From: Enterobacteria phage T6
Length of the DNA: 64,000 bases
Sequence record: MH550421
Direction: 5' to 3' (one strand)
Below the pieces are notes generated by a model, which saw only the letters and a program-made list of their open reading frames with translations, made no database searches and had not been told where the DNA came from. Numbering within the stretch: position 1 is the first letter of the stretch; each line of letters starts with the position of its first letter. Both the position numbers and the translations under genes were made by a program. Shown one piece after another: positions 1 through 64,000 of the stretch.

Positions 1-479
1 TCTTCCACAAGCTTTCTTCGCGAAGGGGTCGACAAACCCATGAAAGGGGTATACCCTGCTGTACCAAGGACAACAATCTGCTTGAAACTGGCATATGACA
101 TTCCGATAAGCTGTTCAAATTCTGCTTGGAAATCTTTACTGCTGGCAGATTCATTAAGACGTGTACCGTTAACGGTGATTTCAAAAACGTTCGGTTTTTG
201 TCCTCTTTTGATATAGTACTTTTTCTCATCATATTCCATCCACAGTTCAACTAAAAGTTCTTTCTTATTTGTGCTGTTTATTAATTGACCTTTCTTTACA
301 TCACGAAATGGCTTACCAAAAAGCCCAAATGTGATGGCTTCTAGCATAGTAGACTTACCACCGCCATTTCGTCCAGTAATAAGAGTTTTTTGAACCTTAT
401 CTAATTGAATGTCAACTCCATTTTGACCAACTGACATTATATTTTTATATTTTACTCTATTAAGTTTAAATGATTTCAT
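1..479 (-). CDS. 46: Recombination endonuclease subunit gp46 (SbcC/Rad50-like ATPase), N-terminal part; gene continues beyond window start
   Basis: Reverse-strand translation from ATG at 479 reads MKSFKLNRVKYKNIMSVGQNG... with Walker A GRNGGGKST; matches T4 gp46 N-terminus from memory. Confidence 0.9.
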   Translation of the reverse strand, partial: MKSFKLNRVKYKNIMSVGQNGVDIQLDKVQKTLITGRNGGGKSTMLEAITFGLFGKPFRDVKKGQLINSTNKKELLVELWMEYDEKKYYIKRGQKPNVFEITVNGTRLNESASSKDFQAEFEQLIGMSYASFKQIVVLGTAGYTPFMGLSTPSRRKLVE

Positions 480-494
480 TTTGTATCCAATTGT

Positions 495-1349
495 TCACAA
501 TGAAGAAAATTCTTTAACTAAAGCCTGTAATGAAGCCTCTATTGGATATCCATTCTTAACTAACATTTTCCTAAACATCACATGTTTAGGACGATTATAT
601 GATATCCACAATTCATACAATTTATCTTTATTATCCCAATGATAGCCTTTTCGTCGAGATGCTATATGAGCTTTTCTAATCTCCGGATTTTTCCAACTAG
701 CAGCTACTGAATTTGATATAGCTATTTTATATTCAGGTTTTGATAAAGCAGCACGAACAGCCTTTTGGTGTTTAATTTTATTTTCTTCGTTATTAAACCA
801 TTCCTTTGAAGCCATTGAAATTTTTTGTTTTGTTTTAAAATTATTTAATCTTTCTTTGTTATCTTTCCTATTTTTTGCTACTGAAAAATATTTTAATGCC
901 CTTTCTCTAGCAGCATTTCTATTTTGCGGATTTGAATAATACTGTTGAAGCCTTTTTGATATTGTGTCGCTTACATCTTGTTTTATAAAACTATATTCAG
1001 CAGCTATTAAATCAACTTCGGCTAAAGATAAATTTTTATATGTTTTTCCTGACATCATTCTATTTAAAGCATTTAGCATTTTTCCATTTTTACCTTTTGC
1101 TAATAAGAAATGTGCTTTAAAATGATTAAAATGACTTAAATTAACTAAATTCCATGTAGATTTTAAATATTCAGGAAATATTGATTTAGGAAGCACGTGG
1201 TGTGCTTCCGTTTTACCTGGAGTTTTAACAGTTGAATTCATAGAAATAAAATTAATGTAAGACTTGGCGTCTTCTTCACTCAACGCTAATTTTTCAACTA
1301 ATTCCTTTATTAAAAATTCATCATTAATGTCAAGTTTAAAATTCTTCAC
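495..1349 (-). CDS. HNH-family homing endonuclease (mob-like), free-standing between genes 47 and 46
   Basis: 284 aa ORF with HNH-type motif EAHHVLPKS...NLVNLSHFNHFKAH; lysine-rich C-terminal half typical of mob/seg DNA-binding tails. Confidence 0.75.
   Translation of the reverse strand: MKNFKLDINDEFLIKELVEKLALSEEDAKSYINFISMNSTVKTPGKTEAHHVLPKSIFPEYLKSTWNLVNLSHFNHFKAHFLLAKGKNGKMLNALNRMMSGKTYKNLSLAEVDLIAAEYSFIKQDVSDTISKRLQQYYSNPQNRNAARERALKYFSVAKNRKDNKERLNNFKTKQKISMASKEWFNNEENKIKHQKAVRAALSKPEYKIAISNSVAASWKNPEIRKAHIASRRKGYHWDNKDKLYELWISYNRPKHVMFRKMLVKNGYPIEASLQALVKEFSSL
1315..1333. repeat. 19-bp direct repeat copy 1 (aattcatcattaatgtcaa), at the start of the HNH gene
   Basis: Exact match with 1518-1536; read directly from sequence. 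Confidence 0.8.
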
Positions 1350-1609
1350 AAAAGATTCCTTTTAATGTATCTTTTAGACCATTCTATCATATCATCATAA
1401 TCTAAAAAGTATTCATCAAATTCAGCCATGCAAACAACGCCTTGTGCTGAATTTGATGTGATATAAATTATTCCAACATATCTAGAATCTTCTTCGGTAT
1501 AATCAATATTTGCTATGAATTCATCATTAATGTCAAATGTCGAAAACTTCACAGTATGCATCCTTAATACAAGATACAGCCATATCTCGCAATGATTTAG
1601 GTGTGTCAT
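1346..1609 (-). CDS. Hypothetical small protein; N-terminus (KFSTFDINDEF) resembles the HNH ORF start
   Basis: 87 aa ORF, stop overlaps HNH start (ATGA); overlaps neighbour ORF 1533-1796 in another frame, so the true start is uncertain. Confidence 0.35.
   Translation of the reverse strand: MTHLNHCEIWLYLVLRMHTVKFSTFDINDEFIANIDYTEEDSRYVGIIYITSNSAQGVVCMAEFDEYFLDYDDMIEWSKRYIKRNLL
1518..1536. repeat. 19-bp direct repeat copy 2
   Basis: Exact match with 1315-1333. Confidence 0.8.
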
Positions 1610-1796
1610 TATCTAAAATGTTGAAGTTAAAAGATACAGCCCAATCAGTGCAGACCGTAACCTTTTTAATACAATTATCTTCAACCTCTAGTGGTTCAAA
1701 CCAGTATTCAATAATTTCTTTATGACCAATATCATCTTTTACTTCGCATTCAAAATGCTGACTCATCATAACATTTTTAAATTCATCAAAAGTCAT
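1533..1796 (-). CDS. Hypothetical acidic small protein
   Basis: 87 aa ORF, start overlaps gene 47 stop (ATGA coupling). Confidence 0.45.
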   Translation of the reverse strand: MTFDEFKNVMMSQHFECEVKDDIGHKEIIEYWFEPLEVEDNCIKKVTVCTDWAVSFNFNILDNDTPKSLRDMAVSCIKDAYCEVFDI

Positions 1797-2812
1797 TGTG
1801 TTGCCTCTACATATAGCTGATTTGCATATTGAATAAGTGCTTCACGGTCAGAATCAGTGATGTCTGGAATTGCATTAATATACTCTTCCATTAATGTCTG
1901 AAGCGATTGAACTTCAACTTCTTCACTATCATCTGACTCGACAGAGTTATCAATCTTTGACACAACTCGTAATGAATGCACAACTTTCTCTAGTTCAGAT
2001 TCGAACTTCGTCAGATTTTTGTCTATTTCAGTTACTATAACACGTACTGATAGATTTGTAAAATCTTTATAGTCAATTTTTCCTTTAAATGGATAATGAA
2101 TTCTACGATGCCAGGTAGTATTGTTTGGAATAAATTCCATTCGTTCTGTTTCTGTATCAAACATCCAGAACCCACGAGGGTCATTCTCGTCACCGGCAGT
2201 TAGTGTCCATGGTGTCCCAATATATCTGACGTTAGCAGCCTCAGAAATAGTATGGAAGTGACCAGACCACACTTCTTTATAAGTCTTAAGGAAATCAGGT
2301 TCAAGACCGTGAGATTTCATTCCTTTATAAAAATAAAATCCATTCAATTCCCAGTGACCAACACAAAAAGAAGCAGATGAAGTTTTGATATGCTCAAGAA
2401 TTTCACCAGTATTTTCTTCGCACATCCAAGGAATTAAATCAATCAAACACCCGTCAAAATCTACTGTAGTAGGCTTATCATATACTTTAACATTAGGATA
2501 TTTAGCCAAAAGCTCAGTAGAGGCATTTGGAGTTAAAGTATTTTTAAAGTGCATATCATGGTTTCCTACAACAGTATGTAGGGTAATACCAGCATCATCA
2601 AGCATTTGAACTATTTCACGAGCAAACTCCATAGTTTTATGCGTGATTGCTTTTCGCACATCAAAAATATCGCCGTATTGAATCCAGGTAGTAATTCCAT
2701 TTTTCTTAGAATATTCTATCGCTTGCTTAATTCCATCCAGCTGAATGGATTGAACCCACTCATCATCGGCTTTAACGCCTAAATGCCAATCACCTAAATT
2801 TAAAATTTTCAT
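1793..2812 (-). CDS. 47: Recombination nuclease subunit gp47 (SbcD/Mre11-like)
   Basis: 339 aa; calcineurin-like phosphoesterase motifs LGDWHLG and VVGNHDMHF; length and sequence match T4 gp47 from memory. Confidence 0.92.
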   Translation of the reverse strand: MKILNLGDWHLGVKADDEWVQSIQLDGIKQAIEYSKKNGITTWIQYGDIFDVRKAITHKTMEFAREIVQMLDDAGITLHTVVGNHDMHFKNTLTPNASTELLAKYPNVKVYDKPTTVDFDGCLIDLIPWMCEENTGEILEHIKTSSASFCVGHWELNGFYFYKGMKSHGLEPDFLKTYKEVWSGHFHTISEAANVRYIGTPWTLTAGDENDPRGFWMFDTETERMEFIPNNTTWHRRIHYPFKGKIDYKDFTNLSVRVIVTEIDKNLTKFESELEKVVHSLRVVSKIDNSVESDDSEEVEVQSLQTLMEEYINAIPDITDSDREALIQYANQLYVEATQ

Positions 2813-2972
2813 ATATCAAGAACCGTCATTGAAATGCAAAATAAAATTATTGAAATAAATCCATCTAGAGTACTAAAGAACCCAATCCAACATGCTCTAG
2901 TGAATAGATAAAATGCAAGAAAAAGTATCACATATCCAAGAAATATCATTATATCAAACTCCGTATAAAGCT

Positions 2973-2990
2973 AAAGGGCCGAAGCCCTTT
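2973..2990 (-). terminator. GC hairpin with tetraloop (GGGC-UUCG-GCCC on the transcript) at the a-gt 3' end
   Basis: Inverted repeat aaagggccgaagcccttt overlapping the a-gt stop codon; only a weak U tract follows. Confidence 0.4.
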
Positions 2991-4191
2991 ATTTTGTAAT
3001 AATGTCAAACTGTTCTTTAAAGCAGAAGCTTGAATCTTGATGTTGATACAAAAATTCATATGCTTTTTCTCGCTCACGGTCATAAAGAGCTCGGTCAGAT
3101 GACAGTTCTTTAATACGTTCAAATGTTGATTCCATGTCATTTTCATCAAACCAAATGATACCGCTATCATGCGAGGTCAAAGGAGTATTATCAACACGGA
3201 ATTTTAAATTTTCGCCAGTAGATTTCCAAAATGCCGGAATTGTTCCACATGCACCAAGCTCGAGATGAGTATATTCGAGTGAGCGTTGTAAGTATTTCTG
3301 GTTAAGTTTACTCAACTGATATCCAAAGCCAGATTTACTCATTCGTTCAAGCATTTCACTATTAATATAACAATCTAGGATTTGTGCCGGTTGATTTGGC
3401 GCGAGATTCATTTTATCAATCTCACGATTACCGTAATATTCATACGGAATACCTTTTTCCTTAATTGCAATAAAAGCAGGGGAACGTTCAAGACCTTCCA
3501 TTACAGTGGATTTACCAGCAGGTTTTAAGAATTTTTCATGAAAATCAAACATCTGATAAAAACCTTTCCATGTAGTCGTACGACCAATCCAACGGTTGAT
3601 ATTCATGTTAATTTCAGAAACATCTTTCCAGTAGGTTGATCGAACCTTCGCAATATCCATAGGAGGCTGAAAGTTATATACTGTCGGTGCTTCTTCAATA
3701 TCATCAAACAGAGAAACAGTTTCTGGATACCATTCTTTCATCAGAACTTTATTAAAATCACCATTATCAGAATGGCTAAAAATAACATCAGCTCGACGAA
3801 CAGTTTCTTCTAATCCCAAATTTCGACGCAAAGAAAGAACAGAATGATCATGCTGATAAACTACAACACGAATAGAAGGTTTAATATTATCTAAAAGTTT
3901 TTTATAGTTATTAATCGTGGCTTCTTGAACGGAAGTAGCAGGAACAGAATTAATAATTAGAATATCACAATCATTAATCAGTTTAAGTGCTTTATCGTAT
4001 TCTTTAGCTAAAATAACTGGAATTGAAAATGATTTGTGGTCATGAGAACTTGTACGAGTAAATGATTTATCTTTAGCATAAACCAAAGTTACTTCATGAC
4101 CATTTTTAATAAACCAATCACGTTGCTCAAGAGAAAATTTAGTTACACCACAGCCTTCAAGACCTCGAGCCATAAAAATACATACTTTCAT
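2989..4191 (-). CDS. agt: DNA alpha-glucosyltransferase
   Basis: 400 aa; translation MKVCIFMARGLEGCGVTKFSLEQRDWFIKNGHEV... is near-identical to T4 alpha-glucosyltransferase as remembered. Confidence 0.95.
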   Translation of the reverse strand: MKVCIFMARGLEGCGVTKFSLEQRDWFIKNGHEVTLVYAKDKSFTRTSSHDHKSFSIPVILAKEYDKALKLINDCDILIINSVPATSVQEATINNYKKLLDNIKPSIRVVVYQHDHSVLSLRRNLGLEETVRRADVIFSHSDNGDFNKVLMKEWYPETVSLFDDIEEAPTVYNFQPPMDIAKVRSTYWKDVSEINMNINRWIGRTTTWKGFYQMFDFHEKFLKPAGKSTVMEGLERSPAFIAIKEKGIPYEYYGNREIDKMNLAPNQPAQILDCYINSEMLERMSKSGFGYQLSKLNQKYLQRSLEYTHLELGACGTIPAFWKSTGENLKFRVDNTPLTSHDSGIIWFDENDMESTFERIKELSSDRALYDREREKAYEFLYQHQDSSFCFKEQFDIITK

Positions 4192-4242
4192 TTAATATCC
4201 TCTTTGTTTTGGTTTATTTTACCAAAAATTTATAAAGCAATA

Positions 4243-4260
4243 TAGGAGCCGAAGCTCCTA
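4243..4260 (-). promoter_or_regulatory. RNA stem-loop (taggagc-cgaa-gctccta) upstream of a-gt
   Basis: Perfect 7-bp stem with tetraloop; partly U-rich downstream on the minus transcript. Confidence 0.35.
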
Positions 4261-4347
4261 TCCGCATAATACACCATATAGAGGCTCATTAGAGCTTCTA
4301 AATTTTATGCGCTTATATGTTATAGTTCCTTCTGCTTTAGCTTTATC

Positions 4348-4371
4348 ATGAGACTCTTTAAAGAGTCTCAT
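4348..4371. repeat. Perfect 24-bp palindrome atgagactcttt/aaagagtctcat
   Basis: Read directly; followed by a second inverted repeat ttcctc..gaggaa at 4374-4389. Confidence 0.7.
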
Positions 4372-4434
4372 CATTTCCTCTTTAGAGGAACGAATTTTAT
4401 TATAATCTATTTCAGAAGTCTGGATGTTCATCTT

Positions 4435-4638
4435 TCACAGTTGCCACCATTTTTTAACTTGATAAGAATCAACCCACACTTTCATATTAGGGTCTGCTCT
4501 TACAATAGGAGGATTAACTTCTTTAATTGAACTATCATGGTATTCTTTTTCAGAAATTTTCACACAAAGATGACCATTCAAAGATTCAGTAAATCCTGCA
4601 TTAATTTTAAGACGCTTGAATTTTACGTGTGTAAGCAT
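4435..4638 (-). CDS. Hypothetical small protein
   Basis: 67-68 aa ORF between a-gt and downstream ORFs; 32-nt overlap with the upstream ORF end. Confidence 0.35.
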   Translation of the reverse strand: MLTHVKFKRLKINAGFTESLNGHLCVKISEKEYHDSSIKEVNPPIVRADPNMKVWVDSYQVKKWWQL

Positions 4639-4924
4639 CAATCATATCCTCAATCTGCGATCTAGTAGTCTTCCAAAGAATACTGATGAGTTCATCGTTA
4701 TATGGCTGTTTTAGAATATCCCGACTTTTCTTGATAGCATATTCGTATTGAGCAAAATTATTATTTTCAGCTGCGATCTGAGCGTGCTTATAAAGACGAT
4801 TCAGTTCGCGTTTGTTTTTAGACAATAACTTATTTGCTTTTCTTTCTGCTTCAAGACGGTTCTTTTCTTCAATAGAAGAAATAAGCTTTTCCACTTCATC
4901 ATTAATTTCGGGTTTATCAGTCAT
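4607..4924 (-). CDS. Hypothetical protein, predicted coiled-coil
   Basis: 105 aa ORF, lysine/glutamate-rich helical sequence. Confidence 0.55.
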   Translation of the reverse strand: MTDKPEINDEVEKLISSIEEKNRLEAERKANKLLSKNKRELNRLYKHAQIAAENNNFAQYEYAIKKSRDILKQPYNDELISILWKTTRSQIEDMIDAYTRKIQAS

Positions 4925-4925
4925 A

Positions 4926-5144
4926 TTATTTCTCTAATATAAAATAAAAATCATCATCTGTTAAATGATACCGATAGTTTAATTCTACACCATTAGATTT
5001 AAAAGCGGTATCATACGGATTTTCTGGATCAATATCAATGTCAAGAGCTAAAACTTCCCTGAGATACATTTTAAGTAAATAGGGAATAGCTTCAACTTCA
5101 GGTATTTCTTCCAAGAATCCGGAGAGGTTAATCGTTAGCCTCAT
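4926..5144 (-). CDS. Hypothetical acidic small protein
   Basis: 72 aa ORF, tightly packed between neighbours. Confidence 0.5.
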
Positions 5145-5685
5145 ATAAAAAATCCAAACTAGGAGAATCGTCTACAACACTTTTCTTTTCAGCCCCCGGT
5201 GTTCTATAGGTTGATTCTTCGTAATGCGTCATTTTATCATAGATGTCTTGAATAAAAGTTTCATCTACTAACGCAACCATATCGTCGTCACGACTGTCAT
5301 AGACATTGTGAACGAAGTAACTATATTTCTTTGCAACTTCCTTACGTTCTTTTTTAATACGTTGGACGAATGCATTAAAACAAGCTTGAGTTATATACGC
5401 ATGTGGGTTTTTATATTTCGTTTCATCAAAATTATGAAGCCCCTTAATAGAAGCTTCTATACCATCTGCAATCATTTCTTGTTTCCAAGACTGGGTATAT
5501 CCTGAAAAGTTGAAACGTTTAGATAAGCCTTCTGCAATAAGCATAATGGCTAATCCGATAGTATCATTTTGACGAACTACTTTATTTGGGTCTTTATTAT
5601 TTGCTAATTCTGTTTTCCAATCAATAATAGCTTGTAAAAGCTCTTTATTGTTTACGTAATTATATTTAGGCTTAGTTTCTGACAT
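5128..5685 (-). CDS. 55: Late-transcription sigma factor gp55
   Basis: Translation [24 protein letters not shown]... (185 aa from the internal Met) matches T4 gp55 from memory; the ORF track start at 5691 adds two residues. Confidence 0.9.
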
Positions 5686-5767
5686 TTTCACCTCTTAGCT
5701 CAATTCATAGATCTATTATATCATAATATTTGAAGACCTATCTTAAAGCATAGAGGATGAATCAATT

Positions 5768-5983
5768 TCAAGCATTCATCAGCTTAGCTGCTCCAAGAGC
5801 TGCATCTAGTGAATCAAATTGGTCAACATATTCAATCAATTCGCCGTAATTAGCATATAACCACCATTGGCTAAATTCATACTCAAGGATGAATCCGTTT
5901 CCTTCAATTTGAGTTAAACCAATGCCATTTGTATTTACTTCATATCCAGCAAGACGTAAATCGTTAATAAGAGCTTCGTTCAT
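5768..5983 (-). CDS. Hypothetical protein
   Basis: 71 aa ORF. Confidence 0.5.
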   Translation of the reverse strand: MNEALINDLRLAGYEVNTNGIGLTQIEGNGFILEYEFSQWWLYANYGELIEYVDQFDSLDAALGAAKLMNA

Positions 5984-5985
5984 AA

Positions 5986-6312
5986 TTATACCTTAGTAAT
6001 TTTCAGGTCTGCAAATTTTTTCTTACGTTGATTTTTCATGCGACGAATAGTTTTATCGGAAATTTCATGCTTTTGATAAGCTTTAGATTCTACACCAAAA
6101 GCTTTAACATCAAATTCTGACAAGATATATTGAACCAGCAATTCACGGATAGTATTGCGTCCAATCTTCTGATCATTCTGTTTCATCGTCTGATGAAGCT
6201 CTTTTTCCCATTTATCCAAAATTTGAGGAGTTACAATATCGCCTTTTTCTAACAAAGAAACTACTTTATCATATGCGTAAGAATTGATGGCGTTTTTAAT
6301 TTGAATAGTCAT
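5986..6312 (-). CDS. Hypothetical protein
   Basis: 108 aa ORF with basic C-terminus. Confidence 0.55.
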   Translation of the reverse strand: MTIQIKNAINSYAYDKVVSLLEKGDIVTPQILDKWEKELHQTMKQNDQKIGRNTIRELLVQYILSEFDVKAFGVESKAYQKHEISDKTIRRMKNQRKKKFADLKITKV

Positions 6313-6340
6313 ACATTATCCTCAATTACGTTAAAATTTT

Positions 6341-6364
6341 ATTATCCAAAAAGGGCCGAAGCCC
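6341..6364 (-). terminator. Intrinsic terminator (GGGC-UUCG-GCCC hairpin followed by UUUUU)
   Basis: Plus strand aaaaagggccgaagccc; on the minus transcript the hairpin is followed by a U run, immediately after the stop of ORF 6365-6565. Confidence 0.65.
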
Positions 6365-6565
6365 TTAGCTAAACTTTTTGGCACCCTTCCAGCCTTCATA
6401 CATCATTGCGACTGACAATAACAAAGCTCCTTCGCATGCTGCATACTTATTATTCCAGAACCAATTTAGAAAAACTTCATCCTCAATACCATTGTGTTTC
6501 ATGTTCTGGAAAAATTTGGCGCGTTCTTCAGCAATTCGCTGCGATAATTTAGATTCAGGATTCAT
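6365..6565 (-). CDS. Hypothetical protein
   Basis: 66 aa ORF. Confidence 0.5.
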   Translation of the reverse strand: MNPESKLSQRIAEERAKFFQNMKHNGIEDEVFLNWFWNNKYAACEGALLLSVAMMYEGWKGAKKFS

Positions 6566-6781
6566 TTAAATTTCCCAATTGCCATTTTCATCAATAAATT
6601 TAATCCAGTCATTTACTGACCACTTAGTTGTATCGCCTTTTGGAGCAACATTTAAAGTATATAGCCCTTGCTTAAAAAGCATTCGTTTGATATTCATATT
6701 TTCCTCAGCTGTAACGATAACACTCGTTTGATTTACGTTTAGCAACTCGTTGAGAAGTATTATAATCAAAATCATCATCAA
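6566..6781 (-). CDS. Hypothetical small protein (true start possibly the internal Met at 6700)
   Basis: 71 aa ORF whose 5' part overlaps the upstream ORF; an internal ATG would give a coupled 44 aa product. Confidence 0.35.
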   Translation of the reverse strand: MMMILIIILLNELLNVNQTSVIVTAEENMNIKRMLFKQGLYTLNVAPKGDTTKWSVNDWIKFIDENGNWEI

Positions 6782-7043
6782 TGTAAACTGATTTTTTCAA
6801 CTTTCTTACTTCACCACGTAATTGACGATTTAGCTCATCTTTAACTTCTGAATCAACACCTTTCATTCTACGCCATTTATCTGAGCGAAAAATGTTTTCA
6901 ACCATATCTTTATGACTTACACCGTCTGGAGCTTTACGCTTTCCGAAATAGTCATAATCACGCACTTTTAAGTCTTTACGACGATACGTTTTACCCATGG
7001 AGTTTAATTTCCTTAGCAACTGAACTAAATACAGCACGATCAC
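6705..7043 (-). CDS. Hypothetical basic protein
   Basis: 112 aa ORF, Arg/Lys-rich. Confidence 0.5.
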   Translation of the reverse strand: MIVLYLVQLLRKLNSMGKTYRRKDLKVRDYDYFGKRKAPDGVSHKDMVENIFRSDKWRRMKGVDSEVKDELNRQLRGEVRKLKKSVYIDDDFDYNTSQRVAKRKSNECYRYS

Positions 7044-7173
7044 AAATCATACGTTTATGTAACTTGAGTATAAGATAGTAAACATCAAAACCATTTACAT
7101 AAGTAACACGAACGACATTACCATTCACGAGATAATACTGTCCCTTTTTAATTTCTTTATCAATCATAACCAT
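6991..7173 (-). CDS. Hypothetical small protein
   Basis: 60 aa ORF directly downstream of the early promoter at 7204-7233. Confidence 0.4.
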   Translation of the reverse strand: MVMIDKEIKKGQYYLVNGNVVRVTYVNGFDVYYLILKLHKRMICDRAVFSSVAKEIKLHG

Positions 7174-7203
7174 ATCAATTCCTCAAAGGCAATTCATATG
7201 TTA

Positions 7204-7233
7204 ATAATACCATAGTTTGAACTTGTTGTAAAC
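7204..7233 (-). promoter_or_regulatory. T4-type early (sigma70) promoter
   Basis: Minus strand reads GTTTACA - 17 nt - TATTAT, preceded by the A/T-rich UP-like element aaaatatttttcacaaagttg. Confidence 0.6.
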
Positions 7234-7300
7234 AACTTTGTGAAAAATATTTTAGGGAATGATAAGAAAGGAACGATAGCTTAGAATGGTAATATACAGA

Positions 7301-7328
7301 ATGTGAGAAAGAAGGGCCCAGAGGGCCC
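7301..7328 (-). terminator. Intrinsic terminator (GGGCCC-UCUG-GGCCC hairpin plus U-rich tract)
   Basis: Inverted repeat gggcccagagggccc just downstream of the nrdH stop; the minus transcript follows with UUCUUUCUC. Confidence 0.6.
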
Positions 7329-7331
7329 GTC

Positions 7332-7640
7332 TTAATCTTCTATGATATCTCTATCATATCCAAGTGAAATGAGAGTTTCTTTGAAGTGTTTAATGTTCTT
7401 TTGTCTAGAATCATTAATGAAAATGACTGGATAACGAATGTTAAGAGATGTGAATCCAGCGCGTTTAGCAAGAGATACAATCAGCGGACGATCATACTCA
7501 ATCTTACCATTATTTGTAAGAACTTTATAGAAAGTAAAAGGAGCATTAAGCTCCTTTAGAAGTTTTGTAACTGATTGACATCCAGGACAACGACCTACTT
7601 CATCTGGAATTCCATAGACTTCAATCTTATTTTGTTTCAC
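7332..7640 (-). CDS. nrdH: Glutaredoxin-like protein NrdH
   Basis: 102 aa with CPGC redox motif; position upstream of nrdG as in T4. Confidence 0.8.
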   Translation of the reverse strand: MKQNKIEVYGIPDEVGRCPGCQSVTKLLKELNAPFTFYKVLTNNGKIEYDRPLIVSLAKRAGFTSLNIRYPVIFINDSRQKNIKHFKETLISLGYDRDIIED

Positions 7641-7642
7641 AA

Positions 7643-7855
7643 CTATTCCTTACTAAGAGCAGCATTCAGCTTGTTAGTAATTTTATCCAGACGCTCATTG
7701 AACTCACTAGAAGATAAGCCCTTTTCTGGAGAAATTAAACTAATCACGAAAAATATAGCAATAAATGGAATAAGGAAAATAGCTCCAACTGCCATAAATA
7801 GAAAGAATGTTACAGTTGTAAGAAAATCAGCTAAACCTTTACGAAATTTATACAT
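7643..7855 (-). CDS. Hypothetical small membrane protein
   Basis: 70 aa ORF with one long hydrophobic segment (FLTTVTFFLFMAVGAIFLIPFIAIFFVISLI). Confidence 0.5.
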   Translation of the reverse strand: MYKFRKGLADFLTTVTFFLFMAVGAIFLIPFIAIFFVISLISPEKGLSSSEFNERLDKITNKLNAALSKE

Positions 7856-7970
7856 ATTTTACCCTTAATTGATTAACCAAGCATTGATAATCACTAAACT
7901 ATACTGCGAATAAAATTCTGGACCAAAATGAAAAATCATATCATTTATAGTATCCATAATATAATTCAAT

Positions 7971-8441
7971 TTAATCATGTTTCCACACCCCATCGGTATT
8001 TGACCAAAGTCGCTGATTATCTGATCCTCGCCACAGCTTTTTAGTCGGAAGATTTTTCTCATACTTCCCATCAATAATAACATCAACATATTTAAGCATT
8101 TCTAGTTGTTTAATATCTTCAAACTTATATCCTGTCCACAACCAAATGCTTTTATTGGGATAAAGATTTTTTACTGTTTGAACAATGCAATGAATAACAT
8201 CTCGGTTATCAGGATAGAGAGGGTCTCCTCCAGTTATAGTTAATCCTTCTATATAATCATTATTCAAACATTCAATTAATTGTTCTAGTGTTTCACCAGT
8301 AAATGGAATACCATTTCTAGCATTCCATGTTGATTTATTATAACACCCTTCACATTTATGCAAACAACCTGTAACGAAAAGAACGGTCCTGCATCCAGGA
8401 CCATTAACAAAGCAGCACGGGTATATTCTGTCATAATTCAT
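7971..8441 (-). CDS. nrdG: Anaerobic ribonucleotide reductase activating protein NrdG (radical SAM)
   Basis: From the internal Met: MNYDRIYPCCFVNGPGCR..., radical-SAM Cys cluster CLHKCEGC; 156 aa as in T4. Confidence 0.88.
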   Translation of the reverse strand: MNYDRIYPCCFVNGPGCRTVLFVTGCLHKCEGCYNKSTWNARNGIPFTGETLEQLIECLNNDYIEGLTITGGDPLYPDNRDVIHCIVQTVKNLYPNKSIWLWTGYKFEDIKQLEMLKYVDVIIDGKYEKNLPTKKLWRGSDNQRLWSNTDGVWKHD

Positions 8442-9268
8442 AATAATATCCAATTTTTCCAAGCTTCATCAGTAGAATTACAGCGTTTTAGTATAAGATG
8501 TCTAGAAACTTTTATGGCATTTGAGCACTTTTTAATTGAATCATATTTAATACCGTCAACTGAAACGGTTTTGCTAGTTGGAGAAATTTTTCCATACATT
8601 GGATTTTTTGAACCAACTTGAAGTCCTTTTAAAGCTTTTGAAAGCTTTTGTCTAGATTCCAATGACATGGGAGAATTCTTTTTACCTTCAATAATTCGCT
8701 TGCGATGAAGTTCGCGTTCTTCTTCGCTCAAAGAATTGTAATATTTTTTAACACCGTTTGATATAGATAATTTATCTTTCTCAGACCGCTCTCCAACTAA
8801 TTTACTTCTAACATCTTTTCGCTTCATAGCTATGCTTACAGCTTTATTTAAATTTGCTTGATGCTCTGGCGTACGTTTATATTTCTTTAAAGCACGTGAA
8901 ATAGCTATTTTAGTTTTTTCTGTTTTCTTTTTACCTTTATTTGCTAAACTATTTTTGTGGCGATGTTCAAGTGTCTGTTCATAAGCAGTTCCACCTTTTC
9001 CACCAGGTTTAATATTATATGTATTTTCTTTTAGACAATACTCTTCGGTTACAAGTTCAGCTTCTTTATCATACATTTGTTTTTCATTATCAAAAACATG
9101 TAAAATTTCTTTATTAAAATTTTTTCTACCATATTTTAATAAAGAGGCACGAATCAATGTTCCTGACCCCATATAACCGTCATTTATGTTATCGGTGCTA
9201 TGCGCACCGATATATTCCTTTGAATTAATTATATTTGTTATTTTATAAATTATATAATACCTATGCAT
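8438..9268 (-). CDS. GIY-YIG homing endonuclease (seg-like), between nrdG and nrdD
   Basis: 276 aa; N-terminal YIIYKITNIINSKEYIGAHS (GIY-YIG module) and Lys-rich DNA-binding tail. Confidence 0.8.
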   Translation of the reverse strand: MHRYYIIYKITNIINSKEYIGAHSTDNINDGYMGSGTLIRASLLKYGRKNFNKEILHVFDNEKQMYDKEAELVTEEYCLKENTYNIKPGGKGGTAYEQTLEHRHKNSLANKGKKKTEKTKIAISRALKKYKRTPEHQANLNKAVSIAMKRKDVRSKLVGERSEKDKLSISNGVKKYYNSLSEEERELHRKRIIEGKKNSPMSLESRQKLSKALKGLQVGSKNPMYGKISPTSKTVSVDGIKYDSIKKCSNAIKVSRHLILKRCNSTDEAWKNWILL

Positions 9269-11078
9269 GTTTTACTCGTTTTACCATTTCTTTCATTTTA
9301 CCTAAATTCCATGGAACAACGCTAGGAGTTCCAAGATAGCCACATGTTCTTCTTATGGTATTCATCTTTTTAGGATCAGTTTCTCCACAAATAGAACAAA
9401 CAAATCCGTTTTCAGTAGGAGTCATTTCATGGGTACTTCCACATGTAAAACATTTATCTACTGGCATATTAACACCAAAATAATCTAAATGTTGTGCAGC
9501 ATAATCCCATACGGCCTCAAGACCTTTTAAGTTATTTTTCATATCAGGAAGTTCAACATAAGAAATGTGACCACCTGTCGCAATGAAATGATATGGCGCT
9601 TCACGAGAAATCTTTTCAAACGGAGTAATATTTTCTTCTACTGAAACGTGGAAACTGTTAGTGTACCAGCCTTTATCGGTAACATCCTTTACACTTCCAT
9701 ATTTTTCTGTATCGAGTTTACAGAAGCGATAGCAAAGGTTTTCAGCAGGAGTAGAATATAAACTAAAAGCAAATCCGGTTCTTTCAGTCCACTGTTTAAG
9801 ATGAGCATTCATTTTAGTTAAAATTTCTCGTCCAATATCACGACCGACAAGAATATTCAATTCGTGAATACCAATGTATCCTAAAGATACTGAACTTCTG
9901 CCGTTTTTAAATAACTCAATTATGTCGTCATCAGGTTTAAGACGAACCCCGAATGCACCTTCTTGGTAAAGAATAGGGGCAACAGTAGCTTTAACTCCTT
10001 TTAAAGAACTAATTCTACACATCAAAGCTTCAAAACACAAATCCATTCGTTCATTGAATAATTCAACAAATTTCTGTTCATTGAATTGTGTTCCAATATA
10101 AGAATCTAACGCGATGCGAGGAAGATTCAGTGTTACAACACCAAGATTATTACGTCCATCAAGAATTTCATTACCAGTCGAATCTTTCCATACGCTCAAG
10201 AAACTACGGCAACCCATTGGAGAAACAGGAACAGATGAACCAGTGATAGCTTTATTATTCTTAGCTGAAATAATATCAGGATACATCCTTTTGCTTGCAC
10301 ACTCTAGAGCAAGCTGCTTAATATCATAGTTCGGGTCGTCTTTATAAAGATTAACACCTTCTTCAACGAACATAACAAGCTTAGGGAAAATAGGAGTTAT
10401 CCCATCACGACCAAGACCTTTAATACGATTTTTCAGAATTGCTTTCTGAATCATTCGTTCAGTCCAGTCAGTTCCCGTACCAAATGTAATTGTTACAAAA
10501 GGCGTTTGTCCGTTTGAACTAAAGAGAGTATTTACTTCATATTCATAAGCTTGAAATGCATCGTATACGTCTTTTTCTGTTTTAGATTGGGCATAATTCA
10601 ACGCATCAGCGATTTGCCATTTTTCTGCATCCTCAATATGTTTTGCATAGGTACGTTTAACATAAGGAGAAAGTACTTTATCTACATTCGCAAAAGTCGT
10701 TCCGCCGTATTGGTGAGAAGCAACCTGTGCAGTAATTTGTGCCATAATCGCAGTAGCAACGCCAATTGATTTAGGAGTTTCAATCTGTGCATTACCTAGC
10801 TTAAATCCGTTCTCAAGCATTCCTTTTAAATCTACTAAACAGCAATTAGTAAATGGAAGAGCAGGGGAATAATCAATATCATGGAAATGAATAATTCCGC
10901 TTTCATGCGCTTTCATAATAAAAGACGGGACCATATTTTTGGCAATGTGTTTAGACACAATACCAGCCATAAGGTCCCGTTGAGTTGGAAAAACACGAGA
11001 ATCTTTATTAGCATTCTCGTTTAAAAGGTCTTTATTAGTTTTATGAATCAATCCTTCAATTTCTTTTTCAATTGTCAT
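9261..11078 (-). CDS. nrdD: Anaerobic ribonucleoside-triphosphate reductase NrdD (continuous, intron-less)
   Basis: 605 aa continuous ORF; C-terminal glycyl-radical motif RTCGYLG and Zn ribbon CFTCGS...CSICG. Confidence 0.95.
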   Translation of the reverse strand: MTIEKEIEGLIHKTNKDLLNENANKDSRVFPTQRDLMAGIVSKHIAKNMVPSFIMKAHESGIIHFHDIDYSPALPFTNCCLVDLKGMLENGFKLGNAQIETPKSIGVATAIMAQITAQVASHQYGGTTFANVDKVLSPYVKRTYAKHIEDAEKWQIADALNYAQSKTEKDVYDAFQAYEYEVNTLFSSNGQTPFVTITFGTGTDWTERMIQKAILKNRIKGLGRDGITPIFPKLVMFVEEGVNLYKDDPNYDIKQLALECASKRMYPDIISAKNNKAITGSSVPVSPMGCRSFLSVWKDSTGNEILDGRNNLGVVTLNLPRIALDSYIGTQFNEQKFVELFNERMDLCFEALMCRISSLKGVKATVAPILYQEGAFGVRLKPDDDIIELFKNGRSSVSLGYIGIHELNILVGRDIGREILTKMNAHLKQWTERTGFAFSLYSTPAENLCYRFCKLDTEKYGSVKDVTDKGWYTNSFHVSVEENITPFEKISREAPYHFIATGGHISYVELPDMKNNLKGLEAVWDYAAQHLDYFGVNMPVDKCFTCGSTHEMTPTENGFVCSICGETDPKKMNTIRRTCGYLGTPSVVPWNLGKMKEMVKRVKHA

Positions 11079-11548
11079 TTTAAACTCTTTCTAAGCTGCT
11101 TCTTAAATGAAGCTATTAACTGTGTTTTGGTGTCAGATTCATTATATTCAAATCCTCTTTGAAGCATCTCGGCCATCATTTCCTCTTTTCCTAAACGAGA
11201 AAATTCCTTTGATTTATCTCCAACAAAGTTAGGGTGAATATTATTTTGGGTGTAATCGGATTTTAAGTAAGTAAGTAAATTTTCTAACCATTCAAGATAA
11301 TCAACACCTTGTCCCTTTAAGCCAGAACGATTAAATTTGTGCTTCATTTGACCTTCTGCAGCATTACAGAGATTACAAAGCAATCCACGTACCTTTCCTG
11401 CTTTTGGTCCATTTAATTCATGGTCATGATCAAGATGATTAGCTTGAACATCAGGATTTAGTTCTCGTTGGCAAATTAAGCATTTACCGTTTTGTGCATT
11501 ATAAAATTTTTGTTTTTCTTCTTTGTATAATTTGCCAGTCAATAACAT
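11075..11548 (-). CDS. 49: Endonuclease VII (Holliday junction resolvase) gp49
   Basis: 157 aa; MLLTGKLYKEEKQKFYNAQNGKCLICQRELNPDVQANHLDHDHELNGPKAG... matches T4 endo VII from memory. Confidence 0.95.
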   Translation of the reverse strand: MLLTGKLYKEEKQKFYNAQNGKCLICQRELNPDVQANHLDHDHELNGPKAGKVRGLLCNLCNAAEGQMKHKFNRSGLKGQGVDYLEWLENLLTYLKSDYTQNNIHPNFVGDKSKEFSRLGKEEMMAEMLQRGFEYNESDTKTQLIASFKKQLRKSLK

Positions 11549-11589
11549 AATAAACCCTTACCTTAAATAGATAAGGGTATTTATTATTT

Positions 11590-12075
11590 TCAAGTATTGT
11601 AAAACATTTGATGCAATCGCTTATATTGCCGAATCTTTTGGTCAGAAAAAGAAATTTGAGTTTCAAGCCATTCAATGTACTCTGCAGCAGCTTGCATTAA
11701 ATTTCCTTCATAGCCATCGTTATTTTCTTGTGCAGCTAATTTAGCTAATGCGTATGAAATACGTTCACCTTGAAAATCGGCTTTAGGCTTCTGAACAACT
11801 TGATTAGTTCGCTCTACAACTTCTTCAATTTCGCCATTTTCGACTGATTCAGTATTCCACAAACACCAATACGTAATTGGCTTATCGTAGATGTTAATAA
11901 TCTTTCCATCAGAAAGTTCAATTTCAATAATTCCAGTATCAGGTTCTATATCATCTTCACATTCTTTTGCAAGTTCACGAACCTTAAAGACAGTACCTGC
12001 ACTAAGTTCCGGCCAGTAATTACACAGCCCTGTATCAGCACGATTAATTCTAAACCACTTATCTACTGTAATCAT
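11590..12075 (-). CDS. pin: Probable Pin (protease inhibitor) homolog
   Basis: 161 aa from the internal Met; positional equivalent of T4 pin downstream of gene 49; sequence identity not verified. Confidence 0.6.
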   Translation of the reverse strand: MITVDKWFRINRADTGLCNYWPELSAGTVFKVRELAKECEDDIEPDTGIIEIELSDGKIINIYDKPITYWCLWNTESVENGEIEEVVERTNQVVQKPKADFQGERISYALAKLAAQENNDGYEGNLMQAAAEYIEWLETQISFSDQKIRQYKRLHQMFYNT

Positions 12076-12197
12076 GTCCCATCTCCATATCAATTATGTC
12101 ATTTATTGTAGGTTCATTATATACTGTTTCTTCATCAGTGTAAACCGGTTCTTCCAGCTCTGGCTCTACAGTTTCCCATCTAGCCGCCCACCAAGGT

Positions 12198-12368
12198 TTA
12201 ACCCCGAAGCTTATTAAGTTCTTCATAATCAATCCAGGATTCTAATCCTGATGGCAAATCAGATTCAATTTCCCAAAGAAGCTCTTCAATTTTCTGAAGA
12301 CGATCTAGTTCTTCAGCTGGAATAGTAACCATTGATGGAGTTCTTGATACACTAATATCGTAAATCAT
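12198..12368 (-). CDS. Hypothetical small acidic protein
   Basis: Short ORF (56 aa from the internal Met; track ORF 12198-12392). Confidence 0.4.
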   Translation of the reverse strand: MIYDISVSRTPSMVTIPAEELDRLQKIEELLWEIESDLPSGLESWIDYEELNKLRG

Positions 12369-12370
12369 AT

Positions 12371-12586
12371 TTACCCCAGTTTGACCATGCAATCACCGTA
12401 TTTCCACTTAGAAATAGACTTTTCACCATTAGAATAATAAACTTCGAGTTTAGCACGATTATTTTTAATTTGAATAACCTTGGCTGTCATCAAAGTTCCA
12501 TACCCATAATAAACTGCAACTTCATCACCTACATATACCGCGCTTCCGCGGTAATCATGGATATAATCAGTTCCTTCGAGCATCAT
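12371..12586 (-). CDS. Hypothetical protein
   Basis: 71 aa ORF, stop overlaps nrdC start. Confidence 0.5.
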   Translation of the reverse strand: MMLEGTDYIHDYRGSAVYVGDEVAVYYGYGTLMTAKVIQIKNNRAKLEVYYSNGEKSISKWKYGDCMVKLG

Positions 12587-12846
12587 TTAAAGTATTCCCG
12601 CAATTGGTCAAATCCACCAATATGACTTCCATCAGGAGCAAATACCTGAGGCATCGTCAAACCAATTTGAGTATCACGACCTAGTTTCGTCAGAAGCTCA
12701 GCAATTTTCTCATCATCAAAAACACCTTTTTCCGGCATAATGTTGATAAATTCAAACGGCTGTTTCTTCACGGTCAAAAGACGTTTTGCATTATCACAAT
12801 ACACACATTTATGAATGTTGCTATCATAACCATATACTTTAAACAT
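12583..12846 (-). CDS. nrdC: Thioredoxin/glutaredoxin NrdC
   Basis: 87 aa; CVYC active site; matches T4 NrdC from memory. Confidence 0.9.
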   Translation of the reverse strand: MFKVYGYDSNIHKCVYCDNAKRLLTVKKQPFEFINIMPEKGVFDDEKIAELLTKLGRDTQIGLTMPQVFAPDGSHIGGFDQLREYFK

Positions 12847-12847
12847 A

Positions 12848-13090
12848 TTATTCCTTAATTCCTAGTACTTGTTTAAAAGTCTCGTCGTAATCAAGACTTT
12901 GGCCAGTTTGTTCTTTATGTTTGTATATAATATCACTTACTTCTGATAGCATATTTTTATATGAACGAGTTAAAGCTGATTTAAGCACGCTGTATCTATC
13001 AGGAAATTTACCATGTTCATTATAATAAGCTATTGCTAATTCACGGACTGCCTTTTCAGCAGTCTCCATATATTCTTTACGCTTGGTCAT
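12848..13090 (-). CDS. Hypothetical protein
   Basis: 80 aa ORF. Confidence 0.55.
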
Positions 13091-13092
13091 TC

Positions 13093-13461
13093 TTAATCCA
13101 AAATATTATTAGGCATTGGTTGAACACTCGCAAGTTCTTTAAAGAACTCAGTAGAGTCAGGTAATTTAATCATTTCCGGAGCATGCTTACTAAATTTATG
13201 TTTACAATGACGACATTTATATTCAAGCTCTGGTTTACGCCAATTAATCAATTGGACCTGTTCAGTACCGCACTCAGGACAATTAGGAACGTTTTTAGAA
13301 GCCCTTTCACGACGTTCAACCATAACCATAATAGCGTCCCATGCTGGAGGTTTAAAATCTAAATCGTCAGTAACTAACAGTCCTTTATCAAACCCAGCGC
13401 ATGGAGTCCATTCAGGAAAATCTGAAGCTTCTGCAATATCTTCTAATAGACGCTTTTTCAT
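13093..13461 (-). CDS. Hypothetical protein with Cys4 zinc-ribbon
   Basis: 122 aa; CPECGTEQ...CRHCKHKF. Confidence 0.55.
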
Positions 13462-14384
13462 TTCAATACCTCAATAGCATTACGTAAACCATTTGCTTTG
13501 GCGGTTAAAGCCTTAAGAACTTTAGTATGCTCTTCAATTTGTTTTTCAACTTCAATCAAACGAGCATTGAGATATTCGCGTTCTTCTTTCATAGTATCAT
13601 TCCCATGATTGAATTTTGGCGTAGGTTTAAATTCACTAGGGTCCTTTAATTTAATAACAAATTTAGTTTCAAACAGTGAAAGACCATAATTCGTATTATC
13701 ATCAAAGGATTCAACTACGTCCATTTTAGACAATAACGTACGAAGATTATAAGTCAAAGAACGAATCGTTTTATTATGTTTATTAGCTTCACATGGTTTC
13801 ATATATGGAAGATTTTTATATATTTCATGCGGAGCACAAACAATAATTGACAATTCAAATGGTCCATTCTGTGATGATGGAATGAATTTAGCCGTAACCC
13901 AATCTTTTACATTTACATTAATAGTACGATCATCGCCATGACAAAACAGTCTACGAGAATGCTTAAAAAGCATATTCACATTATTATTAAATTCGTGTGA
14001 AAACTCACTGGCAAATTTTTCTTTACTATTTTTAGAAAACCATTCTTCTAAATAAGTTCTTTTCACGTCATTAATAATATTAAATGTAACAACATTATCA
14101 TTTGATACATTAGTCTCAATGTAGCTTGGATACATAAATTTTTTAACATTATTAACAGCTATCACAGAAGATAGTAATCGGGAACGTTTGAACCACTCGA
14201 GCAAAGAACCAAGAGAATGTGAATATGCATTTTGTGTATCTTTACAAATATGGTTTTCCCATCCAATATAGTCTAAAAAATCACGAAGAATATTATTGAT
14301 TACTGCTCTGTGTCCTATCTGATAATTACGATGTTTAGTAATAAGACTGTCAAAATAATCAATATAATGTTTACGAGTTTTCAT
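13458..14384 (-). CDS. Hypothetical protein, tandem family member A (C-terminal coiled coil)
   Basis: 308 aa ORF; heptad-rich C-terminal tail; weak shared mid-protein motif with the next three ORFs. Confidence 0.6.
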   Translation of the reverse strand: MKTRKHYIDYFDSLITKHRNYQIGHRAVINNILRDFLDYIGWENHICKDTQNAYSHSLGSLLEWFKRSRLLSSVIAVNNVKKFMYPSYIETNVSNDNVVTFNIINDVKRTYLEEWFSKNSKEKFASEFSHEFNNNVNMLFKHSRRLFCHGDDRTINVNVKDWVTAKFIPSSQNGPFELSIIVCAPHEIYKNLPYMKPCEANKHNKTIRSLTYNLRTLLSKMDVVESFDDNTNYGLSLFETKFVIKLKDPSEFKPTPKFNHGNDTMKEEREYLNARLIEVEKQIEEHTKVLKALTAKANGLRNAIEVLK

Positions 14385-14436
14385 GTTCTTCTCACTTGGT
14401 TAATGGTTTATACTCCGAGCCATCCTTGGCTTTAAA

Positions 14437-15438
14437 TTACTTAATTAACTGTAAAGCTTGTTCAAGACGATCCAGGCGATTAACAGATTCTTCCCAAATC
14501 CTTTTAGCCTGCTCATATTCTTTCTGTGCTTTATTAGAAATTTCTAGAACTTCTTTATAAGCTTTTTCTAGTGCAATAACTTCTGGACGAATTTCTACCG
14601 GTTCAGGTGAATCGTCAAGACATTCCATTAGTTCCTCAAGGGTAGTTTCTTCTTTAGGAGTATTCACAATTTCATCACATTTTTGTTGGTAAATTTCTTT
14701 ATCAGTAGGTGAATAAGCACATTTCACTTCACGAAGACTAATTACAATTTTATATCCTTCCCAGCCGCATATATTCTTAAAAGGATATGTATGAATATTT
14801 TCTACTGTTTCCATACAAAGTAATGCGGTCTCTAATTGACGAGTTATAGTGCTAGCAATTGAGAAAAATTTATTAATATTCTTTTGGTTAGTTTCTGGTG
14901 TAAAAAATCCATAATTCACAAAAATAGCTACTTTATTTTTATCAAGTTCATATTCTTTTATGATAATCATATCAGAAGCCAAAGGATGAATTTGACGATA
15001 ATCGCCATAACATAATTTAGAAGCTGATTTTAGAAGTTGCTTCTTGAAAAGTCTGAAATTACTAACCCAACGACGAGTAAAAATATTCTCAGGGTCTTCT
15101 TTATTATTAAGATGATAAGAATTAACATCACCGAACCAATTGTATCCTACTACATCTTTAGTTCGTTTAATTTCTTTCCCAAATTTACTAAGAATATCTT
15201 GATTAACTAAATATGAAAGAAGACGAGACCCTTTAAAGGTTTCCTTAATATCATCTTTATCTGCACGACTAGAAATTTTATGAACTTCATGAATAAATTT
15301 GCTGGAAGAAACAATACTTGCATCAGTATTATTGAGCCATTGATTGATAATGGAAATAACGCTATTCTGACTAGACATAGGTTTAACTTTATCATCAATA
15401 ACGCTGTTGAATGATTTGATATATTCGTTACGAGTCAT
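14437..15438 (-). CDS. Hypothetical protein, tandem family member B (C-terminal coiled coil)
   Basis: Start placed at MTRNEY preceded by gaggag SD; the longer track ORF (to 15489) would run across the promoter at 15467-15496. Confidence 0.6.
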   Translation of the reverse strand: MTRNEYIKSFNSVIDDKVKPMSSQNSVISIINQWLNNTDASIVSSSKFIHEVHKISSRADKDDIKETFKGSRLLSYLVNQDILSKFGKEIKRTKDVVGYNWFGDVNSYHLNNKEDPENIFTRRWVSNFRLFKKQLLKSASKLCYGDYRQIHPLASDMIIIKEYELDKNKVAIFVNYGFFTPETNQKNINKFFSIASTITRQLETALLCMETVENIHTYPFKNICGWEGYKIVISLREVKCAYSPTDKEIYQQKCDEIVNTPKEETTLEELMECLDDSPEPVEIRPEVIALEKAYKEVLEISNKAQKEYEQAKRIWEESVNRLDRLEQALQLIK

Positions 15439-15466
15439 ATTAATCTCCTCAGTAGAAAGTAAGAAC

Positions 15467-15496
15467 ATTATACCACATCCTTGTGGCAAAGTAAAC
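15467..15496 (-). promoter_or_regulatory. T4-type early promoter
   Basis: Minus strand GTTTACT - 17 nt - TATAAT. Confidence 0.6.
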
Positions 15497-16518
15497 TAGT
15501 TTAGTGCATTTAGTGCATTTTTCAGTTTAGAACGTTGCTTCGTGAGATTTTTGACTTTTTCTTGAGCTTTTTCTAGCATCTTTTCAGCTTCTAACACTTC
15601 ATTAGTTGCTTTAACGAGTTCATCATCTACTGCCTTGATAGACTTCTCAATCGCATCCGCGTGCCATTTTTCAACAGGTTTAAGACTCGGATTTTCAATA
15701 GGAAGAAAATTCACTTTATTAAGTTTACATGCATCTATATTGCTTGAGCTATACATCCAAAATTTAGGATCGTTTGAGGAGTAATTAGATGAATTTAAGG
15801 TATCTTGCACTTCTTGCTTTTTCTCTTGCGGGACTTCGTCCTTTCTCAAAAAATCGTATTTAAATGAAACGACCATATCAAGTTCATATGTTGTTGTATG
15901 TTCCCAATTTCGCTCAAAACGAGGTAAAATCTTAGAATGAACAGTGGCAACAACATCCATATACTTAAATGCTTCTGTCAACTGTGATTTAAGGCATTCA
16001 CAAATTGAAAGAGAATTTTTTGTATTAGGTTTAAAGCTAATTCGTGCAGTTCTATTATTTTCTTTTAACGGTCTTACTTCCATCTGAAGAGTATAACCGT
16101 CAAATTTCAGATTCTTTAAGTTAATATCAGAACCTTTTAATCGACTAGCAGTAGACAAAATTTGCTTTAATTGTTTACGGAATAGAGCAATAAATCTCCA
16201 TTCAAGACGATAATGATTTGGATTAAAAAATCCAGTTGATAGATCGGTCTTACTTTGACCAACGCCTCGAACAAATAGAGGATTTTTATAATCAATAGTT
16301 TTACAGAAATCAACGAGCTGCTCGCGAGCAGTCATTTGTGTAATATACCCTGATTCATTAAAATTACGCACCCATTCACTGCTGTTCAGATGTTTAAAGG
16401 CGTGAATGGAACAATTAACTTTATTAAGGTCTAAATTATTTTCACACAAAAATGTCATAACATCACGAGTATAGCTGGCATTACGAACCATATCTTCAAT
16501 TTGAGAACGAGTTTTCAT
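15496..16518 (-). CDS. Hypothetical protein, tandem family member C (C-terminal coiled coil)
   Basis: 340 aa ORF; motif FIALFRKQLKQILSTASRL similar to B and D. Confidence 0.6.
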   Translation of the reverse strand: MKTRSQIEDMVRNASYTRDVMTFLCENNLDLNKVNCSIHAFKHLNSSEWVRNFNESGYITQMTAREQLVDFCKTIDYKNPLFVRGVGQSKTDLSTGFFNPNHYRLEWRFIALFRKQLKQILSTASRLKGSDINLKNLKFDGYTLQMEVRPLKENNRTARISFKPNTKNSLSICECLKSQLTEAFKYMDVVATVHSKILPRFERNWEHTTTYELDMVVSFKYDFLRKDEVPQEKKQEVQDTLNSSNYSSNDPKFWMYSSSNIDACKLNKVNFLPIENPSLKPVEKWHADAIEKSIKAVDDELVKATNEVLEAEKMLEKAQEKVKNLTKQRSKLKNALNALN

Positions 16519-16526
16519 GGTGTTCC

Positions 16527-17438
16527 TTAAGATTTAAGTAAATCAACAATTTTAATTAACTTTTCACGCTCAGATTTAGCTTTACTACTCAATCCAGATA
16601 GTCTGAAAATTTCATCATCATATTGTTGAATAGAAATATTTAGCTCTTCAATTTGCTTATTAAAATACTCAATTTGTTCAGAATGTTTTTCGTTACTACG
16701 AACTGGTACAGGTTTTGTAGGCAATTTAGTTAAACTGGATTCATCCGGGCGATAAATTAAAATGCAATTTGAACCAATCGGGCATTTAGCACCAGACACA
16801 TATTCTAATGTTCCGGCTTCTTTTAAAACTTCAAAAGCTAAACAGAGATGATGCCCCATATTAACATAATCTGTAGAGCGAGCTCTGACGTAATAATCAT
16901 CGCCGCGAATACTAAATTTAAAGCATTTAAGGTCTTCTGTATTATTGGTCTTAAAAATCATTTGTTTATCTAGACCTTTAGCTAATCGAGCGCCTAATGC
17001 TAATAATCGTCGTTGATTTTCCAACAAATCCGCAATCATTTGATCGAATGATAATTTCGGCATTAGTCGACCATAAAGGTCATATCCTTTATTATAATTA
17101 CGAAGGATTTCACTCGCGTTAATACGAGACAACGCTCCAATTTTATTAAGGGCTTTCATAATGCGATTAGATAAACTCATTCCAGACCCGTTTGTTCGCT
17201 GTAAATGTTTTTCTAATCCAAATCCAATATCAACTTTAAATTTATCTAAAATTTTGGCATGAACATCTCTGTCAATAACATTCAAATCCAAAGTTGGGTT
17301 AAATCTATGAAAAAATTTATCTGGCTCTCCACGACGAAATACAGTCCATTCATTTAATTTTTTATTAACTAAAGATTTAATTACTGCATTGACATTATTA
17401 ATTACTACTGACATATTTTCCTCACTCAATTTTACCAA
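16527..17438 (-). CDS. Hypothetical protein, tandem family member D (C-terminal coiled coil)
   Basis: 303 aa ORF. Confidence 0.6.
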   Translation of the reverse strand: MVKLSEENMSVVINNVNAVIKSLVNKKLNEWTVFRRGEPDKFFHRFNPTLDLNVIDRDVHAKILDKFKVDIGFGLEKHLQRTNGSGMSLSNRIMKALNKIGALSRINASEILRNYNKGYDLYGRLMPKLSFDQMIADLLENQRRLLALGARLAKGLDKQMIFKTNNTEDLKCFKFSIRGDDYYVRARSTDYVNMGHHLCLAFEVLKEAGTLEYVSGAKCPIGSNCILIYRPDESSLTKLPTKPVPVRSNEKHSEQIEYFNKQIEELNISIQQYDDEIFRLSGLSSKAKSEREKLIKIVDLLKS

Positions 17439-17823
17439 TTACGCGGAATAAGATTGAACAGACTATATAAGTACCACATATAGATTGAACTAATGCCATT
17501 CCAAAGAACCAAACAATATTATCAAACCACGTCTGTTTTACGTCGAAAGGACGTAAACTTACAGTAATATTATCGCCTTTTTCTATTGATGAATACATCT
17601 CTGGTGAAATATATTCGCTAAATCTATAACCGTCTTTGAGTTCATATACGGCAATAAACGATAAACTAGACCCCTTTCCTTGAGTTCCTGTAAGGGTATT
17701 AACTACAGTAACATCATAATCTTTATAATGCATATAATCATTAATTGCGTAATAACCATATGCAACTACTACACATAAACAGCATATCAATAAATTCAAT
17801 CTTTTAATTATCAACTGTTTCAT
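17422..17823 (-). CDS. Hypothetical membrane protein
   Basis: 133 aa; hydrophobic N- and C-terminal segments. Confidence 0.55.
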   Translation of the reverse strand: MKQLIIKRLNLLICCLCVVVAYGYYAINDYMHYKDYDVTVVNTLTGTQGKGSSLSFIAVYELKDGYRFSEYISPEMYSSIEKGDNITVSLRPFDVKQTWFDNIVWFFGMALVQSICGTYIVCSILFRVIGKIE

Positions 17824-17878
17824 AATAATCTCAATTAAAAGGGCTTAGAACCATTATACCATCCTTGGTATAAAGCGG

Positions 17879-18406
17879 TTATGCGAGTACCGTCTTTAAC
17901 CGTTCTTCAAACTTCCGAAGAGTATTTTGGCGTTCAGCTCTTTGCTTTTTGTAAGTTTCAATACGCTCTGAAATGAGAGTGTATCGTTCATTTACTGATT
18001 CTTTCATAAAATCAGGAATTTCACGAGAAGCTTTAATCTCGTCAAATTTATCAATAACAGCTTGCTCTTCAGCAATTAAGTTATCATACATCAAAATATC
18101 TTTCTTGATGAACTCAATATCTTCTTGAGTTACACGAGATAATTTAGATGCTTTATCCTTTTTGTACTGTTCGTTAGTATCACGAGACCAGTGTAATGTA
18201 CGATTTTTATTCGTGTTCTTGTAAATTTCTACAATACCAATCTCATCAATAATAACGATCCAATTCCAACGGGATTTGTAAATTTGTCCTCCATCAACTG
18301 TGATTTCACCTCCGATTGAGATGTCATTAAAGAACTTGCTTTGTGCTTCAGATTTAAATTTACCATCGTTGTAATTTACCAGGTTGAAAATATCTTTAGC
18401 GTTCAT
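17879..18406 (-). CDS. Hypothetical protein
   Basis: 175 aa from Met MNAKDIF; the longer track ORF start reads through the promoter at 18435-18464. Confidence 0.55.
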   Translation of the reverse strand: MNAKDIFNLVNYNDGKFKSEAQSKFFNDISIGGEITVDGGQIYKSRWNWIVIIDEIGIVEIYKNTNKNRTLHWSRDTNEQYKKDKASKLSRVTQEDIEFIKKDILMYDNLIAEEQAVIDKFDEIKASREIPDFMKESVNERYTLISERIETYKKQRAERQNTLRKFEERLKTVLA

Positions 18407-18434
18407 TTTCTGTTCCTCCGTAGTTGATAGTTGT

Positions 18435-18464
18435 ATAGTACCACAGAGGAACGGTCTTGTAAAC
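18435..18464 (-). promoter_or_regulatory. T4-type early promoter
   Basis: Minus strand GTTTACA - 17 nt - TACTAT with upstream A/T-rich element. Confidence 0.6.
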
Positions 18465-18466
18465 AA

Positions 18467-18781
18467 CTAAAAGAAACTTCTTTCACAATTTTTTCCACTG
18501 AACCACGCGCTCACTGCTTTCTTAGTCTCAGGAGCAGTGTTATCCATAAACCATTCAAAGGCAGCCTTTTTATGATTCTGGAGGGCTTCTCGGGCTTTAA
18601 TCTGCTCGCGGTCTATTAACACTAACATATGAGCCTTTCTTGTCACCAGGGGCTTCTTATGATTTTTTGAATACTCCCAATCATTTGTCCATCGCATCGT
18701 TGTTGCGAATTGAAATACAGCTTCTTTAATCTTAGTTTCGTAAATTTCACGAGCCTTTGAGTATAACATCATTACCTCCAT
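18467..18781 (-). CDS. Hypothetical protein
   Basis: 104 aa ORF. Confidence 0.5.
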   Translation of the reverse strand: MEVMMLYSKAREIYETKIKEAVFQFATTMRWTNDWEYSKNHKKPLVTRKAHMLVLIDREQIKAREALQNHKKAAFEWFMDNTAPETKKAVSAWFSGKNCERSFF

Positions 18782-18851
18782 TTACCAGTTTAATTCTAGT
18801 CATCTTTTTGATGGCAGTCCATATAATCTATTTCTGAACTGCCTTTTTGTC

Positions 18852-19571
18852 TTAGGATTCTTCTAAATGTCTTTTCTGAAAAGTTGATACCATACTACGA
18901 TACGGTTCATTTGGATATCCGTGTTTTATAGCTTCCTTTGTAAATTTTCTCCATCCATATTTAGTTTCTTTCCAAAGCTCGAATAATTCATCTTCATACT
19001 GCCATATAGTTAAATGAGAACGCTTTGCAGCTTTAATTCCATTAATATGCTTTTCTTTTACTGTAGGATTGCTTAGTTTCTTTTTAATAATATTACTAAC
19101 TTTTCTAACAAAAACTGGGTCCTTATATCGTTGCGAAGTTTTTATTGAAGTGTTTAATTTAGCTTCCGGCGTGGATGTGACCTCTTTCATCTTTTTCTTC
19201 ATATGTTGTATATGATTAGGATTTTTCCATAAATTTATAGAATGCTTTTTGCATTTTATCCTAGTTTCATCTGCAACCTTTCCTCCTTCACCCCCGTATG
19301 ACAGGTTAACACAGTTTTTTCCATATTTCAATTTACCTGCCATGATATATAATATTTCAGCTTGTACCATTTTATCATAATTATCAAAAACTTCTAAAAC
19401 CGTTTTTGATAATATGTGGTCATTTGACACTTTTATACGTTCTATATAATTTCCACTACCAACATACGAATCATTGATGTTATTAGTTATATGTCGACCA
19501 TAATAGTATTTCTTAATACCTGTCTTTAAATTTAATATTTCAGTTTTATAGATAGTAAAATATTTTTTCAT
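18852..19571 (-). CDS. GIY-YIG homing endonuclease (seg-like)
   Basis: 239 aa; N-terminal YFTIYKTEILNLKTGIKKYYYGRH and Lys-rich C-terminal half. Confidence 0.72.
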   Translation of the reverse strand: MKKYFTIYKTEILNLKTGIKKYYYGRHITNNINDSYVGSGNYIERIKVSNDHILSKTVLEVFDNYDKMVQAEILYIMAGKLKYGKNCVNLSYGGEGGKVADETRIKCKKHSINLWKNPNHIQHMKKKMKEVTSTPEAKLNTSIKTSQRYKDPVFVRKVSNIIKKKLSNPTVKEKHINGIKAAKRSHLTIWQYEDELFELWKETKYGWRKFTKEAIKHGYPNEPYRSMVSTFQKRHLEES

Positions 19572-20536
19572 TTTAATAATACCGTTTCAGCGATTTCTTC
19601 CCAACCGTTTTTGTCGGTCATAATAAAGTCAGCAAGATAAAGTGCAGTACGCAGTGAAACATTGCGTAAACGGTTAACATTGACTTTCATCCATGATAAT
19701 GCTTTATAAGTTTCTTCATCAGAAAGACCGCGTTTTTGCATCATGTCGGTTGAAAGAATAACATCTTCAACCCTGACCATAATTTCTTCATTAGTGTGAA
19801 CACCCAAATCCAAATAAACTGAGCGGGACACTAATGCTTGTAAATGTGGAGCAAGTTTAGTACCACGGTCTAATTCGCGGTCAATGTCAACGTTTGTGAT
19901 AAAAACAATCGTTCCTTTAAATTCAAACTCACGCTCAATGCCTTTTTCTTCTAAGTAAGAAGATGCAGTGCTCCAGCAGACTTTACGGGTCTCTCCAGTG
20001 TCCAGAGCAGCTTTCAGAAGATTAAGAATGTCCATATCAGAGAAAACATCCACATCATCAATCAAAAGGACAGAATTTTCTTCACGATTATTCCAGAGCT
20101 GTTCATAAAGACCGATACCAGAGATTTTACCATTAATGCTTTTATATTCAATGTATCCAATATCATTTGCTTTATTTAAAGCTTTATCTAAAGAATACGT
20201 TTTACCAATACCTGCCGCACCAGAGATAATTAATGAACGAATGTTTCCGTTAATAATACCGTTCGTCATCATTCCCATAACATTAAATCTTTTATTAATG
20301 CGGGTTTTCATATCTTCATATGATTCTTTAACTTCTTCAACTTTTACACCATCATATGAAATGTCTGATTTGTAAACCCAAACACCGCGACGCTTACCGT
20401 CAATTTCAACAAAAACTTTACCATCTCCTTGTGCATCTACCGGAGCATTGTCTGGGAACCATTCGCCTAAGAGCTCAAAAGTTCCAGAGATTTCTTTACC
20501 GAAGTAGATACCCTTATTGATAGTTACAGTTTTCAT
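19568..20536 (-). CDS. P-loop NTPase (AAA-like)
   Basis: 322 aa from MKTVTINKG; Walker A SGAAGIGKT, Walker B VLLIDDVD. Confidence 0.7.
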   Translation of the reverse strand: MKTVTINKGIYFGKEISGTFELLGEWFPDNAPVDAQGDGKVFVEIDGKRRGVWVYKSDISYDGVKVEEVKESYEDMKTRINKRFNVMGMMTNGIINGNIRSLIISGAAGIGKTYSLDKALNKANDIGYIEYKSINGKISGIGLYEQLWNNREENSVLLIDDVDVFSDMDILNLLKAALDTGETRKVCWSTASSYLEEKGIEREFEFKGTIVFITNVDIDRELDRGTKLAPHLQALVSRSVYLDLGVHTNEEIMVRVEDVILSTDMMQKRGLSDEETYKALSWMKVNVNRLRNVSLRTALYLADFIMTDKNGWEEIAETVLLK

Positions 20537-20570
20537 TTTATTCTCCAAATCCGTATCAGTTGATAGTTGT

Positions 20571-20600
20571 ATAGTACCATAAAGCTTTATGCTTGTAAAC
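20571..20600 (-). promoter_or_regulatory. T4-type early promoter
   Basis: Minus strand aaaatttttcacaaaGTTGTTTACA - 17 nt - TACTAT. Confidence 0.65.
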
Positions 20601-20619
20601 AACTTTGTGAAAAATTTTT

Positions 20620-20649
20620 GAAATAAAAAAAGGGAGCCCGAAGGCTCCC
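20620..20649 (-). terminator. Intrinsic terminator (GGGAGCC-UUCG-GGCUCCC plus U7)
   Basis: Plus strand aaaaaaagggagcccgaaggctccc; on the minus transcript the hairpin is followed by UUUUUUU; sits at the 3' end of the nucleotidyltransferase ORF. Confidence 0.7.
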
Positions 20650-20651
20650 TA

Positions 20652-21665
20652 TCATTTATAATAACTTCGGTGGTTTTCAAGATAGACCTTCTCAAGGAAG
20701 TCATCCCAGAAACCCATGTCTACTTTTTGCTGCATACCGTTCTTAGAAGCTTCAGTAGATGCTGCTTCTACTTGATCGACCACATCTTCCAAAAACTCTT
20801 GAACTGTTTTAAACGGATATTTACCCAACTTCACGTCGAGAATAAATGGAGCATCTTTGAGTGGATAGACTAAGTCACCAGTTTTGTAAATTTCCAATAG
20901 TTGGAGTCCACCACGACAAGCATGACTCAAAGCTTTCCAGTCAATGCCTTCGTTGGCTTCGGCCTTACGAGCGCGTTCACCATATTCAGCATCTAATTTG
21001 TTCAGTGACTGCTTAAGCTCAATAAGAGAAAGCGTTGTCTGATATTTACGACCCAACACAGTGTAGAACGTTTGTGGGCCTGTTTTCTCATGATTATGGA
21101 ACACCCATTCACAGAATTCGTTTTCTGGAAGACGATGCTTAATATCTTCAACTTTAGTGCGACGCTGCTTAATAGAACCATCTTCTTGGTAATCAACCCA
21201 TTGCTCAGGGATTTGATTAACTACTTTCAATACATCACGTAATGCAGCCAAACGAGAACCCTTAACACCGTATTTAGAAGCTTGCTTGCGGACATATCCT
21301 AAATAGGATTTCATGTTAGTCGTATAAAAACGAGAACGGTTGTCTTGAATAAACTTCCACACATCAGGCAAATCAGATTTAACCACTAGTTCAGGTGGAG
21401 TGTGAAGCATATCCAACGCTACAGTTTCACCATCTGCTGCTAATTTAAAGAAATACTTAAGACTGTATAGTTCATGGTCAATATCATCTTTAGTGTTTTT
21501 AGATGATGTGTTGTTAGTGTTTTTGCTCATGTGCTCTTTGACGTTTCCGATAAGAATATCGCGAGCAGGAGGAACAAAGATTTCTTTAAAATCTACATCA
21601 GATTCTGGGGTAGAAGTTCCATAAAGATGACTACCAAAATAGCTTTTCATTACTGTTTTCATCAT
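20652..21665 (-). CDS. Pol-beta-superfamily nucleotidyltransferase (minimal NTase fold, AbiEii/MntA-like motif)
   Basis: 337 aa; N-terminal GS-x10-DVD (FGSHLYGTSTPESDVDF) and a downstream acidic residue in ALDMLH. Confidence 0.6.
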   Translation of the reverse strand: MMKTVMKSYFGSHLYGTSTPESDVDFKEIFVPPARDILIGNVKEHMSKNTNNTSSKNTKDDIDHELYSLKYFFKLAADGETVALDMLHTPPELVVKSDLPDVWKFIQDNRSRFYTTNMKSYLGYVRKQASKYGVKGSRLAALRDVLKVVNQIPEQWVDYQEDGSIKQRRTKVEDIKHRLPENEFCEWVFHNHEKTGPQTFYTVLGRKYQTTLSLIELKQSLNKLDAEYGERARKAEANEGIDWKALSHACRGGLQLLEIYKTGDLVYPLKDAPFILDVKLGKYPFKTVQEFLEDVVDQVEAASTEASKNGMQQKVDMGFWDDFLEKVYLENHRSYYK

Positions 21666-22123
21666 TCAGCCTTATATTCAATAACAGGACATACTTTAGC
21701 TTTACGAGCTTTTAAAAATTCAACGATAATCGATTTCTTGGGTTGAATAGGAGGTAAACCTTTATACGCTCTATCAATATTTTCTACGTGTAAAGCATAA
21801 TCCTTTTTCCATTTATAATCTTTATATTTTTCACGCAAATGTGCAGGAATAACAAATGAACCGATAATAAGTAAAACAACCAAAAGCGCAAGTATAAATG
21901 CCGATGGAAGAAGAGTCCATAAACTACCGAAAATAAGCCAACGTTGTAGGCTTTCTGCACAAATAATTGTTAGACCTACGAGTATAGCACACCCAAAAAT
22001 AGAAACGAAAAATGTAGGAATGGCAATAGACCAAAAATATGCGCATAGTGTCTTAGGTCGTTGCCATTCATCGTTAAACAATTTGAATAATTTATAGTGC
22101 CAAGAGTTTTCATTAATAATCAT
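21662..22123 (-). CDS. Hypothetical integral membrane protein
   Basis: 153 aa, 3 predicted TM segments; stop overlaps the NTase start (ATGA). Confidence 0.55.
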   Translation of the reverse strand: MIINENSWHYKLFKLFNDEWQRPKTLCAYFWSIAIPTFFVSIFGCAILVGLTIICAESLQRWLIFGSLWTLLPSAFILALLVVLLIIGSFVIPAHLREKYKDYKWKKDYALHVENIDRAYKGLPPIQPKKSIIVEFLKARKAKVCPVIEYKAE

Positions 22124-22125
22124 AA

Positions 22126-22647
22126 TTATCCTTTCATTGAAGGCGTAACGATTGTTAAATACTTAATCATAGCTTCAGCTTCTGATTTTGATAATGAAAT
22201 TTCTCCATTGTTTTGACGAATAGAAATAAAATCCGGATGACGGTCACCACCAGCTTTTAAAACACACATATAAGTATCAACTTCGCCTTCAATATTTGAA
22301 ATGATTGAAGCAGTTCCACATGAATGTGGTTTTTGATAAATCAATACAGCTTTTCTTCCGCCATTTGACTGCTCATAGGCTTTTAATACATCAAACAAAT
22401 CGCTTCTTTTATCAATAGCTAAAATGTTATTTTCATCTTCAATGTTAAATCCTTCAGATACTTCATAAAGCGTTACCCATAAATCACCAATATCAATAAC
22501 AGCATTTACTTTTCCACGGCTTTCAAGAGTATGACAAATTTTCTTGATTTCGTCATAACTCATTTTAATAATATCATCTCCTTGACTAAGGAAGATGTCA
22601 TTTTTAAATTCAACACGAATTAAACCGCTTCCACTTGAAATAAACAT
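22126..22647 (-). CDS. Hypothetical protein, paralog 1 of a tandem pair
   Basis: 173 aa; shares EGFNIE... and C-terminal ...EA.A...YL..V.PSM with the next ORF. Confidence 0.55.
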   Translation of the reverse strand: MFISSGSGLIRVEFKNDIFLSQGDDIIKMSYDEIKKICHTLESRGKVNAVIDIGDLWVTLYEVSEGFNIEDENNILAIDKRSDLFDVLKAYEQSNGGRKAVLIYQKPHSCGTASIISNIEGEVDTYMCVLKAGGDRHPDFISIRQNNGEISLSKSEAEAMIKYLTIVTPSMKG

Positions 22648-22653
22648 ATTTCC

Positions 22654-23217
22654 TCACTTTGAAATCATAGTTGGAATAACAGAATCAAGATAAGTCTTTA
22701 GTGCAATAGCTTCGTCTTTGGTAAATGTGACAATATGTGCTCGAGAATCATCAATTTGGCGAATAGTTAAGACATCTCCTTCTTCATAACATTTTGATAC
22801 ATTTAAAACAGTTTCATCATTCTGATCGCACTGATCGCAAGCGTTAGTAATAATAGCATTGCAATTTTTAAGCCATTTTAAACTATGTTTTCTTTCATTA
22901 GAATAATAAAAATATTTAATGTAAGTTATAAAATTATCCCAATTATTAATTGATAAGCATATTGACTCGCTTTCAATGTTAAATCCTGGGCATAAAGAAT
23001 AGAAATGAATTTTATGCTCATCATTAATGCTTACAATTTTATCAGTGTAAGGTTTTTCAATTTGGGTTAAATGAATAATTTCGCTAGGCGTAAAATATAG
23101 CATATCGTCTTCTTGCGTCAAACGATACATATTATTTACTTTTTCTATAGCCAATTCACCAAAAAGTGAACTAACTTCTAATACTAATCGTTTCATATTA
23201 ATCCTTTTTATTGGCAT
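22654..23217 (-). CDS. Hypothetical protein, paralog 2 of a tandem pair
   Basis: 187 aa; PGFNIESES and ...TKDEAIALKTYLDSVIPTM. Confidence 0.55.
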   Translation of the reverse strand: MPIKRINMKRLVLEVSSLFGELAIEKVNNMYRLTQEDDMLYFTPSEIIHLTQIEKPYTDKIVSINDEHKIHFYSLCPGFNIESESICLSINNWDNFITYIKYFYYSNERKHSLKWLKNCNAIITNACDQCDQNDETVLNVSKCYEEGDVLTIRQIDDSRAHIVTFTKDEAIALKTYLDSVIPTMISK

Positions 23218-23476
23218 GAATTTGTTCTAAAATTTTAGAATATTCCTTTGTATCAGATTTACGTACAATTGATACACTATAAGGCATACTATCGGTGTCT
23301 TTTATAAAGCGTTCCAAATGACACTCTAACAAAATTTCTGGATTATAAATCGTGTACATCAAATTACCTGTTGCTCCACGATATTGGCAGATTTCTACTG
23401 ATTGAACATCATTCCATAATTTTGTTAAGACTAAATCACCTACTTCTAATTTAGGAAAGCCCATGTTATTCACCAA
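23198..23476 (-). CDS. Hypothetical protein
   Basis: 92 aa ORF. Confidence 0.5.
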   Translation of the reverse strand: MVNNMGFPKLEVGDLVLTKLWNDVQSVEICQYRGATGNLMYTIYNPEILLECHLERFIKDTDSMPYSVSIVRKSDTKEYSKILEQIHANKKD

Positions 23477-23651
23477 TTAAAGTTTCAATATAAGAATCAA
23501 GATTTACTTTAGCTTCTTCCATAAGAGTTTTGTATTTAATCTTGTTAGCATGTCCGGAGAAAGCTGATTCATCAATAATTGTTGATGTATGAACAGCTTT
23601 ACTATACGTCTCAATTAATTCTCTTAATTTAAAAGCCTGCTCACTTGTCAT
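23466..23651 (-). CDS. Hypothetical small protein
   Basis: 61 aa ORF downstream of the promoter at 23784-23813. Confidence 0.45.
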   Translation of the reverse strand: MTSEQAFKLRELIETYSKAVHTSTIIDESAFSGHANKIKYKTLMEEAKVNLDSYIETLIGE

Positions 23652-23783
23652 TACATACTCCTTTGAATAATATCAATAATGTTGTTCACCAGATTATAAG
23701 TAAACATTGGGTAATTATATTGAATCATCACATACACAACAAACAAAACTTTCATTCTCTTCTCCTTGGCAGTTGACAAGATT

Positions 23784-23813
23784 ACTATACCATAACCTTG
23801 CCAACTTGTAAAC
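23784..23813 (-). promoter_or_regulatory. T4-type early promoter
   Basis: Minus strand GTTTACA - 17 nt - TATAGT. Confidence 0.55.
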
Positions 23814-23815
23814 CA

Positions 23816-23989
23816 TTAAATGACGTTTTCGATAAAATTCTGAAGCTTTGTATGAGCATCAACCATGATTTTCATTTCTTCTTTGGCGAAAGCTGTACCT
23901 CTTTCCCGAGAAGAACACTCATAGTCAGAAACTGCATTAGCATATTCTTCAATTAACTTCATTAAAAACATCTGCTTTTCAGTTTTCAT
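23816..23989 (-). CDS. Hypothetical small protein (57 aa, below the ORF-track cutoff)
   Basis: Hand-translated MKTEKQMFLMKLIEEYANAVSDYECSSRERGTAFAKEEMKIMVDAHTKLQNFIENVI; fills an otherwise empty gap. Confidence 0.3.
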   Translation of the reverse strand: MKTEKQMFLMKLIEEYANAVSDYECSSRERGTAFAKEEMKIMVDAHTKLQNFIENVI

Positions 23990-24173
23990 TATTCCACCTA
24001 ATCATTTCAAGATATTGAACTAACTTAGCTTTGGATTTATCCAAATCCTTTTTAGCTGCTTCTATACCGTCGTATGAATATCCTTCACAATGCTCAACTG
24101 CTAATTGATATGAATCTATTTCAATATCACGTGCTAATTTAATGATTTTTTCAAACTGTTCGCGTGTTAGCAT
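23979..24173 (-). CDS. Hypothetical small protein
   Basis: 64 aa ORF. Confidence 0.45.
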   Translation of the reverse strand: MLTREQFEKIIKLARDIEIDSYQLAVEHCEGYSYDGIEAAKKDLDKSKAKLVQYLEMIRWNNEN

Positions 24174-24175
24174 AA

Positions 24176-24415
24176 TTAAACTCTCGTATTATGATCGATA
24201 ATTTCATCAAGAAACATATCTAACGCTTCTACAGCATTATTAACTTTAGCTTCAAATTCTTCAATACTTTTATTTGCAATGCCTGACGAAAACCAAGCAA
24301 AGTCACTAAGTTCCTCATCTGCTTTACGAATTAAAGCTACTAATTCCTTAATTTTATCCGCTTGTTCGATACTAATCATTATTCCACCACATATGAAAGA
24401 GAGAATATTGCACAC
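24176..24415 (-). CDS. Hypothetical small protein
   Basis: 79 aa ORF. Confidence 0.45.
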
Positions 24416-24567
24416 GCCATATGAGTTGCAGCTTCATCACACATATTATAACGTTTCTTAAGAAGTTCTACAAGCTCTTCACTGGTAACTTCATCCATGT
24501 CGACGAAAAAATCACCATTAATGATGACGTAGATATTTCCTTCTTGATTAAGTGCTTCAATTTTCAT
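24379..24567 (-). CDS. Hypothetical small protein
   Basis: 62 aa from Met MKIEALNQ; the longer track ORF start crosses the promoter. Confidence 0.45.
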
Positions 24568-24595
24568 GATGTTCTCCTCTTTATCTGATAGTTGT

Positions 24596-24625
24596 ATAGT
24601 ACCACAGCTCAAACGGAAAGTAAAC
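24596..24625 (-). promoter_or_regulatory. T4-type early promoter
   Basis: Minus strand GTTTACT - 17 nt - TACTAT. Confidence 0.55.
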
Positions 24626-24630
24626 CGGTA

Positions 24631-24658
24631 AAATGAAAAAAGTCTCCCGAAGGAGACT
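24631..24658 (-). terminator. Intrinsic terminator (AGUCUCC-UUCG-GGAGACU plus U5)
   Basis: Plus strand aaaaaagtctcccgaaggagact, directly after the stop of ORF 24663-25049. Confidence 0.65.
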
Positions 24659-24662
24659 AATG

Positions 24663-25049
24663 TTATTCGAGGGAAAGAAGATATTTACTTTGGTAAAACA
24701 TTCCAGTAATATCATCTATCGTGCTTTGGATGGCTGGAGGCATTTCTTTATAAATGCTGTTAGATTGGTCTAGTATGCGATCAATCATTTTAATTGTGTC
24801 GGTAGGAAGTTTACTGGCATCTGGAATTGAAGGTGTGTATTTTCTACCAGAATACCCCAAATATTGCTCACCAAATTTATCAATCAAATCTGGCAACTCG
24901 GAGAAAATAAAATCGTATGCTTTGTGTCTAGCATAACTTTTAGTTTCAAAATGTGCAGAATGAAAATAAGCTTGTGCAGCCATTAATAAACCTAAGTATT
25001 CATCTGCCTTTGAAGGTTTTCCACTTTGTGAAAAGTCGCTGAATTTCAT
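24663..25049 (-). CDS. Hypothetical protein
   Basis: 128 aa ORF. Confidence 0.55.
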
Positions 25050-25339
25050 TCAGTCTCCAATTTAATGTTCATAATTCTAGCGTATGATTGTGCCATCTCC
25101 GCGCCTCGCTCTATACATTCAAAATCAGAAGAGCACGGGTCATTTTTATAGGTCGTTCTCATAAAACTATAGAATTGTTCAGACGATTCTACGCTTTTAT
25201 TTTCAAAAAGCATATAAACGTGCCTAATACCAGATTCCATAAATTTATCAAAATGAGGATCGACATTCGCTTCAATCGGTGGAGATAAAACAAATGACAA
25301 TCCTAGCATGGCAAATAGTGCCGTTGCTTTTAAGGCCAT
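25046..25339 (-). CDS. rI: Lysis-inhibition regulator rI (secreted)
   Basis: 97 aa with N-terminal signal peptide MALKATALFAMLGLSFVLSPPIEA; matches T4 RI from memory. Confidence 0.85.
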   Translation of the reverse strand: MALKATALFAMLGLSFVLSPPIEANVDPHFDKFMESGIRHVYMLFENKSVESSEQFYSFMRTTYKNDPCSSDFECIERGAEMAQSYARIMNIKLETE

Positions 25340-25351
25340 AAAGGCCTCCTA

Positions 25352-25564
25352 TCATTTTTGTCCTGTATTTACTTTATGCCGATGCACGGCCTTAACTTTA
25401 TCAAGGTATTTTTCAAAATTTCGCAATCTAGTATAGTCTGCCGGAGATTGGTTGAGTGATACTTCTCGACGCAAAGCTGAAATGATATTTCCAACTTCCC
25501 TACGAATTTCATCTAATTGAAGCACAGTAAGATTGCGAAGTTGCTTTTCAGTTAATTGTAGCAT
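25352..25564 (-). CDS. Hypothetical protein
   Basis: 70 aa ORF; AAAGGGG Shine-Dalgarno and late promoter upstream. Confidence 0.5.
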
Positions 25565-25587
25565 ATACCCCTTTAGTTAGATAAACC

Positions 25588-25595
25588 TATTTATA
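25588..25595 (-). promoter_or_regulatory. T4 late promoter box TATAAATA
   Basis: Exact TATAAATA on the minus strand, 24 nt upstream of the ATG at 25564. Confidence 0.55.
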
Positions 25596-25604
25596 ACTTT
25601 TGCA

Positions 25605-26186
25605 CTAACCGAGCTTTTTAGTTAATTCATTCCAATGTTTTCTACACAAAGAAACATAAATTTCATCACCAATACAGATTTGATTACCTTCTTTAACTGG
25701 TGTTCCATCTTCCATTAATCGAGCTGTCATAATCGCTTTTTTGCCGCAATGACAAACTGCCTTTAGTTCAATAAGTTTATCTGCAATCGCTAAAAGTTCT
25801 TTAGAACCTTCAAACAATTTTCCAGCGAAATCAGTCCTTAATCCATAAGCCATAACAGGAACATTATATGTATCAACAATTCGACTTAATTGATGCACCT
25901 GTTCAGTTTTTAAAAACTGAGCTTCATCTACAAATACGCAATGAATATCTTTTTGTGCTTCAGCCCATTTATAGAACTCGAAAATATCCATATCATCTGT
26001 AATAATATTCGCTTCCTGCTTAATTCCAATGCGAGAAACAACTTCACAGACAGAATCGCGAGTATCAATAGCAGGCTTAAGAACTAATACACTCATTCCA
26101 CGTTCTTTATAATTATGTGCAGCAGTTAAAAGAGAAGCAGATTTTCCAGCATTCATTGCTGCATAAGTAAAAATTAAACTCGCCAT
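25605..26186 (-). CDS. tk: Thymidine kinase
   Basis: 193 aa; P-loop AAMNAGKSASLL and C-terminal Zn-binding CHCGKKA...C; matches T4 Tk from memory. Confidence 0.92.
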   Translation of the reverse strand: MASLIFTYAAMNAGKSASLLTAAHNYKERGMSVLVLKPAIDTRDSVCEVVSRIGIKQEANIITDDMDIFEFYKWAEAQKDIHCVFVDEAQFLKTEQVHQLSRIVDTYNVPVMAYGLRTDFAGKLFEGSKELLAIADKLIELKAVCHCGKKAIMTARLMEDGTPVKEGNQICIGDEIYVSLCRKHWNELTKKLG

Positions 26187-26187
26187 C

Positions 26188-26376
26188 TTAGTCCTTAGTT
26201 AAATTTTCTAAATATGTTTCTAAATCATTTTCAGCTTTATCGATAGATTTTACTAATTCGTAATATGTTTCGGCATCTCCATATTCAGAAGATATTTCAA
26301 AAGACAAATCCTTTTCTAAACTAATAATTTCACCAACTAAAAATAATATTTCGTTCTTTTGCTCGCGAGTAATCAT
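26188..26376 (-). CDS. Hypothetical small acidic protein
   Basis: 62 aa ORF. Confidence 0.5.
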   Translation of the reverse strand: MITREQKNEILFLVGEIISLEKDLSFEISSEYGDAETYYELVKSIDKAENDLETYLENLTKD

Positions 26377-26558
26377 AAGGAATTTATATAATCAATGAGT
26401 TCTTGTTCTTTATTATCGAATTCTTTAGAAAGTTCTTCGTACTCGTTTGCACTAAAAGGACCGCATTCATTACAAACTTTTTCCAATTCACTATTTTTAT
26501 CCATAACTTCGTGGATAAGAGAAAAGAGTTTGTCTTTTTGTTCTTTGCTTAGGCTCAT
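26373..26558 (-). CDS. Hypothetical small acidic protein
   Basis: 61 aa ORF; similar in composition to the preceding one. Confidence 0.5.
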   Translation of the reverse strand: MSLSKEQKDKLFSLIHEVMDKNSELEKVCNECGPFSANEYEELSKEFDNKEQELIDYINSL

Positions 26559-26728
26559 ATATTAATTTCCAAAAGTTTTAAAATAATTCGCTTTTGCTTA
26601 AATATTTCCACAGTTAAATGATCAGTATCTTTTTGACCAATTCCAATGGCAAAACCTTTATTAACAGCGAGTTCAATTAAATTATCAAGTTCACGTAACA
26701 CTTCATATTGTAACTCAGAACTATTCAT
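26555..26728 (-). CDS. Hypothetical small protein (57 aa, below the ORF-track cutoff)
   Basis: Hand-translated MNSSELQYEVLRELDNLIELAVNKGFAIGIGQKDTDHLTVEIFKQKRIILKLLEINI; ATGA overlaps on both sides. Confidence 0.35.
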   Translation of the reverse strand: MNSSELQYEVLRELDNLIELAVNKGFAIGIGQKDTDHLTVEIFKQKRIILKLLEINI

Positions 26729-26952
26729 TTCGGTTTACCTTCTTTAACGAAATCTGGATAAGGATAAAATCCCGAATAAAATCCTTCACCTTTATGATTG
26801 ATACATCCTTTATTAGAACAATAGCACCAATAATCGAAATCACAAGCCATTTCATCGTTGCATAAAGCAAAAACAACCGGCCATTTACACTTTTCACAAT
26901 GGGCATTTTTAAGAATACTAGTTTGGCTCATAACCATGTAACCTTTAAGCAA
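26725..26952 (-). CDS. Hypothetical Cys-rich small protein
   Basis: 75 aa; 9 Cys including CEKC...C...C.C..C. Confidence 0.5.
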   Translation of the reverse strand: MLKGYMVMSQTSILKNAHCEKCKWPVVFALCNDEMACDFDYWCYCSNKGCINHKGEGFYSGFYPYPDFVKEGKPK

Positions 26953-27155
26953 TATTCTTCTACATGCTGTTTACGACCTTTCTTATCAATAAAGGTATAT
27001 TCAACGAATGTTCCAATGTAGTCTTTATCTACATCATGTGGACTATTAATTGGACATTTAGTACGGCAAATGCGTTCCCATTGACGAATAATTACTGCCT
27101 TATTCTTTGGGTCATATGGATGTGGATAATGTATATTCATAATAATGGTTCCCAA
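26928..27155 (-). CDS. Hypothetical protein
   Basis: 75 aa ORF. Confidence 0.5.
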   Translation of the reverse strand: MGTIIMNIHYPHPYDPKNKAVIIRQWERICRTKCPINSPHDVDKDYIGTFVEYTFIDKKGRKQHVEEYCLKVTWL

Positions 27156-27604
27156 TCAACAATCACAATTTCTAATTTAGAGGAATATGTATCTAAAATC
27201 CCCTCAATAATATCCCAGTTCCCTTTACCTATGCCTGCACCAATCCTAGGCATATAGATTGTAGGTTTAATCAGTTTATTTTCACCAAACTCATTTAATT
27301 CTAACATACAATTCATTAAAGCGGAATACTCAAAATTTGGCCCTGGTTGAAATTGAGTATAAAGATTAAAGCAGTAAGCTTTATGAGTCCTAAAGTATTT
27401 TTCATAGACTGAATAAGAACCAAGTTTAGTTACATCACCCCATTCAGTCTGTAATTTATCAGCTTCCAAAATTTTAGGGAAAGCTTTGGTTAATTGACCT
27501 GCGACTCCAGCTTTCATCGTGTGAAAACAATTACATCCATGCGCAATATTTTTACCTTCAGCGAAAAGGGCGACAATATCGCCCTTGATATATTTTACAA
27601 TCAT
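27137..27604 (-). CDS. Macro-domain protein (ADP-ribose binding/processing fold)
   Basis: 155 aa; GDIVALFAEGKNIAHGCNCFHTMKAGVAGQL resembles the macro-domain N-x6-G-G-V signature. Confidence 0.55.
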   Translation of the reverse strand: MIVKYIKGDIVALFAEGKNIAHGCNCFHTMKAGVAGQLTKAFPKILEADKLQTEWGDVTKLGSYSVYEKYFRTHKAYCFNLYTQFQPGPNFEYSALMNCMLELNEFGENKLIKPTIYMPRIGAGIGKGNWDIIEGILDTYSSKLEIVIVDWEPLL

Positions 27605-27948
27605 CTAGTACTCAATCCTCGATTATAAGAATCTACCAAACGGTCAACCATTGAATGACAAGCGGCTTTATCTTTCTCCTCCGCAACTGAGCATTCTAAG
27701 GTATTCCACTTTTTAGCATATCGTTTTAACAATGTATCGTTTTTGTATCTGCTTGATTTATCTCTTTCTCCGTCTTTATATGCATATATTAATTTCTGTG
27801 CAAATTCAGCTTGGCATGCTTTATTTTTCCCACAATAATCTGCCGCAGTGCGGTTTACATATTCTCTAATTTCAGTATATGATGTATCTGCTGACGCAGA
27901 AGCAGAAAATGAAATTAATCCTATACATAAAACCAAAATTTTAGTCAT
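27601..27948 (-). CDS. Hypothetical secreted protein
   Basis: 115 aa with signal peptide MTKILVLCIGLISFSASASA; 4 Cys. Confidence 0.55.
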   Translation of the reverse strand: MTKILVLCIGLISFSASASADTSYTEIREYVNRTAADYCGKNKACQAEFAQKLIYAYKDGERDKSSRYKNDTLLKRYAKKWNTLECSVAEEKDKAACHSMVDRLVDSYNRGLSTR

Positions 27949-28486
27949 TTACTATTTCCAAAAGTTTATTATTTTTAAGGTAATTAGCCTTTTCTAGGAC
28001 TTCAGAAGCATATTTAGAACCAGCTTTAACATTCCATCCCGAATTATAAGAGGATATTGCTTTTCTTATATCGCCCTTATGTATATTTAACCAATAAGAA
28101 AGTTCAATGTACGCCCAGGAAGCTGAATTGGATCGTTTATTCAACATTCTTTTTATTTCAGCATCGGTCATATTATAACCAAGTTCCTTAACTCTCGCTC
28201 GCATAGTAGGCAAATAATTTTGGAACATTCCGTAGGCGTGATGCTTTGGTTTAGATTTTAAATTAACTCCGCCAGAGCTTTCTTGCCATATAATGGCTGC
28301 CATTATATGGCCTAATCCGCTCTTGTGGATGTTTTTGTGTGTTTTATATTTTCCATCCTTAGAAAATTGTTCCCCGAATTGATACGCGTAACGCATGTTA
28401 TCGAGTTGGACATTACTGAAAGTATGCTCGGAGCTATGTGCCATCATTGAAATGGCCAATAGACCAGCGAGTAGTGCTTTTCTCAT
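27941..28486 (-). CDS. Secreted lytic-transglycosylase-like (SLT domain) protein
   Basis: 181 aa; signal peptide MRKALLAGLLAISMMAHS; SLT-like motifs IIWQESSGG, YGMFQ, SYNSG. Confidence 0.6.
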   Translation of the reverse strand: MRKALLAGLLAISMMAHSSEHTFSNVQLDNMRYAYQFGEQFSKDGKYKTHKNIHKSGLGHIMAAIIWQESSGGVNLKSKPKHHAYGMFQNYLPTMRARVKELGYNMTDAEIKRMLNKRSNSASWAYIELSYWLNIHKGDIRKAISSYNSGWNVKAGSKYASEVLEKANYLKNNKLLEIVND

Positions 28487-28493
28487 GCTTACC

Positions 28494-28955
28494 TCATTGA
28501 GTTTTAATTACTGCTTTAGAAGCCTTTCCTGGTAAACGACGACTGTTGATAATTGCCATCCTACATTGAAGTGACGGGTCTTTGAACTTCTCATTAGGTT
28601 TACAAACTGTAAATCCAAGCCAAAGATTTCCATCTGTGATTTCTAAACGTCCAGGACGATATTCAACCCCATCAATAAAATCCTCGTCAATGTCAGGACG
28701 CGGTGGCATACTCAGGAATTCATTAACTTCTAAAACATGGTCTTTTATTTTATGGAATAATTCAAAAACGTATGTCTCATCAATCTCCCGTTGAATTGCA
28801 CGATCAAGAAGATGCTGAGAATATTTTAGATGAAACGATGAGACTCCTGCTGCTTTTGATGCCTCACGAATCTCATTGTTAATTTGACGAAACTCCGACT
28901 CAAAGTGGCGACGAAGCTTATTTCGACGGATAAAAACTTCTGTATTGATAGTCAT
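28494..28955 (-). CDS. regB: Endoribonuclease RegB
   Basis: 153 aa; MTINTEVFIRRNKLRRHFESEF... matches T4 RegB from memory. Confidence 0.8.
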   Translation of the reverse strand: MTINTEVFIRRNKLRRHFESEFRQINNEIREASKAAGVSSFHLKYSQHLLDRAIQREIDETYVFELFHKIKDHVLEVNEFLSMPPRPDIDEDFIDGVEYRPGRLEITDGNLWLGFTVCKPNEKFKDPSLQCRMAIINSRRLPGKASKAVIKTQ

Positions 28956-28982
28956 GTTGTTCTCCTCTTAACTGATAGAAAA

Positions 28983-29012
28983 ATTATACCACAGTCAAGA
29001 GGAAAAGTAAAC
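28983..29012 (-). promoter_or_regulatory. T4-type early promoter (upstream of regB)
   Basis: Minus strand GTTTACT - 17 nt - TATAAT in the e/regB intergenic region. Confidence 0.65.
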
Positions 29013-29016
29013 AACT

Positions 29017-29985
<969 letters not shown>

Positions 29986-30004
<19 letters not shown>

Positions 30005-30474
30005 TCAGTGATAAAGTTATTTAAATTTTGAGCATATTTCTTTTCATCAAAAATCTTTTGCTGTCTGCGTAACCGCCATGGCATTTCAATGAACATGCGC
30101 CATATTTCTGATAATACTGCTGCTGTAAAAATATTAACAAGTATGGTTAAAAGAACCCAATCTCCTATTCTGTCCATTGGATTTTTAATAAAAAAGTAAA
30201 ATACGAACGATGATATAGGAAGACTAATGATATACCACAGAATAAGCTTCTTATCTGTGAACCAATCAGCATTCGTTAACTTAGCGCGACCATTTTGAAT
30301 ACACACGAATTTATCATCTGTTACAGTAAATGGCTTAGCTGCTTGATATCCCATTCTAAACTCCCTAATTAATCGTTTCTTTGTATCTTCGGAACAACCA
30401 TTCCAGTCAACTCTATCAACTGAAATGCCATCATCCCCATCATCTAAATCATACCAACGAGTTTTTAAAATCAT
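29986..30474 (-). CDS. Hypothetical membrane protein (tandem family, C-terminal F-I-x-E-C-R-K motif)
   Basis: 162 aa; 2 TM segments; ends ...NNFITECRKLK. Confidence 0.5.
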
Positions 30475-30833
30475 TTAATTTTCCTACAATCGCTCACAAA
30501 CTCTTTCATTGATTCATTTTCAATATAAGACATGTAGCTATTATATTCTTTTAATTGTATTTTGTAATCCTTTTTTCTTTGCCAATTTATTTTAAAATTA
30601 TCATAATGAAAATATAACATAGTACCAAAGAATGAAAACAATGAAATAATTTTAGTATAACGAAGTTCACTCCAAACCTCTGTTATATCTACTGTACCAC
30701 TGATTTTTAAAATAAAACAGTCAATTAATAGTCCAATAAGACTACCTATAAGAGCTGCAGCCAACGCCACGGACACAATTAAAAATGACTCAGAAAACGA
30801 ATATTTGACTTTATTTAGTTTTGGCTTTTGCAT
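30471..30833 (-). CDS. Hypothetical membrane protein (tandem family)
   Basis: 120 aa; ends ...KEFVSDCRKIK. Confidence 0.5.
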   Translation of the reverse strand: MQKPKLNKVKYSFSESFLIVSVALAAALIGSLIGLLIDCFILKISGTVDITEVWSELRYTKIISLFSFFGTMLYFHYDNFKINWQRKKDYKIQLKEYNSYMSYIENESMKEFVSDCRKIK

Positions 30834-31228
30834 CGTGATTCCTTAACAAATTTCATAATTTCATTAAATTCATACATATCTAGTTTAAGCTGGTATTCCT
30901 TTTTAATCTTTTTGCACTGGGCTTTCCAATCACGTACGCGTTTACGATAATGTCTTCCTTGATACCAGTATCCTACCCAATTTACAGGTACTAATAAAAG
31001 CGGAACTACCAATGGAAGAATTAGTGTTGCTCCAAATATTACACCAGATTCAATATCAGTCATAACGTCTATAACCATTCCAGCAATCAGCAGAATCACA
31101 AATGATACAGCTACCACAGGACCTATTAACACATCAGTAGAAATTATCTGACGCTTTAATTCATACTTCAACGGTTTACTTGGAAGGTATAGTGATGGTT
31201 TTGACATATTCTCTACATTCCTTAACAA
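30815..31228 (-). CDS. Hypothetical membrane protein (tandem family)
   Basis: 137 aa; ends ...MKFVKESRCKSQN. Confidence 0.5.
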   Translation of the reverse strand: MLRNVENMSKPSLYLPSKPLKYELKRQIISTDVLIGPVVAVSFVILLIAGMVIDVMTDIESGVIFGATLILPLVVPLLLVPVNWVGYWYQGRHYRKRVRDWKAQCKKIKKEYQLKLDMYEFNEIMKFVKESRCKSQN

Positions 31229-31784
31229 ATTTTTCTAATAATAAATCGCTTTCAAAATTGGGATTTTCTACGAATTTATCAAAAAGATCATCAACAATAG
31301 TTAAGATATTCTTTTTACTAAGAATACGTTTATTTTCATGCTTCGTTTCAGAATCAACTATAAGAGTAAAGAAATATTTCTTGCCCTGAAATTTTACCGT
31401 AGTATCAATATAAAATAAATTTGACTTTTGTAAATTACGTTTAAACCATGCGTCACTTAAACTATAAACGCCGAGATAATCATAATCGTCGTTTAAATAA
31501 CAAACTGTCCATTCAGGAGAAATGAAATCAGTAAATTCAACATCAAAATCGCATGTCAATGAATGAATTGATTCAATACTGTTAATAAGTATTCCAGGAC
31601 GTATTAAAGACTTTTTACCTCTAGAAAATCTTCCAGAAAGACTTTCATCAGTTTCATATGAAGAACCCCAATAATAATTACGTCCTTCTGCCATACGTTT
31701 AAGAGCATTTAATAATTGGTCTGGAACATCAACTTGTCTTTGGAATTCTTCAAACATTGAATTAAAATCACTTTGCATTTTCAT
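31176..31784 (-). CDS. Hypothetical protein (tandem family, soluble)
   Basis: 202 aa; ends ...EKFVKECREYVK... Confidence 0.5.
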   Translation of the reverse strand: MKMQSDFNSMFEEFQRQVDVPDQLLNALKRMAEGRNYYWGSSYETDESLSGRFSRGKKSLIRPGILINSIESIHSLTCDFDVEFTDFISPEWTVCYLNDDYDYLGVYSLSDAWFKRNLQKSNLFYIDTTVKFQGKKYFFTLIVDSETKHENKRILSKKNILTIVDDLFDKFVENPNFESDLLLEKFVKECREYVKTITIPSK

Positions 31785-31804
31785 TCCTATTTACTCCAAG
31801 TAAT

Positions 31805-31820
31805 AGGGGCCGAAGCCCCT
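31805..31820 (-). promoter_or_regulatory. Intercistronic RNA stem-loop (AGGGGC-UUCG-GCCCCU), no U tract
   Basis: Perfect 6-bp GC stem with tetraloop between two ORFs; likely transcript-stabilising hairpin or weak terminator. Confidence 0.45.
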
Positions 31821-31825
31821 TATCA

Positions 31826-32419
31826 TTATTTCAGAGAATTAATGTATTCCTGAACATCAGCAGAAGTAGTTTCAACCCCAGAAATATTACCATTAAAGGT
31901 TTCAACTCGAGCAAGAGTATCTTCAATATCAACCTTAGTCAGTGCTGCAATTTCAACTACATCATCAGCAGTACTAATTCCAAGGGCATTTGCTGCACGA
32001 GTTTCACGGATATATTCCAATTTAACTGCAAGTTCTTGGCGAGCATCATCTAACTCAACTACTTTCTTGGCGATTTCAATTCGCATTTCAGCATAACCAT
32101 CAGCTTTAGTAGTCAGCTGTTCAGCTGTTCGACGATATAGCAAACCTAGTTTAGCATGCATTGTTACATCTTGACCTTCGGAAAGAAGCTTGCGAATTTC
32201 ACGCTCTTTTGATTCGGCCTGCTTATTCTTTTCGACAATAAGTTCACGAATACGCTTTTCTTCATTAATAGATTTAACAGAAGCAGTTTTTAGATCTTTA
32301 ATCTTATCAAGTAGTTTTGCTGCCGCAGCAGTATACTGTTCTTCAACAGATAGATTTTTAGCCATAGCAGAACCAAGTTTAGTGCGAATAAACTCAACAA
32401 TTTTCTTCAGTGTGTTCAT
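31826..32419 (-). CDS. Hypothetical coiled-coil protein (PspA/IM30-like architecture, speculative)
   Basis: 197 aa, almost entirely heptad-rich helical sequence. Confidence 0.5.
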
Positions 32420-32475
32420 AGTATTTCCTTAGGTTGGTATAATTAGATAATATCACGTTTTAATAGATTGTAAAC

Positions 32476-32811
32476 TTATTCTTCGTCTAGCTCATCGATA
32501 AAGACGTCAATGGCCTCGATAACGGCATCATTGATAGCCAATAAAATAAAATCATCGTCAGTGCCTTTAGAAGATTCTAAAGCATTGATATATGCTTGGT
32601 TAGCAAGTTCCCAAGCCTTTTTAAAATAAGGAGCTTCATCATCAGGGCCAACGAAACGTACACCTTCAAAGATACGGTTAGCATAATCCAATACCCATTG
32701 TACAGGCATGTTTTGAGAACGTTCGTTAAACTCTTTAAATTCCTTAGATTCAAAAAGCTCTTCAGGATAATAATTTCGATTACAAAAAGCTTTACTAAAG
32801 TTACGTTTCAT
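32476..32811 (-). CDS. Hypothetical acidic protein
   Basis: 111 aa ORF. Confidence 0.5.
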   Translation of the reverse strand: MKRNFSKAFCNRNYYPEELFESKEFKEFNERSQNMPVQWVLDYANRIFEGVRFVGPDDEAPYFKKAWELANQAYINALESSKGTDDDFILLAINDAVIEAIDVFIDELDEE

Positions 32812-32866
32812 AATGTTCTCCTCAAATTATGGGCTCATAATATCTCAATCATGAGCCTATGTAAAC

Positions 32867-33142
32867 TTATTTCATATTATTGAAATATTCTTCTGCGATT
32901 TCGTCGTTATCATGGTAAACTTTAGAAGACAGTTTAACATAACTTTCAGCAGTGAACATGTTAATCACAACCTTTACAGTATACCACTGACCGTCTTCAT
33001 TGCCCATTACTGCATAAGTTTCAAACATCGGATGGTCAGGACCGATAACTTTAATATCATTCACGGTACGACCAAAATCTTCTGAAACACATTTCATAAA
33101 GAAGTTGAACAGTTCACCATAATTATCCATTTTATTCTCCAA
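32867..33142 (-). CDS. Hypothetical protein
   Basis: 91 aa ORF directly downstream of the promoter at 33173-33202. Confidence 0.5.
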   Translation of the reverse strand: MENKMDNYGELFNFFMKCVSEDFGRTVNDIKVIGPDHPMFETYAVMGNEDGQWYTVKVVINMFTAESYVKLSSKVYHDNDEIAEEYFNNMK

Positions 33143-33172
33143 GTTGTTTTCTGTATCAGTAGTTGATAGTTG

Positions 33173-33202
33173 TATAGTACCATGGAAGAACAGGGATGTA
33201 AA
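33173..33202 (-). promoter_or_regulatory. T4-type early promoter
   Basis: Minus strand aaaaaattttttcacaaaactGTTTACA - 17 nt - TACTAT. Confidence 0.6.
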
Positions 33203-33330
33203 CAGTTTTGTGAAAAAATTTTTAAAAAGTTTTGGGGAATTCTAGGGCGGGGAGGAGCAATTAAAAGATAGGATAATATATTATAAAGGGTATAAACTAA
33301 ATGATGCCTAGAGAGGTTTGGAAAGGCCTA

Positions 33331-33363
33331 GATACCAAAAAGCCCCAACCTTTCGGTCGGGGC
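33331..33363 (-). terminator. Strong intrinsic terminator ending the tRNA/stable-RNA transcription unit
   Basis: Minus transcript GCCCCGACC-GAAA-GGUUGGGGC (9-bp stem, GNRA loop) followed by UUUUUGG. Confidence 0.7.
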
Positions 33364-33680
33364 TAAGCCTTGCGGCAACCTTGTCGGGGTTCCACCTGCT
33401 AAGGCAAGTGTTTGTACGAAACGCCGGGACTTGAACCCGGTTATTAAGTAGTTGACGCTACTCAATATTTTTAAAAGGCCATATCTCGACCATATCCGAA
33501 CGTTCCGTCAAAAACGCTACTCGGCTTATGGCAAAGATATTTCCTCGAATCGATAATTCGGCGCGCCGTTTCTGCTGTGATGTAAGGGGATATTAACAAA
33601 ACATAAAGATTTATTAATGCCAGTCCTTACTCAGGGAACATCAGTCCGACGACTTACCGGTAGCGACCCGGTTTCTCATT
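33364..33680 (-). ncRNA. Structured non-coding region downstream of tRNA-Arg; candidate small stable RNAs (T4 species 1/2, RNA C/D-like)
   Basis: About 320 nt, GC-richer than flanks, no ORF, contains tRNA-like T-arm CCGGGTTCAAGTCCCGG; equivalent position to the T4 stable RNAs by memory. Confidence 0.45.
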
Positions 33681-33755
33681 TGGTATCCCGCCCTGGGATC
33701 GAACCAGGACCGCAAACTTAGAAGGATCGTATGCTATCCATTACACCAGCGGGAC
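33681..33755 (-). tRNA. tRNA-Arg (anticodon UCU)
   Basis: 75 nt incl. CCA; GTCCCGCTGGTGTAATGGATAGCATACGATCCTTCTAAGTTTGCGGTCCTGGTTCGATCCCAGGGCGGGATACCA folds as a cloverleaf. Confidence 0.85.
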
Positions 33756-33760
33756 ATAAT

Positions 33761-34426
33761 TTAAAATTTCATTTTTCGACCTTTAAACCATCCTTCTGGA
33801 ATTGGATCAGTTTTCTTAATACGTTTAGAAACTTTTTCATCTAATGAATGAATCCACATCATACCAAATTGGGAATTCTTTTCACCTTTCTGGTGATTAT
33901 TTTTAGCGTGAATTTCTTTCATTTTATTAATAGTTTCAAGAGTATGATGCTTATTTAAAAATCTGCTATTATTTAAAAATTTTTCCTTGTATTCAGGAGT
34001 TGACCATAAACGTTTAAATACATTTGAACCATTTTGACGATATTTTTCTTGAAGTAAAATATCATTTTTAAAACGTGACTTAAACGATTTAGCTCCTTTT
34101 AAACTAGCGTCTTTCTTCTGATTTAGCATCTCAGGAATATTTATATGATCCCATCCACCTTCACCGCCAAGTTTTAAATTATACACATCTGGTCTATTTA
34201 AAAACTCTTCTGTGACAATATTTTTCTCGGCTTCAAGCATAGATTCTTTATCATCAAAATATTCTAATATTTCTTTAGAAAAATTTTCTATACCATACCT
34301 GTCTTGGGCTCTTTTTAATAATTTACCAGAACCCATATATCCATCATCTAAATTTTCGGTAGAATGCACACCAATATAAATTTTATTATTAATTTTATTT
34401 GTTATTTTATAAAGATAAAAATGCAT
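33761..34426 (-). CDS. segB: GIY-YIG homing endonuclease SegB (inside the tRNA cluster)
   Basis: 222 aa from Met MHFYLYKITNKINNKIYIGVHS; the longer track ORF start overlaps the adjacent tRNA; location matches T4 segB. Confidence 0.75.
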   Translation of the reverse strand: MHFYLYKITNKINNKIYIGVHSTENLDDGYMGSGKLLKRAQDRYGIENFSKEILEYFDDKESMLEAEKNIVTEEFLNRPDVYNLKLGGEGGWDHINIPEMLNQKKDASLKGAKSFKSRFKNDILLQEKYRQNGSNVFKRLWSTPEYKEKFLNNSRFLNKHHTLETINKMKEIHAKNNHQKGEKNSQFGMMWIHSLDEKVSKRIKKTDPIPEGWFKGRKMKF

Positions 34427-34472
34427 ATCAGTCCTTAATAAAGAACTGAGCGTCTCACGACGAGTCATAAAT

Positions 34473-34559
34473 TGGTGGGGAGTGGTGGAGTCGAACCACC
34501 CGAGTCGCAATGACAATGAATTTACAGTCCACACCGCTACCTCTACGGGATAACTCCCC
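34473..34559 (-). tRNA. Type II tRNA with anticodon GUA (tRNA-Tyr-like)
   Basis: 87 nt incl. CCA; acceptor GGGGAGT/ACTCCCC, anticodon loop CTGTAAA, long variable arm, T-arm GGTGG-TTCGACT-CCACC; hand fold. Confidence 0.55.
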
Positions 34560-34568
34560 TAATTAATT

Positions 34569-34645
34569 TGGTGACCCAGACCAGATTTGAACTGGTAACC
34601 TTTCCCTTATGAGGGGACTGCTGCTAACCATTGAGCTACAGGGCC
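34569..34645 (-). tRNA. tRNA with anticodon CAU (Ile via lysidine, or Met)
   Basis: 77 nt incl. CCA; anticodon loop CTCATAA; one T-T mismatch in the acceptor stem. Confidence 0.6.
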
Positions 34646-34646
34646 T

Positions 34647-34722
34647 TGGTGCTGATTGACGGAATCGAACCGCCGACATCCTCATTACAAGTGAGGTGCT
34701 CTACCTACTGAGCTACACGGAG
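34647..34722 (-). tRNA. tRNA-Thr(UGU)-like element with non-complementary acceptor stem (possible pseudogene)
   Basis: 76 nt; D-arm, anticodon arm (CTTGTAA), T-arm and 3' AATCAGC-A-CCA are canonical, but 5' positions 1-7 (CTCCGTG) cannot pair with the 3' strand. Confidence 0.4.
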
Positions 34723-34732
34723 TAGATTAAAT

Positions 34733-34806
<74 letters not shown>

Positions 34807-34811
34807 AAATT

Positions 34812-34898
34812 TGGTGCGAGAAGTGGGACTCGAACCCACAAGGAAATCATTCCGCAGCATTTTAAGTGCTGTGCCTTTACCAATTTGACCATTCTCGC
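34812..34898 (-). tRNA. tRNA-Leu (anticodon UAA), type II
   Basis: 87 nt; GCGAGAATGGTCAAATTGGTAAAGGCACAGCACTTAAAATGCTGCGGAATGATTTCCTTGTGGGTTCGAGTCCCACTTCTCGCACCA. Confidence 0.85.
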
Positions 34899-34899
34899 G

Positions 34900-34972
34900 C
34901 TGGGAATAAAGGACTCGAACCTTTGCATCTAGCAGTCAAAGTGCTATGCCTTACCAACTTGGCTAATTCCCA
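34900..34972 (-). tRNA. tRNA-Gln (anticodon UUG), CCA not encoded
   Basis: 73 nt; acceptor TGGGAAT/ATTCCCA (U1-A72), anticodon loop CTTTGAC; abuts tRNA-Leu with a 1-nt spacer. Confidence 0.8.
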
Positions 34973-35069
34973 ATTATTAACAAAGGCTCTCTAACAAGAA
35001 CCCTTGATGATAGAGGGTATTAATCAGTGCGGTATGAGTTAATAATAACAAATAATTCTTAAAGCATAT

Positions 35070-35357
35070 TTACCATTTATGATGATATGTATTTACGATA
35101 CATTCAAGACCCAAAGGATTCTTGAAAATATCATATTCAAGAGGACCTTTTTCTGTTTCAATAAAGAAATCAAAATTTACTGTATTAAATTTACGGTCTT
35201 CCTTCACTAATTTAACCTGAGAAGATGAACGGTCAATGTAAACCTTTTCAACTTCAAAACATGTTAAAATGCCATAATCATCAATCAAGGCTTTAGCTGC
35301 TTCTTGATCATATTTATATCCATTTTCAATGGATGATACTTTTGCATAAAGAATCAT
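35070..35357 (-). CDS. Hypothetical protein
   Basis: 95 aa ORF. Confidence 0.5.
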   Translation of the reverse strand: MILYAKVSSIENGYKYDQEAAKALIDDYGILTCFEVEKVYIDRSSSQVKLVKEDRKFNTVNFDFFIETEKGPLEYDIFKNPLGLECIVNTYHHKW

Positions 35358-35359
35358 TA

Positions 35360-35770
35360 TCAGCCTCTATCAACGATAGTATGAGTATGGGCATTTACGA
35401 TTTGCCACCAGTCAAAGCGATTGGAACCATAATCTGGTTTATTTTCATTTTCTTTAATGATATCACGCAGTTTATCTTCTGTTTCAGCATACGCAATTAA
35501 ATCATCATATCCACCACAAGGGTAATAATTATCACCTGCGAATAAAAGAAAATTTACCTTAGATGGATTTACGTAATAATGGTCTTTAGGATATTTAGTT
35601 CCTCTCCAATCAGTTACTTCAACATAACGGTAAGAAAATCCATTTTTACTTTCAATCCAACTCCACGCTTCAAAAGGAGTATTAAAAACTTTATCAGGTA
35701 TTAAATTACCTTCAAAATGAGAAGGATTTGCATAATCCCCAGCATAAACATAGTATTCGTTAATACTCAT
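35360..35770 (-). CDS. Hypothetical protein
   Basis: 136 aa from Met MSINEYYVYAGDY; Tyr/Trp-rich. Confidence 0.5.
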   Translation of the reverse strand: MSINEYYVYAGDYANPSHFEGNLIPDKVFNTPFEAWSWIESKNGFSYRYVEVTDWRGTKYPKDHYYVNPSKVNFLLFAGDNYYPCGGYDDLIAYAETEDKLRDIIKENENKPDYGSNRFDWWQIVNAHTHTIVDRG

Positions 35771-35771
35771 T

Positions 35772-35957
35772 CTATTCACCTTTAGAAATTTTATCCATAA
35801 CAATAGCGATTAAACCAATTAAAAATGCTACTACAAGTGAAAACACATTTTCTGCTGTAGTCAATAATCCGCATATAAATCCAACAAACATTGAAAAACT
35901 AAAAGCGGAAGCAGAAATTGCAATAGCAACATTTCGAATTAATTCACAACGTTTCAT
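35772..35957 (-). CDS. Hypothetical small membrane protein
   Basis: 61 aa, two hydrophobic segments; promoter immediately upstream. Confidence 0.5.
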   Translation of the reverse strand: MKRCELIRNVAIAISASAFSFSMFVGFICGLLTTAENVFSLVVAFLIGLIAIVMDKISKGE

Positions 35958-35985
35958 TTTATTCTCCTCAGTAGTTGATAGGGTA

Positions 35986-36015
35986 ATAATATCACTACCC
36001 TATCTAAAAGTAAAC
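35986..36015 (-). promoter_or_regulatory. T4-type early promoter overlapping a 9-bp inverted repeat
   Basis: Minus strand GTTTACT - 17 nt - TATTAT; inverted repeat gatagggta / taccctatc (35977-35985 and 35996-36004) spans the -10. Confidence 0.6.
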
Positions 36016-36249
36016 TTATTTTTTACGAAAAATTGATTTATTTTCTGCTGCCCATTTTTCAATAATTGCAGCAGGACCAGTAACAACAATTTTATCACCG
36101 TAATCTTCTGCGGCGAGTTGACCGAAATTATCTAATGCATCACGAAGAACTCCATGAGGCATTTCACCCATTTTATCTTTCTTGCCAGTGTAAATAAACT
36201 CAACTTTTACATCAGCAGTTTCAGCAATAAATTCTTGGTAAGTTTTCAT
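36016..36249 (-). CDS. Internal-protein-like capsid-targeted protein (ip locus)
   Basis: 77 aa from Met; N-terminus MKTYQEFIAE matches the T4 capsid-targeting sequence of internal proteins. Confidence 0.65.
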   Translation of the reverse strand: MKTYQEFIAETADVKVEFIYTGKKDKMGEMPHGVLRDALDNFGQLAAEDYGDKIVVTGPAAIIEKWAAENKSIFRKK

Positions 36250-36283
36250 TTTGATTTCCATTTGGTTTTGTTTTGATAGGGTA

Positions 36284-36313
36284 ATAGTATCACAACTAAA
36301 ACCCTATGTAAAC
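36284..36313 (-). promoter_or_regulatory. T4-type early promoter overlapping an inverted repeat
   Basis: Minus strand GTTTACA - 17 nt - TACTAT; inverted repeat atagggt / accctat flanks the -10. Confidence 0.6.
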
Positions 36314-36325
36314 AACTTTGTGAAA

Positions 36326-36583
36326 TTATTTTAAATCTTCTAATCGTTTCTTCATCTTAGAACCATTTTTAGCAATTTCTCCTGCATCGGAGCATAATGC
36401 TAAAAGTGCTTTAACTTTAGTTTGGTCTCCTTTAAAAGATGAAGGATCGACCGCAGCAGCAAGTTCTTTAATACGAGAGAAAAGACGCTCAGCTTCAGCT
36501 AAAGCCATTCCAAGCTTTACTTCCATACCGTGGGAAGATTCAGTGATAGTAGTTTTTGTAGCAAACTCTTTGAAAGTTTTCAT
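36326..36583 (-). CDS. Internal-protein-like capsid-targeted protein, second ip-locus gene
   Basis: 85 aa; N-terminus MKTFKEFATKTTITE resembles a capsid-targeting sequence with an I-x-E processing site. Confidence 0.55.
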   Translation of the reverse strand: MKTFKEFATKTTITESSHGMEVKLGMALAEAERLFSRIKELAAAVDPSSFKGDQTKVKALLALCSDAGEIAKNGSKMKKRLEDLK

Positions 36584-36613
36584 TTTATTTTCCTAATTAA
36601 TTTTGATGAGATA

Positions 36614-36643
36614 ATAGTATCACTACCTCATCAGCATGTAAAC
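36614..36643 (-). promoter_or_regulatory. T4-type early promoter overlapping an inverted repeat
   Basis: Minus strand GTTTACA - 17 nt - TACTAT; inverted repeat tgatgag / ctcatca flanks the -10. Confidence 0.6.
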
Positions 36644-36655
36644 AACTTTGTGAAA

Positions 36656-37352
<697 letters not shown>

Positions 37353-37353
<1 letters not shown>

Positions 37354-38078
37354 TATAGTACCTTTAGTGTATTTTTAATTTTAGAAAAAAGTTCTTCAAG
37401 AGAACCATCGTTTGTAATTACTAAATCGCCATCACGAATTGGCAATCCAGCTTCTGTAATATGTGTATCATTGGATTTTTGACCAGGACGAACTACATGA
37501 ATTACTGTAGCACCCATCGCCCTAGCCGCATCCATTTCATGATCTTGACGGGTATCAGGAACGATATAATAATCATAACCTGAGTTAAATTTATCAAGAT
37601 AATCTAAAGCAAATAATTTTACCCAGTACATGCGGTCGAAGTTATTAACAATCAAATCCGTACCTAGGGCTTGCATCAGACGACGGACTGACCATTGATC
37701 TTCAATATTATTTATAACGTCAATAATCTTGTTAAATGCTACGGAATTAACTGATTCTTGTCCTTCGTCATCAAAAACAAACACACCCTTAATTGGGCTT
37801 TTACCATTAAGATAGCAAAATGCTTGTTCCATAATCGTGATTACTTCTGATTTAGTCAGATTTAAATTAGTCTCACGATCATAGTCAATTCCTTCAAACT
37901 CTTTACGAGTTAAGCAAGGATAGTCAGTGTTTGCTGCAAATACGCCCCATGCATAAGCCAATGCATCTTTAATAGGACCAGCAAGTTGATATTTAACTGC
38001 AGAATAATTTTCCATGATAAAATCTGCAGTAGTATCTTTTCCACTACGCTTTACACCACTTAAAAAGATTAGTTTCAT
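37353..38078 (-). CDS. 1: Deoxynucleoside monophosphate kinase gp1
   Basis: 241 aa; P-loop GVKRSGKDT; matches T4 gp1 from memory. Confidence 0.93.
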
Positions 38079-38127
38079 ATGTTTCTCCTCAAATTTAGTT
38101 AAGATTATAACACATGAAACTGAAGCA

Positions 38128-38658
38128 TTAAACTTCTGCTATAATTTTGCCATCTTTTTCTACTTGAAAATACGTATAAGGAATCGTTGCTGTGCATACT
38201 AAAGCTGGGTCTGAATCTTCTGTGTAGCTAAATTCTACTTCAGACAGGTCAGAAACCCAGGGCTTATAAAAATTTATTGACATCACGATTTCAGTTTTAC
38301 TATTATCTAAAATGTAAAGCGTAATGTATTCAGGACCTGTTTTTTGGGCAGTATTTTCGCCTGTAAGATAGTTACTAGTTCCTAGCATCCATTCATACAT
38401 TCCTATCCACGACTTAAGCTCTTCATCAACTATAAATCTCACGATGAGTGGATCGTACTCAAATGTAACTCCTGGACGTTGTGCTCGGCCTAGTCCAAAC
38501 GGCCCAGTCACGGTATCGGTAACAGGTATTCTAATTCCCGGAATAGGAACTGACTGAGCATTTAAAGTAAAAGCGGATGTAGTATTACTATGTGGTATTG
38601 ATACTACAAAGTTAGTTGTATTTGCTTGGTTAAAAATTTGTTGCAGTGCTTGCGACAT
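38128..38658 (-). CDS. 3: Tail completion / sheath stabiliser gp3
   Basis: 176 aa; order and length as T4 gp3. Confidence 0.85.
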   Translation of the reverse strand: MSQALQQIFNQANTTNFVVSIPHSNTTSAFTLNAQSVPIPGIRIPVTDTVTGPFGLGRAQRPGVTFEYDPLIVRFIVDEELKSWIGMYEWMLGTSNYLTGENTAQKTGPEYITLYILDNSKTEIVMSINFYKPWVSDLSEVEFSYTEDSDPALVCTATIPYTYFQVEKDGKIIAEV

Positions 38659-38763
38659 ATATTCCTCATAATGCTTATAAATGTTGGTGGTATAATGGGT
38701 CTAAGTCCCTTCCATTCAATTCCAATTAGAACAAACAATAGAAAAGAATGGAAGATAATAGAA

Positions 38764-39588
38764 TTAGATATTTGACCAGACTTTGTTTGCAGAGAAACGT
38801 TTTCCTTTTGAAACGAACTGCTGAAGTGGCATTAACACAACGTTCGCCCAGTCTTTCGGGGCGATTTCAACAAGGCTACCCATAATATTACCGGGTATAT
38901 ATGCCTTAATCATTTGGTCTGCACCCCTAAATCCTTTCACTTGACTCCAATCAATTTTTAATTTCGTTTTATTAGTAATAGTAGGTGTATTTGAATATTG
39001 CTTTAAAAGCTCTTCTAGAAATTGCTGACGAGCTTTAGGTGGAATATAGTGCAAGTTCAATCCGTACATTAAATTATGTTTACCTAAACCAAGGTAAATT
39101 ATCAAAGGAAATTTATCCCAATAAGGAAGAGTTTCCTTGTGTTTAGCATCATAAGCAAAAGCATATATTCGTCCCGGCTGCGGGCGAACAACTTTATGTC
39201 CTTTTACTTGCTTAATAGTTTCAGCAAACCACTTTCTGGTTTTATTATTAATTGCTGCACCTTCATTACGAATTTTATCACGCAATGTTTGCCTGAATGA
39301 ATTTATCATAAGCAGTTGTCTTTCTTGCTTATTGAGTTTATTCATTGGTTTTGATTCAAGCTTTTGAATCTTTTCAGCCGTTTTAATTCCTGAAGCATAT
39401 TTTGACATTGCTGAAGTAAACGTAGAGTATTTGATTCCTCTTTCTTCGGCAAATTGCTTTCCTGTCATTCCTTTTGCTTTGGCCTTTTTGTATTCAAGAC
39501 CTATCTGAATCCATTTCTTTTCGTTTAATGATTGCTTAACCTTTGGAACTTGGGGAGTGCTTTCATTAATTATTTGAAAAATAGCCAT
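38764..39588 (-). CDS. 2: DNA end-protector protein gp2
   Basis: 274 aa; order and length as T4 gp2. Confidence 0.85.
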
Positions 39589-40040
39589 TATGCCCCCTTA
39601 AAGCCAAGAGCTCGTAATCCATCTTCTGTTAGAATTCTAAATTTTATTCCACGCTTTTCAGCTAAAGCTTGCGCTGCTTTCCATTTGTCAGTATTAACAG
39701 AATATGTATAAATTTCATTCATAAATCTTTTCTTCGCTGCAGTTGTTAGATGTGCTGGTTTAACTGGTGGTTGTGTTTCTTTTTTAGGTTTTATTTCAAT
39801 AAAAAATTCTTGTCCAGAAGAATCTTTCATCCAAATATCCATGAAGTATCTACGTTTTTTCCCTTCTGCATTACAAAAATAAGGAATTACTGCTGTTTCA
39901 CTACCCCATGCAATAATTTCTGGATTTTTATCTAACCATTCAAAAAAGAATTTTTCCCAATTTGATCTATACGTAATTTTTTTAGGGTCACCTCTATATT
40001 TTGATATATTTTTAGGAACCCATTTTCCAGAATATGCCAT
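39588..40040 (-). CDS. 4: Head completion protein gp4
   Basis: 150 aa; order and length as T4 gp4. Confidence 0.85.
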
Positions 40041-40051
40041 TGGATTCTCCT

Positions 40052-40059
40052 TATAAATA
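40052..40059 (+). promoter_or_regulatory. T4 late promoter box TATAAATA (gene 53)
   Basis: Exact TATAAATA on the plus strand 29 nt upstream of the gp53 ATG. Confidence 0.6.
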
Positions 40060-40066
40060 GATAATA

Positions 40067-40074
40067 TATTTATA
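40067..40074 (-). promoter_or_regulatory. T4 late promoter box TATAAATA (genes 4-2-3), divergent from the gene 53 promoter
   Basis: Exact TATAAATA on the minus strand 27 nt upstream of the gp4 start. Confidence 0.55.
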
Positions 40075-40087
40075 AACAGGAGGGCCC

Positions 40088-40678
40088 ATGCTCTTTACAT
40101 TTTTTGATCCGATTGAATATGCGGCCAAAACGGTGAATAAAAACGCGCCGACTATTCCTATGACAGATATTTTTAGAAACTATAAAGACTATTTCAAACG
40201 TGCTCTTGCGGGATACCGCTTACGTACTTATTATATTAAAGGTTCACCACGCCCGGAAGAATTAGCAAATGCTATATATGGAAATCCGCAGTTGTATTGG
40301 GTTTTATTGATGTGTAATGATAATTATGATCCGTATTATGGATGGATTACTTCGCAAGAAGCTGCTTATCAAGCATCTATACAAAAATACAAAAACGTAG
40401 GTGGAGACCAAATAGTATATCATGTGAACGAGAACGGTGAAAAATTTTATAATTTAATATCATATGATGATAACCCATATGTTTGGTATGACAAAGGTGA
40501 TAAAGCTAGAAAATATCCTCAATATGAAGGAGCACTTGCTGCGGTCGATACGTATGAAGCTGCTGTTCTTGAAAATGAAAAACTTCGTCAAATAAAAATA
40601 ATAGCAAAATCAGACATTAATTCATTTATGAACGACCTTATACGTATAATGGAGAAATCTTATGGAAATGATAAGTAA
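40088..40678 (+). CDS. 53: Baseplate wedge protein gp53
   Basis: 196 aa; order and length as T4 gp53. Confidence 0.88.
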   Translation: MLFTFFDPIEYAAKTVNKNAPTIPMTDIFRNYKDYFKRALAGYRLRTYYIKGSPRPEELANAIYGNPQLYWVLLMCNDNYDPYYGWITSQEAAYQASIQKYKNVGGDQIVYHVNENGEKFYNLISYDDNPYVWYDKGDKARKYPQYEGALAAVDTYEAAVLENEKLRQIKIIAKSDINSFMNDLIRIMEKSYGNDK

Positions 40679-42392
40679 TAACCTCAATTGGTTTGTTGGT
40701 GTTGTTGAAGATAGAATGGACCCATTAAAATTAGGTCGTGTTCGTGTTCGTGTGGTTGGTCTGCATCCACCTCAAAGAGCACAAGGCGACGTAATGGGTA
40801 TTCCAACTGATAAATTACCATGGATGTCAGTTATTCAACCTATAACTTCTGCAGCAATGTCTGGAATTGGAGGCTCCGTTACTGGTCCGGTAGAAGGAAC
40901 TAGAGTTTATGGTCATTTTTTAGACAAATGGAAAACTAACGGAATTGTCCTTGGCACGTATGGTGGAATAGTTCGCGAAAAGCCTAATAGACTTGAAGGA
41001 TTTTCTGACCCGACTGGACAGTATCCTAGACGTCTAGGAAATGATACTAACGTATTAAACCAAGGCGGAGAAGTAGGATATGATTCGTCTTCTAATATTA
41101 TCCAAGACAGTAATCTAGATACTGCAATAAATCCTGATGATAGACCGTTATCAGAAATTCCAACTGATGATAATCCAAATATGTCAATGGCTGAAATGCT
41201 TCGCCGTGATGAAGGATTAAGACTAAAAGTTTATTGGGATACTGAAGGATATCCGACAATTGGTATTGGTCATCTTATCATGAAGCAACCAGTTCGTGAT
41301 ATGACCCAAATTAATAAAGTTTTATCAAAACAAGTTGGTCGTGAAATTACTGGAAACCCAGGTTCTATTACAATGGAAGAAGCGGTAGCTTTATTTGAAC
41401 GTGATTTGGCTGATATGCAACGGGACATTAAATCACATTCTAAAGTAGGACCAGTCTGGCAAGCTGTCAACCGTTCTCGTCAAATGGCGTTAGAAAATAT
41501 GGCATTTCAAATGGGTGTTGGCGGTGTAGCTAAATTTAACACAATGTTAACTGCTATGTTAGCAGGAGATTGGGAAAAAGCATATAAAGCTGGTCGTGAT
41601 TCATTGTGGTATCAACAAACAAAAGGCCGTGCATCCCGTGTTACCATGATTATTCTTACGGGAAATTTGGAATCATATGGTGTTGAAGTGAAAACCCCAG
41701 CTAGGTCTCTATCAGCAATGGCTGCTACTGTAGCTAAATCTTCTGACCCTGCTGATCCTCCTATTCCAAATGACTCGAGAATTTTATTCAAAGAACCAGT
41801 TTCTTCATATAAAGGTGAATATCCTTATGTGCATACAATGGAAACTGAAAGCGGACATATTCAGGAATTTGATGATACCCCTGGGCAAGAACGATATAGA
41901 CTAGTTCATCCGACTGGAACATATGAGGAAGTATCACCGTCAGGAAGAAGAACAAGAAAAACAGTCGATAATTTGTATGATATAACCAACGCTGATGGTA
42001 ATTTTTTGGTAGCTGGCGATAAAAAGACTAACGTCGGTGGATCAGAAATTTATTACAACATGGATAATCGTCTCCACCAAATAGATGGAAGCAATACAAT
42101 ATTTGTGCGTGGCGATGAAACTAAGACGGTTGAAGGTAATGGAACTATCCTAGTAAAAGGTAATGTTACTATTGTAGTTGAAGGTAATGCTGACATTACA
42201 GTTAAAGGAGATGCTACCACTTTAGTTGAAGGAAATCAGACTAATACAGTAAATGGAAATCTTTCTTGGAAAGTTGCCGGGACAGTTGATTGGGACGTTG
42301 GTGGTGATTGGACAGAAAAAATGGCATCTATGAGTTCTATTTCATCTGGTCAATACACAATTGATGGTAGCCGTATAGACGTAGGTTTATAA
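40662..42392 (+). CDS. 5: Baseplate hub + tail lysozyme gp5 (cell-puncturing device)
   Basis: 576 aa; N-terminal OB domain, internal T4-lysozyme-like domain (MLRRDEGLRLKVYWDTEGYPTIGIGHL), C-terminal VxGxxT beta-helix repeats. Confidence 0.95.
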   Translation: MEMISNNLNWFVGVVEDRMDPLKLGRVRVRVVGLHPPQRAQGDVMGIPTDKLPWMSVIQPITSAAMSGIGGSVTGPVEGTRVYGHFLDKWKTNGIVLGTYGGIVREKPNRLEGFSDPTGQYPRRLGNDTNVLNQGGEVGYDSSSNIIQDSNLDTAINPDDRPLSEIPTDDNPNMSMAEMLRRDEGLRLKVYWDTEGYPTIGIGHLIMKQPVRDMTQINKVLSKQVGREITGNPGSITMEEAVALFERDLADMQRDIKSHSKVGPVWQAVNRSRQMALENMAFQMGVGGVAKFNTMLTAMLAGDWEKAYKAGRDSLWYQQTKGRASRVTMIILTGNLESYGVEVKTPARSLSAMAATVAKSSDPADPPIPNDSRILFKEPVSSYKGEYPYVHTMETESGHIQEFDDTPGQERYRLVHPTGTYEEVSPSGRRTRKTVDNLYDITNADGNFLVAGDKKTNVGGSEIYYNMDNRLHQIDGSNTIFVRGDETKTVEGNGTILVKGNVTIVVEGNADITVKGDATTLVEGNQTNTVNGNLSWKVAGTVDWDVGGDWTEKMASMSSISSGQYTIDGSRIDVGL

Positions 42393-42395
42393 ATA
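42388..42395 (+). promoter_or_regulatory. T4 late promoter box TATAAATA overlapping the gene 5 stop
   Basis: Exact TATAAATA 17 nt upstream of the GIY-YIG ORF start. Confidence 0.5.
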
Positions 42396-42411
42396 ATTCC
42401 AGAGGTGAATT

Positions 42412-43278
42412 ATGAAAAAATCTAACACAGTTCAATTTAGATACATATATAAAACAACCGTTACTAATCCGAAAGGATTAGTACGGGTTTATATTGGTAA
42501 ACATGAATCTAGATATTTTGATTTAGAAAATGATAAGTATAGAGGTTCCGGTGATTATATTAAAAAGATACGTAATAAACCTGGTTATAAAATAGATTTT
42601 GAAATAATTGAATTTGTTTCTACTTATGAAATTCTCAATTCAAGAGAAAGATATTGGATTTCGAAATATAAATCATCTGATATTCTATGTACCAATATAA
42701 AATCCGGCGGTGATGGTTTTTCATCTGAAGATTTGAAGAGAATGTGGTCTAATCCTGAATATAGGAAAGCTCAATTGAAGGCATTAGCTAAATCAACGTC
42801 AACTAAAGAATTTTCAGAGAAAATATCTAAAATAAACAAAGAAAGATGCGCATCGCCAGAATATCGAAAGAAAATGAGTAATGCGATGAAAACTGCTTTT
42901 GAAAATGATCCAACATTAAAAATTCGTATTTCTAATACCGTTAAATCTTTATGGAAATCCGATGAATATAGAAACAAATTAATCAATCATCCAGGAAAAA
43001 TAGAAGGAACGAAACAATCATGGAATGATCCTTTGATAAGAAAATCGAGATTAGATGCTAGAAATAAAAAACTAAGATCAGTTGAACCTTGGATTAGTAT
43101 AGAAAAAGTCAAAAAACTTTGGGAGGATTTGGGAAAACCACATCCACAGAAATACAAATGGTTTAGAGAAAAAGCAATTGAACACGACCTCCCGGATGTA
43201 AGTTATAACGCAATTTTAAAAGCGTTGAAAAAATGTGATTATAAATTTACATCATTAGAGAATTCAACAATTGGCTAA
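42412..43278 (+). CDS. GIY-YIG homing endonuclease (seg-like), between genes 5 and 5.4
   Basis: 288 aa; N-terminal FRYIYKTTVTNPKGLVRVYIGKHES and Lys-rich C-terminal half with WS/WN repeats. Confidence 0.75.
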   Translation: MKKSNTVQFRYIYKTTVTNPKGLVRVYIGKHESRYFDLENDKYRGSGDYIKKIRNKPGYKIDFEIIEFVSTYEILNSRERYWISKYKSSDILCTNIKSGGDGFSSEDLKRMWSNPEYRKAQLKALAKSTSTKEFSEKISKINKERCASPEYRKKMSNAMKTAFENDPTLKIRISNTVKSLWKSDEYRNKLINHPGKIEGTKQSWNDPLIRKSRLDARNKKLRSVEPWISIEKVKKLWEDLGKPHPQKYKWFREKAIEHDLPDVSYNAILKALKKCDYKFTSLENSTIG

Positions 43279-43807
43279 TATACTTCCAATGAGCGCTGAT
43301 TTAGGAGAATCCATGGAAGGTTCTTCTATCGACGTCACCTTTACCGCTCAATTAGAAACAGGTGAAACGTTAGTATCTATAAATATAACTAGTTACGAAG
43401 AAACTCCTGGGGTTTTAGTAGAAGAAAATCGCTTATATGGAACATATGAATCTGTGTTTGGATTTGGAAATGACGCGTTGAAATATCGTTTAGGCGATGA
43501 ATTTAAAACTGCTGCTTCATGGGAAGAACTTCCCACTGATTCTGACACTCAGTTGTATTTGTGGAAAGCTCCTCAGAATCTCCAGAAGACATTCACTTAC
43601 GAAGTAACATTAATATATGACTACCAAGAACAAAGTGAATCTGGGGGTTCTGGCAGTAATTCTAGGTCATCTTCTGATACTACTGAACCAACGGATCCTC
43701 CTGCTCCAGTAAGAAAAACTCTCGTTAAAAATTATACTAAAACTATAGTTGGAAATTGGAGCCGTTGGGCTAATAAATTGAGAAGCTATGTGTATGAGAG
43801 GCCATAA
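43271..43807 (+). CDS. Hypothetical protein (baseplate-region ORF)
   Basis: 178 aa ORF between the endonuclease gene and gene 5.4. Confidence 0.55.
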
Positions 43808-44101
43808 ATGTCAGGATTAAGTTATGATAAGTGTGTTACTGCTGGACATGAAGCGTGGCCTCCAACAGTTGTGAATGCTACGCAAAGTAAAGTATTCACT
43901 GGAGGAATTGCTGTTCTAGTAGCAGGCGATCCAATTACAGAACATACAGAAATTAAAAAGCCATATGAAACACATGGCGGAGTGACACAACCTAGAACTT
44001 CTAAGGTATATGTCACTGGAAAGAAAGCTGTTCAAATGGCTGATCCAATATCATGCGGTGATACTGTGGCTCAGGCATCATCTAAAGTATTCATTAAATA
44101 G
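43808..44101 (+). CDS. 5.4: Spike-tip protein gp5.4 (PAAR-like)
   Basis: 97 aa; [46 protein letters not shown]... Confidence 0.85.
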
Positions 44102-44109
44102 GATTTAAA

Positions 44110-46092
44110 ATGGCAAATACCCCTGTAAATTATCAATTAACAAGAACAGCAAATGCTATTCCCGAGATATTCGTCGGGGGTACGTTTGCTGAAATAAAAC
44201 AAAACCTCATTGAATGGCTTAATGGCCAAAATGAATTTTTGGATTATGATTTTGAAGGCTCAAGATTAAACGTTCTGTGTGACCTTTTAGCTTATAATAC
44301 ATTGTACATTCAACAGTTTGGTAATGCTGCTGTGTATGAAAGCTTTATGCGTACTGCTAACTTACGAAGTTCAGTTGTTCAAGCTGCACAAGATAACGGA
44401 TATTTACCTACTTCAAAATCCGCTGCGCAGACCGAAATTATGTTAACATGCACTGACGCATTGAATAGGAATTACATTACAATTCCTCGCGGAACTCGCT
44501 TTTTAGCATATGCAAAAGATACTTCTGTTAATCCATATAACTTCGTTTCTACCGAAGACGTTATTGCTATTCGTGATAAAAATAACCAATATTTTCCGCG
44601 TTTAAAATTGGCCCAGGGACGTATAGTAAGAACTGAAATCATTTATGATAAATTAACACCTATTATCATTTATGATAAAAATATTGATAGAAACCAGGTT
44701 AAATTATATGTTGATGGAGCGGAATGGATTAACTGGACGAGAAAGTCAATGGTTCATGCTGGTTCAACATCAACGATTTATTATATGCGTGAAACTATTG
44801 ATGGAAACACTGAATTCTATTTTGGCGAAGGTGAAATTTCTGTTAATGCTTCTGAAGGAGCTTTGACCGCTAATTATATCGGAGGTCTTAAACCTACTCA
44901 GAACTCTACGATTGTTATTGAGTACATTAGTACTAATGGTGCTGACGCGAACGGAGCAGTCGGATTTTCATACGCAGATACATTAACAAATATAACTGTC
45001 ATCAATATTAATGAAAATCCAAACGGTGACCCAGATTTTGTTGGGGCAGATGGTGGCGGTGATCCAGAAGATATTGAGCGTATTCGCGAATTGGGTACTA
45101 TTAAACGCGAAACCCAACAACGATGCGTAACTGCGACTGACTATGATACATTCGTTTCAGAGAGATTCGGTTCTATTATTCAAGCTGTTCAGACTTTCAC
45201 TGATTCTACTAAACCTGGGTATGCATTTATTGCTGCTAAACCTAAATCAGGATTGTATTTAACTACTGTACAACGTGAAGATATTAAAAATTATCTCAAA
45301 GACTATAATTTAGCTCCTATTACGCCATCAATTATTTCTCCTAATTATCTTTTTATTAAGACTAATTTAAAAGTCACATATGCTTTAAATAAACTGCAAG
45401 AATCCGAGCAGTGGCTTGAAGGTCAAATAATTGATAAAATTGATCGCTATTATACCGAAGATGTAGAAATTTTTAACTCATCTTTCGCTAAATCTAAGAT
45501 GTTGACATACGTAGATGATGCAGATCATTCTGTCATTGGTTCATCAGCGACTATTCAAATGGTTCGTGAAGTACAAAACTTCTATAAAACGCCTGAAGCG
45601 GGTATTAAATACAATAATCAAATAAAAGATCGTTCTATGGAATCTAATACGTTTTCATTTAATTCTGGACGAAAGGTTGTAAATCCTGATACTGGTTTAG
45701 AAGAAGATGTATTATATGACGTTCGTATAGTATCAACAGACCGAGATTCTAAAGGAATTGGTAAAGTTATTATTGGTCCATTTGCTTCTGGCGATGTTAC
45801 AGAAAATGAAAACATTCAGCCGTATACAGGCAACGATTTTAACAAATTAGCAAATTCTGATGGACGCGACAAATACTATGTTATCGGTGAAATAAATTAT
45901 CCGGCTGACATGATTTATTGGAATATCGCTAAAATTAATTTAACATCTGAAAAATTTGAAGTTCAGACCATTGAATTATATTCTGACCCAACCGATGATG
46001 TTATCTTTACTCGCGACGGTTCACTGATTGTATTTGAAAATGATTTACGTCCGCAATACTTAACTATCGATTTGGAGCCTATATCACAATGA
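44110..46092 (+). CDS. 6: Baseplate wedge protein gp6
   Basis: 660 aa; order and length as T4 gp6. Confidence 0.92.
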   Translation: MANTPVNYQLTRTANAIPEIFVGGTFAEIKQNLIEWLNGQNEFLDYDFEGSRLNVLCDLLAYNTLYIQQFGNAAVYESFMRTANLRSSVVQAAQDNGYLPTSKSAAQTEIMLTCTDALNRNYITIPRGTRFLAYAKDTSVNPYNFVSTEDVIAIRDKNNQYFPRLKLAQGRIVRTEIIYDKLTPIIIYDKNIDRNQVKLYVDGAEWINWTRKSMVHAGSTSTIYYMRETIDGNTEFYFGEGEISVNASEGALTANYIGGLKPTQNSTIVIEYISTNGADANGAVGFSYADTLTNITVININENPNGDPDFVGADGGGDPEDIERIRELGTIKRETQQRCVTATDYDTFVSERFGSIIQAVQTFTDSTKPGYAFIAAKPKSGLYLTTVQREDIKNYLKDYNLAPITPSIISPNYLFIKTNLKVTYALNKLQESEQWLEGQIIDKIDRYYTEDVEIFNSSFAKSKMLTYVDDADHSVIGSSATIQMVREVQNFYKTPEAGIKYNNQIKDRSMESNTFSFNSGRKVVNPDTGLEEDVLYDVRIVSTDRDSKGIGKVIIGPFASGDVTENENIQPYTGNDFNKLANSDGRDKYYVIGEINYPADMIYWNIAKINLTSEKFEVQTIELYSDPTDDVIFTRDGSLIVFENDLRPQYLTIDLEPISQ

Positions 46093-49000
46093 CAGTAAAA
46101 GCACCTTCAGTCACTAGTCTCAGAATTTCCAAGTTATCCGCAAATCAGGTGCAAGTACGCTGGGATGACGTTGGTGCTAATTTCTACTATTTTGTAGAAA
46201 TCGCTGAGACAAAAACAAACTCGGGGGAAAAACTCCCGAGTAATCAATATAAATGGATTAATTTAGGATATACAGCAAATAATAGTTTCTTTTTTGATGA
46301 TGCTGATCCATTAACAACATACATTATTAGAGTAGCCACAGCTGCGCAAGATTTTGAGCAGTCTGATTGGATTTATACTGAAGAGTTTGAAACTTTTGCT
46401 ACAAATGCTTATACATTTCAAAACATGATTGAAATGCAATTAGCCAATAAATTCATTCAGGAAAAATTTACTCTTAATAATTCTGATTATGTTAATTTTA
46501 ACAATGACACTATAATGGCTGCATTGATGAATGAATCATTTCAATTCAGCCCATCATATGTTGACGTTTCATCAATAAGTAATTTTATTATTGGTGAAAA
46601 TGAGTATCATGAAATACAGGGTTCTATTCAGCAAGTATGTAAGGATATTAACCGAGTTTATTTGATGGAATCAGAAGGGATTCTATACCTTTTCGAGCGT
46701 TATCAACCTGTAGTTAAAGTATCTAATGATAAAGGACAAACCTGGAAAGCTGTAAAGCTCTTCAATGACCGCGTAGGATATCCTTTATCTAAGACAGTAT
46801 ATTACCAATCTGCAAACACAACATACGTTCTAGGATACGACAAGATCTTCTATGGCCGTAAATCAACTGATGTTAGATGGTCAGCTGATGATGTCAGATT
46901 TAGTTCGCAGGATATAACATTTGCTAAACTTGGCGACCAATTACATCTAGGATTTGATGTAGAAATTTTTGCCACTTATGCGACTTTACCAGCGAATGTA
47001 TACCGCATTGCAGAAGCTATTACTTGCACCGATGATTACATTTACGTTGTCGCCAGAGACAAAGTTAGATACATAAAAACGAGTAATGCACCTATAGATT
47101 CGGATCCATTATCTCCAACATATTCGGAAAGACTTTTTGAACCTGATACTATGACTATAACCGGAAATCCTAAAGCAGTATGCTATAAAATGGATTCTAT
47201 CGGTGATAAAGTTTTTGCTCTTATTATTGGTGAAGTTGAAACATTAAATGCCAATCCGAGAACTTCAAAAATAATTGATTCTGCTGATAAAGGAATATAT
47301 GTTTTAAATCATGACGAAAAAACATGGAAAAGAGTTTTTGGCAACACTGAAGAAGAAAGAAGACGTATTCAACCCGGATATGCGAATATGTCAACTGACG
47401 GTAAATTAGTTTCTCTATCATCGAGTAATTTTAAATTTTTAAGTGATAACGTTGTTAATGACCCTGAAACTGCAGCAAAATATCAGTTAATCGGTGCTGT
47501 TAAATATGAATTTCCTCGTGAATGGTTAGCTGATAAGCATTATCATATGATGGCATTTATAGCGGATGAAAAATCTGATTGGGAGACTTTTACTCCTCAA
47601 CCAATGAAATACTACGCAGAACCGTTTTTTAACTGGTCTAAAAAATCTAACACACGCTGTTGGATAAACAACTCTAATAGAGCTGTAGTAGTTTATGCTG
47701 ATTTAAAATACACTAAAGTTATAGAAAATATTCCGGAAACATCACCAGATAGATTAGTTCATGAATACTGGGATGATGGTGATTGCACTATAGTAATGCC
47801 AAATGTTAAATTCACTGGATTTAAAAAATATGCATCAGGAATGCTTTTCTATAAAGCCTCTGGTGAAATAATTTCTTACTATGATTTTAACTATCGTGTG
47901 AGAGATACAGTAGAAATTATTTGGAAGCCGACTGGAGTATTTTTAAAAGCATTTTTACAAAACCAAGAGCATGAGACTCCTTGGTCACCAGAAGAAGAGC
48001 ATGGATTAGCTGATCCTGATTTAAGACCATTAATTGGCACAATGATGCCTGATTCTTATTTGTTGCAGGATTCGAATTTTGAGGCATTTTGCGAAGCATA
48101 TATTCAGTATCTTTCTGATGGATATGGAACTCAGTATAACAATTTACGAAATTTAATTCGTAACAAATATCCACGAGAAGAGCATGCATGGGAATATTTG
48201 TGGTCAGAGATATATAAAAGAAACATTTATTTAAATGCTGACAAACGCGATGCTGTTGCAAGATTTTTCGAATCACGTAGCTATGATTTTTATTCTACTA
48301 AAGGAATTGAAGCATCATACAAATTTCTTTTTAAAGTTCTTTATAATGAAGAGGTTGAAATTGAAATTGAATCTGGGGCTGGTACTGAATATGATATAAT
48401 CGTTCAATCTGATTCTTTGACCGAAGACTTAGTAGGACAAACGATTTATACAGCCACAGGAAGATGTAATGTTACTTATATAGAAAGAAGCTATTCTAAT
48501 GGTAAATTGCAATGGACCGTAACTATTCATAATCTTTTGGGAAGATTGATTGCCGGTCAAGAAGTTAAAGCAGAAAGACTTCCTAGTTTTGAAGGCGAAA
48601 TTATTCGTGGGGTTAAAGGAAAGGATTTGCTTCAAAATAATATAGACTATATTAATAGAAGTCGATCATATTATGTAATGAAAATTAAATCCAATTTACC
48701 TTCTTCCCGCTGGAAATCTGACGTTATTCGTTTTGTTCATCCAGTAGGATTTGGATTTATAGCAATTACCCTTTTAACGATGTTTATTAATGTTGGTTTA
48801 ACTCTTAAACATACAGAGACCATAATTAATAAATACAAAAACTATAAATGGGATTCTGGATTGCCTACTGAATATGCTGATAGAGTAGCTAAATTAACTC
48901 CAACCGGTGAAATTGAGCATGATTCAGTAACAGGCGAAGCAATTTATGAGCCTGGCCCAATGGCTGGCGTAGAATATCCTCTTCCTGATGACTATAATGC

Positions 49001-49187
49001 TGAAAATAACAATTCAATATTTCAAGGTCAATTGCCGTCTGAACGACGCAAATTAATGAGTCCTTTATTTGATGCATCTGGAACAACATTTGCACAATTT
49101 AGGGATTTAGTTAATAAACGTCTAAAAGATAATATAGGAAATCCAAGAGACCCTGAAAATCCAACACAGGTTAAAATAGATGAATGA
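46089..49187 (+). CDS. 7: Baseplate wedge protein gp7
   Basis: 1032 aa; order and length as T4 gp7. Confidence 0.92.
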   Translation: MTVKAPSVTSLRISKLSANQVQVRWDDVGANFYYFVEIAETKTNSGEKLPSNQYKWINLGYTANNSFFFDDADPLTTYIIRVATAAQDFEQSDWIYTEEFETFATNAYTFQNMIEMQLANKFIQEKFTLNNSDYVNFNNDTIMAALMNESFQFSPSYVDVSSISNFIIGENEYHEIQGSIQQVCKDINRVYLMESEGILYLFERYQPVVKVSNDKGQTWKAVKLFNDRVGYPLSKTVYYQSANTTYVLGYDKIFYGRKSTDVRWSADDVRFSSQDITFAKLGDQLHLGFDVEIFATYATLPANVYRIAEAITCTDDYIYVVARDKVRYIKTSNAPIDSDPLSPTYSERLFEPDTMTITGNPKAVCYKMDSIGDKVFALIIGEVETLNANPRTSKIIDSADKGIYVLNHDEKTWKRVFGNTEEERRRIQPGYANMSTDGKLVSLSSSNFKFLSDNVVNDPETAAKYQLIGAVKYEFPREWLADKHYHMMAFIADEKSDWETFTPQPMKYYAEPFFNWSKKSNTRCWINNSNRAVVVYADLKYTKVIENIPETSPDRLVHEYWDDGDCTIVMPNVKFTGFKKYASGMLFYKASGEIISYYDFNYRVRDTVEIIWKPTGVFLKAFLQNQEHETPWSPEEEHGLADPDLRPLIGTMMPDSYLLQDSNFEAFCEAYIQYLSDGYGTQYNNLRNLIRNKYPREEHAWEYLWSEIYKRNIYLNADKRDAVARFFESRSYDFYSTKGIEASYKFLFKVLYNEEVEIEIESGAGTEYDIIVQSDSLTEDLVGQTIYTATGRCNVTYIERSYSNGKLQWTVTIHNLLGRLIAGQEVKAERLPSFEGEIIRGVKGKDLLQNNIDYINRSRSYYVMKIKSNLPSSRWKSDVIRFVHPVGFGFIAITLLTMFINVGLTLKHTETIINKYKNYKWDSGLPTEYADRVAKLTPTGEIEHDSVTGEAIYEPGPMAGVEYPLPDDYNAENNNSIFQGQLPSERRKLMSPLFDASGTTFAQFRDLVNKRLKDNIGNPRDPENPTQVKIDE

Positions 49188-50184
49188 TTCAAGTGTTATC
49201 TATCGTGCGATAGTTACTTCAAAATTTAGAACAGAAAAAATGTTGAATTTTTATAATTCAATTGGAAGTGGTCCGGATAAAAACACTATCTTTATCACAT
49301 TTGGAAGATCAGAACCGTGGTCATCAAATGAAAATGAGGTGGGCTTTGCTCCACCTTATCCTACCGATTCCGTATTAGGTGTAACTGACATGTGGACTCA
49401 TATGATGGGAACCGTGAAGGTTCTTCCATCTATGCTTGATGCAGTTATTCCTCGTAGAGATTGGGGAGATACTAGATATCCGGATCCATACACATTTAGA
49501 ATTAACGATATTGTAGTGTGTAACTCAGCTCCTTACAACGCTACTGAATCAGGCGCAGGCTGGTTAGTATATCGTTGTTTAGATGTTCCTGATACCGGAA
49601 TGTGCTCAATAGCATCTTTAACTGATAAGGATGAATGCCTTAAATTAGGCGGAAAATGGACACCTTCTGTTAGGTCAATGACTCCTCCTGAAGGTCGAGG
49701 AGATGCTGAAGGAACAATTGAACCTGGGGACGGGTATGTATGGGAATATCTTTTTGAGATTCCGCCTGATGTATCTATAAATAGATGCACGAATGAATAT
49801 ATCGTGGTTCCTTGGCCTGAGGAATTAAAAGAAGACCCGACTAGATGGGGATATGAAGATAATCTCACTTGGCAACAAGATGATTTTGGATTAATTTACC
49901 GTGTTAAGGCAAATACTATCCGTTTTAAAGCATATTTAGATTCAGTTTATTTTCCTGAGGCTGCATTGCCGGGAAATAAAGGATTTAGACAAATATCAAT
50001 AATCACGAATCCTCTTGAAGCTAAAGCTCATCCAAATGACCCAAACGTTAAAGCCGAAAAGGATTATTATGATCCGGAAGATTTAATGAGGCATTCGGGC
50101 GAAATGATTTATATGGAAAATAGGCCACCTATTATCATGGCAATGGATCAAACAGAAGAAATCAATATTCTGTTTACATTTTAA
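49180..50184 (+). CDS. 8: Baseplate wedge protein gp8
   Basis: 334 aa; order and length as T4 gp8. Confidence 0.92.
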   Translation: MNDSSVIYRAIVTSKFRTEKMLNFYNSIGSGPDKNTIFITFGRSEPWSSNENEVGFAPPYPTDSVLGVTDMWTHMMGTVKVLPSMLDAVIPRRDWGDTRYPDPYTFRINDIVVCNSAPYNATESGAGWLVYRCLDVPDTGMCSIASLTDKDECLKLGGKWTPSVRSMTPPEGRGDAEGTIEPGDGYVWEYLFEIPPDVSINRCTNEYIVVPWPEELKEDPTRWGYEDNLTWQQDDFGLIYRVKANTIRFKAYLDSVYFPEAALPGNKGFRQISIITNPLEAKAHPNDPNVKAEKDYYDPEDLMRHSGEMIYMENRPPIIMAMDQTEEINILFTF

Positions 50185-50189
50185 CTTAA

Positions 50190-50215
50190 GGGAGCCCATG
50201 GGCTCCCTTTTTCTT
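50190..50215 (+). terminator. Intrinsic terminator (GGGAGCCC-AUGGGCUCCC hairpin plus U5) after gene 8
   Basis: Plus strand gggagcccatgggctccc followed by tttttcttt. Confidence 0.65.
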
Positions 50216-50223
50216 TATAAATA
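50216..50223 (+). promoter_or_regulatory. T4 late promoter box TATAAATA (gene 9)
   Basis: TATAAATACTAT 25 nt upstream of the gp9 ATG. Confidence 0.65.
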
Positions 50224-50247
50224 CTATAAACTCATAAGGAAACCGCT

Positions 50248-51114
50248 ATGTTCATTCAAGAACCAAAGAAATTGATTGATACCGGCGAAATTGGTAACGC
50301 TTCTACTGGTGATATCTTATTCGACGGTGGTAATAAAATTAATAGTGATTTTAACGCAATTTATAATGCGTTTGGCGATCAACGTAAAATGGCAGTAGCA
50401 AATGGAACTGGAGCAGATGGCCAAATTATCCATGCTACTGGATATTATCAAAAACACTCTATTGCTGAGTATGCAACTCCAGTAAAAGTTGGCACTAGAC
50501 ATGATATTGATACCTCTACTGTAGGTGTTAAAGTTATCATTGAAAGAGGAGAACTTGGCGATTGTGTTGAATTCATTAACTCTAATGGATCAATATCAGT
50601 TACTAATCCTTTAACGATTCAGGCTATTGATTCAATTAAAGGTGTTTCAGGTAATTTGGTAGTAACTACTCCATATAGTAAAGTTACTTTACGCTGTATT
50701 TCATCTGATAATTCTACGTCGGTTTGGAATTATTCTATTGAAAGTATGTTTGGTCAAAAGGAATCACCGGTTGAAGGTACGTGGAATATTTCTACATCTG
50801 GATCAGTTGACATTCCATTGTTTCATCGCACTGAATATAACATGGCTAAATTGTTAGTTACGTGCCAATCGGTAGATGGAAGAAAAATTAAAACGGCAGA
50901 AATAAATATTCTTGTAGATACTGTTAATTCAGAGGTCATTTCTTCTGAATATGCTGTCATGCGAGTTGGGAATGAAACCGAAGAAGACGAAATCGCTAAT
51001 ATTGCATTTAGTATTAAAGAAAATTATGTAACGGCGACTATAAGTTCTTCAACTGTCGGTATGAGAGCAGCAGTTAAAGTTATCGCTACGCAGAAAATCG
51101 GGGTGGCTCAATAA
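50248..51114 (+). CDS. 9: Baseplate wedge / long-tail-fibre socket protein gp9
   Basis: 288 aa; order and length as T4 gp9. Confidence 0.92.
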   Translation: MFIQEPKKLIDTGEIGNASTGDILFDGGNKINSDFNAIYNAFGDQRKMAVANGTGADGQIIHATGYYQKHSIAEYATPVKVGTRHDIDTSTVGVKVIIERGELGDCVEFINSNGSISVTNPLTIQAIDSIKGVSGNLVVTTPYSKVTLRCISSDNSTSVWNYSIESMFGQKESPVEGTWNISTSGSVDIPLFHRTEYNMAKLLVTCQSVDGRKIKTAEINILVDTVNSEVISSEYAVMRVGNETEEDEIANIAFSIKENYVTATISSSTVGMRAAVKVIATQKIGVAQ

Positions 51115-52922
51115 TGAAACAAAATATTAATATCGGTAATGTTGTTGATGATGGTACCGGTGACTACCTGCGTAAAGGTGGTATAAAAATAAATGAAAAC
51201 TTTGATGAGCTTTATTATGAGCTTGGTGATGGAGATGTTCCATATTCAGCCGGTGCCTGGAAAACTTATGATGCTTCAACTGGCCAAACATTAAAAGCTG
51301 AGTGGGGGAAATCATACGCTATTAATACCTCTTCTGGAAGAGTAACTATAAATCTTCCAAAAGGAACTGTCAATGATTACAACAAGGTAATTAGAGCTAG
51401 AGACGTATTTGCTACATGGAACGTCAACCCAGTTACATTAGTAGCTGCTTCCGGCGATACGATTAAAGGGTCTGCAGTACCAGTTGAAATTAATGTTCAA
51501 TTTAGCGATTTAGAGTTAGTTTATTGTGCTCCAGGACGTTGGGAATATGTCAAAAATAAGCAAATTGACAAAATTACCAGTTCAGACATTAGTAATGTAG
51601 CTCGTAAAGAATTTTTAGTCGAAGTCCAAGGACAAACAGACTTTTTAGATGTTTTCCGTGGAACTAGTTATAATGTAAATAACATCAGAGTAAAACATCG
51701 TGGTAACGAATTGTATTACGGCGATGTATTTAGCGAAAACAGCGATTTTGGCTCTCCGGGCGAAAATGAAGGAGAATTAGTTCCTCTTGATGGATTTAAT
51801 ATTCGATTAAGACAGCCTTGTAATATTGGTGATACTGTTCAAATTGAAACATTTATGGATGGCGTATCACAGTGGAGAAGTTCATATACAAGACGTCAAA
51901 TTAGATTGTTAGATTCAAAATTAACGTCAAAGACTTCTTTAGAAGGAAGCATTTACGTTACTGATTTATCAACAATGAAATCAATTCCGTTTTCAGCTTT
52001 TGGATTAATTCCAGGTGAACCTATTAATCCTAATTCTCTTGAGGTACGTTTTAATGGAATTTTACAAGAATTGGCTGGAACAGTTGGAATGCCATTATTT
52101 CATTGCGTTGGTGCCGATTCAGACGATGAAGTAGAATGCTCTGTTTTAGGTGGAACTTGGGAACAGTCTCATACAGACTATTCAGTTGAAACTGATGAAA
52201 ATGGCATACCGGAAACATTGCACTTCGATAGAGTATTTGAGCATGGCGATATTATCAATATCACCTGGTTTAATAATGATTTAGGTACATTATTAACAAA
52301 AGATGAGATTATTGATGAAACTGATAATCTCTATGTATCGCAAGGACCAGGAGTAGATATTTCCGGTGATGTAAATTTAACAGACTTCGATAAAATTGGT
52401 TGGCCAAATGTAGAAGCAGTTCAATCTTATCAACGTGAATTTAATGCTGTTTCAAATATCTTTGATACGATTTATCCTATTGGAACTATATATGAAAACG
52501 CTGTTAATCCAAATAACCCTGTTACATATATGGGATTCGGCTCATGGAAATTATTTGGGCAAGGAAAAGTTTTAGTTGGATGGAATGAAGATATTTCGGA
52601 CCCTAACTTTGCTCTAAATAACAACGATTTAGATTCGGGTGGAAATCCTTCGCACACTGCGGGCGGAACAGGTGGTTCTACTTCTGTTACATTGGAAAAT
52701 GCTAATCTTCCTGCAACTGAGACAGATGAAGAAGTTCTAATAGTTGATGAAAATGGATCAGTCATTGTTGGTGGATGTCAATACGATCCAGATGAATCTG
52801 GTCCAGTTTACACGAAATACCGTGAAGCTAAAGCATCTACTAACTCTACTCACACTCCGCCAACATCAATAACTAACATTCAACCGTATATTACAGTTTA
52901 TCGTTGGATAAGGATTGCATAA
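51114..52922 (+). CDS. 10: Baseplate wedge protein gp10
   Basis: 602 aa; order and length as T4 gp10. Confidence 0.92.
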
Positions 52923-53581
52923 TGAGTTTACTTAATAATAAAGCGGGAGTCATTTCCCGCTTAGCCGATTTTCTTGGTTTTAGACCTAAAACTGGCGACA
53001 TCGATGTAATGAATCGTCAATCAGTTGGGTCAGTGACAATTTCTCAATTAGCTAAAGGATTTTATGAACCAAACGTAGAATCAGCTATTAATGATGTTCA
53101 TAATTTTTCTATAAAAGACGTTGGTACAATTATTACTAATAAAACTGGTGTTTCTCCTGAGGGCGTTTCTCAAACTGATTATTGGGCATTTTCAGGAACT
53201 GTGACAGATGATTCTCTTCCTCCTGGTTCTCCTGTTACTGTATTAGTATTTGGTCTTCCAGTTTCAGCAACAACCGGAATGACGGCAATTGAGTTTGTTG
53301 CAAAAGTTCGTGTTGCCCTTCAAGAAGCTATTGCGTCATTTACTGCTATCAACTCATATAAAGACCATCCAACAGATGGTAGTAAATTAGAAGTTACTTA
53401 TTTAGATAATCAAAAACATGTATTAAGCACATATTCTACATATGGAATAACTATTTCGCAGGAAATTATTTCTGAGTCTAAACCTGGCTATGGTACATGG
53501 AATTTATTAGGCGCACAAACTGTAACTTTAGATAATCAGCAGACTCCTACAGTATTTTATCATTTTGAGAGAACAGCATGA
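52922..53581 (+). CDS. 11: Baseplate wedge protein gp11
   Basis: 219 aa from Met [13 protein letters not shown]; the track ORF start at 52904 adds 6 residues. Confidence 0.9.
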
Positions 53582-55161
53582 GTAATAATACATATCAACA
53601 CGTTTCTAATGAATCTCGCTATGTAAAATTTGATCCAACTGGTACAAATTTTCCGGCAGAGATTACTGATGTTCAGGCTGCTATAGCAGCCATTTCTCCT
53701 GCTGGTGTAAATGGAGTTCCTGACGCATCATCAACAACAAAGGGAATTTTATTTCTTGCCACTGAACAGGAAGTTATCGACGGAACTGATAATACCAAAG
53801 CAGTTACACCAGCAACGTTGGCAACAAGATTATCTTATCCAAACGCAACTGAAACTGTTTACGGATTAACAAGATATTCAACCAATGATGAAGCAATTGC
53901 CGGAGTTAATAATGAGTCTTCTATAACTCCTGCTAAATTTACTGTTGCCCTTAATAATGCCTTTGAAACTCGTGTTTCAACTGAATCATCAAATGGAGTT
54001 ATTAAAATTTCATCTCTACCGCAAGCATTAGCTGGCGCAGATGATACTACTGCGATGACTCCGTTAAAAACGCAGCAGTTAGCTATTAAATTAATTGCGC
54101 AAATCGCTCCTTCTGAAACCACAGCTACCGAATCGGACCAAGGCGTTGTTCAATTAGCGACAGTAGCTCAAGTTCGTCAAGGAACCTTAAGAGAAGGCTA
54201 TGCAATTTCTCCTTATACGTTAATGAATTCTACTGCTACTGAAGAATATAAAGGCGTAATTAAATTAGGAACACAATCAGAAGTTAACTCGAATAATGCT
54301 TCTGTTGCGGTTACTGGCGCAACTCTTAATGGTCGTGGTTCTACAACGTCAATGAGAGGCGTAGTTAAATTAACTACAACCGCCGGCTCACAGAGTGGAG
54401 GTGATGCTTCATCAGCACTAGCTTGGAATGCTGACGTTATCCACCAAAGAGGTGGTCAAACGATTAATGGAACACTTCGCATTAATAATACGCTCACAAT
54501 AGCTTCAGGCGGAGCAAATATTACCGGAACAGTTAACATGACTGGTGGTTATATTCAAGGTAAGCGTGTTGTAACGCAGAATGAAATAGATAGAACTATT
54601 CCTGTCGGAGCTATTATGATGTGGGCGGCTGATAGCCTTCCTAGTGATGCTTGGCGCTTCTGTCATGGCGGAACTGTTTCAGCATCAGATTGTCCATTAT
54701 ATGCTTCTAGAATTGGAACAAGATACGGCGGAAGTTCATCAAATCCTGGATTACCTGATATGCGTGGCCTTTTTGTTCGCGGCTCTGGTCGTGGCTCTCA
54801 CTTAACAAATCCAAATGTTAATGGTAATGACCAATTTGGTAAGCCTAGATTAGGTGTAGGTTGTACCGGTGGATATGTTGGCGAAGTGCAAAAACAGCAG
54901 ATGTCTTATCATAAACATGCTGGCGGATTTGGTGAGCATGATGATTCTGGAGCATTCGGTAATACCCGTAGATCAAATTTTGTTGGTACACGTAAAGGAC
55001 TTGACTGGGATAACCGTTCATACTTCACCAATGACGGATATGAAATTGACCCAGCATCACAACGAAATTCCAAATATACATTAAATCGTCCTGAATTAAT
55101 TGGAAATGAAACACGTCCATGGAACATTTCTTTAAACTACATAATTAAGGTAAAAGAATGA
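53578..55161 (+). CDS. 12: Short tail fibre protein gp12
   Basis: 527 aa; order and length as T4 gp12. Confidence 0.92.
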
Positions 55162-56621
55162 CAGATATTGTACTGAATGACTTACCATTCGTTGACGGCC
55201 CTCCTGCAGAGGGCCAGAGCCGCATTTCCTGGATTAAAAACGGCGAAGAAATATTAGGAGCTGACACACAGTATGGAAGTGAAGGTTCAATGAATAGACC
55301 TACAGTTTCTGTACTAAGAAATGTTGAAGTTCTTGATAAAAACATTGGAATACTCAAAACATCTTTAGAATCCGCGAATAGTGATATTAAAACAATTCAG
55401 GGCATCTTAGATGTATCTGGTGATATTGAAGCTTTGGCCCAAATAAGTATCAATAAAAAGGATATTTCTGACCTTAAAACGCTAACCAGTGAACATACAG
55501 AAATATTAAATGGAACTAATAGTACAGTTGACAGCATTCTTGCTGATATTGGTCCATTTAACTCCGAGGCCAACTCTGTATACAGAACGATCAGAAATGA
55601 TTTACTGTGGATAAAGCGTGAACTTGGACAATATACAGGCCAAGATATTAATGGTCTTCCTGTTGTAGGAAATCCTAGCACAGGAATGAAGCATCGCATT
55701 ATTAATAATACTGATGTCATCACTTCACAGGGAATACGTTTAAGCGAATTAGAAACAAAATTTATTGAATCTGATGTAGGTTCTTTAACTATTGAAGTTG
55801 GTAATCTTCGCGAAGAGCTTGGACCTAAACCACCGTCATTTTCACAAAACATCTACAGTCGTTTAAATGAAATTGACACTAAACAGACAACAGTTGAGTC
55901 TGACATTAGTGCTATTAAGACCTCAATAGGATATCCAGGAAATAATTCGATTATTACGAGTGTTAATACAAACACTGATAATATTGCATCTATTAATTTA
56001 GAGCTAAATCAAAGTGGAGGTATTAAACAGCGTTTAACCGTTATTGAAACTTCTATTGGTTCAGATGATATTCCTTCGAGTATTAAAGGCCAAATCAAAG
56101 ATAATACAACTTCAATCGAAGCTCTAAATGGAATCGTCGGTGAAAACACTTCATCTGGTTTAAGAGCGAATGTTTCGTGGTTAAACCAAATTGTTGGAAC
56201 TGATTCTAGCGGTGGACAACCTTCTCCTCCTGGGTCTCTTTTAAACCGAGTTTCTACAATTGAAACTTCTGTTTCAGGTTTGAATAACGATGTTCAAAAC
56301 CTACAAGTAGAGATTGGTAATAACAGCACAGGAATTAAAGGGCAAGTTGTAGCGTTAAATACTTTAGTAAATGGAACTAATCCAAATGGTTCAACTGTTG
56401 AAGAACGTGGATTAACCAATTCAATAAAAGCTAACGAAACCAACATTGCATCAGTTACGCAAGAAGTGAATACAGCTAAAGGCAATATATCTTCTTTACA
56501 AGGCGATGTTCAAGCTCTCCAAGAAGCCGGTTATATTCCTGAAGCTCCAAGAGATGGGCAAGCTTACGTTCGTAAAGACGGCGAATGGGTATTGCTTTCT
56601 ACCTTTTTATCACCAGCATAA
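55158..56621 (+). CDS. wac: Fibritin (whisker antigen control)
   Basis: 487 aa; long coiled-coil and C-terminal foldon [27 protein letters not shown]. Confidence 0.95.
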
Positions 56622-56624
56622 CAT

Positions 56625-56640
56625 GGGGCCGCAAGGCCCC
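56625..56640 (+). promoter_or_regulatory. RNA stem-loop GGGGCC-GCAA-GGCCCC after wac (weak terminator or stabiliser)
   Basis: Perfect 6-bp GC stem with tetraloop; no clear U tract. Confidence 0.45.
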
Positions 56641-56652
56641 AAAGGATTTTAA

Positions 56653-59163
<2,511 letters not shown>

Positions 59164-59204
59164 TAAATATTATAAACTAATTAAAGCCCAGATTAGGAGA
59201 AATC

Positions 59205-62342
<3,138 letters not shown>

Positions 62343-62373
62343 ATATATTAAAGCATATTAAAGAGGATTAAAA

Positions 62374-64000
62374 ATGACTTTATTATCTCCGGGCATTGAG
62401 CTCAAAGAAACTACGGTTCAAAGCACCGTGGTTAATAACTCTACTGGTACAGCAGCTTTGGCCGGTAAATTCCAGTGGGGTCCTGCTTTTCAGATTAAAC
62501 AGGTTACAAATGAAGTAGATTTAGTTAATACTTTTGGTCAACCAACCGCTGAAACTGCTGACTATTTTATGTCTGCGATGAATTTCTTGCAGTACGGAAA
62601 TGACTTACGAGTAGTTCGTGCTGTTGATAGAGATACCGCTAAAAACTCATCGCCAATTGCTGGTAATATTGAATACACAATTTCTACCCCAGGTAGTAAC
62701 TATGCGGTTGGAGATAAAATCACGGTCAAATATGTTTCAGATGATATTGAAACTGAAGGTAAAATTACCGAAGTAGATGCTGATGGAAAAATTAAGAAAA
62801 TTAATATTCCTACCGCAAAAATTATCGCTAAAGCGAAAGAAGTCGGTGAATATCCAGCACTAGGTTCTAACTGGACTGCGGAAATTTCTTCGTCTTCCTC
62901 TGGTTTAGCTGCAGTAATAACTCTTGGAAAAATTATTACTGATTCTGGTATTTTATTAGCTGAAATTGAAAATGCTGAAACTGCTATGACAGCGGTTGAC
63001 TTTCAAGCAAATCTCGAAAAATACGGAATTCCAGGAGTAGTAGCTCTTTATCCAGGCGAATTAGGCGATAAAATTGAAATTGAAATCGTATCTAAAGCTG
63101 ACTATGCAAAAGGAGCTTCTGCATTACTCCCAATTTATCCAGGCGGTGGTACTCGTGCATCTACTGCTAAAGCAGTGTTTGGATATGGACCACAAACTGA
63201 TTCACAGTACGCTATTATAGTTCGTCGTAATGATGCTATTGTTCAAAGCGTTGTTCTTTCAACTAAGCGTGGTGAAAAAGATATTTACGATAGTAACATC
63301 TATATCGATGACTTTTTCGCAAAAGGCGGCTCAGAATATATTTTTGCAACTGCACAAAACTGGCCAGAAGGCTTCTCTGGAATTTTAACTCTGTCTGGTG
63401 GATTATCATCAAATGCTGAAGTAACAGCAGGAGATTTGATGGAAGCTTGGGACTTCTTTGCTGACCGTGAATCTGTTGATGTTCAGTTGTTTATTGCGGG
63501 TTCTTGTGCCGGTGAATCTTTAGAAACAGCATCTACTGTCCAAAAACACGTCGTTTCAATTGGGGATGCTCGCCAAGATTGCTTAGTATTGTGCTCACCA
63601 CCGCGTGAAACTGTAGTTGGAATTCCTGTAACTCGTGCAGTAGATAATTTAGTTAACTGGAGAACTGCGGCAGGTTCATACACTGATAATAACTTTAATA
63701 TCAGTTCAACCTATGCAGCAATCGATGGTAACTACAAATATCAGTATGACAAATATAATGATGTGAATCGTTGGGTTCCATTAGCAGCTGATATTGCTGG
63801 TTTATGCGCAAGAACTGATAACGTATCTCAGACTTGGATGTCTCCAGCTGGTTATAATCGTGGTCAGATTCTTAACGTTATTAAACTGGCTATTGAAACT
63901 CGCCAGGCTCAGCGCGACCGTTTATACCAAGAAGCTATCAACCCAGTAACTGGTACAGGTGGTGATGGTTACGTATTGTATGGTGATAAAACAGCTACTT
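62374..64000 (+). CDS. 18: Tail sheath protein gp18, N-terminal part; gene continues beyond window end
   Basis: Hand-translated from ATG at 62374: MTLLSPGIELKETTVQSTVVNNSTGTAALAGKFQWGPAFQ...; open to the window end. Confidence 0.9.
   Translation, partial: MTLLSPGIELKETTVQSTVVNNSTGTAALAGKFQWGPAFQIKQVTNEVDLVNTFGQPTAETADYFMSAMNFLQYGNDLRVVRAVDRDTAKNSSPIAGNIEYTISTPGSNYAVGDKITVKYVSDDIETEGKITEVDADGKIKKINIPTAKIIAKAKEVGEYPALGSNWTAEISSSSSGLAAVITLGKIITDSGILLAEIENAETAMTAVDFQANLEKYGIPGVVALYPGELGDKIEIEIVSKADYAKGASALLPIYPGGGTRASTAKAVFGYGPQTDSQYAIIVRRNDAIVQSVVLSTKRGEKDIYDSNIYIDDFFAKGGSEYIFATAQNWPEGFSGILTLSGGLSSNAEVTAGDLMEAWDFFADRESVDVQLFIAGSCAGESLETASTVQKHVVSIGDARQDCLVLCSPPRETVVGIPVTRAVDNLVNWRTAAGSYTDNNFNISSTYAAIDGNYKYQYDKYNDVNRWVPLAADIAGLCARTDNVSQTWMSPAGYNRGQILNVIKLAIETRQAQRDRLYQEAINPVTGTGGDGYVLYGDKTAT

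Follow-up and report, generated by a model that had tools for sequence, protein, structure and literature searches.

Sequence comparison identifies the 76-nt element at positions 34722-34647, on the minus strand of the 64,000-nt stretch of DNA analysed here (hereafter, the window), as a hybrid gene that consists of positions 1-7 of a tRNA-Pro gene and positions 8-76 of a tRNA-Thr gene, with the crossover somewhere within a nonamer, TAGCTCAGT, that the two parents share. We put at roughly 0.85 the probability that this hybrid was produced by a 165-bp deletion between repeats and is most likely a pseudogene, with the homing endonuclease SegB as a possible trigger of the deletion. The window belongs to phage T6: the 571 nt around the element are 100% identical to AP018814.1 and to its RefSeq copy NC_054907.1, and AP018814.1 coordinates equal window coordinates plus 31,995. 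The minus strand of the window carries both the tRNA array and the hybrid element, which is the sole correction that this placement brings to the preliminary description. In the GenBank annotation, the element is entered as 'tRNA-Thr' at 66716..66642 (window 34721-34647), and a 2026 paper treats it as such (PMC13096335). ARAGORN called six tRNAs in the T6 window; these genes, segB and the parts of the hybrid are laid out as follows.

34972-34899, minus strand: tRNA-Gln, the start of the array (ARAGORN, Rfam)
34898-34812, minus strand: tRNA-Leu (ARAGORN, Rfam)
34733..34806, minus strand: tRNA-Gly (UCC), the upstream neighbour of the hybrid (ARAGORN, Rfam)
34723..34732, minus strand: ATTTAATCTA, formerly the spacer between tRNA-Gly and tRNA-Pro and now the 5' leader of the hybrid (sequence, PST alignment)
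34647..34722, minus strand: 76-nt Pro(1-7)/Thr(8-76) hybrid tRNA-like element (sequence, Rfam, PST alignment)
34716..34722, minus strand: CTCCGTG, the 5' acceptor strand derived from tRNA-Pro, with which the Thr 3' strand cannot pair (alignment to the tRNA-Pro of PST and T4)
34707..34715, minus strand: TAGCTCAGT, 9 bp of identity at positions 8-16 of tRNA-Pro and tRNA-Thr, containing the crossover
34647..34706, minus strand: Thr-derived remainder (rest of the D arm, UGU anticodon arm, variable loop, T arm, AATCAGC, A and CCA), 100% identical to the tRNA-Thr of PST and T4
34569..34645, minus strand: tRNA with anticodon CAU (tRNA-Ile of T4; 'Ile2' of tRNAscan-SE), the downstream neighbour, starting 2 nt past the CCA of the hybrid (ARAGORN, Rfam, T4 order)
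34473..34559, minus strand: tRNA-Tyr (GUA), found in T6 and PST and not in T4 (ARAGORN)
33761..34426, minus strand: segB, a GIY-YIG homing endonuclease gene (221 aa), between tRNA-Tyr and tRNA-Arg
33681..33755, minus strand: tRNA-Arg (UCU), the last tRNA of the cluster (ARAGORN, Rfam)

Read on the minus strand from 34722 to 34647, the element is CTCCGTG-TA-GCTC-AGTAGGTA-GAGC-A-CCTCA-CTTGTAA-TGAGG-ATGTC-GGCGG-TTCGATT-CCGTC-AATCAGC-A-CCA. The canonical D arm, UGU anticodon arm, T arm, discriminator A and CCA listed in the preliminary description are borne out by the sequence and by the Rfam alignment: the anticodon arm has a 7-nt loop, with the UGU anticodon at 34689-34687 (minus strand), the T arm has a GTTCGAT loop, and the discriminator and CCA are in place. 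The 7-bp acceptor stem required of a canonical tRNA (nucleotides 1-7 with 66-72) is absent because the Pro-derived 5' strand cannot pair with the Thr-derived 3' strand. The failure of CTCCGTG to form an acceptor stem with AATCAGC had also been pointed out beforehand, and three of the seven positions pair (U2-G71, G5-U68 and U6-A67, that is, two G-U pairs and one U-A pair), as is typical of a random 7-mer, about 40% of which pair at 3 or more positions. A search for a displaced 5' strand of the kind expected of a split or permuted tRNA, GCTGATT(TAGCTCAG), returned four distant matches with three mismatches each, which is chance level, and this candidate was discarded.

The origin of the 5' heptamer emerges from comparison with Yersinia phage PST, the array of which reads Gln-Leu-Gly-Pro-Ser-Thr-Ile-Tyr-segB-Arg. 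From Gln through Ile, a single 165-bp gap is the sole difference between T6 and PST, and the sequence missing from T6 runs from position 8 of tRNA-Pro through the whole of tRNA-Ser to nucleotide 7 of tRNA-Thr. To the left of the gap, T6 retains the spacer between Gly and Pro, followed by the first seven nucleotides of tRNA-Pro (ATTTAATCTA-CTCCGTG), the heptamer CTCCGTG occupying positions 1-7 of tRNA-Pro in both PST and T4; to the right, tRNA-Thr continues from U8 on, with positions 8-76 being 100% identical to those of PST and T4. Because the 5' heptamer is the 5' acceptor strand of tRNA-Pro, we regard the element as a Pro/Thr hybrid gene: its two parents come from one array, the junction lies in a stretch of identity common to both, and the genes between them are lost. 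The two copies of TAGCTCAGT in PST are spaced by exactly 165 bp, the size of the deletion, and in both parent genes the nonamer spans U8 into the D arm, directly after the acceptor strand. The preliminary description had ascribed both the unpaired stem and the missing genes to one deletion with a breakpoint inside the Thr acceptor stem; the deletion is borne out by the 165-bp gap relative to PST, and the breakpoint has to be moved into TAGCTCAGT. The T4 gene order given there (Gln-Leu-Gly-Pro-Ser-Thr-Ile) matches the T4 array, and neither tRNA-Pro nor tRNA-Ser, both said to be missing from T6, is among the ARAGORN calls for the window. Escherichia phage CJY920 shares with T6 the absence of tRNA-Ser and of tRNA-Pro from position 8 on, sequences that PST, T4 and over 10 further related arrays contain. 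Compared with the tRNA-Thr (UGU) genes of T4 and PST, the T6 element is thus identical at positions 8-76 and is followed by the same gene, tRNA-Ile(CAU), but at positions 1-7 it reads CTCCGTG where the intact genes read GCTGATT, with the loss of the acceptor stem. The Thr-derived body carries zero mutations relative to PST or T4, which fits what would be a very recent deletion and gives no signal of decay; likewise, the identity of T6 and PST outside the gap implies an event that was probably recent and local.

The behaviour of tRNA-finding programs is in line with such a composite structure. The Rfam tRNA model (RF00005) matched the hybrid with 49.4 bits (E = 4e-9) over model positions 8-63 only, with zero non-canonical pairs and with both acceptor strands omitted from the alignment, compared to 75.4 bits over positions 1-71 for the intact tRNA-Thr of PST; the body of the hybrid is a genuine tRNA sequence and not a chance similarity. 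ARAGORN found no tRNA in the 87-nt gap that separates tRNA-Gly from the CAU tRNA of T6 and left the hybrid uncalled in both T6 and CJY920, whereas, in the control, it called the intact tRNA-Thr in PST and in T4. A normal call of tRNA-Thr by tRNAscan-SE had been named beforehand as evidence that would speak against a defective gene; the published call for AP018814.1 is 5'-truncated, a Thr/TGT prediction of 68 nt and 62.5 bits at 66709..66642, which corresponds to window positions 34714-34647 and begins at A9, compared with 76 nt and 82.0 bits for the PST tRNA-Thr (PMC13096335 supplement). The T6 call bears no 'pseudo' flag (PMC13096335), and such a partial match is easily mistaken for a gene. 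Thus, the hybrid was not detected from end to end by ARAGORN, the Rfam model or the published tRNAscan-SE run. Folding gave a cloverleaf for the intact tRNA-Thr (-25.4 kcal/mol, z = -2.6), while the isolated 76-nt hybrid folded at -20 kcal/mol (z = -0.7) without an acceptor stem, closed by an out-of-register 4-bp helix of G5-U8 with G71-C74 in which U8 and the initial C of CCA take part. On this folding model, the isolated hybrid RNA could conceivably retain residual structure. A structure that includes the leader (10-nt leader plus hybrid) was rejected, with z = -0.77, no better than shuffled sequences, and a broken D arm. Among other RNA families, Plastid-ycf2 and YrlA alone matched at this site, far under their gathering scores, and were dismissed.

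A trivial explanation of the hybrid would be an error of assembly or sequencing in AP018814.1, that is, a collapse between the TAGCTCAGT repeats that conceals an intact Pro-Ser-Thr segment in real T6. The phage collection that we searched contains one T6 genome and its RefSeq copy, and repeated tRNA motifs can confuse assemblers, but a 9-bp repeat is much shorter than any read or k-mer. Moreover, the Logan assembly of SRR12606221, which is independent of the reference, contains a 1,626-nt contig that is identical to window positions 35037-33412 with the junction included; the first seven nucleotides of the element, which read-level evidence might have altered, are exactly reproduced. The junction was also sought with a 45-nt query built in such a way that intact arrays cannot seed a 28-mer; among phage records, its matches were limited to T6, represented by two records of the same genome, and to Escherichia phage CJY920, in which the identical junction is embedded in a different sequence background. 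Finally, the T6 stock has been resequenced, and its array is still listed as Gln, Leu, Gly, 'Thr', Ile2, Tyr, Arg and treated as a Gly-Thr-Met-Tyr array (PMC13096335). Taken together, these observations make an artefact barely credible, and we consider the junction to be a real feature of T6. It is rare: about 507 phage records match the region, and two genomes carry the junction. A 29-nt junction pattern had 0 matches in IMG/VR, and a 43-nt pattern that includes the Thr anticodon arm had 0 matches in metagenomes and in bacterial and archaeal genome collections. The lone IMG/VR match to a shorter, 25-nt pattern was set aside since ARAGORN calls a normal tRNA-Pro there; this sequence probably comes from another phage because its tRNA array has a different gene order (Arg-Thr-Leu-Ile...Pro).

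The extent of the SRR12606221 contig is itself unusual. Its 5' end lies 65 nt upstream of tRNA-Gln and its 3' end about 3 nt from the equivalent of the 3' end of T4 rnaC, so that it spans exactly the stable-RNA operon, which would be surprising in a contig assembled from the DNA of a 169-kb phage. The reads may therefore derive from RNA-seq of infected cells and, if so, they would be contiguous across the hybrid. A data set of T6 tRNA fragments is also available (GSE303005).

The second occurrence of the junction, in Escherichia phage CJY920 (PQ349265.1, an UNVERIFIED record), bears on how often the deletion happened. The array of CJY920 is of the T4 type: its best intact relatives are T4 strains (96% identity), it is without tRNA-Tyr, it has the T4-type sequence after Ile, and it carries the T4 spacer T 9 nt before the junction. 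T6, for its part, is of the PST type on both sides of the junction. Sequence comparison therefore favours, as the more parsimonious reading, two independent deletions at one nonamer in T6 and CJY920, which we consider probable. The junction sequences are identical in the two phages, T-even phages exchange DNA freely by recombination, and co-conversion of this region is favoured by SegB (PMC2330249); one ancestral deletion might accordingly have spread between the lineages by recombination or gene conversion, and on the left a single haplotype-diagnostic SNP, 9 nt before the junction, is all that distinguishes the lineages nearby. Such a conversion tract, however, must end within the 9 nt between this spacer SNP and the junction, and the T4-type flanks on both sides in CJY920, the PST-type flanks on both sides in T6, and the identity of T6 to PST beyond the gap, a sign of a recent and local event, all run against a common origin, which we regard as unlikely. 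Recurrent deletion at the same nonamer is hence the interpretation that we adopt.

In CJY920, the ACCA end of the hybrid is destroyed and now reads ATATCA. We examined whether the CJY920 hybrid shows decay and found 4 changed columns relative to T4 (2 substitutions and a 2-nt insertion) as opposed to 1-2 per neighbouring tRNA; with numbers this small, in an UNVERIFIED record, this candidate signal was not retained. Elsewhere in the array (segment 985-1480 of PQ349265.1), substitutions affect conserved tRNA positions, including the T loop of tRNA-Gln and the 3' acceptor strand of tRNA-Leu, and the encoded CCA is lost in tRNA-Gly, too (CCA to CAA). Either the CJY920 record contains sequencing errors in these tRNAs or constraint on its array has been relaxed.

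With regard to mechanism, an ancestral PST-type array (Gln-Leu-Gly-Pro-Ser-Thr-Ile-Tyr) would have lost 165 bp between the two direct TAGCTCAGT repeats, presumably by recombination, annealing or slippage between these 9-bp sequences. Deletion between short direct repeats is a familiar event in T-even phages from the classical rII work, and deletions in the T4 tRNA region and in rII end at direct repeats a few bp long and are non-essential in laboratory hosts. In principle, the T6 case does not differ from these classical T4 deletions, except that it is fixed naturally or in the stock and that its endpoints are exact. A plausible trigger would be a double-strand break introduced by SegB in the segment that was lost, after which the ends would have been resected and annealed at the repeats on either side. 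The motif that SegB recognises in the T arm of tRNA genes is GGTTCRANTCC (PMC2330249; PMC13096335), and the enzyme cuts inside the T6 tRNA array, driving rearrangements (PMC13096335). Both GGTTCAAATCC core motifs of SegB, one in the T arm of tRNA-Pro and one in that of tRNA-Ser, fall within the deleted interval. On this circumstantial basis, SegB may have been the source of the break; replication slippage or unequal crossing-over between the repeats would be an equally possible cause. The published outcomes of SegB activity are homing with co-conversion and amplification, whereas a hybrid-forming deletion at microhomology is what we infer here. Exact repeats longer than the T6 nonamer occur between adjacent tRNA genes of PST, namely, GGTTCGAGTCC (11 bp, common to Gln and Leu; PST segment 1590/1675) and AGGTTCAAATCCT (13 bp, common to Pro and Ser; PST segment 1840/1929), and these repeats predict further hybrids of the Gln/Leu and Pro/Ser types.

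Both RNase P and threonyl-tRNA synthetase (ThrRS) need an acceptor stem, and the identity elements of E. coli ThrRS are the G1-C72 and C2-G71 pairs together with G35 and U36 of the anticodon. The hybrid has the UGU anticodon, and its C1 and U2 face C72 and G71, so that neither G1-C72 nor C2-G71 is formed. Given the lack of an acceptor stem, the transcript is expected to be a poor substrate for RNase P, and the hybrid RNA would most likely be unstable and uncharged, a by-product of transcription of the tRNA operon and, in other words, the product of a pseudogene. Cleavage by RNase P 5' of the CAU tRNA should persist, and the downstream tRNAs are for this reason probably unaffected. As judged from the gene content, T6 appears to be without functional phage tRNA-Pro, tRNA-Ser and tRNA-Thr; the tRNA genes of T4 are dispensable in laboratory hosts.

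One could alternatively imagine that the hybrid RNA is made, stable and used, either as a non-canonical tRNA or as a decoy or sponge for tRNA-targeting defences or processing enzymes. The element does sit in an expressed tRNA operon between functional tRNAs, it keeps three of the four arms and CCA intact, the minimum-energy fold of the isolated 76-mer has the alternative 4-bp closing helix, two phage lineages have one and the same junction, and phage tRNAs are known as counter-defence factors (PMC13096335). Nevertheless, neither the 76-mer nor the version with leader folds better than shuffled sequences (z = -0.7 and z = -0.77, the latter with the D arm disrupted), the junction is confined to 2 genomes among the ~507 matching phage records and was found in none of the IMG/VR, metagenome or bacterial and archaeal genome collections, the ACCA end is ruined in CJY920, and the deletion is too recent for conservation to have left a signal. 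In addition, a 'T6 tRNA-Thr' cloned with a forward primer starting TAGCTCAG, i.e., at U8, was used as a control and, when overexpressed, did not relieve Septu immunity or rescue T6, the construct thus beginning at U8 (PMC13096335). In the light of this evidence, we hold a functional RNA to be very improbable. Fainter still is the prospect of the specific scenario in which the hybrid is transcribed, persists in uncharged form and serves as a decoy that diverts a host nuclease directed at tRNAs or an enzyme that processes or modifies them, with the recurrence of the same junction reflecting selection; were it true, the junction shared by two T-even lineages would be a product of selection and not merely of a recombination hotspot. 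A non-functional hybrid, most likely a pseudogene, therefore remains our reading of the element.

Several other features of the array came to light during the analysis. The 221-aa protein encoded at 33761-34426 (minus strand) is labelled 'serine recombinase' in the T6 GenBank record; the identical protein of Yersinia phage PST (KF208315.1) is the product of a CDS labelled segB, homing endonuclease, and the T6 protein has a weak match to GIY-YIG in Pfam and is reported to be 94.6% identical to T4 SegB. By sequence similarity, the 'serine recombinase' label on T6 segB is a mis-annotation. The tRNA-Arg (UCU) is flagged 'pseudo' by tRNAscan-SE, with 44.1 bits, in both T6 and PST (table in PMC13096335). 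The T6 gene is identical to that of T4 and scores 48.8 bits with Rfam, with one mismatched pair in the anticodon stem. The tRNA-Arg of T4 we take to be a functional tRNA. The pseudo flag of tRNAscan-SE is accordingly misleading both ways in this array, where Arg is flagged and the defective hybrid is unflagged. The tRNA-Tyr (34473-34559) is not listed by the general Rfam tRNA model, its best match being tRNA-Sec with 30.9 bits, under the gathering score; it differs from the PST gene at two positions, in or beside the T arm, and is reported to counter Septu (PMC13096335). On the 3' side of tRNA-Arg, window positions 33680-33415 (minus strand) contain sequences homologous to two stable RNAs of T4, rnaD (species 2) and rnaC (species 1); they are unannotated in T6 and were matched by no Rfam family. 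Further on, at 33364-33341 (minus strand), there is a terminator-like hairpin with a 10-bp stem, 7 of the pairs being G-C, and a T-run after it, and this predicted hairpin probably terminates the tRNA operon. The stretch that comprises tRNA-Arg, rnaD, rnaC and the hairpin is about 96% identical between T6 and T4.

The arrays of other T-even relatives vary as well. In three of them, a 202-aa ORF takes the place of tRNA-Gln, approximately 110-720 nt downstream of trna.2, and ARAGORN detected no tRNA-Gln in these three genomes; others carry extra Asn and His tRNAs. In a published tRNAscan-SE table, no tRNA-Pro is listed for AP018932.1, in which some 660 nt separate Gly from Ser (PMC13096335). Comparison of these sequences indicates that the T-even tRNA array is a hotspot of gain and loss.

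Hybrid tRNA genes formed by deletion are not new in this family. McClain and Foss reportedly described, in 1984 (Cell 38:225-231), deletions in the T4 tRNA cluster that produce hybrid tRNA genes. The reported hybrids resemble the T6 element in the fusion of a 5' and a 3' gene at a short identity with loss of the genes between, but they were laboratory-selected mutants, whereas the hybrid analysed here occurs in the T6 reference stock and in the isolate CJY920; furthermore, the T6 crossover falls right after the acceptor strand and leaves mismatched acceptor halves. We found no paper, in a literature of which the older part was thinly covered, that calls the T6 'tRNA-Thr' a Pro/Thr hybrid or describes T6 as lacking Pro, Ser and Thr tRNAs. 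The T6 element is a further, precisely mapped case of a known type of event, and the result is chiefly a correction of annotation: the T6 'tRNA-Thr' should be annotated as a hybrid or a pseudogene.

The deletion opens no new biological question, and it provides a testable link to SegB-induced breaks as well as a clean natural case, with exact endpoints, of shrinkage of a tRNA array by recombination between conserved tRNA motifs. T6 is a workhorse of anti-phage defence studies, several of which hinge on phage-encoded tRNAs, and its apparent loss of Thr, Pro and Ser tRNAs should be allowed for wherever T6 is compared with T4 or T2 on hosts or defences by which these tRNAs are depleted.
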